From positions 1 through 34,876 of the forward strand of contig JAOZPT010000023.1 in assembly GCA_029932605.1 (NCBI GenBank): a stretch of 34,876 nucleotides of DNA. The letters run 5' to 3'. Within the stretch, counting starts at the first letter, position 1. Each line of letters begins with the position of its first letter. Source of the stretch: Candidatus Zixiibacteriota bacterium. Its GTDB lineage: Bacteria > Zixibacteria > MSB-5A5 > UBA10806 > 4484-95. The translations under genes and the position numbers were made by a program. The notes under the pieces were generated by a model. The model had not been told where the DNA came from. It saw only the letters and a list, made by a program, of their open reading frames with translations, and searched no databases. Below are positions 1 to 34,876 of this stretch, one piece after another.

Positions 1-86
1 TTGCACGTTAAAAGATTGCAATAATGTCTGAATGGCGGAATAGGTGGATATAAGGGACTTAAGATCCCTTTTAAATGTTTTTCTAA

Positions 87-254
87 CTATTTGAAAATCA
101 ATATATTACATGCACCGTATGTGGTTGATTTTGTTAGATTTTCTGTTGAAATTTTGACTAAAATAGCAACCTGTGGTCCAAAACGCTTATGGTTCTGGGC
201 TAATATCTGTAGAATAGTCATCTGATTGAACGGTCTTAAATCTGAATTATTCAT
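87..254 (-). pseudogene. 5' stub of the long-chain acyl-CoA ligase (first ~30 codons homologous, then unrelated read-through)
   Basis: Reverse complement translates to MNNSDLRPFNQMTILQILAQNHKRFGPQVA, aligning with MSEPGLRPFDQLTIPQILIQSRKLFGPRIA at 17881; homology ends at about 163, stop at 87-89. Confidence 0.9.
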
Positions 255-593
255 AAGATACTGACTGGCTTAATCCTACGTATTATTCAACATTGTCGTG
301 AATATATAGTCTCATTATTTTATTTGCGAGCTTTAATAAAAAATGCACTAACACAACCCCGTTGATTATCGGTTAAAGCTCATTTCTGCTTAAAAAAACA
401 TTGGTTATATCAAAAAAATTCGAATAGAATAAACCTTTGCGGGTATTAAATATGGATAAAGAGATGGAACTGGAGGACAACGTTCTTGTGGAACAGTGCC
501 TAAAAGGTAAGCTGAGAACATTTAGGGTCTTGGTTGAGCGCTATAAGAAATCCACTTATTTCTTCGCCCTGGGTATGGTGGGCAACTCCGAGG
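163..593. repeat. 431-bp inverted repeat, copy 1 (ligase 5' stub + bidirectional promoter + ECF sigma 5' end)
   Basis: Colinear with the reverse complement of 17542-17972; paired positions sum to 18135 at both ends and at both ATGs (254/17881, 452/17683). Confidence 0.95.
422..447 (+). promoter_or_regulatory. Putative autoregulated ECF sigma promoter GAATA-N16-GTATT
   Basis: Directly before ATG 452; ECF-like -35/-10 spacing; nearly invariant in the duplicate at 17688-17713. Confidence 0.5.
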
Positions 594-1018
594 ATGCTTA
601 TGATCTTTCCCAGGAGGCGTTTGTCAAAGCTTACAGGGCGCTTCCACATTTCAACAAAAAATTCCCTTTTAAAAGCTGGCTTTTCACAATCCTTTCAAAC
701 CTCTGTAAAAATGCCCTTCGCTCATCAGAAATCAGACAAAAATATCTGGACTCCCAAAAAGCCTTGGCAAATTCCTCAACGGTATCAATATCGGACCCCG
801 AGCAAAGCTATATCACAAAAGAGACAAAAAAAGCAGTTTGGGATGCTATGGCCAATCTTGATGAAGATGCCAAAGAGATTATCATATTGAAACATTTCCA
901 GGATATGTCATACCAGGATATTTCGGAGGTGTTGGGTATTCCTTTGGGTTCAGTTATGTCCCGGTTACATTACGCAAGGTTAAAGCTTAAAAAAGCACTG
1001 GGGGGAATTCTGGAATGA
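452..1018 (+). CDS. ECF-subfamily RNA polymerase sigma-70 factor
   Basis: Region 2 (DAYDLSQEAFVKAY, FKSWLFTILSNLCKN) and region 4 (SYQDISEVLGIPLGSVMSRLHYAR); ATG 452 or 464 preferred over TTG 437. Confidence 0.95.
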   Translation: MDKEMELEDNVLVEQCLKGKLRTFRVLVERYKKSTYFFALGMVGNSEDAYDLSQEAFVKAYRALPHFNKKFPFKSWLFTILSNLCKNALRSSEIRQKYLDSQKALANSSTVSISDPEQSYITKETKKAVWDAMANLDEDAKEIIILKHFQDMSYQDISEVLGIPLGSVMSRLHYARLKLKKALGGILE

Positions 1019-1461
1019 ACTGCCAGAAAGCGTGTATTTATATCTCCGGCAGTCTCGACGGCGAACTTACGGCCGAACAACAGCAACAGCTGGATGAACA
1101 TCTCGCCACCTGCCGAAATTGTCGGAAAGAATATGAAGAATTATTGAAACTTAAGGAGGTGACATCCGACATGCGTTTTAGCGATCTGCCGGATAGATAC
1201 TGGGCAGGCTATTGGAACAATATTTACAACCGTCTCGAGCGGGGTATAGGTTGGATATTTATCTCCATCGCCACCATAATCCTTCTCGCCTATGGAACAT
1301 GGGAGCTTCTAAATAACTTCTTTGTCAATGAAACTGTGCCAATTGTTTTAAGAATCGGCATAGGCTTAGGTATCTTGGGCCTTATTATTCTTCTGGTGTC
1401 AGTCTTTAGAGAAAAGATATTCGCAAGAGAACATGAACGCTATAAGGAGGTAGAGAGGTGA
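1015..1461 (+). CDS. Zinc-binding (ZAS/zf-HC2) membrane anti-sigma factor
   Basis: HLATCRNC (HxxxCxxC), two C-terminal TM helices, ATGA overlap with the sigma gene. Confidence 0.9.
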   Translation: MNCQKACIYISGSLDGELTAEQQQQLDEHLATCRNCRKEYEELLKLKEVTSDMRFSDLPDRYWAGYWNNIYNRLERGIGWIFISIATIILLAYGTWELLNNFFVNETVPIVLRIGIGLGILGLIILLVSVFREKIFAREHERYKEVER

Positions 1462-1781
1462 TAATTACAACATGCGATGAAATCCCTGGCAAAAAAATAG
1501 TTGAGGTTATTGGTCTGGTTAAGGGCAACACCATAAGGGCACGCCACTTAGGAAGAGATATAATGGCAGTTCTGAGAAACATCGTCGGTGGCGAGGTCGT
1601 TGACTACACCAAAATGATAGCTGAATCACGTGAGCAGGCGATTGACCGTATGGTTGCTAATGCTCAGAAGAAGGGTGCAAATGCCGTTGTCACTTTACGC
1701 TTTTCAACATCTTCTATGATGCAGGGCGCGGCCGAGCTTTTAGCCTATGGCACAGCGGTTAAGGTTGTAGAAGACAAATAA
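1458..1781 (+). CDS. YbjQ/UPF0145 family protein
   Basis: MIITTCDEIPGKKI...GRDIMA...GANAVV...ELLAYGTAV signature; GTGA overlap. Confidence 0.9.
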   Translation: MIITTCDEIPGKKIVEVIGLVKGNTIRARHLGRDIMAVLRNIVGGEVVDYTKMIAESREQAIDRMVANAQKKGANAVVTLRFSTSSMMQGAAELLAYGTAVKVVEDK

Positions 1782-1951
1782 CATAAAATCACTGATTAGG
1801 TTACGAAGAAATCTACCAGGTGAATTGCCGATTTATATTACCGTTTACATATGAATAAATCCTAACTTGTTAAGGAGGCCACCAATATTAGAGGGCGTTG
1901 CCTATTAAAAGAAATACAAGAGTTATCCTGACTGTATAATTAACGGGACAG

Positions 1952-2947
1952 TTAGTTTATATTCAACAGTGTCTTACATCCTGTCCAGACCTCTTCAGGC
2001 GTTATGTTATTCATACATCGGAAATGTTTTTCAGGGCATTTCTTTGGCCCATGGGAACTACACGGTCTGCAATGTAAATTTTTATTTTCAACAATGACAG
2101 ATTTTGGTGAATATGGTGTATAACCAAATTCCGGAACCGTGGGACCGAATATGGTCACTACCGGTGTGCCAACCGCTGCGGCCATGTGCGCGGGTGCAGA
2201 GTCATTGGTTATTGCCAGACGAGCTTTATCTACTATGGCGGCCGATACAAGCAGGTCTGTTTTGCCGGCAAGGTTTATCGCTTTGTCATTACCTCTGATA
2301 TCTTCACACAACTGGAAATCACCATCCGAACCCAAAAGGACAATATCATATTTCATCCTGCTTTTGATAAGGCCAACCAGCTCTCTATAACCTGTCCAGC
2401 GTTTGGTTGCCCAAATCGAACCGGGGGCAATGACAATGAAATCACCGGACTTAACATCATGCGAACGCAACAGCTCTTGCGCTTCCAATCTCTCTTTCTC
2501 AGATATAAATATTTTTGGATGTAAACCATCTGTCGGTGATAGCCCCCGGCAGAGAGATAAACATCTTTTGACATGGTGATGGTTTCTATCATAATAAACT
2601 TCATCAGTATAAAGAAACTTAGCTGGTGCTTTATCAAAGCCTATTCTTCTGTCAATACCTGCATACACAGGCAAAAGACCACTCTTATAATAACCCTGGA
2701 TGATCAGAGCGGTATCACATTTAGCCGCACGTAACTGGTTGACAGCCTTTATAAATGATAACAGCCCTCCTTTTTTATCATAGCTTATTATTATATCGAT
2801 ATATGGGTTATGCTTAATCAGCGATTCTGCCTGGGGTCGGACTACTGCAACGACATAATGCCCGGCCTTCTTAAGCGACTCAAAGACCGGTGTGCTGAGT
2901 ATAACATCTCCGGGGAAAGCTGTCTGTATTACGGCAAGTCTTTTCAT
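1952..2947 (-). CDS. waaF: LPS heptosyltransferase, GT9 (WaaF/RfaF-like)
   Basis: QTAFPGDVIL, APGSIWATKRW, ITNDSAPAHMAAAVGTPVVTIFGPT, C-terminal CRPC...CM. Confidence 0.85.
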   Translation of the reverse strand: MKRLAVIQTAFPGDVILSTPVFESLKKAGHYVVAVVRPQAESLIKHNPYIDIIISYDKKGGLLSFIKAVNQLRAAKCDTALIIQGYYKSGLLPVYAGIDRRIGFDKAPAKFLYTDEVYYDRNHHHVKRCLSLCRGLSPTDGLHPKIFISEKERLEAQELLRSHDVKSGDFIVIAPGSIWATKRWTGYRELVGLIKSRMKYDIVLLGSDGDFQLCEDIRGNDKAINLAGKTDLLVSAAIVDKARLAITNDSAPAHMAAAVGTPVVTIFGPTVPEFGYTPYSPKSVIVENKNLHCRPCSSHGPKKCPEKHFRCMNNITPEEVWTGCKTLLNIN

Positions 2948-3009
2948 TTTATCTAAAAGTAATATACAAAATAAAATAATCCGAAATAAGTTTATCCCAC
3001 GAAAACAGA

Positions 3010-4572
3010 TTAACGAGTTACTTTAAATAGGTGAAAGATAGAACCTATCAATACGAAAATTCCACCTCCTGCAATAAAACCGACTGCAAGGTTAAAAATA
3101 TTATGTAGTACACCAACATAACTGCTGTAATCATTAAAATATTTCAAAATTAAATACATCACTACACTGCCCAAACCTGCCGCAATAATTGTTTTTAAAA
3201 AATGTATTAACAATGAACGATAATCCGGCTGGCCGATCTTCTTTTTTATATTAACCGTTAGCATTGACAGGTTAAAAAGTGCCGCAATACCGGGCGCTAA
3301 GGCAAGCCCTACAAAACCCAGGGGTTTCATCAACAGCAGGCTTGCTGCGATATTTATAGCCATCGCAATAACAGAAATTTTAACAGGCGTGGCGGTGTTT
3401 TTATAAGCATAAAAAACCTGAGCCGAAAGCCTAACCAAACCGAAAAAGACCAAGCCTGCGCAATATGCCTGAAGTGCCGATGCTGCATTTATTGTATCTG
3501 CCCAGCCGAATTTGCCATGTTGATAAATTAAAGCACAGATCGGTCGAGCTGCCACAATAAGAAAAAGTGCCGAAGGGAGAAGAAAAAGCATCTGGTTTTT
3601 GCATGAACGGATATATTTCGAAAGCAAAATGTTAGATTTGTTTTCAACTGCAATAGCTGAAAGTTCCGGTAAAGAGACCGTTGCTATGGCCACGCCGAAA
3701 ACCCCCAGGGGAAAATGCATAAGGCGAAATGCGTAGTTCAAATAAGCAATACTGCCGGTGGGAAGAAACGAGGCCAAAAGGGTTGCCACTATGATATTTA
3801 CCTGGGCCGCCGCTACACCGATAGCAGCTGGCCCCATCAACCTGACTATTTGCCTTACCGACCTATCAGCCAAACTAAAAATGAATTTAAAACGGAAACC
3901 AAGAGCGTATAACTGGGGCAACTGAATGACGAGCTGTAATACTCCTCCGGCCAAAGCTCCCCAGGCCATCACCAGAATCGGCGGCTCAAAATAGCTTCGG
4001 AAAAAGAGACCGGCAATAATCAGACCGATATTAAAACCAGCCGGTGCAAGTGCCGGAATGCCAAATTTACCGAAGCAGTTCAATGTTCCCATCACAGCCG
4101 CTGCACAGGCCACAAACACCAGAAAGGGAAACATTATTCTGGCCAAAGTTGCAGTTAGTTCAAGCTGACCGGGTGATTTGGCAAAACCAGCCGCTATCAC
4201 ATGCACCAACTGGGGAGCGAAGATAATCCCGATAACTGTTATCGCACCCAATATAACAAGCAAGACCGATAAAACCATCGAGGTAAGCAGAAACGCCTTT
4301 TGTTTCCCCTCATCCTTGATTTTTTGTGAAAAAACCGGCACATAGGCCGCTGATAGAGCTCCCTCGGCAAAAAATTCACGCAGAAGGTTGGGAAGGCGAA
4401 ACGCAGCATAAAACGAGTCAACAACGGCTCCAGCACCGAAAAAATGAGAGAAAACCTGTTCTCTTACTAAACCAAGCATACGCGATACAACTGTCGATGC
4501 AGAAAACCTGAGCGATTTTTTAATAGAACTGTTAGCCGTTCCAGAAACGGTATTTTTATTTTCTATTGACAT
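3010..4572 (-). CDS. murJ: Lipid II flippase MurJ (MviN)
   Basis: SRMLGLVRE, AFRLPNLLREFFAEGALSAAYVPVF, polytopic membrane protein. Confidence 0.97.
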   Translation of the reverse strand: MSIENKNTVSGTANSSIKKSLRFSASTVVSRMLGLVREQVFSHFFGAGAVVDSFYAAFRLPNLLREFFAEGALSAAYVPVFSQKIKDEGKQKAFLLTSMVLSVLLVILGAITVIGIIFAPQLVHVIAAGFAKSPGQLELTATLARIMFPFLVFVACAAAVMGTLNCFGKFGIPALAPAGFNIGLIIAGLFFRSYFEPPILVMAWGALAGGVLQLVIQLPQLYALGFRFKFIFSLADRSVRQIVRLMGPAAIGVAAAQVNIIVATLLASFLPTGSIAYLNYAFRLMHFPLGVFGVAIATVSLPELSAIAVENKSNILLSKYIRSCKNQMLFLLPSALFLIVAARPICALIYQHGKFGWADTINAASALQAYCAGLVFFGLVRLSAQVFYAYKNTATPVKISVIAMAINIAASLLLMKPLGFVGLALAPGIAALFNLSMLTVNIKKKIGQPDYRSLLIHFLKTIIAAGLGSVVMYLILKYFNDYSSYVGVLHNIFNLAVGFIAGGGIFVLIGSIFHLFKVTR

Positions 4573-4593
4573 TTATCCATTGTAGATTATATT
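4566..4593 (+). promoter_or_regulatory. Sigma70 promoter for rpsT (TTGACA-N16-TATATT); -35 overlaps the murJ start codon
   Basis: TTGACA 4566-4571, TATATT 4588-4593. Confidence 0.6.
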
Positions 4594-4651
4594 TTGGCTC
4601 GCAAAGAGATAAAGATTTGTCAGCGGAAAAGGATGTAGAAAGGAGAAGTAG

Positions 4652-4897
4652 TTGCCCCAACATAAATCAGCTATCAAACGGATGAAAACCTCCCGCCTGG
4701 CCCGTCAGCGAAACAAACGGGTTAAGACCTCTATTCGGAGCGCATTAAAGACATTTAATTCAGAGAAAAACCCTGAAAACTTAAAGACTGTTGCAAAAGT
4801 TCTTGACAAAGCCGCCTTAAAAAATGTCATTCATAAAAACAAAGCCGCCAGGTTGAAATCGCGCCTTGCAAAAACGGTCGCTTCTCAAACAAAATAA
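4652..4897 (+). CDS. rpsT: 30S ribosomal protein S20
   Basis: MPQHKSAIKR...DKAALKNVIHKNKAARLKSRL; AAGGAG RBS before a TTG start. Confidence 0.98.
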   Translation: MPQHKSAIKRMKTSRLARQRNKRVKTSIRSALKTFNSEKNPENLKTVAKVLDKAALKNVIHKNKAARLKSRLAKTVASQTK

Positions 4898-6070
4898 TCA
4901 CGTCAAAAGGTGCCTGCCCAATTTCAGCAATCTGGGATGGGATAAAAGTATTTTCTTTACTACATCAAAAGGATTGATTGCTGTTATCGTTTTACCATTA
5001 AATACATCATAAATAAATTTAAAAATCAACTTAAAATCATCATCGGTTAATTTCAAATAAATATCACGACAATAATAGTAAAATTTTAATTCTTTCTGCT
5101 TTAACCTGAAAAACTCTTTCTGATAGACATCAGCCTTAATACCATTGGTGACCATCTCTGCCACCGTCATGCCAGCGACCTTGCCTGATAAAAGGGCATT
5201 GGCTATACCGGCACCAGTTAAAGAATCTACTAACCGGGCGGCATCGCCAACAACTAATATGTTATCTTTATATAATGGAACATCATTAACATGAGATGGC
5301 ACACCGCCAACCATCTTCTCCAAAATCTGATGTCGTGGGAAACGTCGAGGAATGAACTCATCCAGATAGTCAACCGCTTTCTTTTTAGGAGATTTCATCG
5401 GGCTGATACCGATACCCACATTAGCTATGCCATCGCCCTTGCTAAATACCCAGATATATCCACCCGGAGCAACCGAATTGCCAAGATAAAATTCGATCGT
5501 ATCAGGCTCGATATCGATATCGGCAAGCAGATACTGGTAGGCCGATTGAAGCTGTCCCGGTTTCAATAAAGTTCTTATACCAGCTTTTAAAGCGATTTGT
5601 GATTCGATACCATCGGCGGCGATAACAACTTTGCCGAGTATCTCAATTTGCTGGCCGTTCTCATAGGCTGTTACACCGATAATTTTACCATCCCTATCAC
5701 GTAAAAGCCCGGTAACATCAACCCCAACCCGGACCTTTGCTCCTGCATTAGCGGCCTGTTGAGCCAACCAGCGGTCGAATATCTTGCGCTCAAGTACATA
5801 ACCGGCATCAGGGTGATAAACTGTAACTTCCTTACCAGATGGACTGAACAGCTTCGCTTTCTCAATTTTTGTAGCTATCCACTTTGGATCAGGTTTGACA
5901 ACATTTTCCAGACCGCTTTTTGAAATAGCCTCGGCACAACAAAGAGGATATCCAATCACCGGGTGTTTTTCAAGAAGGAGTGTTTTAGCACCACCAACAG
6001 CCGCATACTTCGCCGAAACAGAACCAGCCGGACCTGCTCCCACCACTATTACGTCATAGGTCTTTAGCAT
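4898..6070 (-). CDS. Geranylgeranyl reductase family flavoprotein (DGGGPL reductase-like)
   Basis: VVGAGPAGS FAD motif, PLCCAEAIS, APGGYIWVF, VGDAARLVDSLTGAGIANA; ATG 6070 (alternative TTG 6082). Confidence 0.88.
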   Translation of the reverse strand: MLKTYDVIVVGAGPAGSVSAKYAAVGGAKTLLLEKHPVIGYPLCCAEAISKSGLENVVKPDPKWIATKIEKAKLFSPSGKEVTVYHPDAGYVLERKIFDRWLAQQAANAGAKVRVGVDVTGLLRDRDGKIIGVTAYENGQQIEILGKVVIAADGIESQIALKAGIRTLLKPGQLQSAYQYLLADIDIEPDTIEFYLGNSVAPGGYIWVFSKGDGIANVGIGISPMKSPKKKAVDYLDEFIPRRFPRHQILEKMVGGVPSHVNDVPLYKDNILVVGDAARLVDSLTGAGIANALLSGKVAGMTVAEMVTNGIKADVYQKEFFRLKQKELKFYYYCRDIYLKLTDDDFKLIFKFIYDVFNGKTITAINPFDVVKKILLSHPRLLKLGRHLLT

Positions 6071-6305
6071 CAACACTCTCAACAGTTAACACACTACCGG
6101 TCATATCCATTAACTTTAACGCATCAGCCGGGCAGATGATAACACACCGTTTACAGCCGGTGCATTTATTATTATCAGCAACAAGTATCAGAGTGCCAAG
6201 ATGCAGAACACCCTCCGGGCAAACAGCCACACAGGCGCCGCAATTGCCACAACGTCCATAATCGATATCAATTACAAAACCATTTTTATTCATCGCAGCT
6301 TTCAT
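6054..6305 (-). CDS. 2x[4Fe-4S] ferredoxin
   Basis: CGNCGACVAVCP and CTGCKRCVIICP; start ATG 6305 or 6293; overlaps the reductase start. Confidence 0.9.
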   Translation of the reverse strand: MKAAMNKNGFVIDIDYGRCGNCGACVAVCPEGVLHLGTLILVADNNKCTGCKRCVIICPADALKLMDMTGSVLTVESVDAKDL

Positions 6306-6312
6306 GCGAGTG

Positions 6313-6341
6313 AATGTATAAACCAGATAAAATATTTTCAA
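6313..6341 (-). promoter_or_regulatory. Sigma70 promoter TTGAAA-N17-TACATT, 7 nt before the ferredoxin ATG
   Basis: Read directly on the minus strand. Confidence 0.6.
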
Positions 6342-6353
6342 GGAATTTGTTGA

Positions 6354-6382
6354 GTAGGAGCAGAATAGTATTCTGTCCCTAC
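6354..6382. repeat. GTAG-type REP-like palindrome / possible terminator
   Basis: GTAGGAGCAGAATA-G-TATTCTGTCCCTAC, imperfect inverted repeat bounded by GTAG/CTAC. Confidence 0.5.
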
Positions 6383-6386
6383 AAAA

Positions 6387-6686
6387 TTAATATCGTTTCA
6401 AGTTTTTCACCTCCGGCGAAGTATATATTTCATTTTCATATCCCAAAACAACGGTGTCAGGATAGTTATTATGAGTTTTACTTTCCATAAGTACAATCAA
6501 CATATCACCCAATACCGATAAATCTATTAAACTGTCATTATAAGCATCACCAATATCATAAAAGATGTTACCAGAATCAATTCTGTTTACCTCTGTAAGA
6601 TCAAAATTTCCATCGTTTTCTAAGAATTTCAAAACAGCACCTTCAAGCAAATCAAAACCCGCAAGTTCAACAAGACCATCATCCAA
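6387..6686 (-). CDS. Acidic hypothetical protein, possibly a 5'-truncated remnant
   Basis: 99-codon ORF filling an intergenic gap; TTG start two codons after an in-frame stop, no RBS, no recognised motif. Confidence 0.35.
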   Translation of the reverse strand: MDDGLVELAGFDLLEGAVLKFLENDGNFDLTEVNRIDSGNIFYDIGDAYNDSLIDLSVLGDMLIVLMESKTHNNYPDTVVLGYENEIYTSPEVKNLKRY

Positions 6687-6696
6687 ATTCTATAGA

Positions 6697-6725
6697 TTGA
6701 CTACAATTTGGTGATTACTTATAAT
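6697..6725 (+). promoter_or_regulatory. Sigma70 promoter TTGACT-N17-TATAAT, 6 nt before ATG 6732
   Basis: Near-consensus hexamers at 6697-6702 and 6720-6725. Confidence 0.8.
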
Positions 6726-6731
6726 GTAATA

Positions 6732-7496
6732 ATGGTTCAGGCGCTGGGTATAACTAAAATATTTGATGGCAAAAAGCGGGGTAAGATTGTTGCAACGGAT
6801 AATGTAACATTCGAGGTTTCACCTGGTGAGATATTCGGTTTGTTGGGTTTAAACGGTGCTGGCAAAACCACAACTCTCCGTTGCCTGGCTGCCATATTAA
6901 AACCGAACTCGGGAACAGCTTTTATCTGCGGAATAGACATCAGAAAACATCCCGAGAAAGCCAAAGCTAAGATCGGGTTTTTAACCGGTTCCACTGGCCT
7001 TTACGGAAGACTTAAAACATGTGAAATAATAAAATATTTCGGACAACTCTATGGTTTATCTGAAACCGAGGTTTCCGATAGGACACATCATCTGATGGAT
7101 ATCCTTAATATAACTGAATACGCTAATATACCATGCGATAAACTCTCATCCGGCACCAAACAGAAAGTCTCCATCGCCCGGACTATGGTCCATGATCCAT
7201 CGGTGCTCATTCTTGATGAACCTACAGCAGGGCTTGATGTAATAACCAGCAGAGCTTTAGTCGAATTCATTAATTTTGAAAAATCTCGGTCGAAAACGAT
7301 TATATTCTCAACTCATGTCATGCACGAGGCTGAAAAGTTATGCGACCGAATAGGGATTATCCACAAAGGTAAGATAATTGCCATTGGTACCCCCGATGAA
7401 TTGAAAAGCCGAACGTCCACAGATGATATGGATGATGCCTTTATTAAATTGGTCGGGGATAACAGAGAAGATACAGACGATGCTGTCACATATTAA
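6732..7496 (+). CDS. natA: ABC exporter ATP-binding subunit, NatA-like (Na+ efflux family)
   Basis: Walker A GLNGAGKTT, LSSGTKQK signature, ILDEPTAGLD, H-loop STH. Confidence 0.85.
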   Translation: MVQALGITKIFDGKKRGKIVATDNVTFEVSPGEIFGLLGLNGAGKTTTLRCLAAILKPNSGTAFICGIDIRKHPEKAKAKIGFLTGSTGLYGRLKTCEIIKYFGQLYGLSETEVSDRTHHLMDILNITEYANIPCDKLSSGTKQKVSIARTMVHDPSVLILDEPTAGLDVITSRALVEFINFEKSRSKTIIFSTHVMHEAEKLCDRIGIIHKGKIIAIGTPDELKSRTSTDDMDDAFIKLVGDNREDTDDAVTY

Positions 7497-8667
7497 AATT
7501 ATATACAAAAAAGAGCTTTTAGATACTGTTCGTGATAGGCGCACTATAATTTCAATGATCGTTGTCCCTATTTTACTATTTCCCCTTTTGACAATTGGTT
7601 TCTCCTCGTTTACCGTAAGCATGATTGAAAAATCAGCAGAGGAGGTTCACAAGGTTAGCGTGATAGGAAAAGATTATGCACCTGACCTTTTTACCATGGT
7701 GGATACTTCTTCGAAAATAGAGATAGTTGAAATCGATTCACTGGAAAAGGCCATCAATGATAAAAAAATCCGAGCGGCGCTCGTTATCCCCGAAGGTTTT
7801 TCGAAGAAACTGCTGGCGATGGATTCGACATTTGTCACCATACTTTTCAATGCTACCGAGGCTAAATCAGAATTCGCCGCGGATAAACTTTATAATATAG
7901 CAGTTGAGTTTCGACAGCAGATTTTATCCCAGCGGATTAATGAAAAAAAATTGAACCCACAGATAATAAAACCGTTTAAAATCAAACGAGATAATGTAGC
8001 CAAAGAGAAGATGGGGTCGTTTTTGCTGTCGATGATTTTACCTTATATCATAATTATATTAAGCATGGTAGGTGCCATGTATACAGCCATTGACCTAACA
8101 GCAGGTGAAAAAGAAAGGGGAACTTTGGAAACGATATTGGCCAGCCCTGTTCCCCGCTGGCAGATTGCTACCGCCAAATTCTTAACCATACTTACCACCT
8201 CGGTAGTCTCAACCATACTCGCTTTGGCAAGTATGACAATCACGATGGCCTACGGCATAATGTTGACTAAGGCTTTTGTTGAAAACTTCGCCTTCAAAAT
8301 CACTCCCCAGATGTTTTTAATAATATTCTTGATGATGATTCCTACAGCTTGCTTATTCTCCGCCCTCCTGATGACCGTTTCCATCTTTGCAAAAAGTTAT
8401 AAAGAGGCTCAAAGTTATATCTCTCCTTTGATGATAATCATAATTCTGCCGGCTTTGGTATCTTTTATACCAGGCGTTGAGCTCAATTTGGAACTGGCAT
8501 TTGTCCCTCTTGTCAATATATGTTTGAGTATCAGAGAAGCTCTTATGGGTAATATTAACTGGCTATATATAACTATCATATTTATTTCAACAGTCCTGTA
8601 TGCCGCATTGGCGATATTTGTTACTCACAGGATGTTTGAAAAAGAAGGAGTTTTATTCCGAACGTGA
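7480..8667 (+). CDS. natB: ABC-2 permease, NatB-like
   Basis: IYKKELLDTVRDRRT and AIDLTAGEKERGTLETILASPV motifs; start moved to ATG 7480. Confidence 0.88.
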   Translation: MLSHIKIIYKKELLDTVRDRRTIISMIVVPILLFPLLTIGFSSFTVSMIEKSAEEVHKVSVIGKDYAPDLFTMVDTSSKIEIVEIDSLEKAINDKKIRAALVIPEGFSKKLLAMDSTFVTILFNATEAKSEFAADKLYNIAVEFRQQILSQRINEKKLNPQIIKPFKIKRDNVAKEKMGSFLLSMILPYIIIILSMVGAMYTAIDLTAGEKERGTLETILASPVPRWQIATAKFLTILTTSVVSTILALASMTITMAYGIMLTKAFVENFAFKITPQMFLIIFLMMIPTACLFSALLMTVSIFAKSYKEAQSYISPLMIIIILPALVSFIPGVELNLELAFVPLVNICLSIREALMGNINWLYITIIFISTVLYAALAIFVTHRMFEKEGVLFRT

Positions 8668-10439
8668 ATAAATCACAAAACAATTTTTCGCAACCCGAGG
8701 GCAAGAAGCATTCTATGGAACGTTTGTTGATAGAAGCTTCCTACATCATCAATTCAGACCTCGAACTTGACTCACTTTTAAAAAACGTTCTTAAAATTCT
8801 CACCAAGTATCTCAACGCCGAAGCATCGGCAATGCTCCTGCTTGATGTAAGCAGCGGTCGCTCTGAGTTTTTCGTTTTTTCCGCCAACCAGGACCTGGTC
8901 AGCAAATCAAAAAGCTCAAAAGACGATAAAGGGATAATCGCAATGGTGACAGAAAAAAAGAAACCCATGCTCATAAAAAAGTTCACTCCTGGCGGTCATC
9001 TTAAAAGTATTGTTGACCAGAAATTGGGAATTTCGGCACGTAACCTTATAGCTATTCCCATCAAACATAAAAACGAATTCCTCGGCGTCATTGAGGTCGT
9101 CAACAAAAAGGATGCTGATAATTTCGATGCGGATGACCTTGAGATAATGAAAGCCCTGGGTGAACAGATAGCCATAGCCATAGATAACGCTAATCTCATC
9201 CAACAGGCCCGCCGAAAAACCAGAGAGGCTCAAAACCTTTACGTGGTCGGTAAGCTTATGGCTGGTAAACTTGAACTTGAGGAATTATTAGAGTTAATTG
9301 TCAAACGAGTTAGCCGCTTGGTGAAAGTAGATGTTGCTACAATATACATCGTTGACCCAGATGATCATTCAATCAAGGAAATAGTATCAAAAGGTGTGCC
9401 CAAACATTTTCAGTCTAAACTCACCCTCAAAATCGGCCAGGGAATATGTGGCTTGGTAGCTAAAACCGGTCAGTCAATCGTTCTCAACGATGTTACCGAG
9501 AATAAGCAGTATATATCTCTTCGTCCCCAGACAAAAAGTGAAATTGCCGTCCCACTTAAATCGCAAGGTAAGGTAATCGGTGTTTTCAATGTGGAAGCAG
9601 ACAAAAAAAATGCCTATACCAAAGATGACCTCAGATTGATGAAGACCTTTGCCAATCATGCAGCGGTATCAATAGAGCGGGCTCTTTTATATCGCCGGAC
9701 CATTGAACAAAAAGCCCTTGAGGAAGAACTTGCCATTGCCAGAAGAATCCAGAAAACGTTTCTTCCTAAAAGAAGTCCCCAGATACCAGGTTTTGATATC
9801 GATGGTATTAATATTCCCTCCGAAGTAGTAGGTGGCGATTATTACGATTTCATCAATATCGTTAATAATCAGTTGGGAATAGCCATAGGTGATGTCTCGG
9901 GTAAAGGTATAGGTGCGGCACTTATCATGGCATCATTTAGAGCATCCCTTAAAGCTGAAATCAGGAACAACTTCGCCATTCGAACCATATTCGCTAAGGT
10001 CAATTCTCTGCTCTATGAATCAATTGAAAGGGAGAATTATGTCACCGCTGTTTACGGGGTACTCGATATAAAGAACCATGTCTTCACATTTTCCAACGCT
10101 GGACATAATCCACCACTATTGTTTAAATCAGATGGGGAAGTTATTGAACTGCAAGAGGGTGGAATAGCTCTGGGAATGTTCGCCAACTCACTTTATGAGG
10201 AAAGGCCCCTTTATATCGAAAATGGTGATATACTGCTTTTCTATACCGATGGGGTGACAGAGGCAATTAACAAAGAAGGACAGGAGTTTGGTTTAAACCG
10301 CCTGAAAAACCTGGTGGAAGATAATAGAAAATCAAGCGCTAAAGATATTATAAATAACATAACCAATACTGTTTTTAAATTCAAAGACACCGAAAAACCG
10401 CTTGATGACCTGACAATGATTTTGATAAAATGCCTGTAG
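8664..10439 (+). CDS. GAF-GAF-PP2C (SpoIIE/RsbU-type) phosphoserine phosphatase
   Basis: Two GAF domains; VGGDYYD, IGDVSGKG, NAGHNPP, YTDGVTEA, DDLT. Confidence 0.93.
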   Translation: MNKSQNNFSQPEGKKHSMERLLIEASYIINSDLELDSLLKNVLKILTKYLNAEASAMLLLDVSSGRSEFFVFSANQDLVSKSKSSKDDKGIIAMVTEKKKPMLIKKFTPGGHLKSIVDQKLGISARNLIAIPIKHKNEFLGVIEVVNKKDADNFDADDLEIMKALGEQIAIAIDNANLIQQARRKTREAQNLYVVGKLMAGKLELEELLELIVKRVSRLVKVDVATIYIVDPDDHSIKEIVSKGVPKHFQSKLTLKIGQGICGLVAKTGQSIVLNDVTENKQYISLRPQTKSEIAVPLKSQGKVIGVFNVEADKKNAYTKDDLRLMKTFANHAAVSIERALLYRRTIEQKALEEELAIARRIQKTFLPKRSPQIPGFDIDGINIPSEVVGGDYYDFINIVNNQLGIAIGDVSGKGIGAALIMASFRASLKAEIRNNFAIRTIFAKVNSLLYESIERENYVTAVYGVLDIKNHVFTFSNAGHNPPLLFKSDGEVIELQEGGIALGMFANSLYEERPLYIENGDILLFYTDGVTEAINKEGQEFGLNRLKNLVEDNRKSSAKDIINNITNTVFKFKDTEKPLDDLTMILIKCL

Positions 10440-10694
10440 TATTCGGCATATAAAAAAACCGTTTACAACCAGAACATAAAGAGATTTAACATATATGATT
10501 CACAAAACTAAAAATATGCAAGTATAATACTATAATCAGAAAGCAAGCTGGTGTTCTTTAGAAGCCCAGCGCCAAAATACAAATCTACATTTGCCTTTGC
10601 CGATATAAAAACAAGACACCGGGAAATAAGTTCGATATATCGGCTGTTTGAGATAATGTCAGGAAATATACTGGATGTGGCATATACATGTTTC

Positions 10695-11096
10695 TCATTT
10701 TCTTTTCTTGAGCTTTTCCTCTGATTCTTTATTATCCGTGGTCTTCCGTTTGGAAACTTTCACCTTCTGGGGCTTTTTCTCCGGTGATTTTAAACGTTTG
10801 GATTTATTGGAGATTTTATCTCTTTTCACCTCTGGAGGCCGGCGACGCTTGATATTGTCATTAATGCCATCGCCGTTGGAATCGATAAATCTGTCCTTTT
10901 TAACAACCGGAACCCTTTTATCTAAAGATGGCTGGGTTATCTTTGCTTTCTGCTGATCCTTGGTTTTTTTAACGACCTTCTCTGTTTTTTGGGATTTGGT
11001 GGAGTCTTTGCTTTTTGGCACTTTTTTAACCGCCAGAACCTCGGCACCTCCAAAAGCGATAAACATCACCAGCACCAGTGTTACCACCTTCTTCAT
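10695..11096 (-). CDS. Exported Lys-rich protein with a DxNGDGIND Ca2+-binding-type loop
   Basis: Signal peptide MKKVVTLVLVMFIAFGGAEVLA; FIDSNGDGIND; ATGA coupling to the upstream gene. Confidence 0.75.
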   Translation of the reverse strand: MKKVVTLVLVMFIAFGGAEVLAVKKVPKSKDSTKSQKTEKVVKKTKDQQKAKITQPSLDKRVPVVKKDRFIDSNGDGINDNIKRRRPPEVKRDKISNKSKRLKSPEKKPQKVKVSKRKTTDNKESEEKLKKRK

Positions 11097-12511
11097 CTCT
11101 TACCTCTCTTTCCCGGGGTTCTCCAATTAGATTTTGTTACATTTCTTTTAACAGAAGGTGTACCAATCGATCGATTAGAATTATTCCGGGTGCTTTTCTT
11201 TATATGTTCTGGATTTGTTGCCTTTGGTTGTTTTTTCCCTATCGACTTCGAGTTTGATTTTACTTTTTTATCATTTTTGATAGTTTTATTCTTAGAACTT
11301 TTAACATCATGTGATTGCTTGGATTTTTTATTTATTTGTCTACTTTTTTTTATCTTTTTACTTGTGTCTTTAGATTTTTTGCTAATACCGGTATCATGCC
11401 GTTTATCGATAACAGGTTTCCTTTTGAGCTTATCACTTGATGAATCGTAACGCTGGCGTGTAAGCTTTGAACCGGTAGTCTTAGGTGGCTTCTCCGGGCT
11501 TGCTGTCTGGCGTATCTCGTGCTTACTTGAATATTTCTGCGTTATCCGGGATGGAGGATGTTTGTACTTTTTGGAATGTTTAACCGGATGCTTAACCACG
11601 TCTCGTATGAAGTCAGGTTCATTTCGGTATTTTTTCTGCTTAAACTTCCAGTGTTTAAATTTGGAGCGTCCATAATCAAAATCCCGAAACCTGCGTTTTA
11701 TCTTGGCATCGACATAATATCTCTGACCATGCCTGATATAGATGTAATCCTGCCAGCAGGGATAGCCGTTATAGTATAACCAGACCCAATGATGACCTAT
11801 ATAAATTGAAGGAATTAGAATAGGTGCAATACCATAATAACAACCATCGATCCAGACCTCAGCGTATGGGAAATTACAACCGATCCAGATTGAACTCATA
11901 TAATATGGATCGATTTGCCAGTAACGGTACCAGCGATGATGACGATAACTGTCATCGATATAGAACATGGTGCTGGCCATCACATAGGGTCCATTAACTA
12001 TGCGATCATTCAGACGAGAGACGAAAACATCCCGTTCTCCACTCATTGTGTGGATAAAGTCATCGTAGTAGTAATCCCAATCGCCGTATTCATAGAACTC
12101 ATAGCGAATGAAGTCGGGCGATTCGATGTAATCATAACTGGCTACCGCATATATGAATTCTTTTCCTCTTGGACCGGTTACCTCAAGACGGTAGTCGTCG
12201 TAAGTATCGGGTATTCGATAAACCTCACCACCGCGAACATAACAATCACCATCATATTCTTCGGGGTAAAGAAGACTTACATTACCGGCCGGATCGATAT
12301 CATAAACAACCATGTAGCAGTCATCCGAGGCTCGAAAATATATCGCCACATCCTCGCCAAAATAATATGTCGCGCCATCACCCTTGTTAACCCAGATATC
12401 GATATCCAGAGCGTTTACCCTGTTGATACCGGTGTGGTTCTCAGCAGAAGATACAACCGGAAGAACCACTATAATAACTACCACCATCATCGAATACAAA
12501 TACTTACGCAT
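11093..12511 (-). CDS. Exported DUF4384-like + PEGA-like protein with a basic disordered tail
   Basis: Signal peptide; IDIWVNKG..Y..GEDVAIYF...YDIDPAGNVSLLYP...GKEFIYAVAS (DUF4384-like); AEVWIDG..YGIAP (PEGA-like); long K/S/R-rich C-terminus; AGGTGG RBS before ATG 12511. Confidence 0.8.
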   Translation of the reverse strand: MRKYLYSMMVVVIIVVLPVVSSAENHTGINRVNALDIDIWVNKGDGATYYFGEDVAIYFRASDDCYMVVYDIDPAGNVSLLYPEEYDGDCYVRGGEVYRIPDTYDDYRLEVTGPRGKEFIYAVASYDYIESPDFIRYEFYEYGDWDYYYDDFIHTMSGERDVFVSRLNDRIVNGPYVMASTMFYIDDSYRHHRWYRYWQIDPYYMSSIWIGCNFPYAEVWIDGCYYGIAPILIPSIYIGHHWVWLYYNGYPCWQDYIYIRHGQRYYVDAKIKRRFRDFDYGRSKFKHWKFKQKKYRNEPDFIRDVVKHPVKHSKKYKHPPSRITQKYSSKHEIRQTASPEKPPKTTGSKLTRQRYDSSSDKLKRKPVIDKRHDTGISKKSKDTSKKIKKSRQINKKSKQSHDVKSSKNKTIKNDKKVKSNSKSIGKKQPKATNPEHIKKSTRNNSNRSIGTPSVKRNVTKSNWRTPGKRGKR

Positions 12512-12529
12512 GACAATCACCACCTATAC

Positions 12530-12922
12530 TTATTTCCCTCTTCGGGGTTTCTTCCCCTCTTCTTCGGGGGAATGTTTCTTTTTATGTTTAGCTTCATCTT
12601 TTGACTTTCTATTCTTTTTATATTTTTCCCTATATTCCCTATCTTCCTTCTGTCTCTCCCTGACAATCTTGCGATCATATTTTTTATAGACATAATCTGC
12701 ATGCTTCGCATTTCTACGCTTGTAATAATAACCGTCTCCAACAACTCTAAAGACATAATAATCGCAATTTGTATAAACCCTCACCCACCGGGGACGATGA
12801 TGGCAATCATAGCAGTATGCCGGAGCATACCGTGGCCTGTGCCAGAAAGCGATATAAGTCACACAGCTGGTAGATGCCAAAGCAAAAACCGTTATCAGTA
12901 ATATTAAAATCCATCTTCTCAC
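12530..12922 (-). CDS. Small basic predicted lipoprotein with a CxxCH motif
   Basis: GGAGGGG RBS, GTG start, hydrophobic leader ending ASTSC, CYDCH, K/R/E-rich tail. Confidence 0.75.
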   Translation of the reverse strand: MRRWILILLITVFALASTSCVTYIAFWHRPRYAPAYCYDCHHRPRWVRVYTNCDYYVFRVVGDGYYYKRRNAKHADYVYKKYDRKIVRERQKEDREYREKYKKNRKSKDEAKHKKKHSPEEEGKKPRRGK

Positions 12923-12933
12923 TTTATCCCCTC

Positions 12934-13773
12934 CTAATTATCCTGCACTATCGTTTCAACGTGTTTGGGCATTCCGGGAACAATCTTTAATTCACGATTA
13001 CCAGGATCGATTTGATAAGCCCAAGCAAATTCCATAGCTGGTACATCATAATCAAAAAACAGGTCGGTTACCCAGACACGGGCATAATGCCACTCACCAA
13101 AATGCCGTAATTTAAGCACATACATATGCCCCTCAATTGCCTCAATACTATTAAATCCAGACCAACCATCAGGAGGTGCATAGCCAACATCATCGAAATC
13201 ATCTGCATAACCGAAATCCTGGATATAATAATCCTCAAACCTTACATTTATAAAAAACGCTTCAAGTAAAACATCGTAATCGAGGTAAATATCGCAATCT
13301 TCAGAATCCCATCGAACAACTTCACCGAGATAAAGATCAAACCCGGAGTAATTTGGCTCATAATAATAATCATAAATTACCTCATCAAAACCTTCAGGAC
13401 GAGGAGTGTCCATGGCAAACGCTTCACTTAAATCAGATTCATTCCCGGATTCATCATAAGCTGATAACCTGTAATAATAAGTATTACCATTAATAACTTC
13501 GGTATCAACCCAATCGGTATCGGGGTGACTGATATCTGCTTTCAATGTAAATGTCCCTGTTTCAGAAGTATTACGATATACGAGATAGCCATCTATGTCA
13601 TCCACCTCAACCGGGTGCCAGTAAATATAAACCGCTTCATCAGCTGTAACTGAGGTGATTCCCGAAGGAGGAGGTGGGTATTCATCTAAATACACATATT
13701 CAGTGGTAGTTTTCTCACAGCCAGCAACGAAAATTAAACCTGCCAATAATCCTAAAATCACTAACTTTCTCAC
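12934..13773 (-). CDS. Acidic lipoprotein with a fibronectin type III domain
   Basis: AAGGAGG RBS + GTG 13773; lipobox VAGC; Fn3 pattern PPPPSGI...W...GYLVYR...YYYRLSAYDESGNES. Confidence 0.85.
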   Translation of the reverse strand: MRKLVILGLLAGLIFVAGCEKTTTEYVYLDEYPPPPSGITSVTADEAVYIYWHPVEVDDIDGYLVYRNTSETGTFTLKADISHPDTDWVDTEVINGNTYYYRLSAYDESGNESDLSEAFAMDTPRPEGFDEVIYDYYYEPNYSGFDLYLGEVVRWDSEDCDIYLDYDVLLEAFFINVRFEDYYIQDFGYADDFDDVGYAPPDGWSGFNSIEAIEGHMYVLKLRHFGEWHYARVWVTDLFFDYDVPAMEFAWAYQIDPGNRELKIVPGMPKHVETIVQDN

Positions 13774-13821
13774 AAGAGCCTCCTTCTTTAAAAGCAATTT
13801 CCCTCGTTCATACTAATATCA

Positions 13822-13838
13822 ATCAATATCCATGCCAA
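13822..13838 (-). promoter_or_regulatory. Sigma54 (-24/-12) promoter TTGGCATGGATATTGAT
   Basis: Matches YTGGCACGNNNNTTGCW with correct spacing; -12 GC replaced by GA; adjacent to a sigma54 activator gene. Confidence 0.75.
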
Positions 13839-13905
13839 AATAATGATGTAACTATCCTCCCGTCTTACAATCAGTTGCAATTTACATAAAAAGCCCACCC
13901 GCTTT

Positions 13906-13949
13906 AAATGCACAAATATTGTTCAATTTTCCCACTCGTTTGTGCATTT
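13906..13949. promoter_or_regulatory. Tandem enhancer (UAS) sites for an NtrC-family activator
   Basis: TGCACAAATATTGTTCA (13909-13925) and TCCCACTCGTTTGTGCA (13930-13946), 21 bp apart, resembling NtrC TGCACCA-N3-TGGTGCA; outer arms form a perfect 11-bp inverted repeat. Confidence 0.7.
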
Positions 13950-14047
13950 CGTTCTTTTTAAAAAATTAGATTATACACTCCTTTCTTTAAGTTAATAACA
14001 TTACCAAGTTTTCTATTCACTTTATTTACTTAGAACAAAATATATCT

Positions 14048-15397
14048 TCACAAAGATTTGTTTATCCCATATTGTTTCATTTTAAGGCGCAGGGTATTTC
14101 GATGAATTCCCAGAAGCTCAGCTGCCTTTATCAATTGTCCTTTGGTTCTTTGCAGTGCTTCAATAATCGCCTTTTTTTCAAGTGTGGTTAAGTTGAGATT
14201 TTCAGACAGAATGGCAGAACCTCCCGATGAGACTTTAAACGCCTCTAAACTTTCGCTATCAATAGCCCCTGTTCTGGTTAGCACAACCGCCCTCTCAATA
14301 GTGTTTTCCAGCTCCCGGACATTGCCCGGCCATCTATGTGAAAGCAAAAGATCCTTTGCCTGCGGGGTAATACCCTCAATCTTCTTTCCGACCTTGTTAG
14401 AAAATTTATCTATAAAATAATTAACCAACGGTAAAATGTCCTCTTTTCTCTCCCTGAGAGGTGGGAGATTGATAGGTATGACGTTTAATCGATAATACAG
14501 GTCCTCTCGGAAACTACCATCTTTGACCTTAGACTCGATATCTCGATTGGTAGCGGTTACCAGACGAATATCGACCTTTATATTCTCAGAACCACCAAGG
14601 CGTTCAAACGATTTTGTTTCCAGGACTCGCAGAAGTTTTATCTGCATGGGAAGTGATATATCACCGATTTCGTCGAGAAAAATGGTTCCTTTATGGGCAA
14701 GCTCAAACCGCCCTATACGCCTTCTAACAGCACCTGTAAAAGCTCCTTTCTCATATCCAAAAAGTTCTGACTCAAGGAGGGGTTCTGGTAATGCAGCACA
14801 ATTAACGGCTAAGAACGGTTTATCTCTTCGGTTTGAGCTTGAATGTATCGCCCGAGCCACAAGCTCTTTACCCGTTCCCGACTCTCCCTTTATAAACACC
14901 GTAGAATCAGTTTTGGCGATAACCGATATATCGGAAAGCATCTTTTTAAAAACAGGAGATTGACCGATAAACTCAGGAAAACTCTCAACGGTTTCAAGTT
15001 TCCGGCGAAGGTAGCGATTTTCGGCAACCAGCCTATGGCTCTTTTCTACTTTTTTAAGAATTATATCCAATTGCTCAAGTTTCACTGGTTTTATCAGGTA
15101 ATCGGTAGCCCCCGCTTTCATAGCCTCAACAGCATCCTCGATGGAACCATAAGCAGTGATAACCACCACCTCCATATCCGGATAGATTTTCTTAATTTTT
15201 TTAAGCAGGGTTAAACCATCCATCTCCGGCATGCGCATATCTGTAATTGCTACTTCAGCACCCTCCCTTTTTAACAGTTCTAAAGCTATGAGACCAGATG
15301 AAGCTTCCCTGACCATATGTTTTTGTTTCTTCAGATATCCACCAAGCAGATGACGTTGGTTTTGTTGGTCATCGATAACTATAATTCGCACACTCAC
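14048..15397 (-). CDS. Sigma54-dependent response regulator (REC-AAA+-Fis HTH; ZraR/AtoC/NtrC family)
   Basis: TDMRMP receiver, GESGTGKE, ESELFGYEKGAFTGA, WPGNVRELEN, AAELLGIHRNTL. Confidence 0.97.
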   Translation of the reverse strand: MSVRIIVIDDQQNQRHLLGGYLKKQKHMVREASSGLIALELLKREGAEVAITDMRMPEMDGLTLLKKIKKIYPDMEVVVITAYGSIEDAVEAMKAGATDYLIKPVKLEQLDIILKKVEKSHRLVAENRYLRRKLETVESFPEFIGQSPVFKKMLSDISVIAKTDSTVFIKGESGTGKELVARAIHSSSNRRDKPFLAVNCAALPEPLLESELFGYEKGAFTGAVRRRIGRFELAHKGTIFLDEIGDISLPMQIKLLRVLETKSFERLGGSENIKVDIRLVTATNRDIESKVKDGSFREDLYYRLNVIPINLPPLRERKEDILPLVNYFIDKFSNKVGKKIEGITPQAKDLLLSHRWPGNVRELENTIERAVVLTRTGAIDSESLEAFKVSSGGSAILSENLNLTTLEKKAIIEALQRTKGQLIKAAELLGIHRNTLRLKMKQYGINKSL

Positions 15398-17433
15398 CTC
15401 ATAACAGGTATGGTTAAAATAAACTTAGTCGGGCCACCAATTTTTGACTCAACTCTTAAATCACCACCATGGTCAACGGCTATCCTATGGGCAGTGGCCA
15501 ATCCCAGACCGGTTCCTCCCGGTTTATCAGTGTAAAACGGTTTAAACAGATTTCGTTGTTGTTGATCTGAGATACCCGGTCCATCGTCGCTTACAACCAA
15601 CACCATTCGCCGGACGTCATTACCGGAACCGTCAAACTCAAACATAGTTGAAACCTCTATATGGCCATTTTCCCCAATCGCTTCGATTGCGTTCTTAATA
15701 AGATTGGATAAAACCCCTTTTATGGCTTCTTTATCTATTCGCACTTTTCCATTTGCCACTTTCGTTTTTATCTCTATAGAACGAGCGCTGGCTTCGTACT
15801 TATAAAGCGAAACCACCTCCTCTATAACTTGTTTTATATTAGCTTCCTGAAATTCCAACTTACCGCTTTTAGCCACCTGCAGTATTTTCTCAACGATCAT
15901 ATCAAGGTTCCTGTGCTCAGAATTTAATGTAGCTAAAAACTCATCGAATTCCTCTCGGCCGGATTCTACTTTTATTTCACTACCAAGCCTCTGGATAATC
16001 ATCCCGATGGAGTTAAGGGGGTTTCTTATTTCATGAGCCAGACCGGCCGCTACAGTACCCAATTCCGAAAGGCGCTGAGCTTGTTGTGCCTGGCGTTCCA
16101 AAGCCCGTCTTCTTGATATATCATGGGCAACAACGATAACACCGGTTGGTTTACCTTCCGCATTAAACAAAGGATTGGTTGATACCAGGAGATTCATGGG
16201 ACCAGAACTGCCTATTATCTGAGTTTCAAAGCTTTTAGATTTTTTCTCCTTTAATACGGATTTTACCATAAAGGGGTCACCCGGGAAATAATGGTCGTAA
16301 CTCCACGTTTTCGGTTCGCCATCGGGGAGGCCAAAATTTTTTCTGGCTGATACATTGGCGGTAATTATCTGCAGTTTTTCATCAGTTGATAATACTATTC
16401 CAGCAATAGAATCATGTAAAGAACGTGAAATAGCTCTGGCTCTACCAAGAGCGCTTTCCATAATACTCAAATTTTGATAACCGGCAAATATCCCAAAACC
16501 TACTATTCCCAGAACAACCAATAATATGACAAACAGCCAGACCTGTTTCTGAAAGTTGGCTGTAAGCTGGCGGTATCCATAAAGAGAAAGGCCAACCCTG
16601 AACAAACCAAAAAACTCTCCACCCGAGTTGAATGTCTGCACCACTTCAAGTACTTTCCTATCTTGGAAACTGACGGTGCGATAAAGAGCGCTATCGGCCT
16701 CAAGCGCTTTCGCCAGAAATGGATCATCCTCAATACGGTCCATCTGTGAAACCTGTTTGGAGGCAAAGACAATACCATCGTAATTTTGCAATACGATATA
16801 TTCGACACCCACCTCCAATGAAAGTTGATTTAGAAGGTATGCCAACGACAACTTACGGTCAGCATACTGACCCACAGTCCAGGGATAAACAATAAGGATA
16901 AAAGTATCGCCTTTATATGGTAAAAGACCAAATAAAAACCTCCTATCTTGAATAAAATAAAAATCATAAATTATATCAAATGGCTGGTCAATCTGGACGT
17001 TTTCTAAAAAATACGTCTGCAGGCTGTCAAGAATTCCTGATATGTTACGGGGTTCGGTCTCCATTTTATGGATAACGGATTTTCCGCGGTCGTAGATGGA
17101 TGCCCGTATAAGCCCAAGCTTTGCCACCAACGTTTCCAGGAAATCGGGCTCGTTTTCATAGACCTGACTTGCGATAGTTAGTTCGATTTCAGATACAATT
17201 TCATCAACCGCTATATCAGTAATCTGACGGTCAGTTGTGATTATATTCGATGCCGAGGCGACAAGTACCGTTGTCAATGCTCTTCCCTGCTGAACAATAC
17301 CGGCCAGTGTAGCTTTTCTACCCGCTCGCACCGAAAAGTAACCAGCGGCAATAAGTATTACAATCAGGAGAATAAACGACGCCAGGACATAACGTAGCTT
17401 AAGGCCGAAAAATATCTTTAACCTGCGATTCAC
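15394..17433 (-). CDS. Membrane sensor histidine kinase (periplasmic domain, PAS-like, HisKA, HATPase), ZraS/HydH-like
   Basis: Two TM helices, LAHEIRNPL, NLIKNAIEA, DDGPGI, GTGLGLA; start uncertain among 17439/17436/17433. Confidence 0.93.
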   Translation of the reverse strand: MNRRLKIFFGLKLRYVLASFILLIVILIAAGYFSVRAGRKATLAGIVQQGRALTTVLVASASNIITTDRQITDIAVDEIVSEIELTIASQVYENEPDFLETLVAKLGLIRASIYDRGKSVIHKMETEPRNISGILDSLQTYFLENVQIDQPFDIIYDFYFIQDRRFLFGLLPYKGDTFILIVYPWTVGQYADRKLSLAYLLNQLSLEVGVEYIVLQNYDGIVFASKQVSQMDRIEDDPFLAKALEADSALYRTVSFQDRKVLEVVQTFNSGGEFFGLFRVGLSLYGYRQLTANFQKQVWLFVILLVVLGIVGFGIFAGYQNLSIMESALGRARAISRSLHDSIAGIVLSTDEKLQIITANVSARKNFGLPDGEPKTWSYDHYFPGDPFMVKSVLKEKKSKSFETQIIGSSGPMNLLVSTNPLFNAEGKPTGVIVVAHDISRRRALERQAQQAQRLSELGTVAAGLAHEIRNPLNSIGMIIQRLGSEIKVESGREEFDEFLATLNSEHRNLDMIVEKILQVAKSGKLEFQEANIKQVIEEVVSLYKYEASARSIEIKTKVANGKVRIDKEAIKGVLSNLIKNAIEAIGENGHIEVSTMFEFDGSGNDVRRMVLVVSDDGPGISDQQQRNLFKPFYTDKPGGTGLGLATAHRIAVDHGGDLRVESKIGGPTKFILTIPVMR

Positions 17434-17439
17434 CACCAA

Positions 17440-17469
17440 ATGATAATATCAGTTTATGTTATGTGTCAA
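17440..17469 (-). promoter_or_regulatory. Sigma70 promoter TTGACA-N18-TATCAT, 6 nt before GTG 17433
   Basis: Read directly on the minus strand. Confidence 0.6.
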
Positions 17470-17530
17470 GAAGATAGGAAGGAGTAGTTTCAAATGTTCA
17501 GTCGGGTCTTAGCGAAACTTCACCATAAGT

Positions 17531-17683
17531 TTATTTGACAGCCTCGGAGTTGCCCACCATACCCAGAGCAAAGAAATAAGTGGATTTCTTGTAGCGCTCA
17601 ACCAAGACCCTGAATTTTCTCAAGTTGCCTTTTAGGCACTGTTCCACAAGGATGTTATCCTCCAGTTCCATCTATTTGTCCAT
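17531..17683 (-). pseudogene. 5' stub of the ECF sigma factor
   Basis: ATG GAC AAA TAG then an open 46-codon frame MELEDNILVEQCLKGNLRKFRVLVERYKKSTYFFALGMVGNSEAVK; 13 differences in 142 nt versus 452-593. Confidence 0.92.
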
Positions 17684-17972
17684 AATCAATACCCGTAAAG
17701 GTTTATTCTATTCAAATTTTTTTGATATGACCATGTTTTTTTTGGTAGAGACGAGCTCTACCCATACTGGCAACCGGGTTATGGTTGTGCGTTTTTTATT
17801 AAAGCTTGCAAATGACATGATGAGACTATATATTCATGGCAATGTTATATATAATGTAGGATTAAGCCAGTTAGTGTTTTATGAGTGAACCAGGTTTAAG
17901 ACCGTTTGACCAGTTAACTATTCCTCAGATATTAATCCAGAGCCGCAAGCTTTTCGGGCCACGTATTGCTAT
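17542..17972. repeat. 431-bp inverted repeat, copy 2
   Basis: Reverse complement aligns to 163-593. Confidence 0.95.
17806..17834 (+). promoter_or_regulatory. Sigma70 promoter TTGCAA-N17-TATATT for the ligase operon
   Basis: Hexamers at 17806-17811 and 17829-17834; the copy-1 equivalent -35 reads TCGCAA. Confidence 0.6.
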
Positions 17973-19617
17973 GAGATATCATGATGGCAACGGATTTCAG
18001 GCTATCACTTATGATGATTTCTATCGTATGGTGATGCAGGTTGTATCGGCATTGGTTAAAGCGGGAGTTAAAAAAGGCGATAAAATTTGTATTTTATCGG
18101 AAAATCGTCCTGCCTGGGGAGCTACCTATTTTGCCTCGCTTTTTTTAAAAGCTGTTAATGTTCCCCTGGATACTTTGCTCAAGCCTCATGAGTGGGGCTA
18201 CATAATCAGGAATTCAGAAACGAATATAATCGTTACTTCAAATAAATATTTTCCCGAGATTGAACCATTGAAAGATGAAATAGATACTTTAAAGACTGTG
18301 CTCTCGATGGATTCTGGCAATAACAACGCTGATTACCTTTTTGCCGATGATAATCCTGAAGAGGTCACTCCAGCAGATGTTGGTCTTGATGATATCGCCG
18401 TCATTATTTATACTTCGGGTACAACCGGTTTAGCTAAAGGGGTTATGCTTTCCCACGGTAACATCACCAGTGATATCCAGGCTACTTTAAAAGTATTGGA
18501 GTTATACCCAACTGATAATTTTTTATCATTATTACCGATTCATCATACCTTTGAATGCACTTGCGGTTTTTTGGTTCCGTTAGCCAGCGGAGCGGCTATA
18601 ACTTATGCCAGAGGACTGGCCTCCAAGCAAATTGTTGAGGATATTAAGAACAGCAAAGCCACTATTATGTTGGGTGTGCCGCTTTTGTTTGAGAAGATGT
18701 ATGCCAGTTTGACAAAGGCGATACTTAAAAAACCACTTTTTACAAGGGTTGTAATTAAGGCGACTTACGGGTTATCCGGGCTTGTAAAGAAAACCATCAA
18801 TGTTGAGGCAGGTAGCAAGCTGTTTTATGGATTGCGTGATAAAGCAGGAATGTCATCGCTGAGATTGATGGTATCAGGTGGTGCGCCCATGTCACCTAAA
18901 GTTGCCAAAGCCCTCAATTGCCTTGGCTTCCGGATAATTCAGGGTTATGGCCTTACCGAATCCTCACCCGTATTGACTTTAAACCCGATAGATAAGTATA
19001 AAAACGACTCCGTTGGCAAGGCTTTACCGGGGGTTAAAATGAAGGTTGTTGATGCTAACGAGCAGGGTGTCGGCGAGATTGTTGCTTGTGGTCCGATGAT
19101 TATGAAAGGTTATTATAATAACGACAAAGCTACGAGTGAAATACTTAAGGACGGCTGGTTGTATACAGGTGATTTGGGTTGGGTTGATGATGATGGGTAT
19201 TATTATATAACCGGAAGGTTAAAAAATTTAATCGTCACCACGGGTGGCAAGAATGTTTATCCGGAGGAAGTAGAAAGCGTTTTAAACAAGTCTCCCTATA
19301 TTTTGGAATCACTTGTTTTAGGTAGGCCTTTTGAGGATTTAAAAAGAGGAGAGGAAATCGAGGCTATTGTTGTGCCCGACCTGGAATATTTTAGTGACCG
19401 AGCCGCTGAGAAGAAGGTTACCTTGACCGAGAAATATATTGAAGATACTATTAAGCTTGAGGTTGCCAGGCAGTGTGAACTATTGTCTAATTATAAGCGT
19501 GTAAAGTATGTAACAATTCGGGAGGAGGATTTTGAAAAAACCTCGACTAAAAAGATTAAAAGATACCTCTACCATCATAAACGTGTAACGGTGCCGACAG
19601 GCCAAAGCAAAAGGTAA
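17881..19617 (+). CDS. Long-chain fatty acid-CoA ligase (AMP-dependent synthetase)
   Basis: IIYTSGTTGLAKG, QGYGLTE, GWLYTGDLG, GGKNVYPEEVE. Confidence 0.92.
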   Translation: MSEPGLRPFDQLTIPQILIQSRKLFGPRIAMRYHDGNGFQAITYDDFYRMVMQVVSALVKAGVKKGDKICILSENRPAWGATYFASLFLKAVNVPLDTLLKPHEWGYIIRNSETNIIVTSNKYFPEIEPLKDEIDTLKTVLSMDSGNNNADYLFADDNPEEVTPADVGLDDIAVIIYTSGTTGLAKGVMLSHGNITSDIQATLKVLELYPTDNFLSLLPIHHTFECTCGFLVPLASGAAITYARGLASKQIVEDIKNSKATIMLGVPLLFEKMYASLTKAILKKPLFTRVVIKATYGLSGLVKKTINVEAGSKLFYGLRDKAGMSSLRLMVSGGAPMSPKVAKALNCLGFRIIQGYGLTESSPVLTLNPIDKYKNDSVGKALPGVKMKVVDANEQGVGEIVACGPMIMKGYYNNDKATSEILKDGWLYTGDLGWVDDDGYYYITGRLKNLIVTTGGKNVYPEEVESVLNKSPYILESLVLGRPFEDLKRGEEIEAIVVPDLEYFSDRAAEKKVTLTEKYIEDTIKLEVARQCELLSNYKRVKYVTIREEDFEKTSTKKIKRYLYHHKRVTVPTGQSKR

Positions 19618-19624
19618 GGATAAG

Positions 19625-20707
19625 ATGAACTATGGTGTGATATTAGCAGGTGGTAAGGGTGAGAGGTTCTGGCCGCTATCAACGCGTGAACATCCAAAAC
19701 AACTGTTGAAACTTACCTCAAATAAGTCAATGCTTCAGGAAACGATAGACCGATTGGAGGGATTTATCTCACTGGATAAGATTTTAGTGGTTACCGGAGC
19801 AGAACTTGAGGAGAAAATCCTCGATGATGTTAAAAGCCTAACCGCAAAGAACCTTTTACTTGAACCTCAGGGGAAAAACACCTGTCTGGCGCTTGCTTTT
19901 GCCGCTCTGCATATAAATCGCCAGGACCCTGATGGTATCATGGTGGTGCTATCCTCAGATCATTTGATTCAGCAAAAAGAGCAACTTATAAGAATACTCG
20001 ATGCCTCTGCAAAACTTGCCTCACAGAATGGTCAACTTATAACGATAGGAATAATACCCAGCCGGGCTGAAACAGGTTATGGTTATATCGAGATGGGGCC
20101 CAAGGTGACTGAGATAAATGGTATAAAATTTTATGATGTCATGAGGTTTAAGGAAAAACCGGAGAGGCCTAAAGCTCAGGAATATTATCTTGATCGTAAA
20201 CATCTCTGGAATTCCGGTATGTTCGTCTGGAGCGTAAAAACATTTCTTGAAGCAATTGAAAAGCATATGCCTGAAATGCACTCATGTCTCAAGGAATATG
20301 ATGCCAGCCTGGAATCATCAACCGAAAACAAGGCGGTTGAGCATCTGTACCAAAAGTGCGAGAACATATCTGTTGATTTTGCGATTTTTGAGAAAGCCGA
20401 TAACGTGTTATGCGTAAAGGGTGATATAAGATGGGATGATGTCGGTTCATGGCTTGCTCTACAGAGAATTCATACTCCAAATCGTGATGGCAATGTCACC
20501 ATTGGCGAGGTTGTTCTCGAATCGAGTTTTGAAAATACCGTGGTAAATGACACGGGAAAGGGTCTGATAGTTGGTTTTGGTGTGTCGGATCTTGTAATTG
20601 TCCAGACAGATAAGATAGTTATGGTTACTCATAAGACCCGAGCGAACGATATAAAAGAACTTCTAAGCAAGTTTGAGGAAAATGAAAAATATCAGCAGTA
20701 CCTTTAG
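19625..20707 (+). CDS. manC: Mannose-1-phosphate guanylyltransferase (no PMI cupin)
   Basis: ILAGGKGERFWPLS..HPKQ, ETGYGYI, FKEKP, WNSGMF, WDDVGSW. Confidence 0.93.
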   Translation: MNYGVILAGGKGERFWPLSTREHPKQLLKLTSNKSMLQETIDRLEGFISLDKILVVTGAELEEKILDDVKSLTAKNLLLEPQGKNTCLALAFAALHINRQDPDGIMVVLSSDHLIQQKEQLIRILDASAKLASQNGQLITIGIIPSRAETGYGYIEMGPKVTEINGIKFYDVMRFKEKPERPKAQEYYLDRKHLWNSGMFVWSVKTFLEAIEKHMPEMHSCLKEYDASLESSTENKAVEHLYQKCENISVDFAIFEKADNVLCVKGDIRWDDVGSWLALQRIHTPNRDGNVTIGEVVLESSFENTVVNDTGKGLIVGFGVSDLVIVQTDKIVMVTHKTRANDIKELLSKFEENEKYQQYL

Positions 20708-21191
20708 TATGTTATTAGCCATTTTTCTTTTTTTAAATGGATGTAGTGCTAATGTATCCCGTTTTAAAACGGTTAAAGACAAACGCACCGATGCGGAACA
20801 TCGCTTTGATCCGTTAAGCTTTCCCGGTGATGCTGCCGTTATTACCGGGCAAAAAACTCTTTCTGATAGGCAGTCCCAATTAGAACAACCAGCCACACAA
20901 TTTACTCAACAGGAGATTTCCCCTTCCGATTCTATGGCTGTTACACAGAGAGATTCGTTATTGGTTTTATTCAGGGTTCAGGTCTTTGCCAGCAAGTCGC
21001 TTGATGAAGCCCAGCAGTTCGCTTGGGATATCGAGGCCCTGTTTCCCGAGGGTGTATTTGTTGAATATCAGGTACCTTATTATAAGGTAAGGGTAGGCGA
21101 ATTTAGCAATCCCCAGGAGGGAGAGGAATTTCTTGAGCATGTCAAACAACTGGGATTTAAAAAAGCCTGGCTGACGAGAGTTATAAGATGA
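20682..21191 (+). CDS. SPOR-domain lipoprotein
   Basis: Lipobox LNGC; FRVQVFAS...PYYKVRVGEF...GFKKAWL. Confidence 0.85.
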   Translation: MKNISSTFSMLLAIFLFLNGCSANVSRFKTVKDKRTDAEHRFDPLSFPGDAAVITGQKTLSDRQSQLEQPATQFTQQEISPSDSMAVTQRDSLLVLFRVQVFASKSLDEAQQFAWDIEALFPEGVFVEYQVPYYKVRVGEFSNPQEGEEFLEHVKQLGFKKAWLTRVIR

Positions 21192-21805
21192 TAAAAACTG
21201 ATGACAGTGTCGATTTAAGCAAAGCTGTTAACATCTTAAGGCGCGGTGGAGTAATTTTATCTCCCACGGACACGGTTTGGGGTTTAATGTGTGATTTTGA
21301 AAACGCAAAGGCGGTAGGCCGTATCTTTAAAATAAAAAAGAGCAAGCCTAGGCCCATAGCCGTCTTGTGCGATAATTTTGAACGTATAGAACAACTTGAA
21401 ATTTGTTTTACTACCATTGGCCGAAGAATAGCCGAGTATTTCTGGCCTGGCCCGATAACAATTGTTTTAAAATCGAATTCCCGTCGTATAGGCTATGTTT
21501 CTGGAGAAAATAATACTATCGGTATCAGGGTTCCCGATTGCTTCGATTTAAAAGAACTAATCAGGGATTTTGGCAAGCCATTGGCAGCAACCAGCGCTAA
21601 TTATGCAGGGCAAAATCCACCACGTCTTTTAAGTGAGATACCGACTGAAGTAGTTTCAAAAACAGATTTCATATATGAGTTTAACATTAAACCTTCCGGA
21701 GTGAACTCGACAGTTATTGATTGCGTATCAGATAACTTTAAACTCATTCGTCAGGGAGCGGTAACCCGCGAAGATATTCAAAAAGTCTTGGGGATCTATG
21801 AGTGA
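21188..21805 (+). CDS. tsaC: L-threonylcarbamoyladenylate synthase (Sua5/YrdC family)
   Basis: PTDTVWGL, FWPGPITIVL, IGIRVPD, ATSAN, STVID. Confidence 0.9.
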   Translation: MIKTDDSVDLSKAVNILRRGGVILSPTDTVWGLMCDFENAKAVGRIFKIKKSKPRPIAVLCDNFERIEQLEICFTTIGRRIAEYFWPGPITIVLKSNSRRIGYVSGENNTIGIRVPDCFDLKELIRDFGKPLAATSANYAGQNPPRLLSEIPTEVVSKTDFIYEFNIKPSGVNSTVIDCVSDNFKLIRQGAVTREDIQKVLGIYE

Positions 21806-22292
21806 TATTTCTGAATTCAAGGTATTGTTTGTTTGTACTGGCAATACATGTCGTTCACCTATTGCCGAGGGTATAACGAGAAAACTTGCTTCAGAGAGAA
21901 AAGCCGATCACATTAAGGTGTGTTCGGCCGGCACTATTGCTTCTGATGGTTTACCGGCTACGGAATATGCCATTGAGGCCGCTCGTCACTGGGATGTAGA
22001 TATCTCGAATCACCGTTCTAAGCCGCTTGATAGAGAGTTGATCGGCGAGGCCGACTTGATACTGGCGATGGAAGGTGAACACATAAAAAGGATTACATCT
22101 ATTGACGGCTCGGCTTCATCGAGGTCTTATTTGCTGAAAGCGTTTCCTGAACCGTTTAAAACTGGTCAGGAACAGGTTGATGACCCTATTGGAGGAACCC
22201 TCGACCAGTACAACCAGACATTTCTGGAGCTTGACGAGGTTATACGTAAAATCTTCCCCCATATTATCAAAATGTCTCAGTCAAAAGGATAG
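21798..22292 (+). CDS. Low-molecular-weight protein phosphatase, YwlE-type (arginine phosphatase-like)
   Basis: P-loop VCTGNTCRS, DLILAME, DDPIG. Confidence 0.88.
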   Translation: MSDISEFKVLFVCTGNTCRSPIAEGITRKLASERKADHIKVCSAGTIASDGLPATEYAIEAARHWDVDISNHRSKPLDRELIGEADLILAMEGEHIKRITSIDGSASSRSYLLKAFPEPFKTGQEQVDDPIGGTLDQYNQTFLELDEVIRKIFPHIIKMSQSKG

Positions 22293-22296
22293 GTCG

Positions 22297-23223
22297 TTGG
22301 GCGGTTTTAAGATATTTACAACCATAAGTGTGTTTATATTTTTATCTCTTCAGTTTATATATGCAGAGACACAGGATAGTTTGCATAATATAATCGAAAG
22401 CGATGACATATTGTTGCCAAGTGAAGAGGGGTTGCAACCGGATACTTCAACTCCAGATTCAGCTTTTTTAGCCAGATCAGCGGATTCGAGCTGGTGGATA
22501 AGGAAGATAGAAAATCTGGCTTTTGGGTTAAACGAGTATCTGGAGTATTCCATTAACTATGGCATGCTTCCCGCAGGAAACGCTAAAATGTTCATACCTG
22601 AGTTGATCGAATACAATGGGGTGAAGTGTTACCGTGTGGTTTCCATTGCCTCCTCCAATGATTTTGTGTCTATGTTTTACAAGGTCCGTGACACGATCGA
22701 GACATATATAGATGTTGATGGAATATTCACCCATTATTTTCATAAGCTTTTACAAGAAGGTGGATACAAGGCCAATAAGACCACCATTTTCAACCAGCGA
22801 CTCCATTTAGCTATCACCGGTAAAGATACTATCCCGACTTATCCATTTGTCCAGGATGCCTTATCATCTCTTTATTATATACGTACACAGAAGATTGAAC
22901 CAGGAGTTGATATAATGATTGATAACCACACCGACGGGAAGAATTATCCCTTAAAAGTTATCGTTCACGGTCGGGAACGGGTTAAAGTACCTGCAGGAGA
23001 ATTCGACTGCATAGTAGTCGAGCCGGTTATGCGTTATGAGGGGATATTTAAGGCTAAAGGTGCCATTAGAATCTGGTTGACTGATGATGAGTTCAAGGTT
23101 CCGGTTAAAATGCAAACGGAGGTTTTTTTCCTGGGCTCGATAATAGCTAAACTAAAAAAGTTTGAGCGTGGAATATTGCTCGAGGAGCTTAAGATATCTG
23201 ATGAAGATGCCAGCAAAGAATAG
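22297..23223 (+). CDS. Exported DUF3108-like protein
   Basis: TTG 22297 gives a signal peptide; FYKVRD, QDALSSLYYIR, VKVPAGEFDC, IWLTDDEFKVPVK. Confidence 0.75.
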   Translation: MGGFKIFTTISVFIFLSLQFIYAETQDSLHNIIESDDILLPSEEGLQPDTSTPDSAFLARSADSSWWIRKIENLAFGLNEYLEYSINYGMLPAGNAKMFIPELIEYNGVKCYRVVSIASSNDFVSMFYKVRDTIETYIDVDGIFTHYFHKLLQEGGYKANKTTIFNQRLHLAITGKDTIPTYPFVQDALSSLYYIRTQKIEPGVDIMIDNHTDGKNYPLKVIVHGRERVKVPAGEFDCIVVEPVMRYEGIFKAKGAIRIWLTDDEFKVPVKMQTEVFFLGSIIAKLKKFERGILLEELKISDEDASKE

Positions 23224-24142
23224 AGTTAATCTGGGGGCAATTAAAAGGTATTCAATTAAGAACAGGAAAGCCAAAGCAGATGTCAGGTTGTTTTCCGGAA
23301 AACTTAAATCGATAAAACCGTTTTTTGATGCTCTACCCGGTTTTCTTAAGGCTGCCGACCTGAAGAGCCTTGCAAAAGATATGATTGATGCTCGAAGGCG
23401 CGGTAAAGGTATTATCTGGATGATGGGAGCCCATACCTTGAAAGTGGGGTTATCACCTGTTATAAATGAACTTTTAAGAACAGGGTATATAACTCATCTG
23501 GCTTTAAATGGTGCTGTTGTCATTCACGATACAGAGATAGCTTTCTGGGGCAAAACCTCTGAGGATGTTTCGGAGACTCTAACCGATGGTTCGTTTGGTA
23601 TGGTCAGGGAGACACCTGTTTATCTGGCTGAGGCGTTGACTGTTTCGGGCGAAGATATGGGCATTGGTGAAGCCGTTGGTAAATATATAACGTGTAAAAA
23701 ACCTAAATATGTATTGTATTCGGTGCTGGCGCAGGCTTATCGAAAAAAAGTACCAGTGACGGTTCATATCGGAATCGGCACTGATACTATCTGCCAACAC
23801 CCGGAGTTTGATGGGGGTTTATGGGGTGAAAAAAGTCATCTGGATTTTAAAATTTTAGCGGAAAGTATAAGAAGTATCAATCGAGGTGGTGTTATCATCA
23901 ATTTTGGTTCAGCAGTTATTCTTCCTGAAGTATTCTTAAAGGCTCTGACCGTAGCCCGTAATATATTTGGAGATATATCAAATTTTTCTGCTGCCAATTT
24001 TGATATGATCCAGCACTATCGCCCAAATGAGAATGTAGTAAATAGGCCAACAATAAGCGGGGGTAAAAGATATAGTTTTACAGGTCATCATGAAATCATG
24101 CTACCCCTGCTTGGGGCAGCTTTGAAATCGTTAAAAAGGTAA
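23201..24142 (+). CDS. Conserved protein resembling the deoxyhypusine-synthase-like fold
   Basis: WMMGAHTLKVGL, HLALNGAVVIHDTE, VTVHIGIGTD, NFGSAVILPEVFLKAL, GHHEIMLP; function unknown. Confidence 0.65.
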   Translation: MKMPAKNRVNLGAIKRYSIKNRKAKADVRLFSGKLKSIKPFFDALPGFLKAADLKSLAKDMIDARRRGKGIIWMMGAHTLKVGLSPVINELLRTGYITHLALNGAVVIHDTEIAFWGKTSEDVSETLTDGSFGMVRETPVYLAEALTVSGEDMGIGEAVGKYITCKKPKYVLYSVLAQAYRKKVPVTVHIGIGTDTICQHPEFDGGLWGEKSHLDFKILAESIRSINRGGVIINFGSAVILPEVFLKALTVARNIFGDISNFSAANFDMIQHYRPNENVVNRPTISGGKRYSFTGHHEIMLPLLGAALKSLKR

Positions 24143-24151
24143 GAGGCGAGT

Positions 24152-25678
24152 ATGGCAAGAATTGTTGAGTGTGTACCAAATTTTTCAGAGGGACGTCGGC
24201 CTGAGGTAATTGGTGAAATCATTCGCGCAATCGAGGCGGTGCAGGGAACAACCCTTCTTGATATAGAGATGGATAAAGACCACAATCGGGCGGTTGTTAC
24301 ATTTGTTGGCGAGCCAGAAACGGTTGAGGAGGCCGCCTTTCAGGCAATAAAAAAAGCCTCTGAACTGATCGATATGGAAAAACATAGGGGTGAACACCCA
24401 CGCATGGGAGCCACTGATGTTTGCCCCTTTATTCCTGTTTCTGGCGTGACAATGAAAGCATGTATAGCAATAGCAAAAAAGCTTGGAGAGAGAGTCGGCA
24501 ATGAACTTCAGATACCGGTTTATCTTTACGAGGAAGCTGCTACTCGCCCCGACAGGGTAAATTTAGCTGATGTTCGCAAGGGCGAGTATGAGGGTATCCG
24601 CGATGAGATCGCTACTGTTCCGGAGCGCAAACCCGATTTTGGACCATTGAAGACCCATCCTAAAGCAGGAGCCATAGCAATAGGTGTCCGCCGGTTCCTC
24701 ATCGCTTTTAATGTTTATCTGAATACTCAGAATTTGGATATAGCTAAAAGCATTGCCAATGCCATTAGATTTCAAACTGGTGGTTATCGCTATGTCAAAG
24801 CCATAGGTTTTGATATCAAAGAGCGTCGTCAGGTTCAGATTTCAATGAATCTTGTTAATTATCAGGGTACACCCATTTTCAGAGTCTATGAAACGATTAA
24901 ATCGGAGGCTAGACGTTATGGCGTGAATGTCGTTGGTTCTGAGATCGTGGGATTGACTCCACTTGAGGCGATAATCCAGGTAGCAGATTTTTATTTGGGG
25001 TTGGAGAACTTTTCATCCGAACAGATTCTCGAATCAAAATTAAAATCGCCAAAACTGGTGGCTAAAAATCTGATGAAGGAATTCATTGAACAGGTGCAAT
25101 CAAAAGAACCTACTCCCGGCGGAGGTTCGGTAGCAGCTTTAGTAGGAGCATTAGGTGCCGCTTTGGGGGAGATGGTTTGTCGTTTGACGATAATGAAAAA
25201 GCAGTATGCCAGTGTTAAGTCCGAATTCCAGGGTATCCGTAGGAAACTGGATATGTTACGCAATGAGTTAACATATTTGATTGAGAAGGATGCTCAGAGT
25301 TTCGATGCGGTGATGCTGGCCTCGAAAAAGCCGAAATACTCTGAACACGAGATAAAGGTGCGCAATGCCGCCATTGAGGAGGCAACGAAGATTGCAGCCA
25401 GCGTGCCTGTTGAGGTGATGGAAAAGACGATTGAGGTAATGGAGTTATTGCCAGACGTTGCCGAGAAGGGAAATGTAAATTCCGTTTCCGATGCCGGTGT
25501 GGCAAACCTTGTGGCAAAATCCGCTCTGGAGGGAGCAGCGTTGAATGTGAGAATTAACCTGGGAGGAATAAAAGATAAAAACTTTGTTGATGATCTGAGA
25601 AAACGTCTGACCAATCTTTTAAATCAAGGTACAGAACTATATGAAAAAACGAAATCAATAGTAGAAAGTAAATTATAA
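24152..25678 (+). CDS. ftcD: Fused glutamate formimidoyltransferase / formiminotetrahydrofolate cyclodeaminase
   Basis: VECVPNFSEGR, GEHPRMGATDVCPFIP; C-terminal PTPGGGSVAA, GNVNSVSDAGVA, GAALNVRINL. Confidence 0.95.
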   Translation: MARIVECVPNFSEGRRPEVIGEIIRAIEAVQGTTLLDIEMDKDHNRAVVTFVGEPETVEEAAFQAIKKASELIDMEKHRGEHPRMGATDVCPFIPVSGVTMKACIAIAKKLGERVGNELQIPVYLYEEAATRPDRVNLADVRKGEYEGIRDEIATVPERKPDFGPLKTHPKAGAIAIGVRRFLIAFNVYLNTQNLDIAKSIANAIRFQTGGYRYVKAIGFDIKERRQVQISMNLVNYQGTPIFRVYETIKSEARRYGVNVVGSEIVGLTPLEAIIQVADFYLGLENFSSEQILESKLKSPKLVAKNLMKEFIEQVQSKEPTPGGGSVAALVGALGAALGEMVCRLTIMKKQYASVKSEFQGIRRKLDMLRNELTYLIEKDAQSFDAVMLASKKPKYSEHEIKVRNAAIEEATKIAASVPVEVMEKTIEVMELLPDVAEKGNVNSVSDAGVANLVAKSALEGAALNVRINLGGIKDKNFVDDLRKRLTNLLNQGTELYEKTKSIVESKL

Positions 25679-26505
25679 TGCCTAGAGAATATATCGACCT
25701 TCATATTCATTCCAATGCCTCGGATGGTTTGTTATCCCCGCTTGAGATTGTAGAATTAGCGATGAAAAAGCATCTAAAAGCAATTGCCATAACCGATCAT
25801 GATACTACCGATGGTTTTGTTGAGGCTGTGGATTACGCAAATAAAAATGGTCTGGAACTGGTTGCCGGTGTCGAGTTGTCCTGTATGTATATGGATAATG
25901 ATGTTCATTTACTCGGATATTTAATCGATTACAGGAATCCCGAGTTTGTTAAAATAATCAAAAAATTCAGGCAGGAGAGATATGAGCGGGGAGAAGCGAT
26001 GGTAACTAAATTAAACGAACTGGGAATCAACATCAGGATGGATACGGTTACCGCCATCGCCGGTAAAGGTGCGTTAGGCCGTCCGCATCTTGCCGATGCC
26101 TTGGTAAAGGAGGAATTTGTACATACTTATGATGAAGCATTCGCTCGCTATATCGGATACCATGCTCCTGCCTATGTGCCCAAAATGAATCTTAATGTCG
26201 ACCATGCGATCGACCTTGTCCACCTTGTTAATGGGGTAGCAGTGCTGGCTCATCCGGGAACATTAAGGCATGATGAGTATATCGCGGATTTTGTTGATAT
26301 GGGTCTAGATGGAATAGAGGCTTACCATCATTTACATAATCGTAAAATGGTTGAACATTATAAAAGCATTGCTGAAAAATATGACCTCGTTTACACCGGT
26401 GGCTCGGATTGCCATGGGCCAAGAAAGGGGAAGATATTGATTGGAACGGTAAAAGTCCCTTATAAATGCCTGGAAAATTTAAAACGGGTTGTTAAATCAA
26501 GATGA
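25678..26505 (+). CDS. PHP-domain metallophosphoesterase (YciV/TrpH-like)
   Basis: DLHIHSNASDG, ITDHD, GVELS, GRPHLA, LAHP, GGSDCHG. Confidence 0.92.
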   Translation: MPREYIDLHIHSNASDGLLSPLEIVELAMKKHLKAIAITDHDTTDGFVEAVDYANKNGLELVAGVELSCMYMDNDVHLLGYLIDYRNPEFVKIIKKFRQERYERGEAMVTKLNELGINIRMDTVTAIAGKGALGRPHLADALVKEEFVHTYDEAFARYIGYHAPAYVPKMNLNVDHAIDLVHLVNGVAVLAHPGTLRHDEYIADFVDMGLDGIEAYHHLHNRKMVEHYKSIAEKYDLVYTGGSDCHGPRKGKILIGTVKVPYKCLENLKRVVKSR

Positions 26506-28598
26506 AAAAATTATATGCAATAATGATAATCTTGTTATTTTTAACCATTGGCCGATGTCTTGCAGGAGATGCTGTTTCGTCAAAGGCTCAAATAGAAGAT
26601 TTAATAAAGCAGATTGAAGCTTTAAAAAGTGGCCAATTCGTAGAAGGATTTGTTACCTCCGAGGGTATAGGCCATAAATGTGGCACTCATCTGTTCTTAG
26701 GGTTGTTGAGCGTTAAAGACCAGATAGAACCTTCTATATTGGAAAAGCTTTTAGCCCGGCCTGAAAGGCAGACATATATAGACACCCAGCATTTCCGGAT
26801 ACATTATGATACAACAGGAACACATGCTCCATATCAGGTTGATATTGATGTCGATCCCGCCGATAACATTCCCGATTATATAAATCGCACCGCTGAGATT
26901 TTTGAGTATGTATGGTCATTTGAAATTGACACGTTAATGTATCCGGCTCCACCATCTGATGACTCTGCCGGTGGCGATTCAAGGTATGACGTTTATGTCT
27001 CCAACGTTGGAGGTGCAGGTTATTACGGATTAACCCAGCCTGAAACTCAACTTGACTCGACTAGATATACCAGCTATATCGAGGTTGAAAATGATTATGC
27101 AGAGGTCGGTTATGGCAGTAATCCGATAGTTGGATTGAGCGTAACCGCTGCCCACGAGTTTTTCCATTCTATACATTTCGGTCTTGATTTTAACGAAAGG
27201 GATGGTGTTTATCCAAATGATAAACCATGGTGGTATGAGGTTACCGCGGTCTGGATGGAGGATGTGGTTTTTGACGAGGTTGATGATTATAAGCTGTTTG
27301 TTCATTACTTTTATGATTATCCCTGGTTGGGGCTTGGAAGTTTTTCCAGAAGCTTAAGTGATGTTCCCCGAATGATGCATCCATATGCCTCCTGTGTATG
27401 GGCAAGGTTTCTTCATGAGAGATTCGATCGGGATATCATCCGGCAGATATGGATTGAGTGTAGCCGTGTTGCCGGTTATAACGTTCTGCCTGCTACCGAT
27501 TATGTGCTGTCAGGTTATGGTTCATCGTTTGAGGAGGCTTTTTTGGAGTTTACCAGCTGGAATTTCTTTACCGGTGAACGTGCTGATACGGTCGATAAGT
27601 TTTCAGAGGCGGATGAATGGCCTGATATCAGTATCAGGTTTTACACTGAGGCTACTCCTTCTTTATATCCGGTTGGCGATACGTTTACCAGCGACGATCT
27701 TGTTCCAGAACCCCTTGGCGCAAATTACCATGTTTATCGAACCTGGCCATCATATATAGGAGGTTTACAATTTGACTTTAATGGTGAAGATATATATACC
27801 GGTAACAACTGGTTAGTAGGTGTGCTTGGTTGGGACCCAGCCTCGGATACTCTTGAGAATTTTTATATCGATGTTATCGGTGAGGGCACTTTGAGTTTCC
27901 GCGATTGGGGAAGGTATGATTACTTAGTTGTCATTCCCACTGTTTTTGGCTTTGTTCCAGGTTATAGCTCGTACGGGTATTCGTTTCTTACAAATTATGA
28001 CGAAAACCTTGTGGGTAATGCCCCGCTGTTTGGCGAGTTGCCCTCTGATACAACTGTTAAAGCTACAAAGTGTGTGAATATACAACTCTATGCTACCGAT
28101 CTTCAGGGGGATGCTATATGGTTTTCGAGCGATACACTTGAGGGTTTATCTTTATTAGACAACGGCAATGGAACTGCAATATTGACATATTGTCCAAAAA
28201 TGGAGATGGTAGGTTTCTCTGTTCCTGTAAGAGTCGAAGCCCATGATACCTCGGGTTACGACGCCAAGCAGATAGTATTTTATGTTGTTTCGCCGACTGA
28301 CGAGGTTTTCGCTAATATGTTCCCCAATCCTATTATCTATGAGGATGGTAACCCTATTACGTTGCAATATTTCTTGCCGGATACTATAAATGCTGGTGAC
28401 CTCGATATTCGGATATTCAGCGTTGCCGGGGAACTGATTTATAAATTTGCAGATTTATCTCAATTCAACTCGGGCTTCCATGAAATACCCTGGAATGGTC
28501 TCAACAGCAAGGGCAATCAACTGGCTGGTGGGGTTTATATTATCAAGGTCAGGGCTGGCAAAAAGTCTGGTTCAGGCAAGTTTGCAATCATCAGGTAA
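26502..28598 (+). CDS. Secreted HExxH zinc metalloprotease (MXAN_6640-like) with a C-terminal FlgD-Ig/T9SS-type domain
   Basis: Signal peptide, KCGT, HFRIHY, TAAHEFFHSIH, WYEVTAVWMED; FPNP...IRIFSVAGELI...WNG...GVYIIKV. Confidence 0.85.
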   Translation: MKKLYAIMIILLFLTIGRCLAGDAVSSKAQIEDLIKQIEALKSGQFVEGFVTSEGIGHKCGTHLFLGLLSVKDQIEPSILEKLLARPERQTYIDTQHFRIHYDTTGTHAPYQVDIDVDPADNIPDYINRTAEIFEYVWSFEIDTLMYPAPPSDDSAGGDSRYDVYVSNVGGAGYYGLTQPETQLDSTRYTSYIEVENDYAEVGYGSNPIVGLSVTAAHEFFHSIHFGLDFNERDGVYPNDKPWWYEVTAVWMEDVVFDEVDDYKLFVHYFYDYPWLGLGSFSRSLSDVPRMMHPYASCVWARFLHERFDRDIIRQIWIECSRVAGYNVLPATDYVLSGYGSSFEEAFLEFTSWNFFTGERADTVDKFSEADEWPDISIRFYTEATPSLYPVGDTFTSDDLVPEPLGANYHVYRTWPSYIGGLQFDFNGEDIYTGNNWLVGVLGWDPASDTLENFYIDVIGEGTLSFRDWGRYDYLVVIPTVFGFVPGYSSYGYSFLTNYDENLVGNAPLFGELPSDTTVKATKCVNIQLYATDLQGDAIWFSSDTLEGLSLLDNGNGTAILTYCPKMEMVGFSVPVRVEAHDTSGYDAKQIVFYVVSPTDEVFANMFPNPIIYEDGNPITLQYFLPDTINAGDLDIRIFSVAGELIYKFADLSQFNSGFHEIPWNGLNSKGNQLAGGVYIIKVRAGKKSGSGKFAIIR

Positions 28599-28616
28599 GC
28601 CAAAGGGGTTTAACAT

Positions 28617-29159
28617 TTGGATTTTAGAACCCGAAGGATAGCGGCCGCTGGCCTTTTCGCCGCTTTAGCCATAGCTATAAATTTTCCTCTCTTAGGTGTT
28701 CCCAATGTTGAGTTTTTCAGTCTTTGCCTGTTTATTTCAGGAGTGTTTCTTCGTATCTGGGGTGGCTTTGTAGTGCCGTTGGTTGCCGGTTCAGTTTTTA
28801 TAATATTAAACCCCAATGGTCCGCCAACGCTGTTTGCGGTGGCGATTGCCCAGATTATTGGGTTTGTCCTTTTTGGTTTGGCGGGTGCACTTTTTGGTAG
28901 AAGTATTTTGAAGAATAAAAGTCGTTTGCTCGGTTTAGTGCTTTTAGCCACTGTCGGGATTGTGCTAACCTTTATCTATGACCTTTTGACCAATGCCGCT
29001 TTTGCTGTTACAATTGGGCCATTCTGGCCAACCATTATCGGCGGTATCGGTTTTTCTATTTGGCATATAGTATCAAATGGTTTGATATTTGGACTTTTTG
29101 AACCTCTATTAGTGAAATTATGGTATATAGCAAGTCCTCGCTTGTATCAGTCCTTATAA
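28617..29159 (+). CDS. ECF transporter S-component-like membrane protein
   Basis: 180 aa, about 6 TM, RRIAAAGLFAALAIA (AxxxA) first helix, PNVE loop, HIVSN near the C-terminus. Confidence 0.75.
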   Translation: MDFRTRRIAAAGLFAALAIAINFPLLGVPNVEFFSLCLFISGVFLRIWGGFVVPLVAGSVFIILNPNGPPTLFAVAIAQIIGFVLFGLAGALFGRSILKNKSRLLGLVLLATVGIVLTFIYDLLTNAAFAVTIGPFWPTIIGGIGFSIWHIVSNGLIFGLFEPLLVKLWYIASPRLYQSL

Positions 29160-31114
29160 TACTGTTTTGCCTGAGCGGTTACACATTCGGTCAGAAACTC
29201 TTAAGGGCCGATGCTGAACCGGTCGATTCGGTGTTATCTGATTCGACTGCCACCGTTGATACATCTGAGGTAATGCCCAAAGATACCCTGATGTTTGAGG
29301 TTGATTCATTGCAATATGGTAATATTGATTCGGTCGTTGTTGAAAATGTAACCATAGTCCCAGACACTCATCTTAAACCATACTATCATACATACAGGCT
29401 TGGTCGGAGTTATGGTGATTATTTGAATTATACTACCGGTGTTTTTTCTCTTAAACACGGTGCAGTTGGTCAACCGGAGCTGTTGGTGAAATCTGTTTTA
29501 CTTGGTGGTCTAGGTGCTATTTATAATGGAGTACCCGTTTTTCACCAGGGTTTTTATTTCCCTTTTCGCAGGGGTATGGATTTGAATGCGCTGATGTTTG
29601 AGAATGTATCACGGATTGATATTACACCGTTATCATATCTCGATATATATTCCCAGGGGCAGGTGTTGTCTTTAAGGAGTATGGTCTGGCCAGCCATCGA
29701 TAATCCCTCGAGTATATCAGTTGCTCAAAAACCGTATGGCTATTCAAGATCTGCCTGGCGTTTCTCGCGATGGTTTTGTCGCAACATAGCTGCTACATTT
29801 ACTGCGGGTTTCAAAGAGTCCCGGGGTTATTACCAGAGTGGGACCGACTATGACGGTTTTGGTGTATCCGGTTCTTTTGCTTACCAGCCGAAACCTAACG
29901 GTGAAATTATTTATACTTTTTACCAGGGTAAGGCTAAAAAGGGGATTTTACAATTTGACAGGGTTATTGCTCCATCTTTGCGGGTTAATAATGTTCTTAA
30001 TCATCATAATCTGAAAGGGAGATACAAACCATCAAGGAATTGCCAATTTGAAATAGACCTCTTCCACCAGAAGAATTACAGTCATCTTTTTGATGATGCT
30101 AATTATCATCATCGGATAAGGGATTTTATCTGGGGAGGTAAGGCAGTTGTTTCTTTAAGTGGTTCGGCTCACAATCTTAAGGCCGAAGCGGGTGGTCGGA
30201 GACATCATATAGGTGGTTTAGAATCTGATGCGGCAAGTTCGGTTACCATGGGGATAGTAATTAGCGATTCAATGGTTATCAGCAACAAAGAGGAACTGAT
30301 GATCTCAGCAAGGGTAAGAAAAAATAACATCAACGATTTTAATATTGCTGGAACAGGTCGTTATTTGCATAGCCTGAACAACCGAACGAATATGAACCTA
30401 TCAGCGGGCTATCTTGATTGTTTACCTGATATTTACAGTATGTATTTCAATTATCCCACCATAAGCATGGAAGTTACAGACCTTTATGAATCCTACAATT
30501 TCCGTCCTGATGCTACAATTAAACCCTGTAAAATTATGTTCGCCACAGCTGGATTTGATATCAGTTTCAATGATAAGTTTTCTCTTTTTACAAACATTTC
30601 CTATGAAAAAGTTGACAATGATATAATATGTGTGACGGAGGATTCATCTGCGGTATGGTATACCACTCCGAAAAACATTGATTATGACAGGTTCACTTAT
30701 ATCGCAATCCTTAATTATTCTGTTACGAAATATTTTAAAGGTTCTTCCGGGATAACATATTTTATTTATGACCCCGGCAGTCCTCTACCGGGGATTAAAC
30801 ATTCTCCTAAAGGCATAGCATATTCCAGAGGTGCGCTGATATTTAAAGAGGTGCTGAAAGATTTAGACATATCAGGAGTTTACCAGTGTCGTTATATAAG
30901 TCCAAGGGAATATTATGGTTTTATTGTTGATTCGTATGAACCGGCAGTAGTTTTTGATGGGGCTATAGTGGTTCGTTTTGGTACTTTTGAGTTTAGGCTT
31001 ATTGAGGACAATATCTTGGATTATTTCATTGATAATAAATATAATATGTGGGGTGAGTATATAATGCCTCCAGGTTCGGTGTGGTGGCAACTCACCTGGA
31101 ATTTTACGAACTAA
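29120..31114 (+). CDS. Outer-membrane beta-barrel with a TonB-dependent-receptor plug-like domain
   Basis: Signal peptide; plug-like YNGVPV...MDLNALMFENVSRIDI; amphipathic strands; terminal WWQLTWNF. Confidence 0.7.
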   Translation: MVYSKSSLVSVLIILFCLSGYTFGQKLLRADAEPVDSVLSDSTATVDTSEVMPKDTLMFEVDSLQYGNIDSVVVENVTIVPDTHLKPYYHTYRLGRSYGDYLNYTTGVFSLKHGAVGQPELLVKSVLLGGLGAIYNGVPVFHQGFYFPFRRGMDLNALMFENVSRIDITPLSYLDIYSQGQVLSLRSMVWPAIDNPSSISVAQKPYGYSRSAWRFSRWFCRNIAATFTAGFKESRGYYQSGTDYDGFGVSGSFAYQPKPNGEIIYTFYQGKAKKGILQFDRVIAPSLRVNNVLNHHNLKGRYKPSRNCQFEIDLFHQKNYSHLFDDANYHHRIRDFIWGGKAVVSLSGSAHNLKAEAGGRRHHIGGLESDAASSVTMGIVISDSMVISNKEELMISARVRKNNINDFNIAGTGRYLHSLNNRTNMNLSAGYLDCLPDIYSMYFNYPTISMEVTDLYESYNFRPDATIKPCKIMFATAGFDISFNDKFSLFTNISYEKVDNDIICVTEDSSAVWYTTPKNIDYDRFTYIAILNYSVTKYFKGSSGITYFIYDPGSPLPGIKHSPKGIAYSRGALIFKEVLKDLDISGVYQCRYISPREYYGFIVDSYEPAVVFDGAIVVRFGTFEFRLIEDNILDYFIDNKYNMWGEYIMPPGSVWWQLTWNFTN

Positions 31115-31531
31115 TCACCAGTGAATCACTATTTTCTGTCCTCGTTTATATTGGATATCAAGATTGTCTAAGCCTCCTACTCTACCCAGTGTTGGTGGAA
31201 TATCATTGGAGTTGGAGATAGCGAAAGTGGTTTTGAATTTTCTGTCTGCCAGGCGAACGCTTAATTTGTGAAGATACATATTGGTGGCAGTTTCAGGCAA
31301 CAGACCGGTGATTCTATACCTTTTCCCGTTCTTATAATTGCCAACCATCAATATGCCTAGGCTTTTTGGTAAAATTGATATATCAGCGCCGGTATCGGCC
31401 AGAATATCCTCAATACTTATCCAGCACTTAAGATACTTTGAATAGATTGAAAGCTTTAACTTGGGCCTTTTTATCTTTTTAAAGACGTTAGATTGTTCGC
31501 TAACATATGGGATAATCAACTTTTTAGGCAT
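31115..31531 (-). CDS. Retropepsin-like (clan AA) single-domain aspartic protease
   Basis: ILADTGADISILP and TLGR motifs. Confidence 0.82.
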   Translation of the reverse strand: MPKKLIIPYVSEQSNVFKKIKRPKLKLSIYSKYLKCWISIEDILADTGADISILPKSLGILMVGNYKNGKRYRITGLLPETATNMYLHKLSVRLADRKFKTTFAISNSNDIPPTLGRVGGLDNLDIQYKRGQKIVIHW

Positions 31532-31710
31532 TTTAGAAACCTATTTGTTAATTTATAGCTTATACTTAAGTTCTTATCCCTGTTAGCCGCTTTAAATATC
31601 GGGTATTTTTTATGTATGTCCACACCTTTCCAGATTATATTCTTACCCACCTTTATCGTGTAAACGATAGATTCCTGTTTTCTTATTGTTAACTTGTTCC
31701 TGGGAATCAT
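31516..31710 (-). CDS. Small basic hypothetical protein (DUF5678-like by eye)
   Basis: 64 aa, overlaps the protease start; YTIKVGKNIIWKGVD pattern. Confidence 0.55.
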   Translation of the reverse strand: MIPRNKLTIRKQESIVYTIKVGKNIIWKGVDIHKKYPIFKAANRDKNLSISYKLTNRFLKCLKS

Positions 31711-31851
31711 AGTTTCTTCTTTTTTCTATTTCTATTTGAATATATCGACAGGCATGTCGATGCCTATAATCTTGTGAAATAATCTATAATTAAGTGAAAC
31801 AATGTTGATTTTATATTTCTGGTTGGGTTCTAATTTGTTTATATTATAAAA

Positions 31852-33072
31852 ATGAATAAGAAAGTATTAAGCTGGGCTGGATATGATTTTGCCAATACAA
31901 TATTTTCCATGAATGTTGTCTCACGTTATTTTCCGATTTTTGCAGTGACTGTTCTTGGCGGTACTGACCTGGTGGTGGGTGTTTCTCGCTCAACGGCTAT
32001 GGTTTTAGTTGCATTAACCACGCCTATTTTTGGCGCCCTTGCTGACCAGCATAATAAAAGAAAAACATCGTTGGTTATTTTTACTATAGCCTGCTGTGTC
32101 ATTACCGCTTTTTTAAGCACAGTTAATAACTTAATTGTAGAACTTGTGCTTTTTTGTCTGGCTATTTATTGCTTCCAGTCAGCGCTTGTTTTTTATAACG
32201 CTTTATTGCCGGCAGTTGCGCCCTCCGGCAAAATGGGATATGTATCAGGTCTGGGGGTTTCGCTTGGCTATGTCGGAAGCATTACCGGATTGTTTGTAGT
32301 AGCTGTTTTATCATCGAAGACCTTTTCGCCATATATCTGGACAGCTATTTTATTTTTGTTTTTTTCACTGCCGGTGTTCATCTGGGTTAAGGATATGCCG
32401 AGGGAAAATATCAAAGTCGATGGGGGGAAGGGGAGCCAATATCATAAAGGGTTAATAATTTCTTTGAAACGAGCCAGGCAAATTCCCGGTGTCATCAGGT
32501 TTTTGATAGGTAGATTTTTCATTGTTGAGGCAATGGAGACCGTTATTTTGTTTATGGCGGTTTTCCTGATTAAGGGTGCGGGTTTTAAGGGTATAACTTC
32601 AAATAACTTCGGGATTGATGAAGTGACAATTTACCTTATCGTTGTGACATCTTCGACGATAATCGGCTCTTACATCTGGGGTATGCTGACTCAAAAGTAT
32701 GGTCCTAAAAAAATGTTACTTTTGGCAGTGATATTGTGGTTTATATCTTTGTCGGGTATGGTAATGACATCAGGTAAATCATTTTTGTACTTATGGGGTT
32801 CAATAGCGGGCATTGCTCTTGGCGGTGTGTGGACGTCAGACAGGCCTTTATTAATAAATCTCATAGGTGATACCGCCAGACTTGGTGAATTTTTTGGGCT
32901 ATATGCTTTATCGGGAAGACTTGCGGCTGTAATAGGACCTCTTATCTGGGGGCTTGTTATATTTTTTGGGGAACCTTTTGGAGACATTAAATATAAATTC
33001 GCTATCGAGGCTCTTTTTTTGATGATGGTTATCGGTTTTATTATTTTGAGGAAGGTTCCTGATGCAAGGTGA
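31852..33072 (+). CDS. MFS transporter, UMF1/Atg22-like
   Basis: SWAGYDFANTIF, FYNALLP, VSGLGVSLGYVG, EFFGLY..SGRLAAVIGP. Confidence 0.9.
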   Translation: MNKKVLSWAGYDFANTIFSMNVVSRYFPIFAVTVLGGTDLVVGVSRSTAMVLVALTTPIFGALADQHNKRKTSLVIFTIACCVITAFLSTVNNLIVELVLFCLAIYCFQSALVFYNALLPAVAPSGKMGYVSGLGVSLGYVGSITGLFVVAVLSSKTFSPYIWTAILFLFFSLPVFIWVKDMPRENIKVDGGKGSQYHKGLIISLKRARQIPGVIRFLIGRFFIVEAMETVILFMAVFLIKGAGFKGITSNNFGIDEVTIYLIVVTSSTIIGSYIWGMLTQKYGPKKMLLLAVILWFISLSGMVMTSGKSFLYLWGSIAGIALGGVWTSDRPLLINLIGDTARLGEFFGLYALSGRLAAVIGPLIWGLVIFFGEPFGDIKYKFAIEALFLMMVIGFIILRKVPDAR

Positions 33073-34120
33073 GAGTTCAACGGCCCGTGATTATCGCGAG
33101 ATAGTCGGAGCTATACATATTCATTCTAAATATTCCGACGGCACAAAAAGCATTGAGGATATTGCTCGAATTGCCGGTGAGGTCGGGCTCGATTTTTTAA
33201 TGGTCTCAGACCATATGACTTTAGAACCCCTTCATCGAGGATTAGAGGGCTTTTATGGAAAAACGGCGGTTCTGATAGGTTATGAAGTTAACGATCCTGA
33301 TGATAAAAACCATTATTTGGTATTTGATGTCAATGAGGTATTACCCTCCGGGATCAAAGCGAATGAGTATGTAAAGCTTATTAAAGAAAAAGGTGGTCTG
33401 GGTATTATTGCCCATCCTGATGAAATTCGCACCAGGTTGGTCAAATATCCCTCTTATCCATGGACGGATTGGCATGTTGATGGTTATGATGGCATCGAGA
33501 TATGGAACCATATGTCGGAATGGATGGAATCCTTGAGTCGCTGGAACATGTTGAAGATGGCTGTTTCGCCAAGAAGGGTTTTGAAGAGCCCCACGGGAAG
33601 GATATTGCAAATCTGGGATGAAGTTAATCAACGTCGGAAAGTTGTTGGTGTTGGTTCTATCGATGTCCATGCTTATCCTTATCGTCTGGGACCATTAAGA
33701 ATTACGATATTTCCTTACAAGGTTCAGTTTAAGGCAATCCGTACACATCTGTTACTAACTGAACCTGCCTCTGGAGATTTCAACGCTTTGAAAAAGGCGA
33801 TATACCGTTCACTAAGGGGGTGTCACGCCTTCATATCCAATTACAGATGGGGAGATGCCAGGGGTTTTGAATTTTATTTGACTAACAGCTCAGGCAAAGC
33901 TGTCTGCGGGGATGAAATGCCCTGGACTGATGATACTACTCTTGTAGCTAAGTTGCCAAAATGGGCTGAAGTAAAAATAATCCGTAACGGTAGGTTGATG
34001 TTTTCCGGTAAGGGGAAGGAGTTTGAGATTAAGGCGCTAAAGCCTGGTTTATACAGGATGGAAGCTTTCATCAACAAAAAGGGTTGGATATATTCCAATC
34101 ATATCAGGTTGATAAAATAA
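33062..34120 (+). CDS. PHP-related metallohydrolase (CehA/McbA-like)
   Basis: GAIHIHSKYSDG, VSDH, GYE, IAHP, GIEIWN, SIDVH, C-terminal YRMEA...WIYSNHI. Confidence 0.85.
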   Translation: MQGESSTARDYREIVGAIHIHSKYSDGTKSIEDIARIAGEVGLDFLMVSDHMTLEPLHRGLEGFYGKTAVLIGYEVNDPDDKNHYLVFDVNEVLPSGIKANEYVKLIKEKGGLGIIAHPDEIRTRLVKYPSYPWTDWHVDGYDGIEIWNHMSEWMESLSRWNMLKMAVSPRRVLKSPTGRILQIWDEVNQRRKVVGVGSIDVHAYPYRLGPLRITIFPYKVQFKAIRTHLLLTEPASGDFNALKKAIYRSLRGCHAFISNYRWGDARGFEFYLTNSSGKAVCGDEMPWTDDTTLVAKLPKWAEVKIIRNGRLMFSGKGKEFEIKALKPGLYRMEAFINKKGWIYSNHIRLIK

Positions 34121-34186
34121 AAGGGTGAAACATAATGCTTAGATAGAGGGGGGCTAGAACTACCTAAGCGAGGAGGTTTCACCCTT
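34114..34186 (-). ncRNA. Candidate novel ~70-nt hairpin small RNA
   Basis: 11-bp and 10-bp stems, a G-U pair that forms only on the minus strand, U-tract after the stem, consensus promoter placing +1 at the first stem base. Confidence 0.6.
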
Positions 34187-34192
34187 AAAAAT

Positions 34193-34221
34193 ATTATAAT
34201 GTCAAACCGATAGTTTGTCAA
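34193..34221 (-). promoter_or_regulatory. Perfect-consensus sigma70 promoter TTGACA-N17-TATAAT
   Basis: Plus strand shows ATTATA 34193-34198 and TGTCAA 34216-34221. Confidence 0.85.
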
Positions 34222-34437
34222 GTAATTTTAGTTATACTACCCCTATTTATTTTAGTCGGTAGTATTGTTAATATTATTAAGGATTTCACCAGAGTTTTTT
34301 GTTTATATGTCGGCTATGTAAAATTTGTATTAGTTATATAGTGGTGTAACGATTTGATTGTGAATATATTATACGAATAACTTAAAGTAGTATATAGGAT
34401 ATTTTTATGTTTTTAAATCGAGAGTTAAATTTCCTTT

Positions 34438-34875
34438 TTAATAAAGTTTACCGGATTTTATTATGAAAACACCGGCGTCTTTCATTTCCTGAAGAGCTTT
34501 TTTGGAATCATCAGGATTAACATCGACACCCTTTATGGCATCGGAAATGACAACTACCTCAAATCCCTGTTTGAGGCCATCAAGGGCGGTGGCTTTGACA
34601 CAATAATCTGTGGCCAGGCCGGTAATAAATATCCTTCTTATACCATTTTCTTTGAGCTTACCTGACAGATCTGTCCCCTGGAAACCGGAGTAAGCCTCTT
34701 TGTTTTTGTCTGTGCCTTTAAAAATATGTATAGCATTTTCGACTTTGAGTCCGGGATGGAAATCCGCACCTTTGGTATTGGCAACGCAATGAGGAGGCCA
34801 TATTCCGCCCTGCTTTTTAAATGATATGTGATCTTCCGGATGCCAATCCTGTGTAGTGTAAACCTTATCGAATTT
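34438..34875 (-). CDS. pncA: Nicotinamidase/pyrazinamidase, 5' end outside the window (not in the ORF track)
   Basis: Manual translation: TQDWHPEDHISF...WPPHCV...KG...EAYSGF...GLATDYCVKATALD. Confidence 0.93.
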   Translation of the reverse strand, partial: KFDKVYTTQDWHPEDHISFKKQGGIWPPHCVANTKGADFHPGLKVENAIHIFKGTDKNKEAYSGFQGTDLSGKLKENGIRRIFITGLATDYCVKATALDGLKQGFEVVVISDAIKGVDVNPDDSKKALQEMKDAGVFIIKSGKLY

Positions 34876-34876
34876 T

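Follow-up and report, generated by a model that had tools for sequence, protein, structure and literature searches.

The window, by which we mean the whole 34,876-nucleotide stretch of DNA analysed, carries at 10695..17469 six co-directional minus-strand ORFs, as read from the ORF list and the sequence: a sensor kinase, a sigma54 activator and four genes (A to D) of an operon referred to here as operon 1. The evidence supports operon 1 as a real and, by sequence, conserved sigma54-driven operon of exported proteins, and the system as a whole is quite possibly an inducible regulon for outer-membrane upkeep, a kit that is likely to be undescribed. Almost nothing of the regulation in candidate FCB phyla has been mapped so far, and here a complete circuit is predicted, which runs from sensor and activator through box and promoter to two or three target operons. 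The circuit is conserved across the class, an uncultured one that is likely Zixibacteria, operon 1 occurs also in genomes titled as other phyla, and four unnamed protein families gain a shared envelope context.

Operon 1 and its promoter region

A sigma54 -24/-12 promoter (TTGGCATGGATATTGAT; 13822..13838, minus strand) stands before operon 1, and a scan found one in 54 of 57 orthologous loci. The first-pass annotation had reported this promoter, together with tandem activator sites (13909-13946) and an IHF-like site (13865-13877), and all of them are present in the sequence; it missed that the -12 element reads TTGA, not TTGC, a non-canonical form with GA for GC. GA or GT is found at this element in all 18 loci of the window's own order and GC in 31 of 36 others; judged from these sequences, the operon-1 promoter of this order has lost its -12 C. 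The base in question is given as 96% conserved (PMC4551910). Its loss may, speculatively, raise the basal level of operon 1 in this order, and a lineage-wide change of this kind at one of two co-regulated promoters provides a natural test of sigma54 promoter tuning.

The proximal activator box, an NtrC-like palindrome (TGAACAATATTTGTGCA on the minus strand; 13909..13925), lies about 88 bp upstream of the -24 element, and a distal partial box with a TGCACAA half site (13930..13946, minus strand) is found 21 bp from it. The proximal box is the genome's best site for a matrix trained without the window, the consensus of which is CGCACAATAATTGTGCG. The IHF-like site (13865..13877), scored against the IHF consensus, is weak here, with two mismatches, and is enriched in the same spacer of relatives. 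At least 11 of 14 box positions were matched in 47 of 55 promoter regions (mean 0.43 and maximum 3 in 100 shuffles) and IHF-like sites with at most one mismatch occurred in 21 of 55 spacers (mean 5.3 and maximum 13 in 200 shuffles), both counts overstating significance because kin are not independent. The sigma54 promoter and NtrC-like box of operon 1 are conserved class-wide and also in WOR-3- and TA06-titled genomes; gene A stands without a box in 9 of 42 outside loci.

Gene A, which has a full-length orthologue in 57 of 60 relatives, is followed by gene C in 54 of 55 orthologous loci and by gene D in 50 of 50 evaluable ones, whereas gene B is present in just 9 of 55. Genes A, C and D are the core of the operon and gene B is optional. 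Because of the scarcity of gene B, the proposed unit of four proteins is not supported. The activator gene was part of the fetched locus in 32 of 57 cases only. The features ascribed to the individual proteins were confirmed. Gene A (12934..13773, minus strand), most likely starting at GTG 13773 behind AAGGAGG rather than at TTG 13797, encodes a predicted surface lipoprotein with an Fn3 stalk and a small HmuY-like C-terminal domain; it is acidic (55 D+E against 13 K+R), and at least two acidic residues follow the lipoprotein Cys in 38 of 51 members. Gene B (12530..12922, minus strand) encodes a small predicted lipoprotein with a YCYDCH motif and a basic tail; its CxxCH is kept in 10 of 10 aligned members, and profile searches against Pfam and NCBIfam gave no family match. 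The exported product of gene C (11093..12523, minus strand; ATG 12511 may be an alternative start) contains DUF4384 and PEGA domains according to Pfam, a segment rich in Tyr and Trp, and a long, basic tail of low complexity, and is encoded by two separate genes in the WOR-3-, TA06- and Cloacimonadota-titled loci viewed. Gene D (10695..11096, minus strand) encodes an exported basic low-complexity protein in which alignment revealed one conserved DxNGDG loop, D-x-F-x-D-x-[DN]-x-[DN]-G-[IV]-[DN]-D, repeated 5-7 times in six other-phylum loci; the loop is likely calcium-binding.

The kinase-activator pair and a second predicted target operon

The sensor histidine kinase (681 aa; 15394..17439, minus strand) has two membrane spans predicted from hydropathy, a periplasmic Cache-like sensor and, in Pfam, PAS, HisKA and HATPase domains. 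The response regulator, a sigma54 enhancer-binding protein (449 aa; 14048..15397, minus strand), has a receiver, a sigma54-activator domain and HTH_8 (Pfam/NCBIfam), with a GAFTGA motif and the recognition helix LGIHRNTL, so that the earlier assignment of both proteins is confirmed at the domain level. Of 61 genomes, 60 have a single copy of the kinase sensor, and 27 orthologues included 14 with sCache_3_2 and 10 with dCache_3. A sigma70-type promoter-like sequence (TTGACA, 18 nt, TATCAT; 17440..17469, minus strand) precedes the pair, and no sigma54 site or box above 7 bits was found upstream of the kinase in the 28 evaluable loci of 30; as far as these upstream sequences indicate, the pair is not autoregulated.

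Among 202 promoter-like sites in the window's genome, just two have a box above 4 bits, namely that of the window and one on contig C61, which precedes a YjbH-like barrel gene and a BamG/FadL-like barrel gene (operon 2). The C61-type box and promoter are conserved in 23 of 23 own-order genomes examined. Searches of 61 genomes with a fixed box-promoter pattern yielded 47 and 16 matches, compared with 1 and 0 in a reversed control; 37 of these 63 lie before gene A, 23 before the YjbH-like gene, two before pairs of predicted OMP barrels and one at a contig end. Counting a WOR-3-titled genome, in which the site lies before a signal-peptide protein without a family match that we read as a barrel, such sites stand ahead of predicted barrels in three other genomes. 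No cytoplasmic or enzymatic product was present among the box targets seen, and the box-site list for the window's genome contained no chaperone, protease or BAM/Lpt core gene. Because of this second site on C61, and because the activator is often outside the fetched locus, the regulon is not self-contained as had been proposed.

The adjacent activator very probably reads the box, with IHF-assisted looping. The helix LG[IL]HRN[TS][LI] was present in 32 of 32 regulator tails compared, and an activator with the HRNTL helix was the top activator match in all four outside genomes that bear the box. It is highly improbable that the adjacent pair is a mere neighbour and that some other activator reads the box, for instance a nitrogen regulator or the second activator of this genome, encoded on contig C98, the helix of which (SRNTL) is similar. 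Such a role would be in line with the position of the adjacent activator directly upstream of gene A in only 19 of 57 loci and with the two inner positions (AA/TT) at which the box departs from the reported E. coli NtrC box (TGCACCAnnnTGGTGCA; PMC8743547), but the linkage of activator and operon recurs in many families, the HRNTL helix accompanies the box outside the class, and contig C87, with a glutamine-synthetase-type motif, has no box of at least 9 bits.

Gene A, the barrels and the proposed role of the regulon

The model of the gene A C-terminal domain (pLDDT 95) predicts a small HmuY-like fold. In a search of 48,161 chains, the top seven (Z 7.5-11.6; next chain, Z 5.9) were HmuY-type proteins, DUF4466 proteins or a related Bacteroides lipoprotein; HmuY and DUF4466 proteins reached Z 9.5-11.6, with rmsd 2.8-3.4 over 118-130 residues and 7-19% identity (structures compared: 3h8t, 8b6a, 6r2h, 6eu8 and 4ei0). 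Pfam HmuY weakly matched 23 of 71 gene A members at E<=0.1 (best 2.1e-4) and gave no match at that threshold to the window's own domain. Gene A thus resembles the HmuY family and DUF4466 in its predicted fold and in being a lipoprotein with acidic residues after the Cys; unlike them, its domain is about 40 residues shorter (about 140 aa against 176-200 aa in solved HmuY proteins) and fused to Fn3, and the model would add a minimal, Fn3-fused form to those known for the HmuY fold. Since the domain is shorter, its pocket loops are probably short. It has two conserved His, which to judge from the secondary-structure string lie at opposite ends of a hairpin, and no conserved Met.

The HmuY and FadL folds are compatible with uptake too, and this counts against the upkeep reading. 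A possible, if doubtful, alternative is ligand scavenging, in which the Cache sensor would respond to some small hydrophobic compound, for example a porphyrin or a lipid, the HmuY-like head of protein A would capture this ligand on the cell surface and the FadL-like barrel would import it. The Cache-like sensor, the likeness of the gene A domain to HmuY, BfrB, PinO and Tfo (Z 9.5-10.9), the weak Pfam HmuY matches and the score of the C61 barrel against PF03349 (OMPP1/FadL; 52.2 bits, cut-off 29.7) are consistent with scavenging, as is the reported binding of porphyrin by some HmuY proteins without iron ligands (PMC12106395). The short domain and the probable placement of its His argue against it, and so does the composition of the regulon: no TonB-dependent receptor, inner-membrane transporter or catabolic enzyme was among the box targets seen, no HmuR-type receptor was among the window's flanking genes, and genes A, C and D are retained where searches gave no FadL-like barrel (12 of 61 genomes at 1e-30, several of them 97-100% complete).

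In the outer-membrane upkeep that we favour, the membrane kinase would likely sense a periplasmic cue and then phosphorylate the sigma54 activator. The activator, for which binding to the conserved NtrC-like box is predicted, would in turn induce at least two operons of exported proteins and predicted outer-membrane barrels, and the induced kit would most likely reinforce the outer membrane or aid its assembly. That the products act at the outer membrane is plausible but tentative. On this view protein A would serve as an acidic scaffold at the surface, and lipoprotein partners would be anchored by the YjbH-like and BamG/FadL-like barrels. The operon-2 lipoprotein and proteins B, C and D would use their long polycationic tails to hold on to anionic polymers of the envelope, e.g. 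lipopolysaccharide. The gene for this lipoprotein adjoins the FadL-like barrel gene in relatives and is a remnant in the window's genome; for the separated lipoprotein-barrel pair of genome G053, no box was found within about 750 bp. The YjbH-like barrel occurs in 60 of 61 class genomes and, like the kinase sensor and gene A, is thus near-universal in the class, which favours the upkeep reading; its gene has neither box nor partners in 11 of 20 other-family loci. This last count and the findings on the operon-2 lipoprotein weigh against upkeep, as do the outside loci in which gene A has no box, the genomes in which no FadL-like barrel was found, the low BamG score of this barrel, the similar helix of the C98 activator, and the lack of chaperone, protease and BAM/Lpt core genes under the box.

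Polycationic tails would equally suit polyanion binding in a surface-matrix or developmental programme, in which a surface coat or exopolymer-anchoring layer is switched on by a lifestyle change and not by damage, as by PrsK/PrsR with PEP-CTERM proteins. We consider this unlikely. An exopolysaccharide export family gives a weak match to the YjbH-like barrel (E 3e-4, below cut-off), but its YjbH match spans only about 90 of 658 profile positions; the PEP-CTERM regulator model gives the regulator 436 bits, which is under its cut-off of 502.6; and the A-C pair lies 3' of flagellar genes in four KSB1/Calditrichaeota-type loci, yet the box targets include neither a glycosyltransferase nor a polymer export operon.

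Comparison with known systems

ZraSR-ZraP, an enterobacterial envelope-stress system described as having a very small regulon of exported products (PMC4987338, PMC7657598), resembles the present system in this respect and in its membrane kinase and sigma54 response regulator with GAFTGA. Here, unlike in ZraSR-ZraP, the genes are not divergent, autoregulation is not apparent, the sensor has no conserved His or Cys, and the targets, spread over two or more operons, are lipoproteins and barrels; regulator and kinase score 429.2 and 159.5, below the ZraR and ZraS cut-offs of 760 and 479. Because of these scores, the lack of autoregulation and the NtrC-like box, we do not retain the earlier label of a ZraSR-like system. 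Profile searches found no ZraP/Spy-like chaperone among the box targets, in agreement with the first-pass annotation, and two sub-cut-off Metal_resist (PF13801) matches on contig C78 lie outside the box list. A metal-triggered stress response of ZraSR type, with metal bound by the CxxCH and DxNGDG motifs, is improbable. It would fit the shared layout of a sigma54 two-component system with exported targets, the CxxCH motifs of gene B and of 7 of 21 operon-2 lipoproteins, and the cytochrome c assembly genes of the genome, but the box targets include no efflux or metal transporter, gene B is rare, and the window kinase's periplasmic sensor has one His and no Cys, neither residue being conserved among orthologues. 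The envelope role suggested earlier is supported; the metal stress coupled to it is not, because of the sensor and because the CxxCH motifs are dispensable.

The box is NtrC-like in being a 17-bp TGCAC-N7-GTGCA palindrome, in tandem and upstream of a sigma54 promoter. The regulator scores 436.9, below the NtrC family cut-off of 558.6, the kinase has a periplasmic sensor unlike the cytoplasmic NtrB, and no nitrogen genes were seen under the box. AtoC and AtoS gave the highest NCBIfam scores of regulator and kinase, both below cut-off (472.7 against 714 and 243.2 against 646), and neither ato catabolic genes nor PEP-CTERM cargo were among the box targets seen.

A FadL-family barrel with a neighbouring lipoprotein gene recalls BamG-BamH, and in both NCBIfam and PDB the C61 barrel matches BamG best. 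This barrel is the genome's only match at E<=1e-8 to the BamG model NF053685 (63 bits against a cut-off of 250, which 0 of 61 genomes exceed; best, 92 bits), and its profile best matches 9hiv_F (E 5.8e-8), a barrel chain of a Bacteroides BAM entry, which we take to be BamG. The BamG match begins at residue 43, profile position 23, and the tail between the predicted signal peptide and this match is similar in length to the conserved N-terminal extension of BamG, about 10 residues, but is itself unmatched. Unlike BamG, which appears essential in Bacteroidota, the C61-type barrel was not found in every genome and sits under a sigma54 activator box, and the lipoprotein has no sequence match to BamH in PDB or NCBIfam. 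BamG-BamH is described as an accessory unit of the Bacteroidota/FCB BAM complex, and bamG and bamH have consecutive locus numbers in Ignavibacterium, Salinibacter, Fibrobacter, Gemmatimonas and Caldithrix (PMC12611786, PMC12578637, also for essentiality). It is rather unlikely, but conceivable, that the system represents an ancient sigma54 regulon of the FCB group that serves assembly of the outer membrane, with the C61 lipoprotein-barrel pair as a divergent BamH-BamG counterpart and with A, C, D and the YjbH-like barrel as so far unrecognised, inducible accessory subunits of a Zixibacteria/WOR-3 BAM canopy. If the pair is BamG-BamH-like, it would link the recently described accessory subunits of the FCB BAM to an inducible response, and the canopy, if real, would give the FCB-type BAM machine a dedicated stress switch.

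Conservation of the first operon and its core

The six minus-strand genes, including a kinase and a sigma54 activator, were confirmed with the expected domains where the first-pass annotation had placed them in the window. The sensor histidine kinase (15394-17439, minus strand) contains PAS, HisKA and HATPase domains; receiver, sigma54-activator and Fis-type HTH domains were found in the response regulator (14048-15397, minus strand). Operon 1 encodes lipoprotein A, the small CxxCH lipoprotein B, the DUF4384-PEGA protein C and the acidic-loop protein D. The genome (G000) contains rpoN, and 14 of its 19 sigma54-activator domain matches are strong. Of 60 relatives, 57 have a full-length match to A (E<=1.1e-25); the other three are genomes of 69-88% completeness. 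All 57 A loci and two paralogue loci were sampled. After exclusion of loci with a contig end or too short a stretch (two for C and B, seven for D), A was followed by C in 54 of 55 evaluable loci, by D in 50/50 and by B in 9/55; the proposed co-occurrence of the four exported genes holds for A, C and D, with B optional. The regulator lies inside the fetched stretch (about 6 kb on either side of A) in 32/57 loci, directly upstream in 19 of them, and the kinase in 24/57. The sensor region of the kinase occurs once per genome in 60 of 61 genomes (in two pieces in one of these). The core therefore consists of the kinase, the regulator, A, C and D, whose link is independent of adjacency.

In GTDB genomes, 448 stretches were found to encode a relative of A. 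Among the best 80 of these, the closest titled relatives are labelled Zixibacteria (the top three at 51-56% identity, one titled 'uncultured bacterium'), and the titles, as deposited, include WOR-3, TA06, KSB1, Calditrichaeota and Cloacimonadota. A profile of the C-terminal domain of A gave 694 clusters at 50% identity. C is represented by two genes, one for a protein rich in Tyr and Trp and one for a DUF4384-PEGA protein, in five viewed loci with WOR-3, TA06 or Cloacimonadota titles. In four KSB1/Calditrichaeota-type loci (L200, L212, L222 and L233), the A-C pair comes after flagellar genes (flagellin, FliS, FlgM, FlgN or FliW), with the sigma54 promoter kept upstream of A in three and the box in none. 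Two loci (L073, G038:C72; L074, G046:C50) hold divergent A paralogues without C, D, promoter or box, and two others (L041:5887-6462 and L044:5835-6419) carry a second, shorter gene with a HmuY-like domain only, between A and C. Elsewhere in the window, an ECF sigma factor, a zinc-finger anti-sigma and a YbjQ gene lie in succession (437-1781), and 26502-31114 encodes a FlgD-Ig/DUF6055-like protein, a 180-aa protein without assignment and one of 664 aa that weakly matches an OMP barrel.

The promoter, the box and its probable activator

The proposed -24/-12 promoter of operon 1, TTGGCATGGATATTGAT, has the correct spacing and is conserved upstream of A; it departs from the canonical element in that A replaces the -12 C. 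A sigma54 site was detected by scan upstream of A in 54/57 loci and in 0/2 paralogue loci; in the three loci missed, two sites were recovered by eye and one by a pattern search. At the -12 position, 18/18 loci from the taxonomic order of the window genome (own order) carry A or T, and 31/36 others carry C. PMC4551910 reports the -12 C as 96% conserved in sigma54 promoters, and its loss as correlated with low-level activator bypass by mutant sigma54. The promoters of a second operon retain the canonical -12 GC in 23/23 own-order loci, which led to the rejection of a class-wide change in sigma54 specificity.

The tandem upstream activating sites claimed previously were borne out: of 55 regions, 47 contain an NtrC-like palindrome, the box, that agrees with the consensus CGCACAATAATTGTGCG at no fewer than 11 of 14 positions (shuffle mean 0.43). 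In own-order loci it sits near -88 and is usually accompanied by a half site 21-22 bp upstream. The possible IHF site found its counterpart in an enrichment of IHF-like sites in the box-promoter spacers of relatives (21/55 against 5.3 by shuffling); kin are not independent, so the significance of the promoter, box and IHF counts is overstated. Two inner positions of the box differ from the E. coli NtrC box (PMC8743547). The box was kept at 17 bits or more in 33 of 42 loci chosen by title as outside the class, the nine without it being mostly of KSB1/Calditrichaeota type. An unusual arrangement for sigma54 activation occurs in L167, L187 and L190, where the -12 element is degenerate (TTTCA) and only some 34 bp separate the box from the -24 element.

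The regulator tails listed from these loci all contain the motif LG[IL]HRN[TS][LI] (32/32). Among the 14 activators of G000, HRNTL occurs only in the window regulator, while one on contig C98 has SRNTL. In each of four box-bearing outside genomes, the top activator match carries LG[IL]HRNTL. In G066, a genome in which A has no box, the motif is in none of the five tails listed out of 35 matches, which lends weak support. Judged from these motifs, the window regulator very probably reads the box, and it is most improbable that another of the activators does so. A box-like site on C98 was discarded as lying inside a coding region.

A second operon and the extent of the predicted regulon

Elsewhere in G000, matrices trained without the window located a single promoter-box site (C61:7467-7569), whose box is at -89. 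Behind it lie a YjbH-like barrel gene (C61:6520-7413) and then a FadL-family barrel gene (C61:4981-6249). All 23 own-order genomes examined have the promoter and box before these genes, and their -12 is canonical. Relatives encode, between the two barrels, a GCYT lipoprotein whose core is rich in Tyr and Trp and whose tail is basic; it is kept in most own-order relatives examined, and in G000 (C61:6250-6519, stretch L079) it is reduced to a signal-peptide remnant. Lipoprotein and barrel genes come after the YjbH-like gene in nine of 20 genomes of other families; promoter and box are present in 7/9 of these loci and the box in 0/11 of the remainder. Fixed promoter-box patterns gave 63 matches across 61 genomes against one with reversed controls. 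Of the 63, 37 precede A, 23 the YjbH-like gene and two predicted OMP barrel pairs (in G010 and G045, with weak Pfam OMP matches in 3/4 genes), and one lies at a contig end. In one of five outside genomes searched, an extra site precedes the gene of a protein that has a signal peptide and no family match and is read as a barrel. Because the pattern matches precede A, the YjbH-like gene and predicted barrels, the predicted regulon is small, split and, as far as seen, restricted to exported products. The description of the regulon as self-contained does not survive the second promoter and box on C61 or the regulator's presence within the fetched stretch in little more than half of the loci.

Two predicted OMP barrel genes that resemble each other lie side by side in L023 (downstream of D, G009), L240:2567-4095 and L363:75-1409, either directly after D or behind a box-bearing promoter of their own. 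The strongest sigma54 promoter of G000 (C13:26145, minus strand) precedes a C-rich short stretch and has no box (best -2.1 bits).

Predicted products and function

A is a lipoprotein in which, for 38/51 orthologues, the Cys is followed by two or more acidic residues, a surface-export criterion used in PMC12578637. Whole-A fold searches returned almost solely Fn3 matches, and the C-terminal domain needed folding alone (pLDDT 95); its model matched DUF4466 and HmuY-type proteins (Z 9.5-11.6; first unrelated row 5.9), than which it is about 40 residues shorter. A PDB sequence search with the profile of this domain gave nothing significant, and leads in the Atlas search were all under 0.9. Pfam left A, B and D unmatched and assigned DUF4384 and PEGA domains to C, whose annotated basic tail was likewise found. 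Long basic C-terminal tails occur in B, C and D (K+R/D+E of 34/15, 56/13 and 41/15). D has a single conserved acidic loop, presumably calcium-binding, which is present in 5-7 copies in six outside loci. PDB sequence searches with C, the YjbH-like barrel, the operon-2 lipoprotein and the G066 barrel gave nothing significant; the G066 lipoprotein had three homologue matches, none informatively named. B and the operon-2 lipoprotein are not called homologues, as they align over the signal peptide only.

We favour, at slightly less than even probability, an inducible kit in which a kinase cue acts through the regulator on sigma54 promoters to support or build the outer membrane. A constitutively made kinase would sense a periplasmic cue and activate the regulator, which would loop to sigma54 at two or three promoters; the induced surface lipoproteins, periplasmic basic-tailed proteins and barrels would then reinforce the outer membrane or assist in its construction. 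The FadL-family barrel and the HmuY-type fold could also serve uptake of a hydrophobic ligand, which we consider rather unlikely, and the basic tails a surface-matrix programme, which is less likely still. Metal stress is improbable: orthologue comparison found no conserved His or Cys in the kinase sensor. This sensor is Cache-like and its membrane-proximal domain is conserved; a PDB sequence search with it gave nothing significant (best E 0.09). Two adjacent genes at G000:C78:15933-16825 have weak, sub-cut-off Metal_resist (ZraP/Spy-like) matches and are not at a box site.

Comparison with ZraSR and BamG-BamH

The architecture, a sigma54 two-component system with exported targets, is of a known kind. 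The layout is ZraSR-like, as first proposed, yet in the membership tests that could be run the regulator scored below all NCBIfam cut-offs (AtoC 473 bits, NtrC 437, PEP-CTERM regulator 436, ZraR 429), as did the kinase for AtoS and ZraS. ZraSR autoregulates (PMC4987338), whereas the window pair gives no sign of it, since neither a sigma54 site nor a box was found upstream of the kinase in the 28 loci, out of 30, that could be evaluated. At 17440-17469 a sigma70-type -10 element directly abuts the TTG start of the kinase, so that the transcript may have no leader or translation may in fact begin further downstream. A literature search mostly of non-subscription journals found no account of sigma54 in Zixibacteria, of a Zixibacteria outer-membrane two-component regulon, or of this box-target set, its effectors or its cross-phylum reach; judged by their abstracts, none of the papers on DUF4384 or on HmuY-like plus Fn3 proteins appeared to concern this operon.

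The operon-2 lipoprotein has no match to BamH in PDB and NCBIfam searches, and the FadL-like barrel was not found in 12/61 genomes or in three WOR-3/Cloacimonadota-titled genomes searched. Where present, the barrel has BamG as its best NCBIfam match (63 bits against a cut-off of 250) and chain 9hiv_F, from a Bacteroides BAM entry, as its best PDB match. Supplementary Table 1 of PMC12611786 has no Zixibacteria entry; for five FCB species outside the Bacteroidota it lists bamG and bamH under consecutive locus numbers; the same lipoprotein-barrel pair as in operon 2 is present in a Calditrichaeota-titled genome.

Follow-up and report, generated by a model that had tools for sequence, protein, structure and literature searches.

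The minus strand of a contig from a Zixibacteria genome carries what is, on strong support, a free-standing small RNA gene whose RNA displays a single C-rich loop, and the RNA is present in 148 of the 151 genomes of the phylum (two covariance models, R1 and R2, combined). The case for a gene, and for this strand, is made by conservation, by covariation, by the polarity of G-U pairs and by a promoter and U-tract that are conserved with it. As to what the RNA does, the reading we prefer, at about an even chance of being right, is that of a free-standing C-loop RNA of about 70 nt, phylum-wide, that pairs without Hfq to G-rich ribosome-binding regions and so blocks translation. 'The window' below means the whole stretch of DNA that was analysed, 34,876 nt.

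The rod, its promoter and its loop

Folded as the minus strand the element reaches −28 kcal/mol (z −7.5), with none of 200 shuffles as stable; the plus-strand fold is weaker (−25.8, z −5.2) and the plus strand has no U-tract at the element. An outer stem of 11 bp leads to a 6x5 internal loop, an inner stem of 10 bp that includes one G-U, and a loop of 13 nt, UUCUAGCCCCCCU; a U-tract follows (Table 1). An earlier, sequence-only reading of this DNA had the G-U pair of the inner stem on the minus strand only, which holds, and in the alignment of homologues the one-sided pair changes are G-U on that strand. It had also pictured a CCUCCU bulge, whose first C is actually paired, the free 5' arm being CUCCUC.

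The promoter proposed in that reading, with TTGACA and TATAAT 17 nt apart, a start at the stem and a trailing U-tract, is there on the minus strand exactly as described. It is the sole 12/12 promoter match within 30000-34876, and perfect TTGACA-N16-18-TATAAT sites number just 18 across the 2.53-Mb genome. The predicted +1, 34186, lies seven bases past the −10 box and is the opening base of the outer stem; transcription would run from there and terminate at the U-tract. The statement that no open reading frame follows the promoter was wrong to the letter, a 40-codon TTG frame crossing the element (34099-34221), but right in denying it a coding role: the frame begins inside the −35 box, homologues differ by one-base, frame-breaking indels, and coding was rejected. 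Also to be seen on the minus strand are a second TTGACA within the promoter spacer (34201-34206) and a near-palindrome, TTGTCAAG/TTGACA, enclosing the −35 box. Just upstream of the −35 is an 8-bp inverted repeat, ATACTACC ... GGTAGTAT (34230-34265), which may mark where the nicotinamidase-like transcript ends or else be an operator.

Table 1. Parts of the small RNA gene and its flanking genes, in window coordinates
Feature	Position	Strand	Basis or remark
−35 box, TTGACA	34216..34221	−	motif match, 6/6
−10 box, TATAAT, 17-nt spacer	34193..34198	−	motif match
Predicted ~70-nt small RNA (rod and U-tail)	34114..34186	−	ends predicted; covariance-model match 34113-34187, E 1.2e-17
Outer stem, 5' arm	34176..34186	−	pairs with 34121-34131; fold and covariation
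Internal loop, 5' side, CUCCUC	34170..34175	−	lineage-restricted, not conserved phylum-wide (11/135)
Inner hairpin, 10-bp stem with near-invariant closing A-U (77/77) and G-C (75/77)	34137..34169	−	
Apical pyrimidine loop, 13 nt, containing a C6 tract	34147..34159	−	C5 in loop 134/135 (partly by construction); unpaired probability about 0.9
Outer stem, 3' arm	34121..34131	−	fold and covariation
U-tract, predicted intrinsic termination	34114..34120	−	U-rich tail in 124/135 copies
Convergent PHP-domain gene (context)	33062..34120	+	lineage-limited; stop codon overlaps U-tract
Upstream isochorismatase/nicotinamidase-like gene (context)	34438..34875	−	not conserved; 5'-truncated by contig end

A homologue search with covariation analysis, the check that had been suggested, yielded homologues throughout the phylum with covarying stems. 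When 31 copies are aligned with MAFFT, 92.3% of cells pair, 7 of the 21 pairs have two-sided changes, the covariation exceeds that of all 500 shuffles and slid controls pair in just 33-54%. In a model-fitted alignment of 77 distinct copies, which is biased towards structure, 20 of the 21 pairs vary on both sides. Model matches span 61-78 nt, rod length is fixed and within subfamilies the outer stem is highly identical in sequence. There is also a second subfamily (f10, f19 and f15, plus one f3 paralogue) in which the stems are wholly replaced; there and in the paralogues the loop persists, AG/CU closing pairs included, on unrelated stems.

What is conserved is a pyrimidine loop of 13-15 nt ending (G)CCCCC(C)U. 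Five Cs lie inside the hairpin loop in 134 of 135 distinct copies, and the loop has that length in 128 of the 135, both figures being partly by construction since the model was trained on such loops; GCCCCC occurs in 129 and CCCCCTCT in 128. The 5' half of the loop is merely pyrimidine-rich and varies freely, and the length of the C-tract varies too. The anti-Shine-Dalgarno bulge, which had been taken for the key element, has to give way: because the loop is kept while CCUCC in the 5' arm is rare (11 of 135 distinct copies), the functional element is likely the apical C-tract.

Spread, neighbours and control of expression

An exact scan for the loop motif, with one genome per species, gave 31 loci, which by title were 19 Zixibacteria, 10 uncultured bacterium/Ignavibacteria, one Komeilibacteria and one Alphaproteobacteria. 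The ten are identical to copies in genomes of the window's own class, and the alphaproteobacterial locus, which has no stem, was set aside as a chance match. Model R1, built from 31 sequences and used at a cut-off of E <= 0.05, matched in 130 of the 151 genomes of the phylum, the two weakest (G030 and G077) being counted uninspected. A broader model, R2, found clear copies in 18 of 20 re-searched R1 misses, with one further miss outside the re-search; the R2 search gave no copy in G064 or G049, nor in G002. The weak model matches L356 (a plain terminator) and L360 were rejected by eye; seven self-hits on the opposite strand and the partial L131 match were removed ahead of the counts. When metagenomes were scanned with the commonest loop, at least 100 loci came up, 92 of those sharing the outer stem.

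The window's genome has a single copy, and other genomes have up to four (four in G084). Tandem copies occur at L108:1501-1782 (G025) and L126:1501-1860 (G146), and in G065 two identical copies (L337 and L357) lie inside a duplicated region of unknown genes. In family f10 (L342-L352) a second small GC-rich hairpin often stands between the promoter region and the rod, and because of it the transcript there may be longer.

The Komeilibacteria-titled contig (L094:1400-1620, minus strand; G170) has the inner hairpin within a longer rod; a promoter motif accompanies it, as does a separate terminator. The CTP synthase that flanks it is 76-78% identical to those of two CPR relatives and 51-53% to those of three Zixibacteria, and its other neighbour, a foreign-looking beta-propeller protein, has no match in any of those five genomes. 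Searched as a control, 40 relatives of that CPR genome yielded a single match (E 0.048), rejected by eye. Horizontal gain is possible, as is a chimeric contig.

Among 92 matches, 38 follow a DUF1573 gene and 20 a NarL/LuxR response regulator gene; the facing genes are a cluster represented by RtcB at 18 of the 92 and the PHP gene at 11. Paralogues adjoin unrelated genes. With neighbours this variable, and with genes downstream often convergent, a cis-regulatory role is unlikely.

The response regulator has a further bearing on the RNA. Of 147 loci, 23 have a NarL/LuxR regulator gene at most 450 nt upstream, and at 17 of these the palindrome AATAGGG-N6-CCCTATT (at least 11/14) is found, with a perfect −35 at 4 of the 23; the 124 loci lacking an adjacent regulator have the palindrome at 2 and a perfect TTGACA, 28-52 nt upstream, at 66 (6/124 in a control window), all these counts coming from related genomes and so not being independent. 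The last two bases of the palindrome start a degenerate −35. Three loci, L130, L134 and L152, are regulator-adjacent yet have a perfect −35 and no palindrome. Allowing one mismatch there are 0-2 palindromes per genome, this promoter among them in 4 of 5 genomes, and a control pattern has 1-7 sites per genome; hence it is the position of the palindrome that is informative, not its count. Eight loci were extended, and six of them have a HisKA_3 kinase gene (GAF or GAF/PAS) ahead of the regulator. The whole cassette of kinase (GAF/PAS, HisKA_3), NarL/LuxR regulator and small RNA was observed at L399, L400, L401, L402, L404 and L405, with the palindrome at most of them.

A lux-box-like operator position is that of an activator site, and by this analogy the regulator likely activates the small RNA in several lineages: in families f3, f4, f8, f12 and f16 the adjacent NarL/LuxR protein would bind AATAGGG-N6-CCCTATT at the −35. 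In other lineages the operator-dependent promoter appears to have been replaced by a consensus promoter, and in the window's own lineage regulator and operator would have been lost, with constitutive sigma70 expression in their stead; in the window's genome the matches to the regulator are confined to receiver domains, and the RNA has no palindrome nearby. In G117 a second palindrome (L407:1501-1520) comes immediately after a TTGACA, and the gene downstream encodes a sigma54-dependent response regulator; this is a repressor-like position. Literature searches found no paper for an AATAGGG-N6-CCCTATT operator.

Base pairing and its rivals

Irrespective of how its synthesis is controlled, what might the loop be for? 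If the RNA pairs with messages, the rod would present its one C-rich loop to mRNAs, the seed (G)CCCCC(C)UCU would pair with tracts of five or more G near the ribosome-binding regions of several of them, and the pairing would block their translation, with target sets differing among lineages. A trans-acting translational repressor was among the roles originally suggested and remains the best reading, though a conserved target was not found. The Hfq family was not found in any of the 61 genomes searched for it.

Of 2063 predicted genes in the window's genome, 55 have G5 within 22 nt upstream of an ATG/GTG start, the starts being from a simple custom caller and partly wrong. Start regions there at or below −14 kcal/mol number 81 with the real loop versus 28-128 with shuffled loops. 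For 414 orthologue pairs with G117 (1.2 of 2.7 Mb, 44%) the overlap of the top 10% is 6 versus 5.9 +/- 2.5 shuffled, and the outcome is alike for leader and early coding windows. Perfect 12-nt complements in 16 genomes come to 12 non-self sites versus 18 for the control pattern, none homologous; elsewhere in the window's genome the longest complement is at most 10 nt, and the flanking genes have no conserved G5 start. Individual candidates were rejected in turn: among 28 ffh starts read (L199 left out; L211 misread) that of the window's genome alone has a G-tract, and a sugar transferase and a radical-SAM gene with G5 common to two genomes (Fisher p 0.005) retained it on wider sampling in just 2/28 and 2/11. 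The AAGGAGG and GGAGGGG sites of the sigma54 operon to which the sequence-only reading had pointed do exist, upstream of 13797 and 12922, but they are ordinary and lend no specific support as targets; across this genome AGGAGG is found 171 times within 20 nt upstream of a predicted start. The region itself (10695-17439) encodes a sigma54-dependent two-component pair and then an operon of secreted-looking proteins (DUF4384/PEGA, unknowns). These results weaken base pairing and do not refute it, because the comparison covered less than half of one second genome, the gene caller was crude and short seeds with many targets could be missed. There is one point of another kind against a role as seed only: the near-invariant closing pairs, the fixed rod length and the identity of the outer stem exceed a seed's needs.

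The serious rival is a protein-binding decoy or scaffold: as what a two-component system puts out, the rod would offer its fixed loop (AG-UUYCY..GCCCCCU-CU) to a protein of the phylum that binds C-tracts, and would titrate that protein. We hold this tentatively and would sooner doubt than adopt it. The logic is that of the Gac/Rsm systems, where protein titration is driven by a two-component pair, here with a different protein. The lack of a conserved mRNA target is what it would lead one to expect, and the near-invariant closing pairs with a G before the C-tract (GCCCCC), near-universal presence in the phylum, redundant paralogues with unrelated stems and the scarcity of the palindrome, with one of its 0-2 sites per genome at this promoter in 4/5 genomes (a count not above control), are all in keeping with it. 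However, each RNA has a single motif, and known sponges usually repeat theirs; there are no GGA loops for CsrA, though the window's genome encodes CsrA; neither Ro60 (0/41 genomes) nor Hfq was found; the 5' half of the loop is not fixed, nor is the length of the C-tract; and no partner gene is linked to the RNA. The fuller version, in which the RNA is the dedicated output of the GAF/PAS kinase and NarL/LuxR regulator, a decoy for a C-tract-binding protein or ribosomal component, and once moved into a CPR genome, seems to us rather unlikely. Were that version true, a new RNA-protein pair would underlie a post-transcriptional circuit that spans the phylum and has been rewired to constitutive expression in some lineages. 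A housekeeping role, exercised on the ribosome or on some stable RNA by pairing with rRNA, tmRNA or tRNA or through a link to RtcB-type RNA repair, is improbable. Phylum-wide presence, mostly in single copy with a strong promoter, would become it, as would convergence with the rtcB cluster at 18/92 loci, a G4 site of partial complementarity in each of 23S and 16S, and the finding of no 6S RNA in the window's genome. But with rRNA just four G would take part, leaving the invariant fifth C unpaired, and these sites are equally present in G049, a genome in which no copy of the RNA turned up; rtcB in the window's genome is on another contig; the RNA is far too short for 6S (a model of 187 positions), with SRP RNA and tmRNA separately present; and control by a response regulator would be unusual. 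As pairing partners rRNA, tmRNA and tRNA-Ala were rejected, the complementarity being too short and universal.

Two further accounts strike us as very remote. A mere transcription terminator or 3'-end stabiliser of neighbouring genes would be a rod with a U-tract, would abut the 3' end of a convergent gene, as at many loci, and would follow a same-strand gene, as at most; yet it would need no invariant 13-15-nt loop and no operator or promoter of its own at fixed spacing, it would not explain a plus strand without U-tract, and the element persists beside unrelated genes. The orphan type I antitoxin and the IS-derived antisense RNA, both offered in the sequence-only reading, are hardly to be credited either. 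The rod is short, stable and strongly promoted, and two divergent paralogues lie near integrase and HsdM genes, but the single copy in the genome, vertical synteny across families and throughout the phylum, no conserved small ORF or transposase beside the RNA and no match among 72,556 plasmids or 50,697 phages largely refute them, viral scans having given one stemless chance match and otherwise none. Base pairing of the loop with G-rich mRNA sites remains the interpretation we prefer.

Known C-loop RNAs and a new family

That the element belongs to no Rfam family was borne out by a scan of Rfam 15, in which the best E over it was 5.7, and at nine loci of other variants no Rfam match fell on the element at E <= 5. 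Literature searches found no sRNA or structured RNA described for Zixibacteria and no paper on this RNA, though supplements and subscription journals might hold the motif; 'Zixi' is absent from the main text of two motif-discovery papers (PMC11109978, PMC5737381). It would thus be a new RNA family, most likely working like the known C-loop sRNAs and, on the features tested, outside 6C, RepG, Y RNA, 6S and CsrB.

Several identities were considered and rejected. For a Y RNA no Ro60 (TROVE) was found, in the 41 genomes or in the window's own; a sponge of the CsrB/RsmZ type would have repeated GGA, not a pyrimidine loop, CsrA itself being present; 6S RNA has about 180 nt and a central bubble, as against 61-78 nt here, and RF00013 has no match in the genome; and SRP RNA is present separately. 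The window's genome is rated 99.96% complete, with no RF00013 match, its 16S unassembled, and tRNA-Sec, tmRNA, SRP RNA and CsrA present.

Few sRNAs persist across a whole phylum, and this one comes as a package: a structure model, a natural mutational series with stems swapped and loop kept, a predicted regulator and operator, and an apparent promoter swap. If it acts by base pairing it would be an independent and minimal case of C-loop and G-tract recognition in an Hfq-less lineage, and if it binds a protein, a global regulator as yet undescribed would lie behind it. In both cases Rfam could take it up as a candidate, and its size is small enough for tests in E. coli.

Response regulators with small RNAs, often paralogous, as their main output are familiar from GacA-RsmY/Z, LuxO-Qrr and CiaR-csRNA. 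The Zixibacteria RNA differs from these in having no GGA repeats, no Hfq and a different operator, and in that the regulator appears to have been lost in many lineages, with a consensus −35 instead. A CCCCUCU motif attributed to FsrA was not confirmed in the literature search.

The RNA has the conserved unpaired C-rich loop of the C/U-loop sRNAs and, at the level of motifs, its own promoter and terminator. The tested members of that class (6C, sX13, RoxS/FsrA, CJnc190 and RepG) pair with G-rich sites chaperone-free or beside the ribosome-binding site (PMC6486639, PMC3771888, PMC8216469, PMC8687705, PMC8295292). Closest is RepG (HPnc5490) of Helicobacter pylori, the C/U-rich terminator-hairpin loop of which pairs with a G-repeat of tlpB-hp0102; it shares the stand-alone gene, the C/U loop on a terminator hairpin and an adjacent response regulator gene. 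RepG is reported from Helicobacter species only and has a second stem-loop (PMC8295292, PMC8687705); by description alone, then, two stem-loops there compare with one rod here, whose 5' and 3' ends are paired and which is spread through the phylum and has paralogues. CJnc190 of Campylobacter jejuni matures from longer precursors by RNase III cleavage and has an antisense RNA as pairing partner (PMC8687705), whereas the Zixibacteria RNA, again compared by description alone, has its promoter directly before the rod and no evident antisense partner. The 6C sRNA of Actinobacteria, loops of which with at least five C pair with G-rich leaders, e.g. the panD ribosome-binding site AGGGGGG (PMC6486639), has in common a C-rich loop and broad conservation in a lineage without Hfq; it has two C-rich hairpins and belongs to high-GC Gram-positives, as against a single hairpin loop with no Rfam match. 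In turn, sX13 (PMC3771888) and RoxS/RsaE/FsrA (PMC8216469; see also PMC2790875) bring C-rich seeds to G-rich sites near starts independently of Hfq, but they are multi-stem RNAs of other phyla with three or more C-rich regions, and the present RNA has no Rfam match. The best reading, by analogy and with no claim to membership in any of these families, is that the RNA works like RepG, CJnc190 or 6C: with its single motif, its large open loop and the latitude in C-tract length it fits RepG, CJnc190, 6C and sX13.
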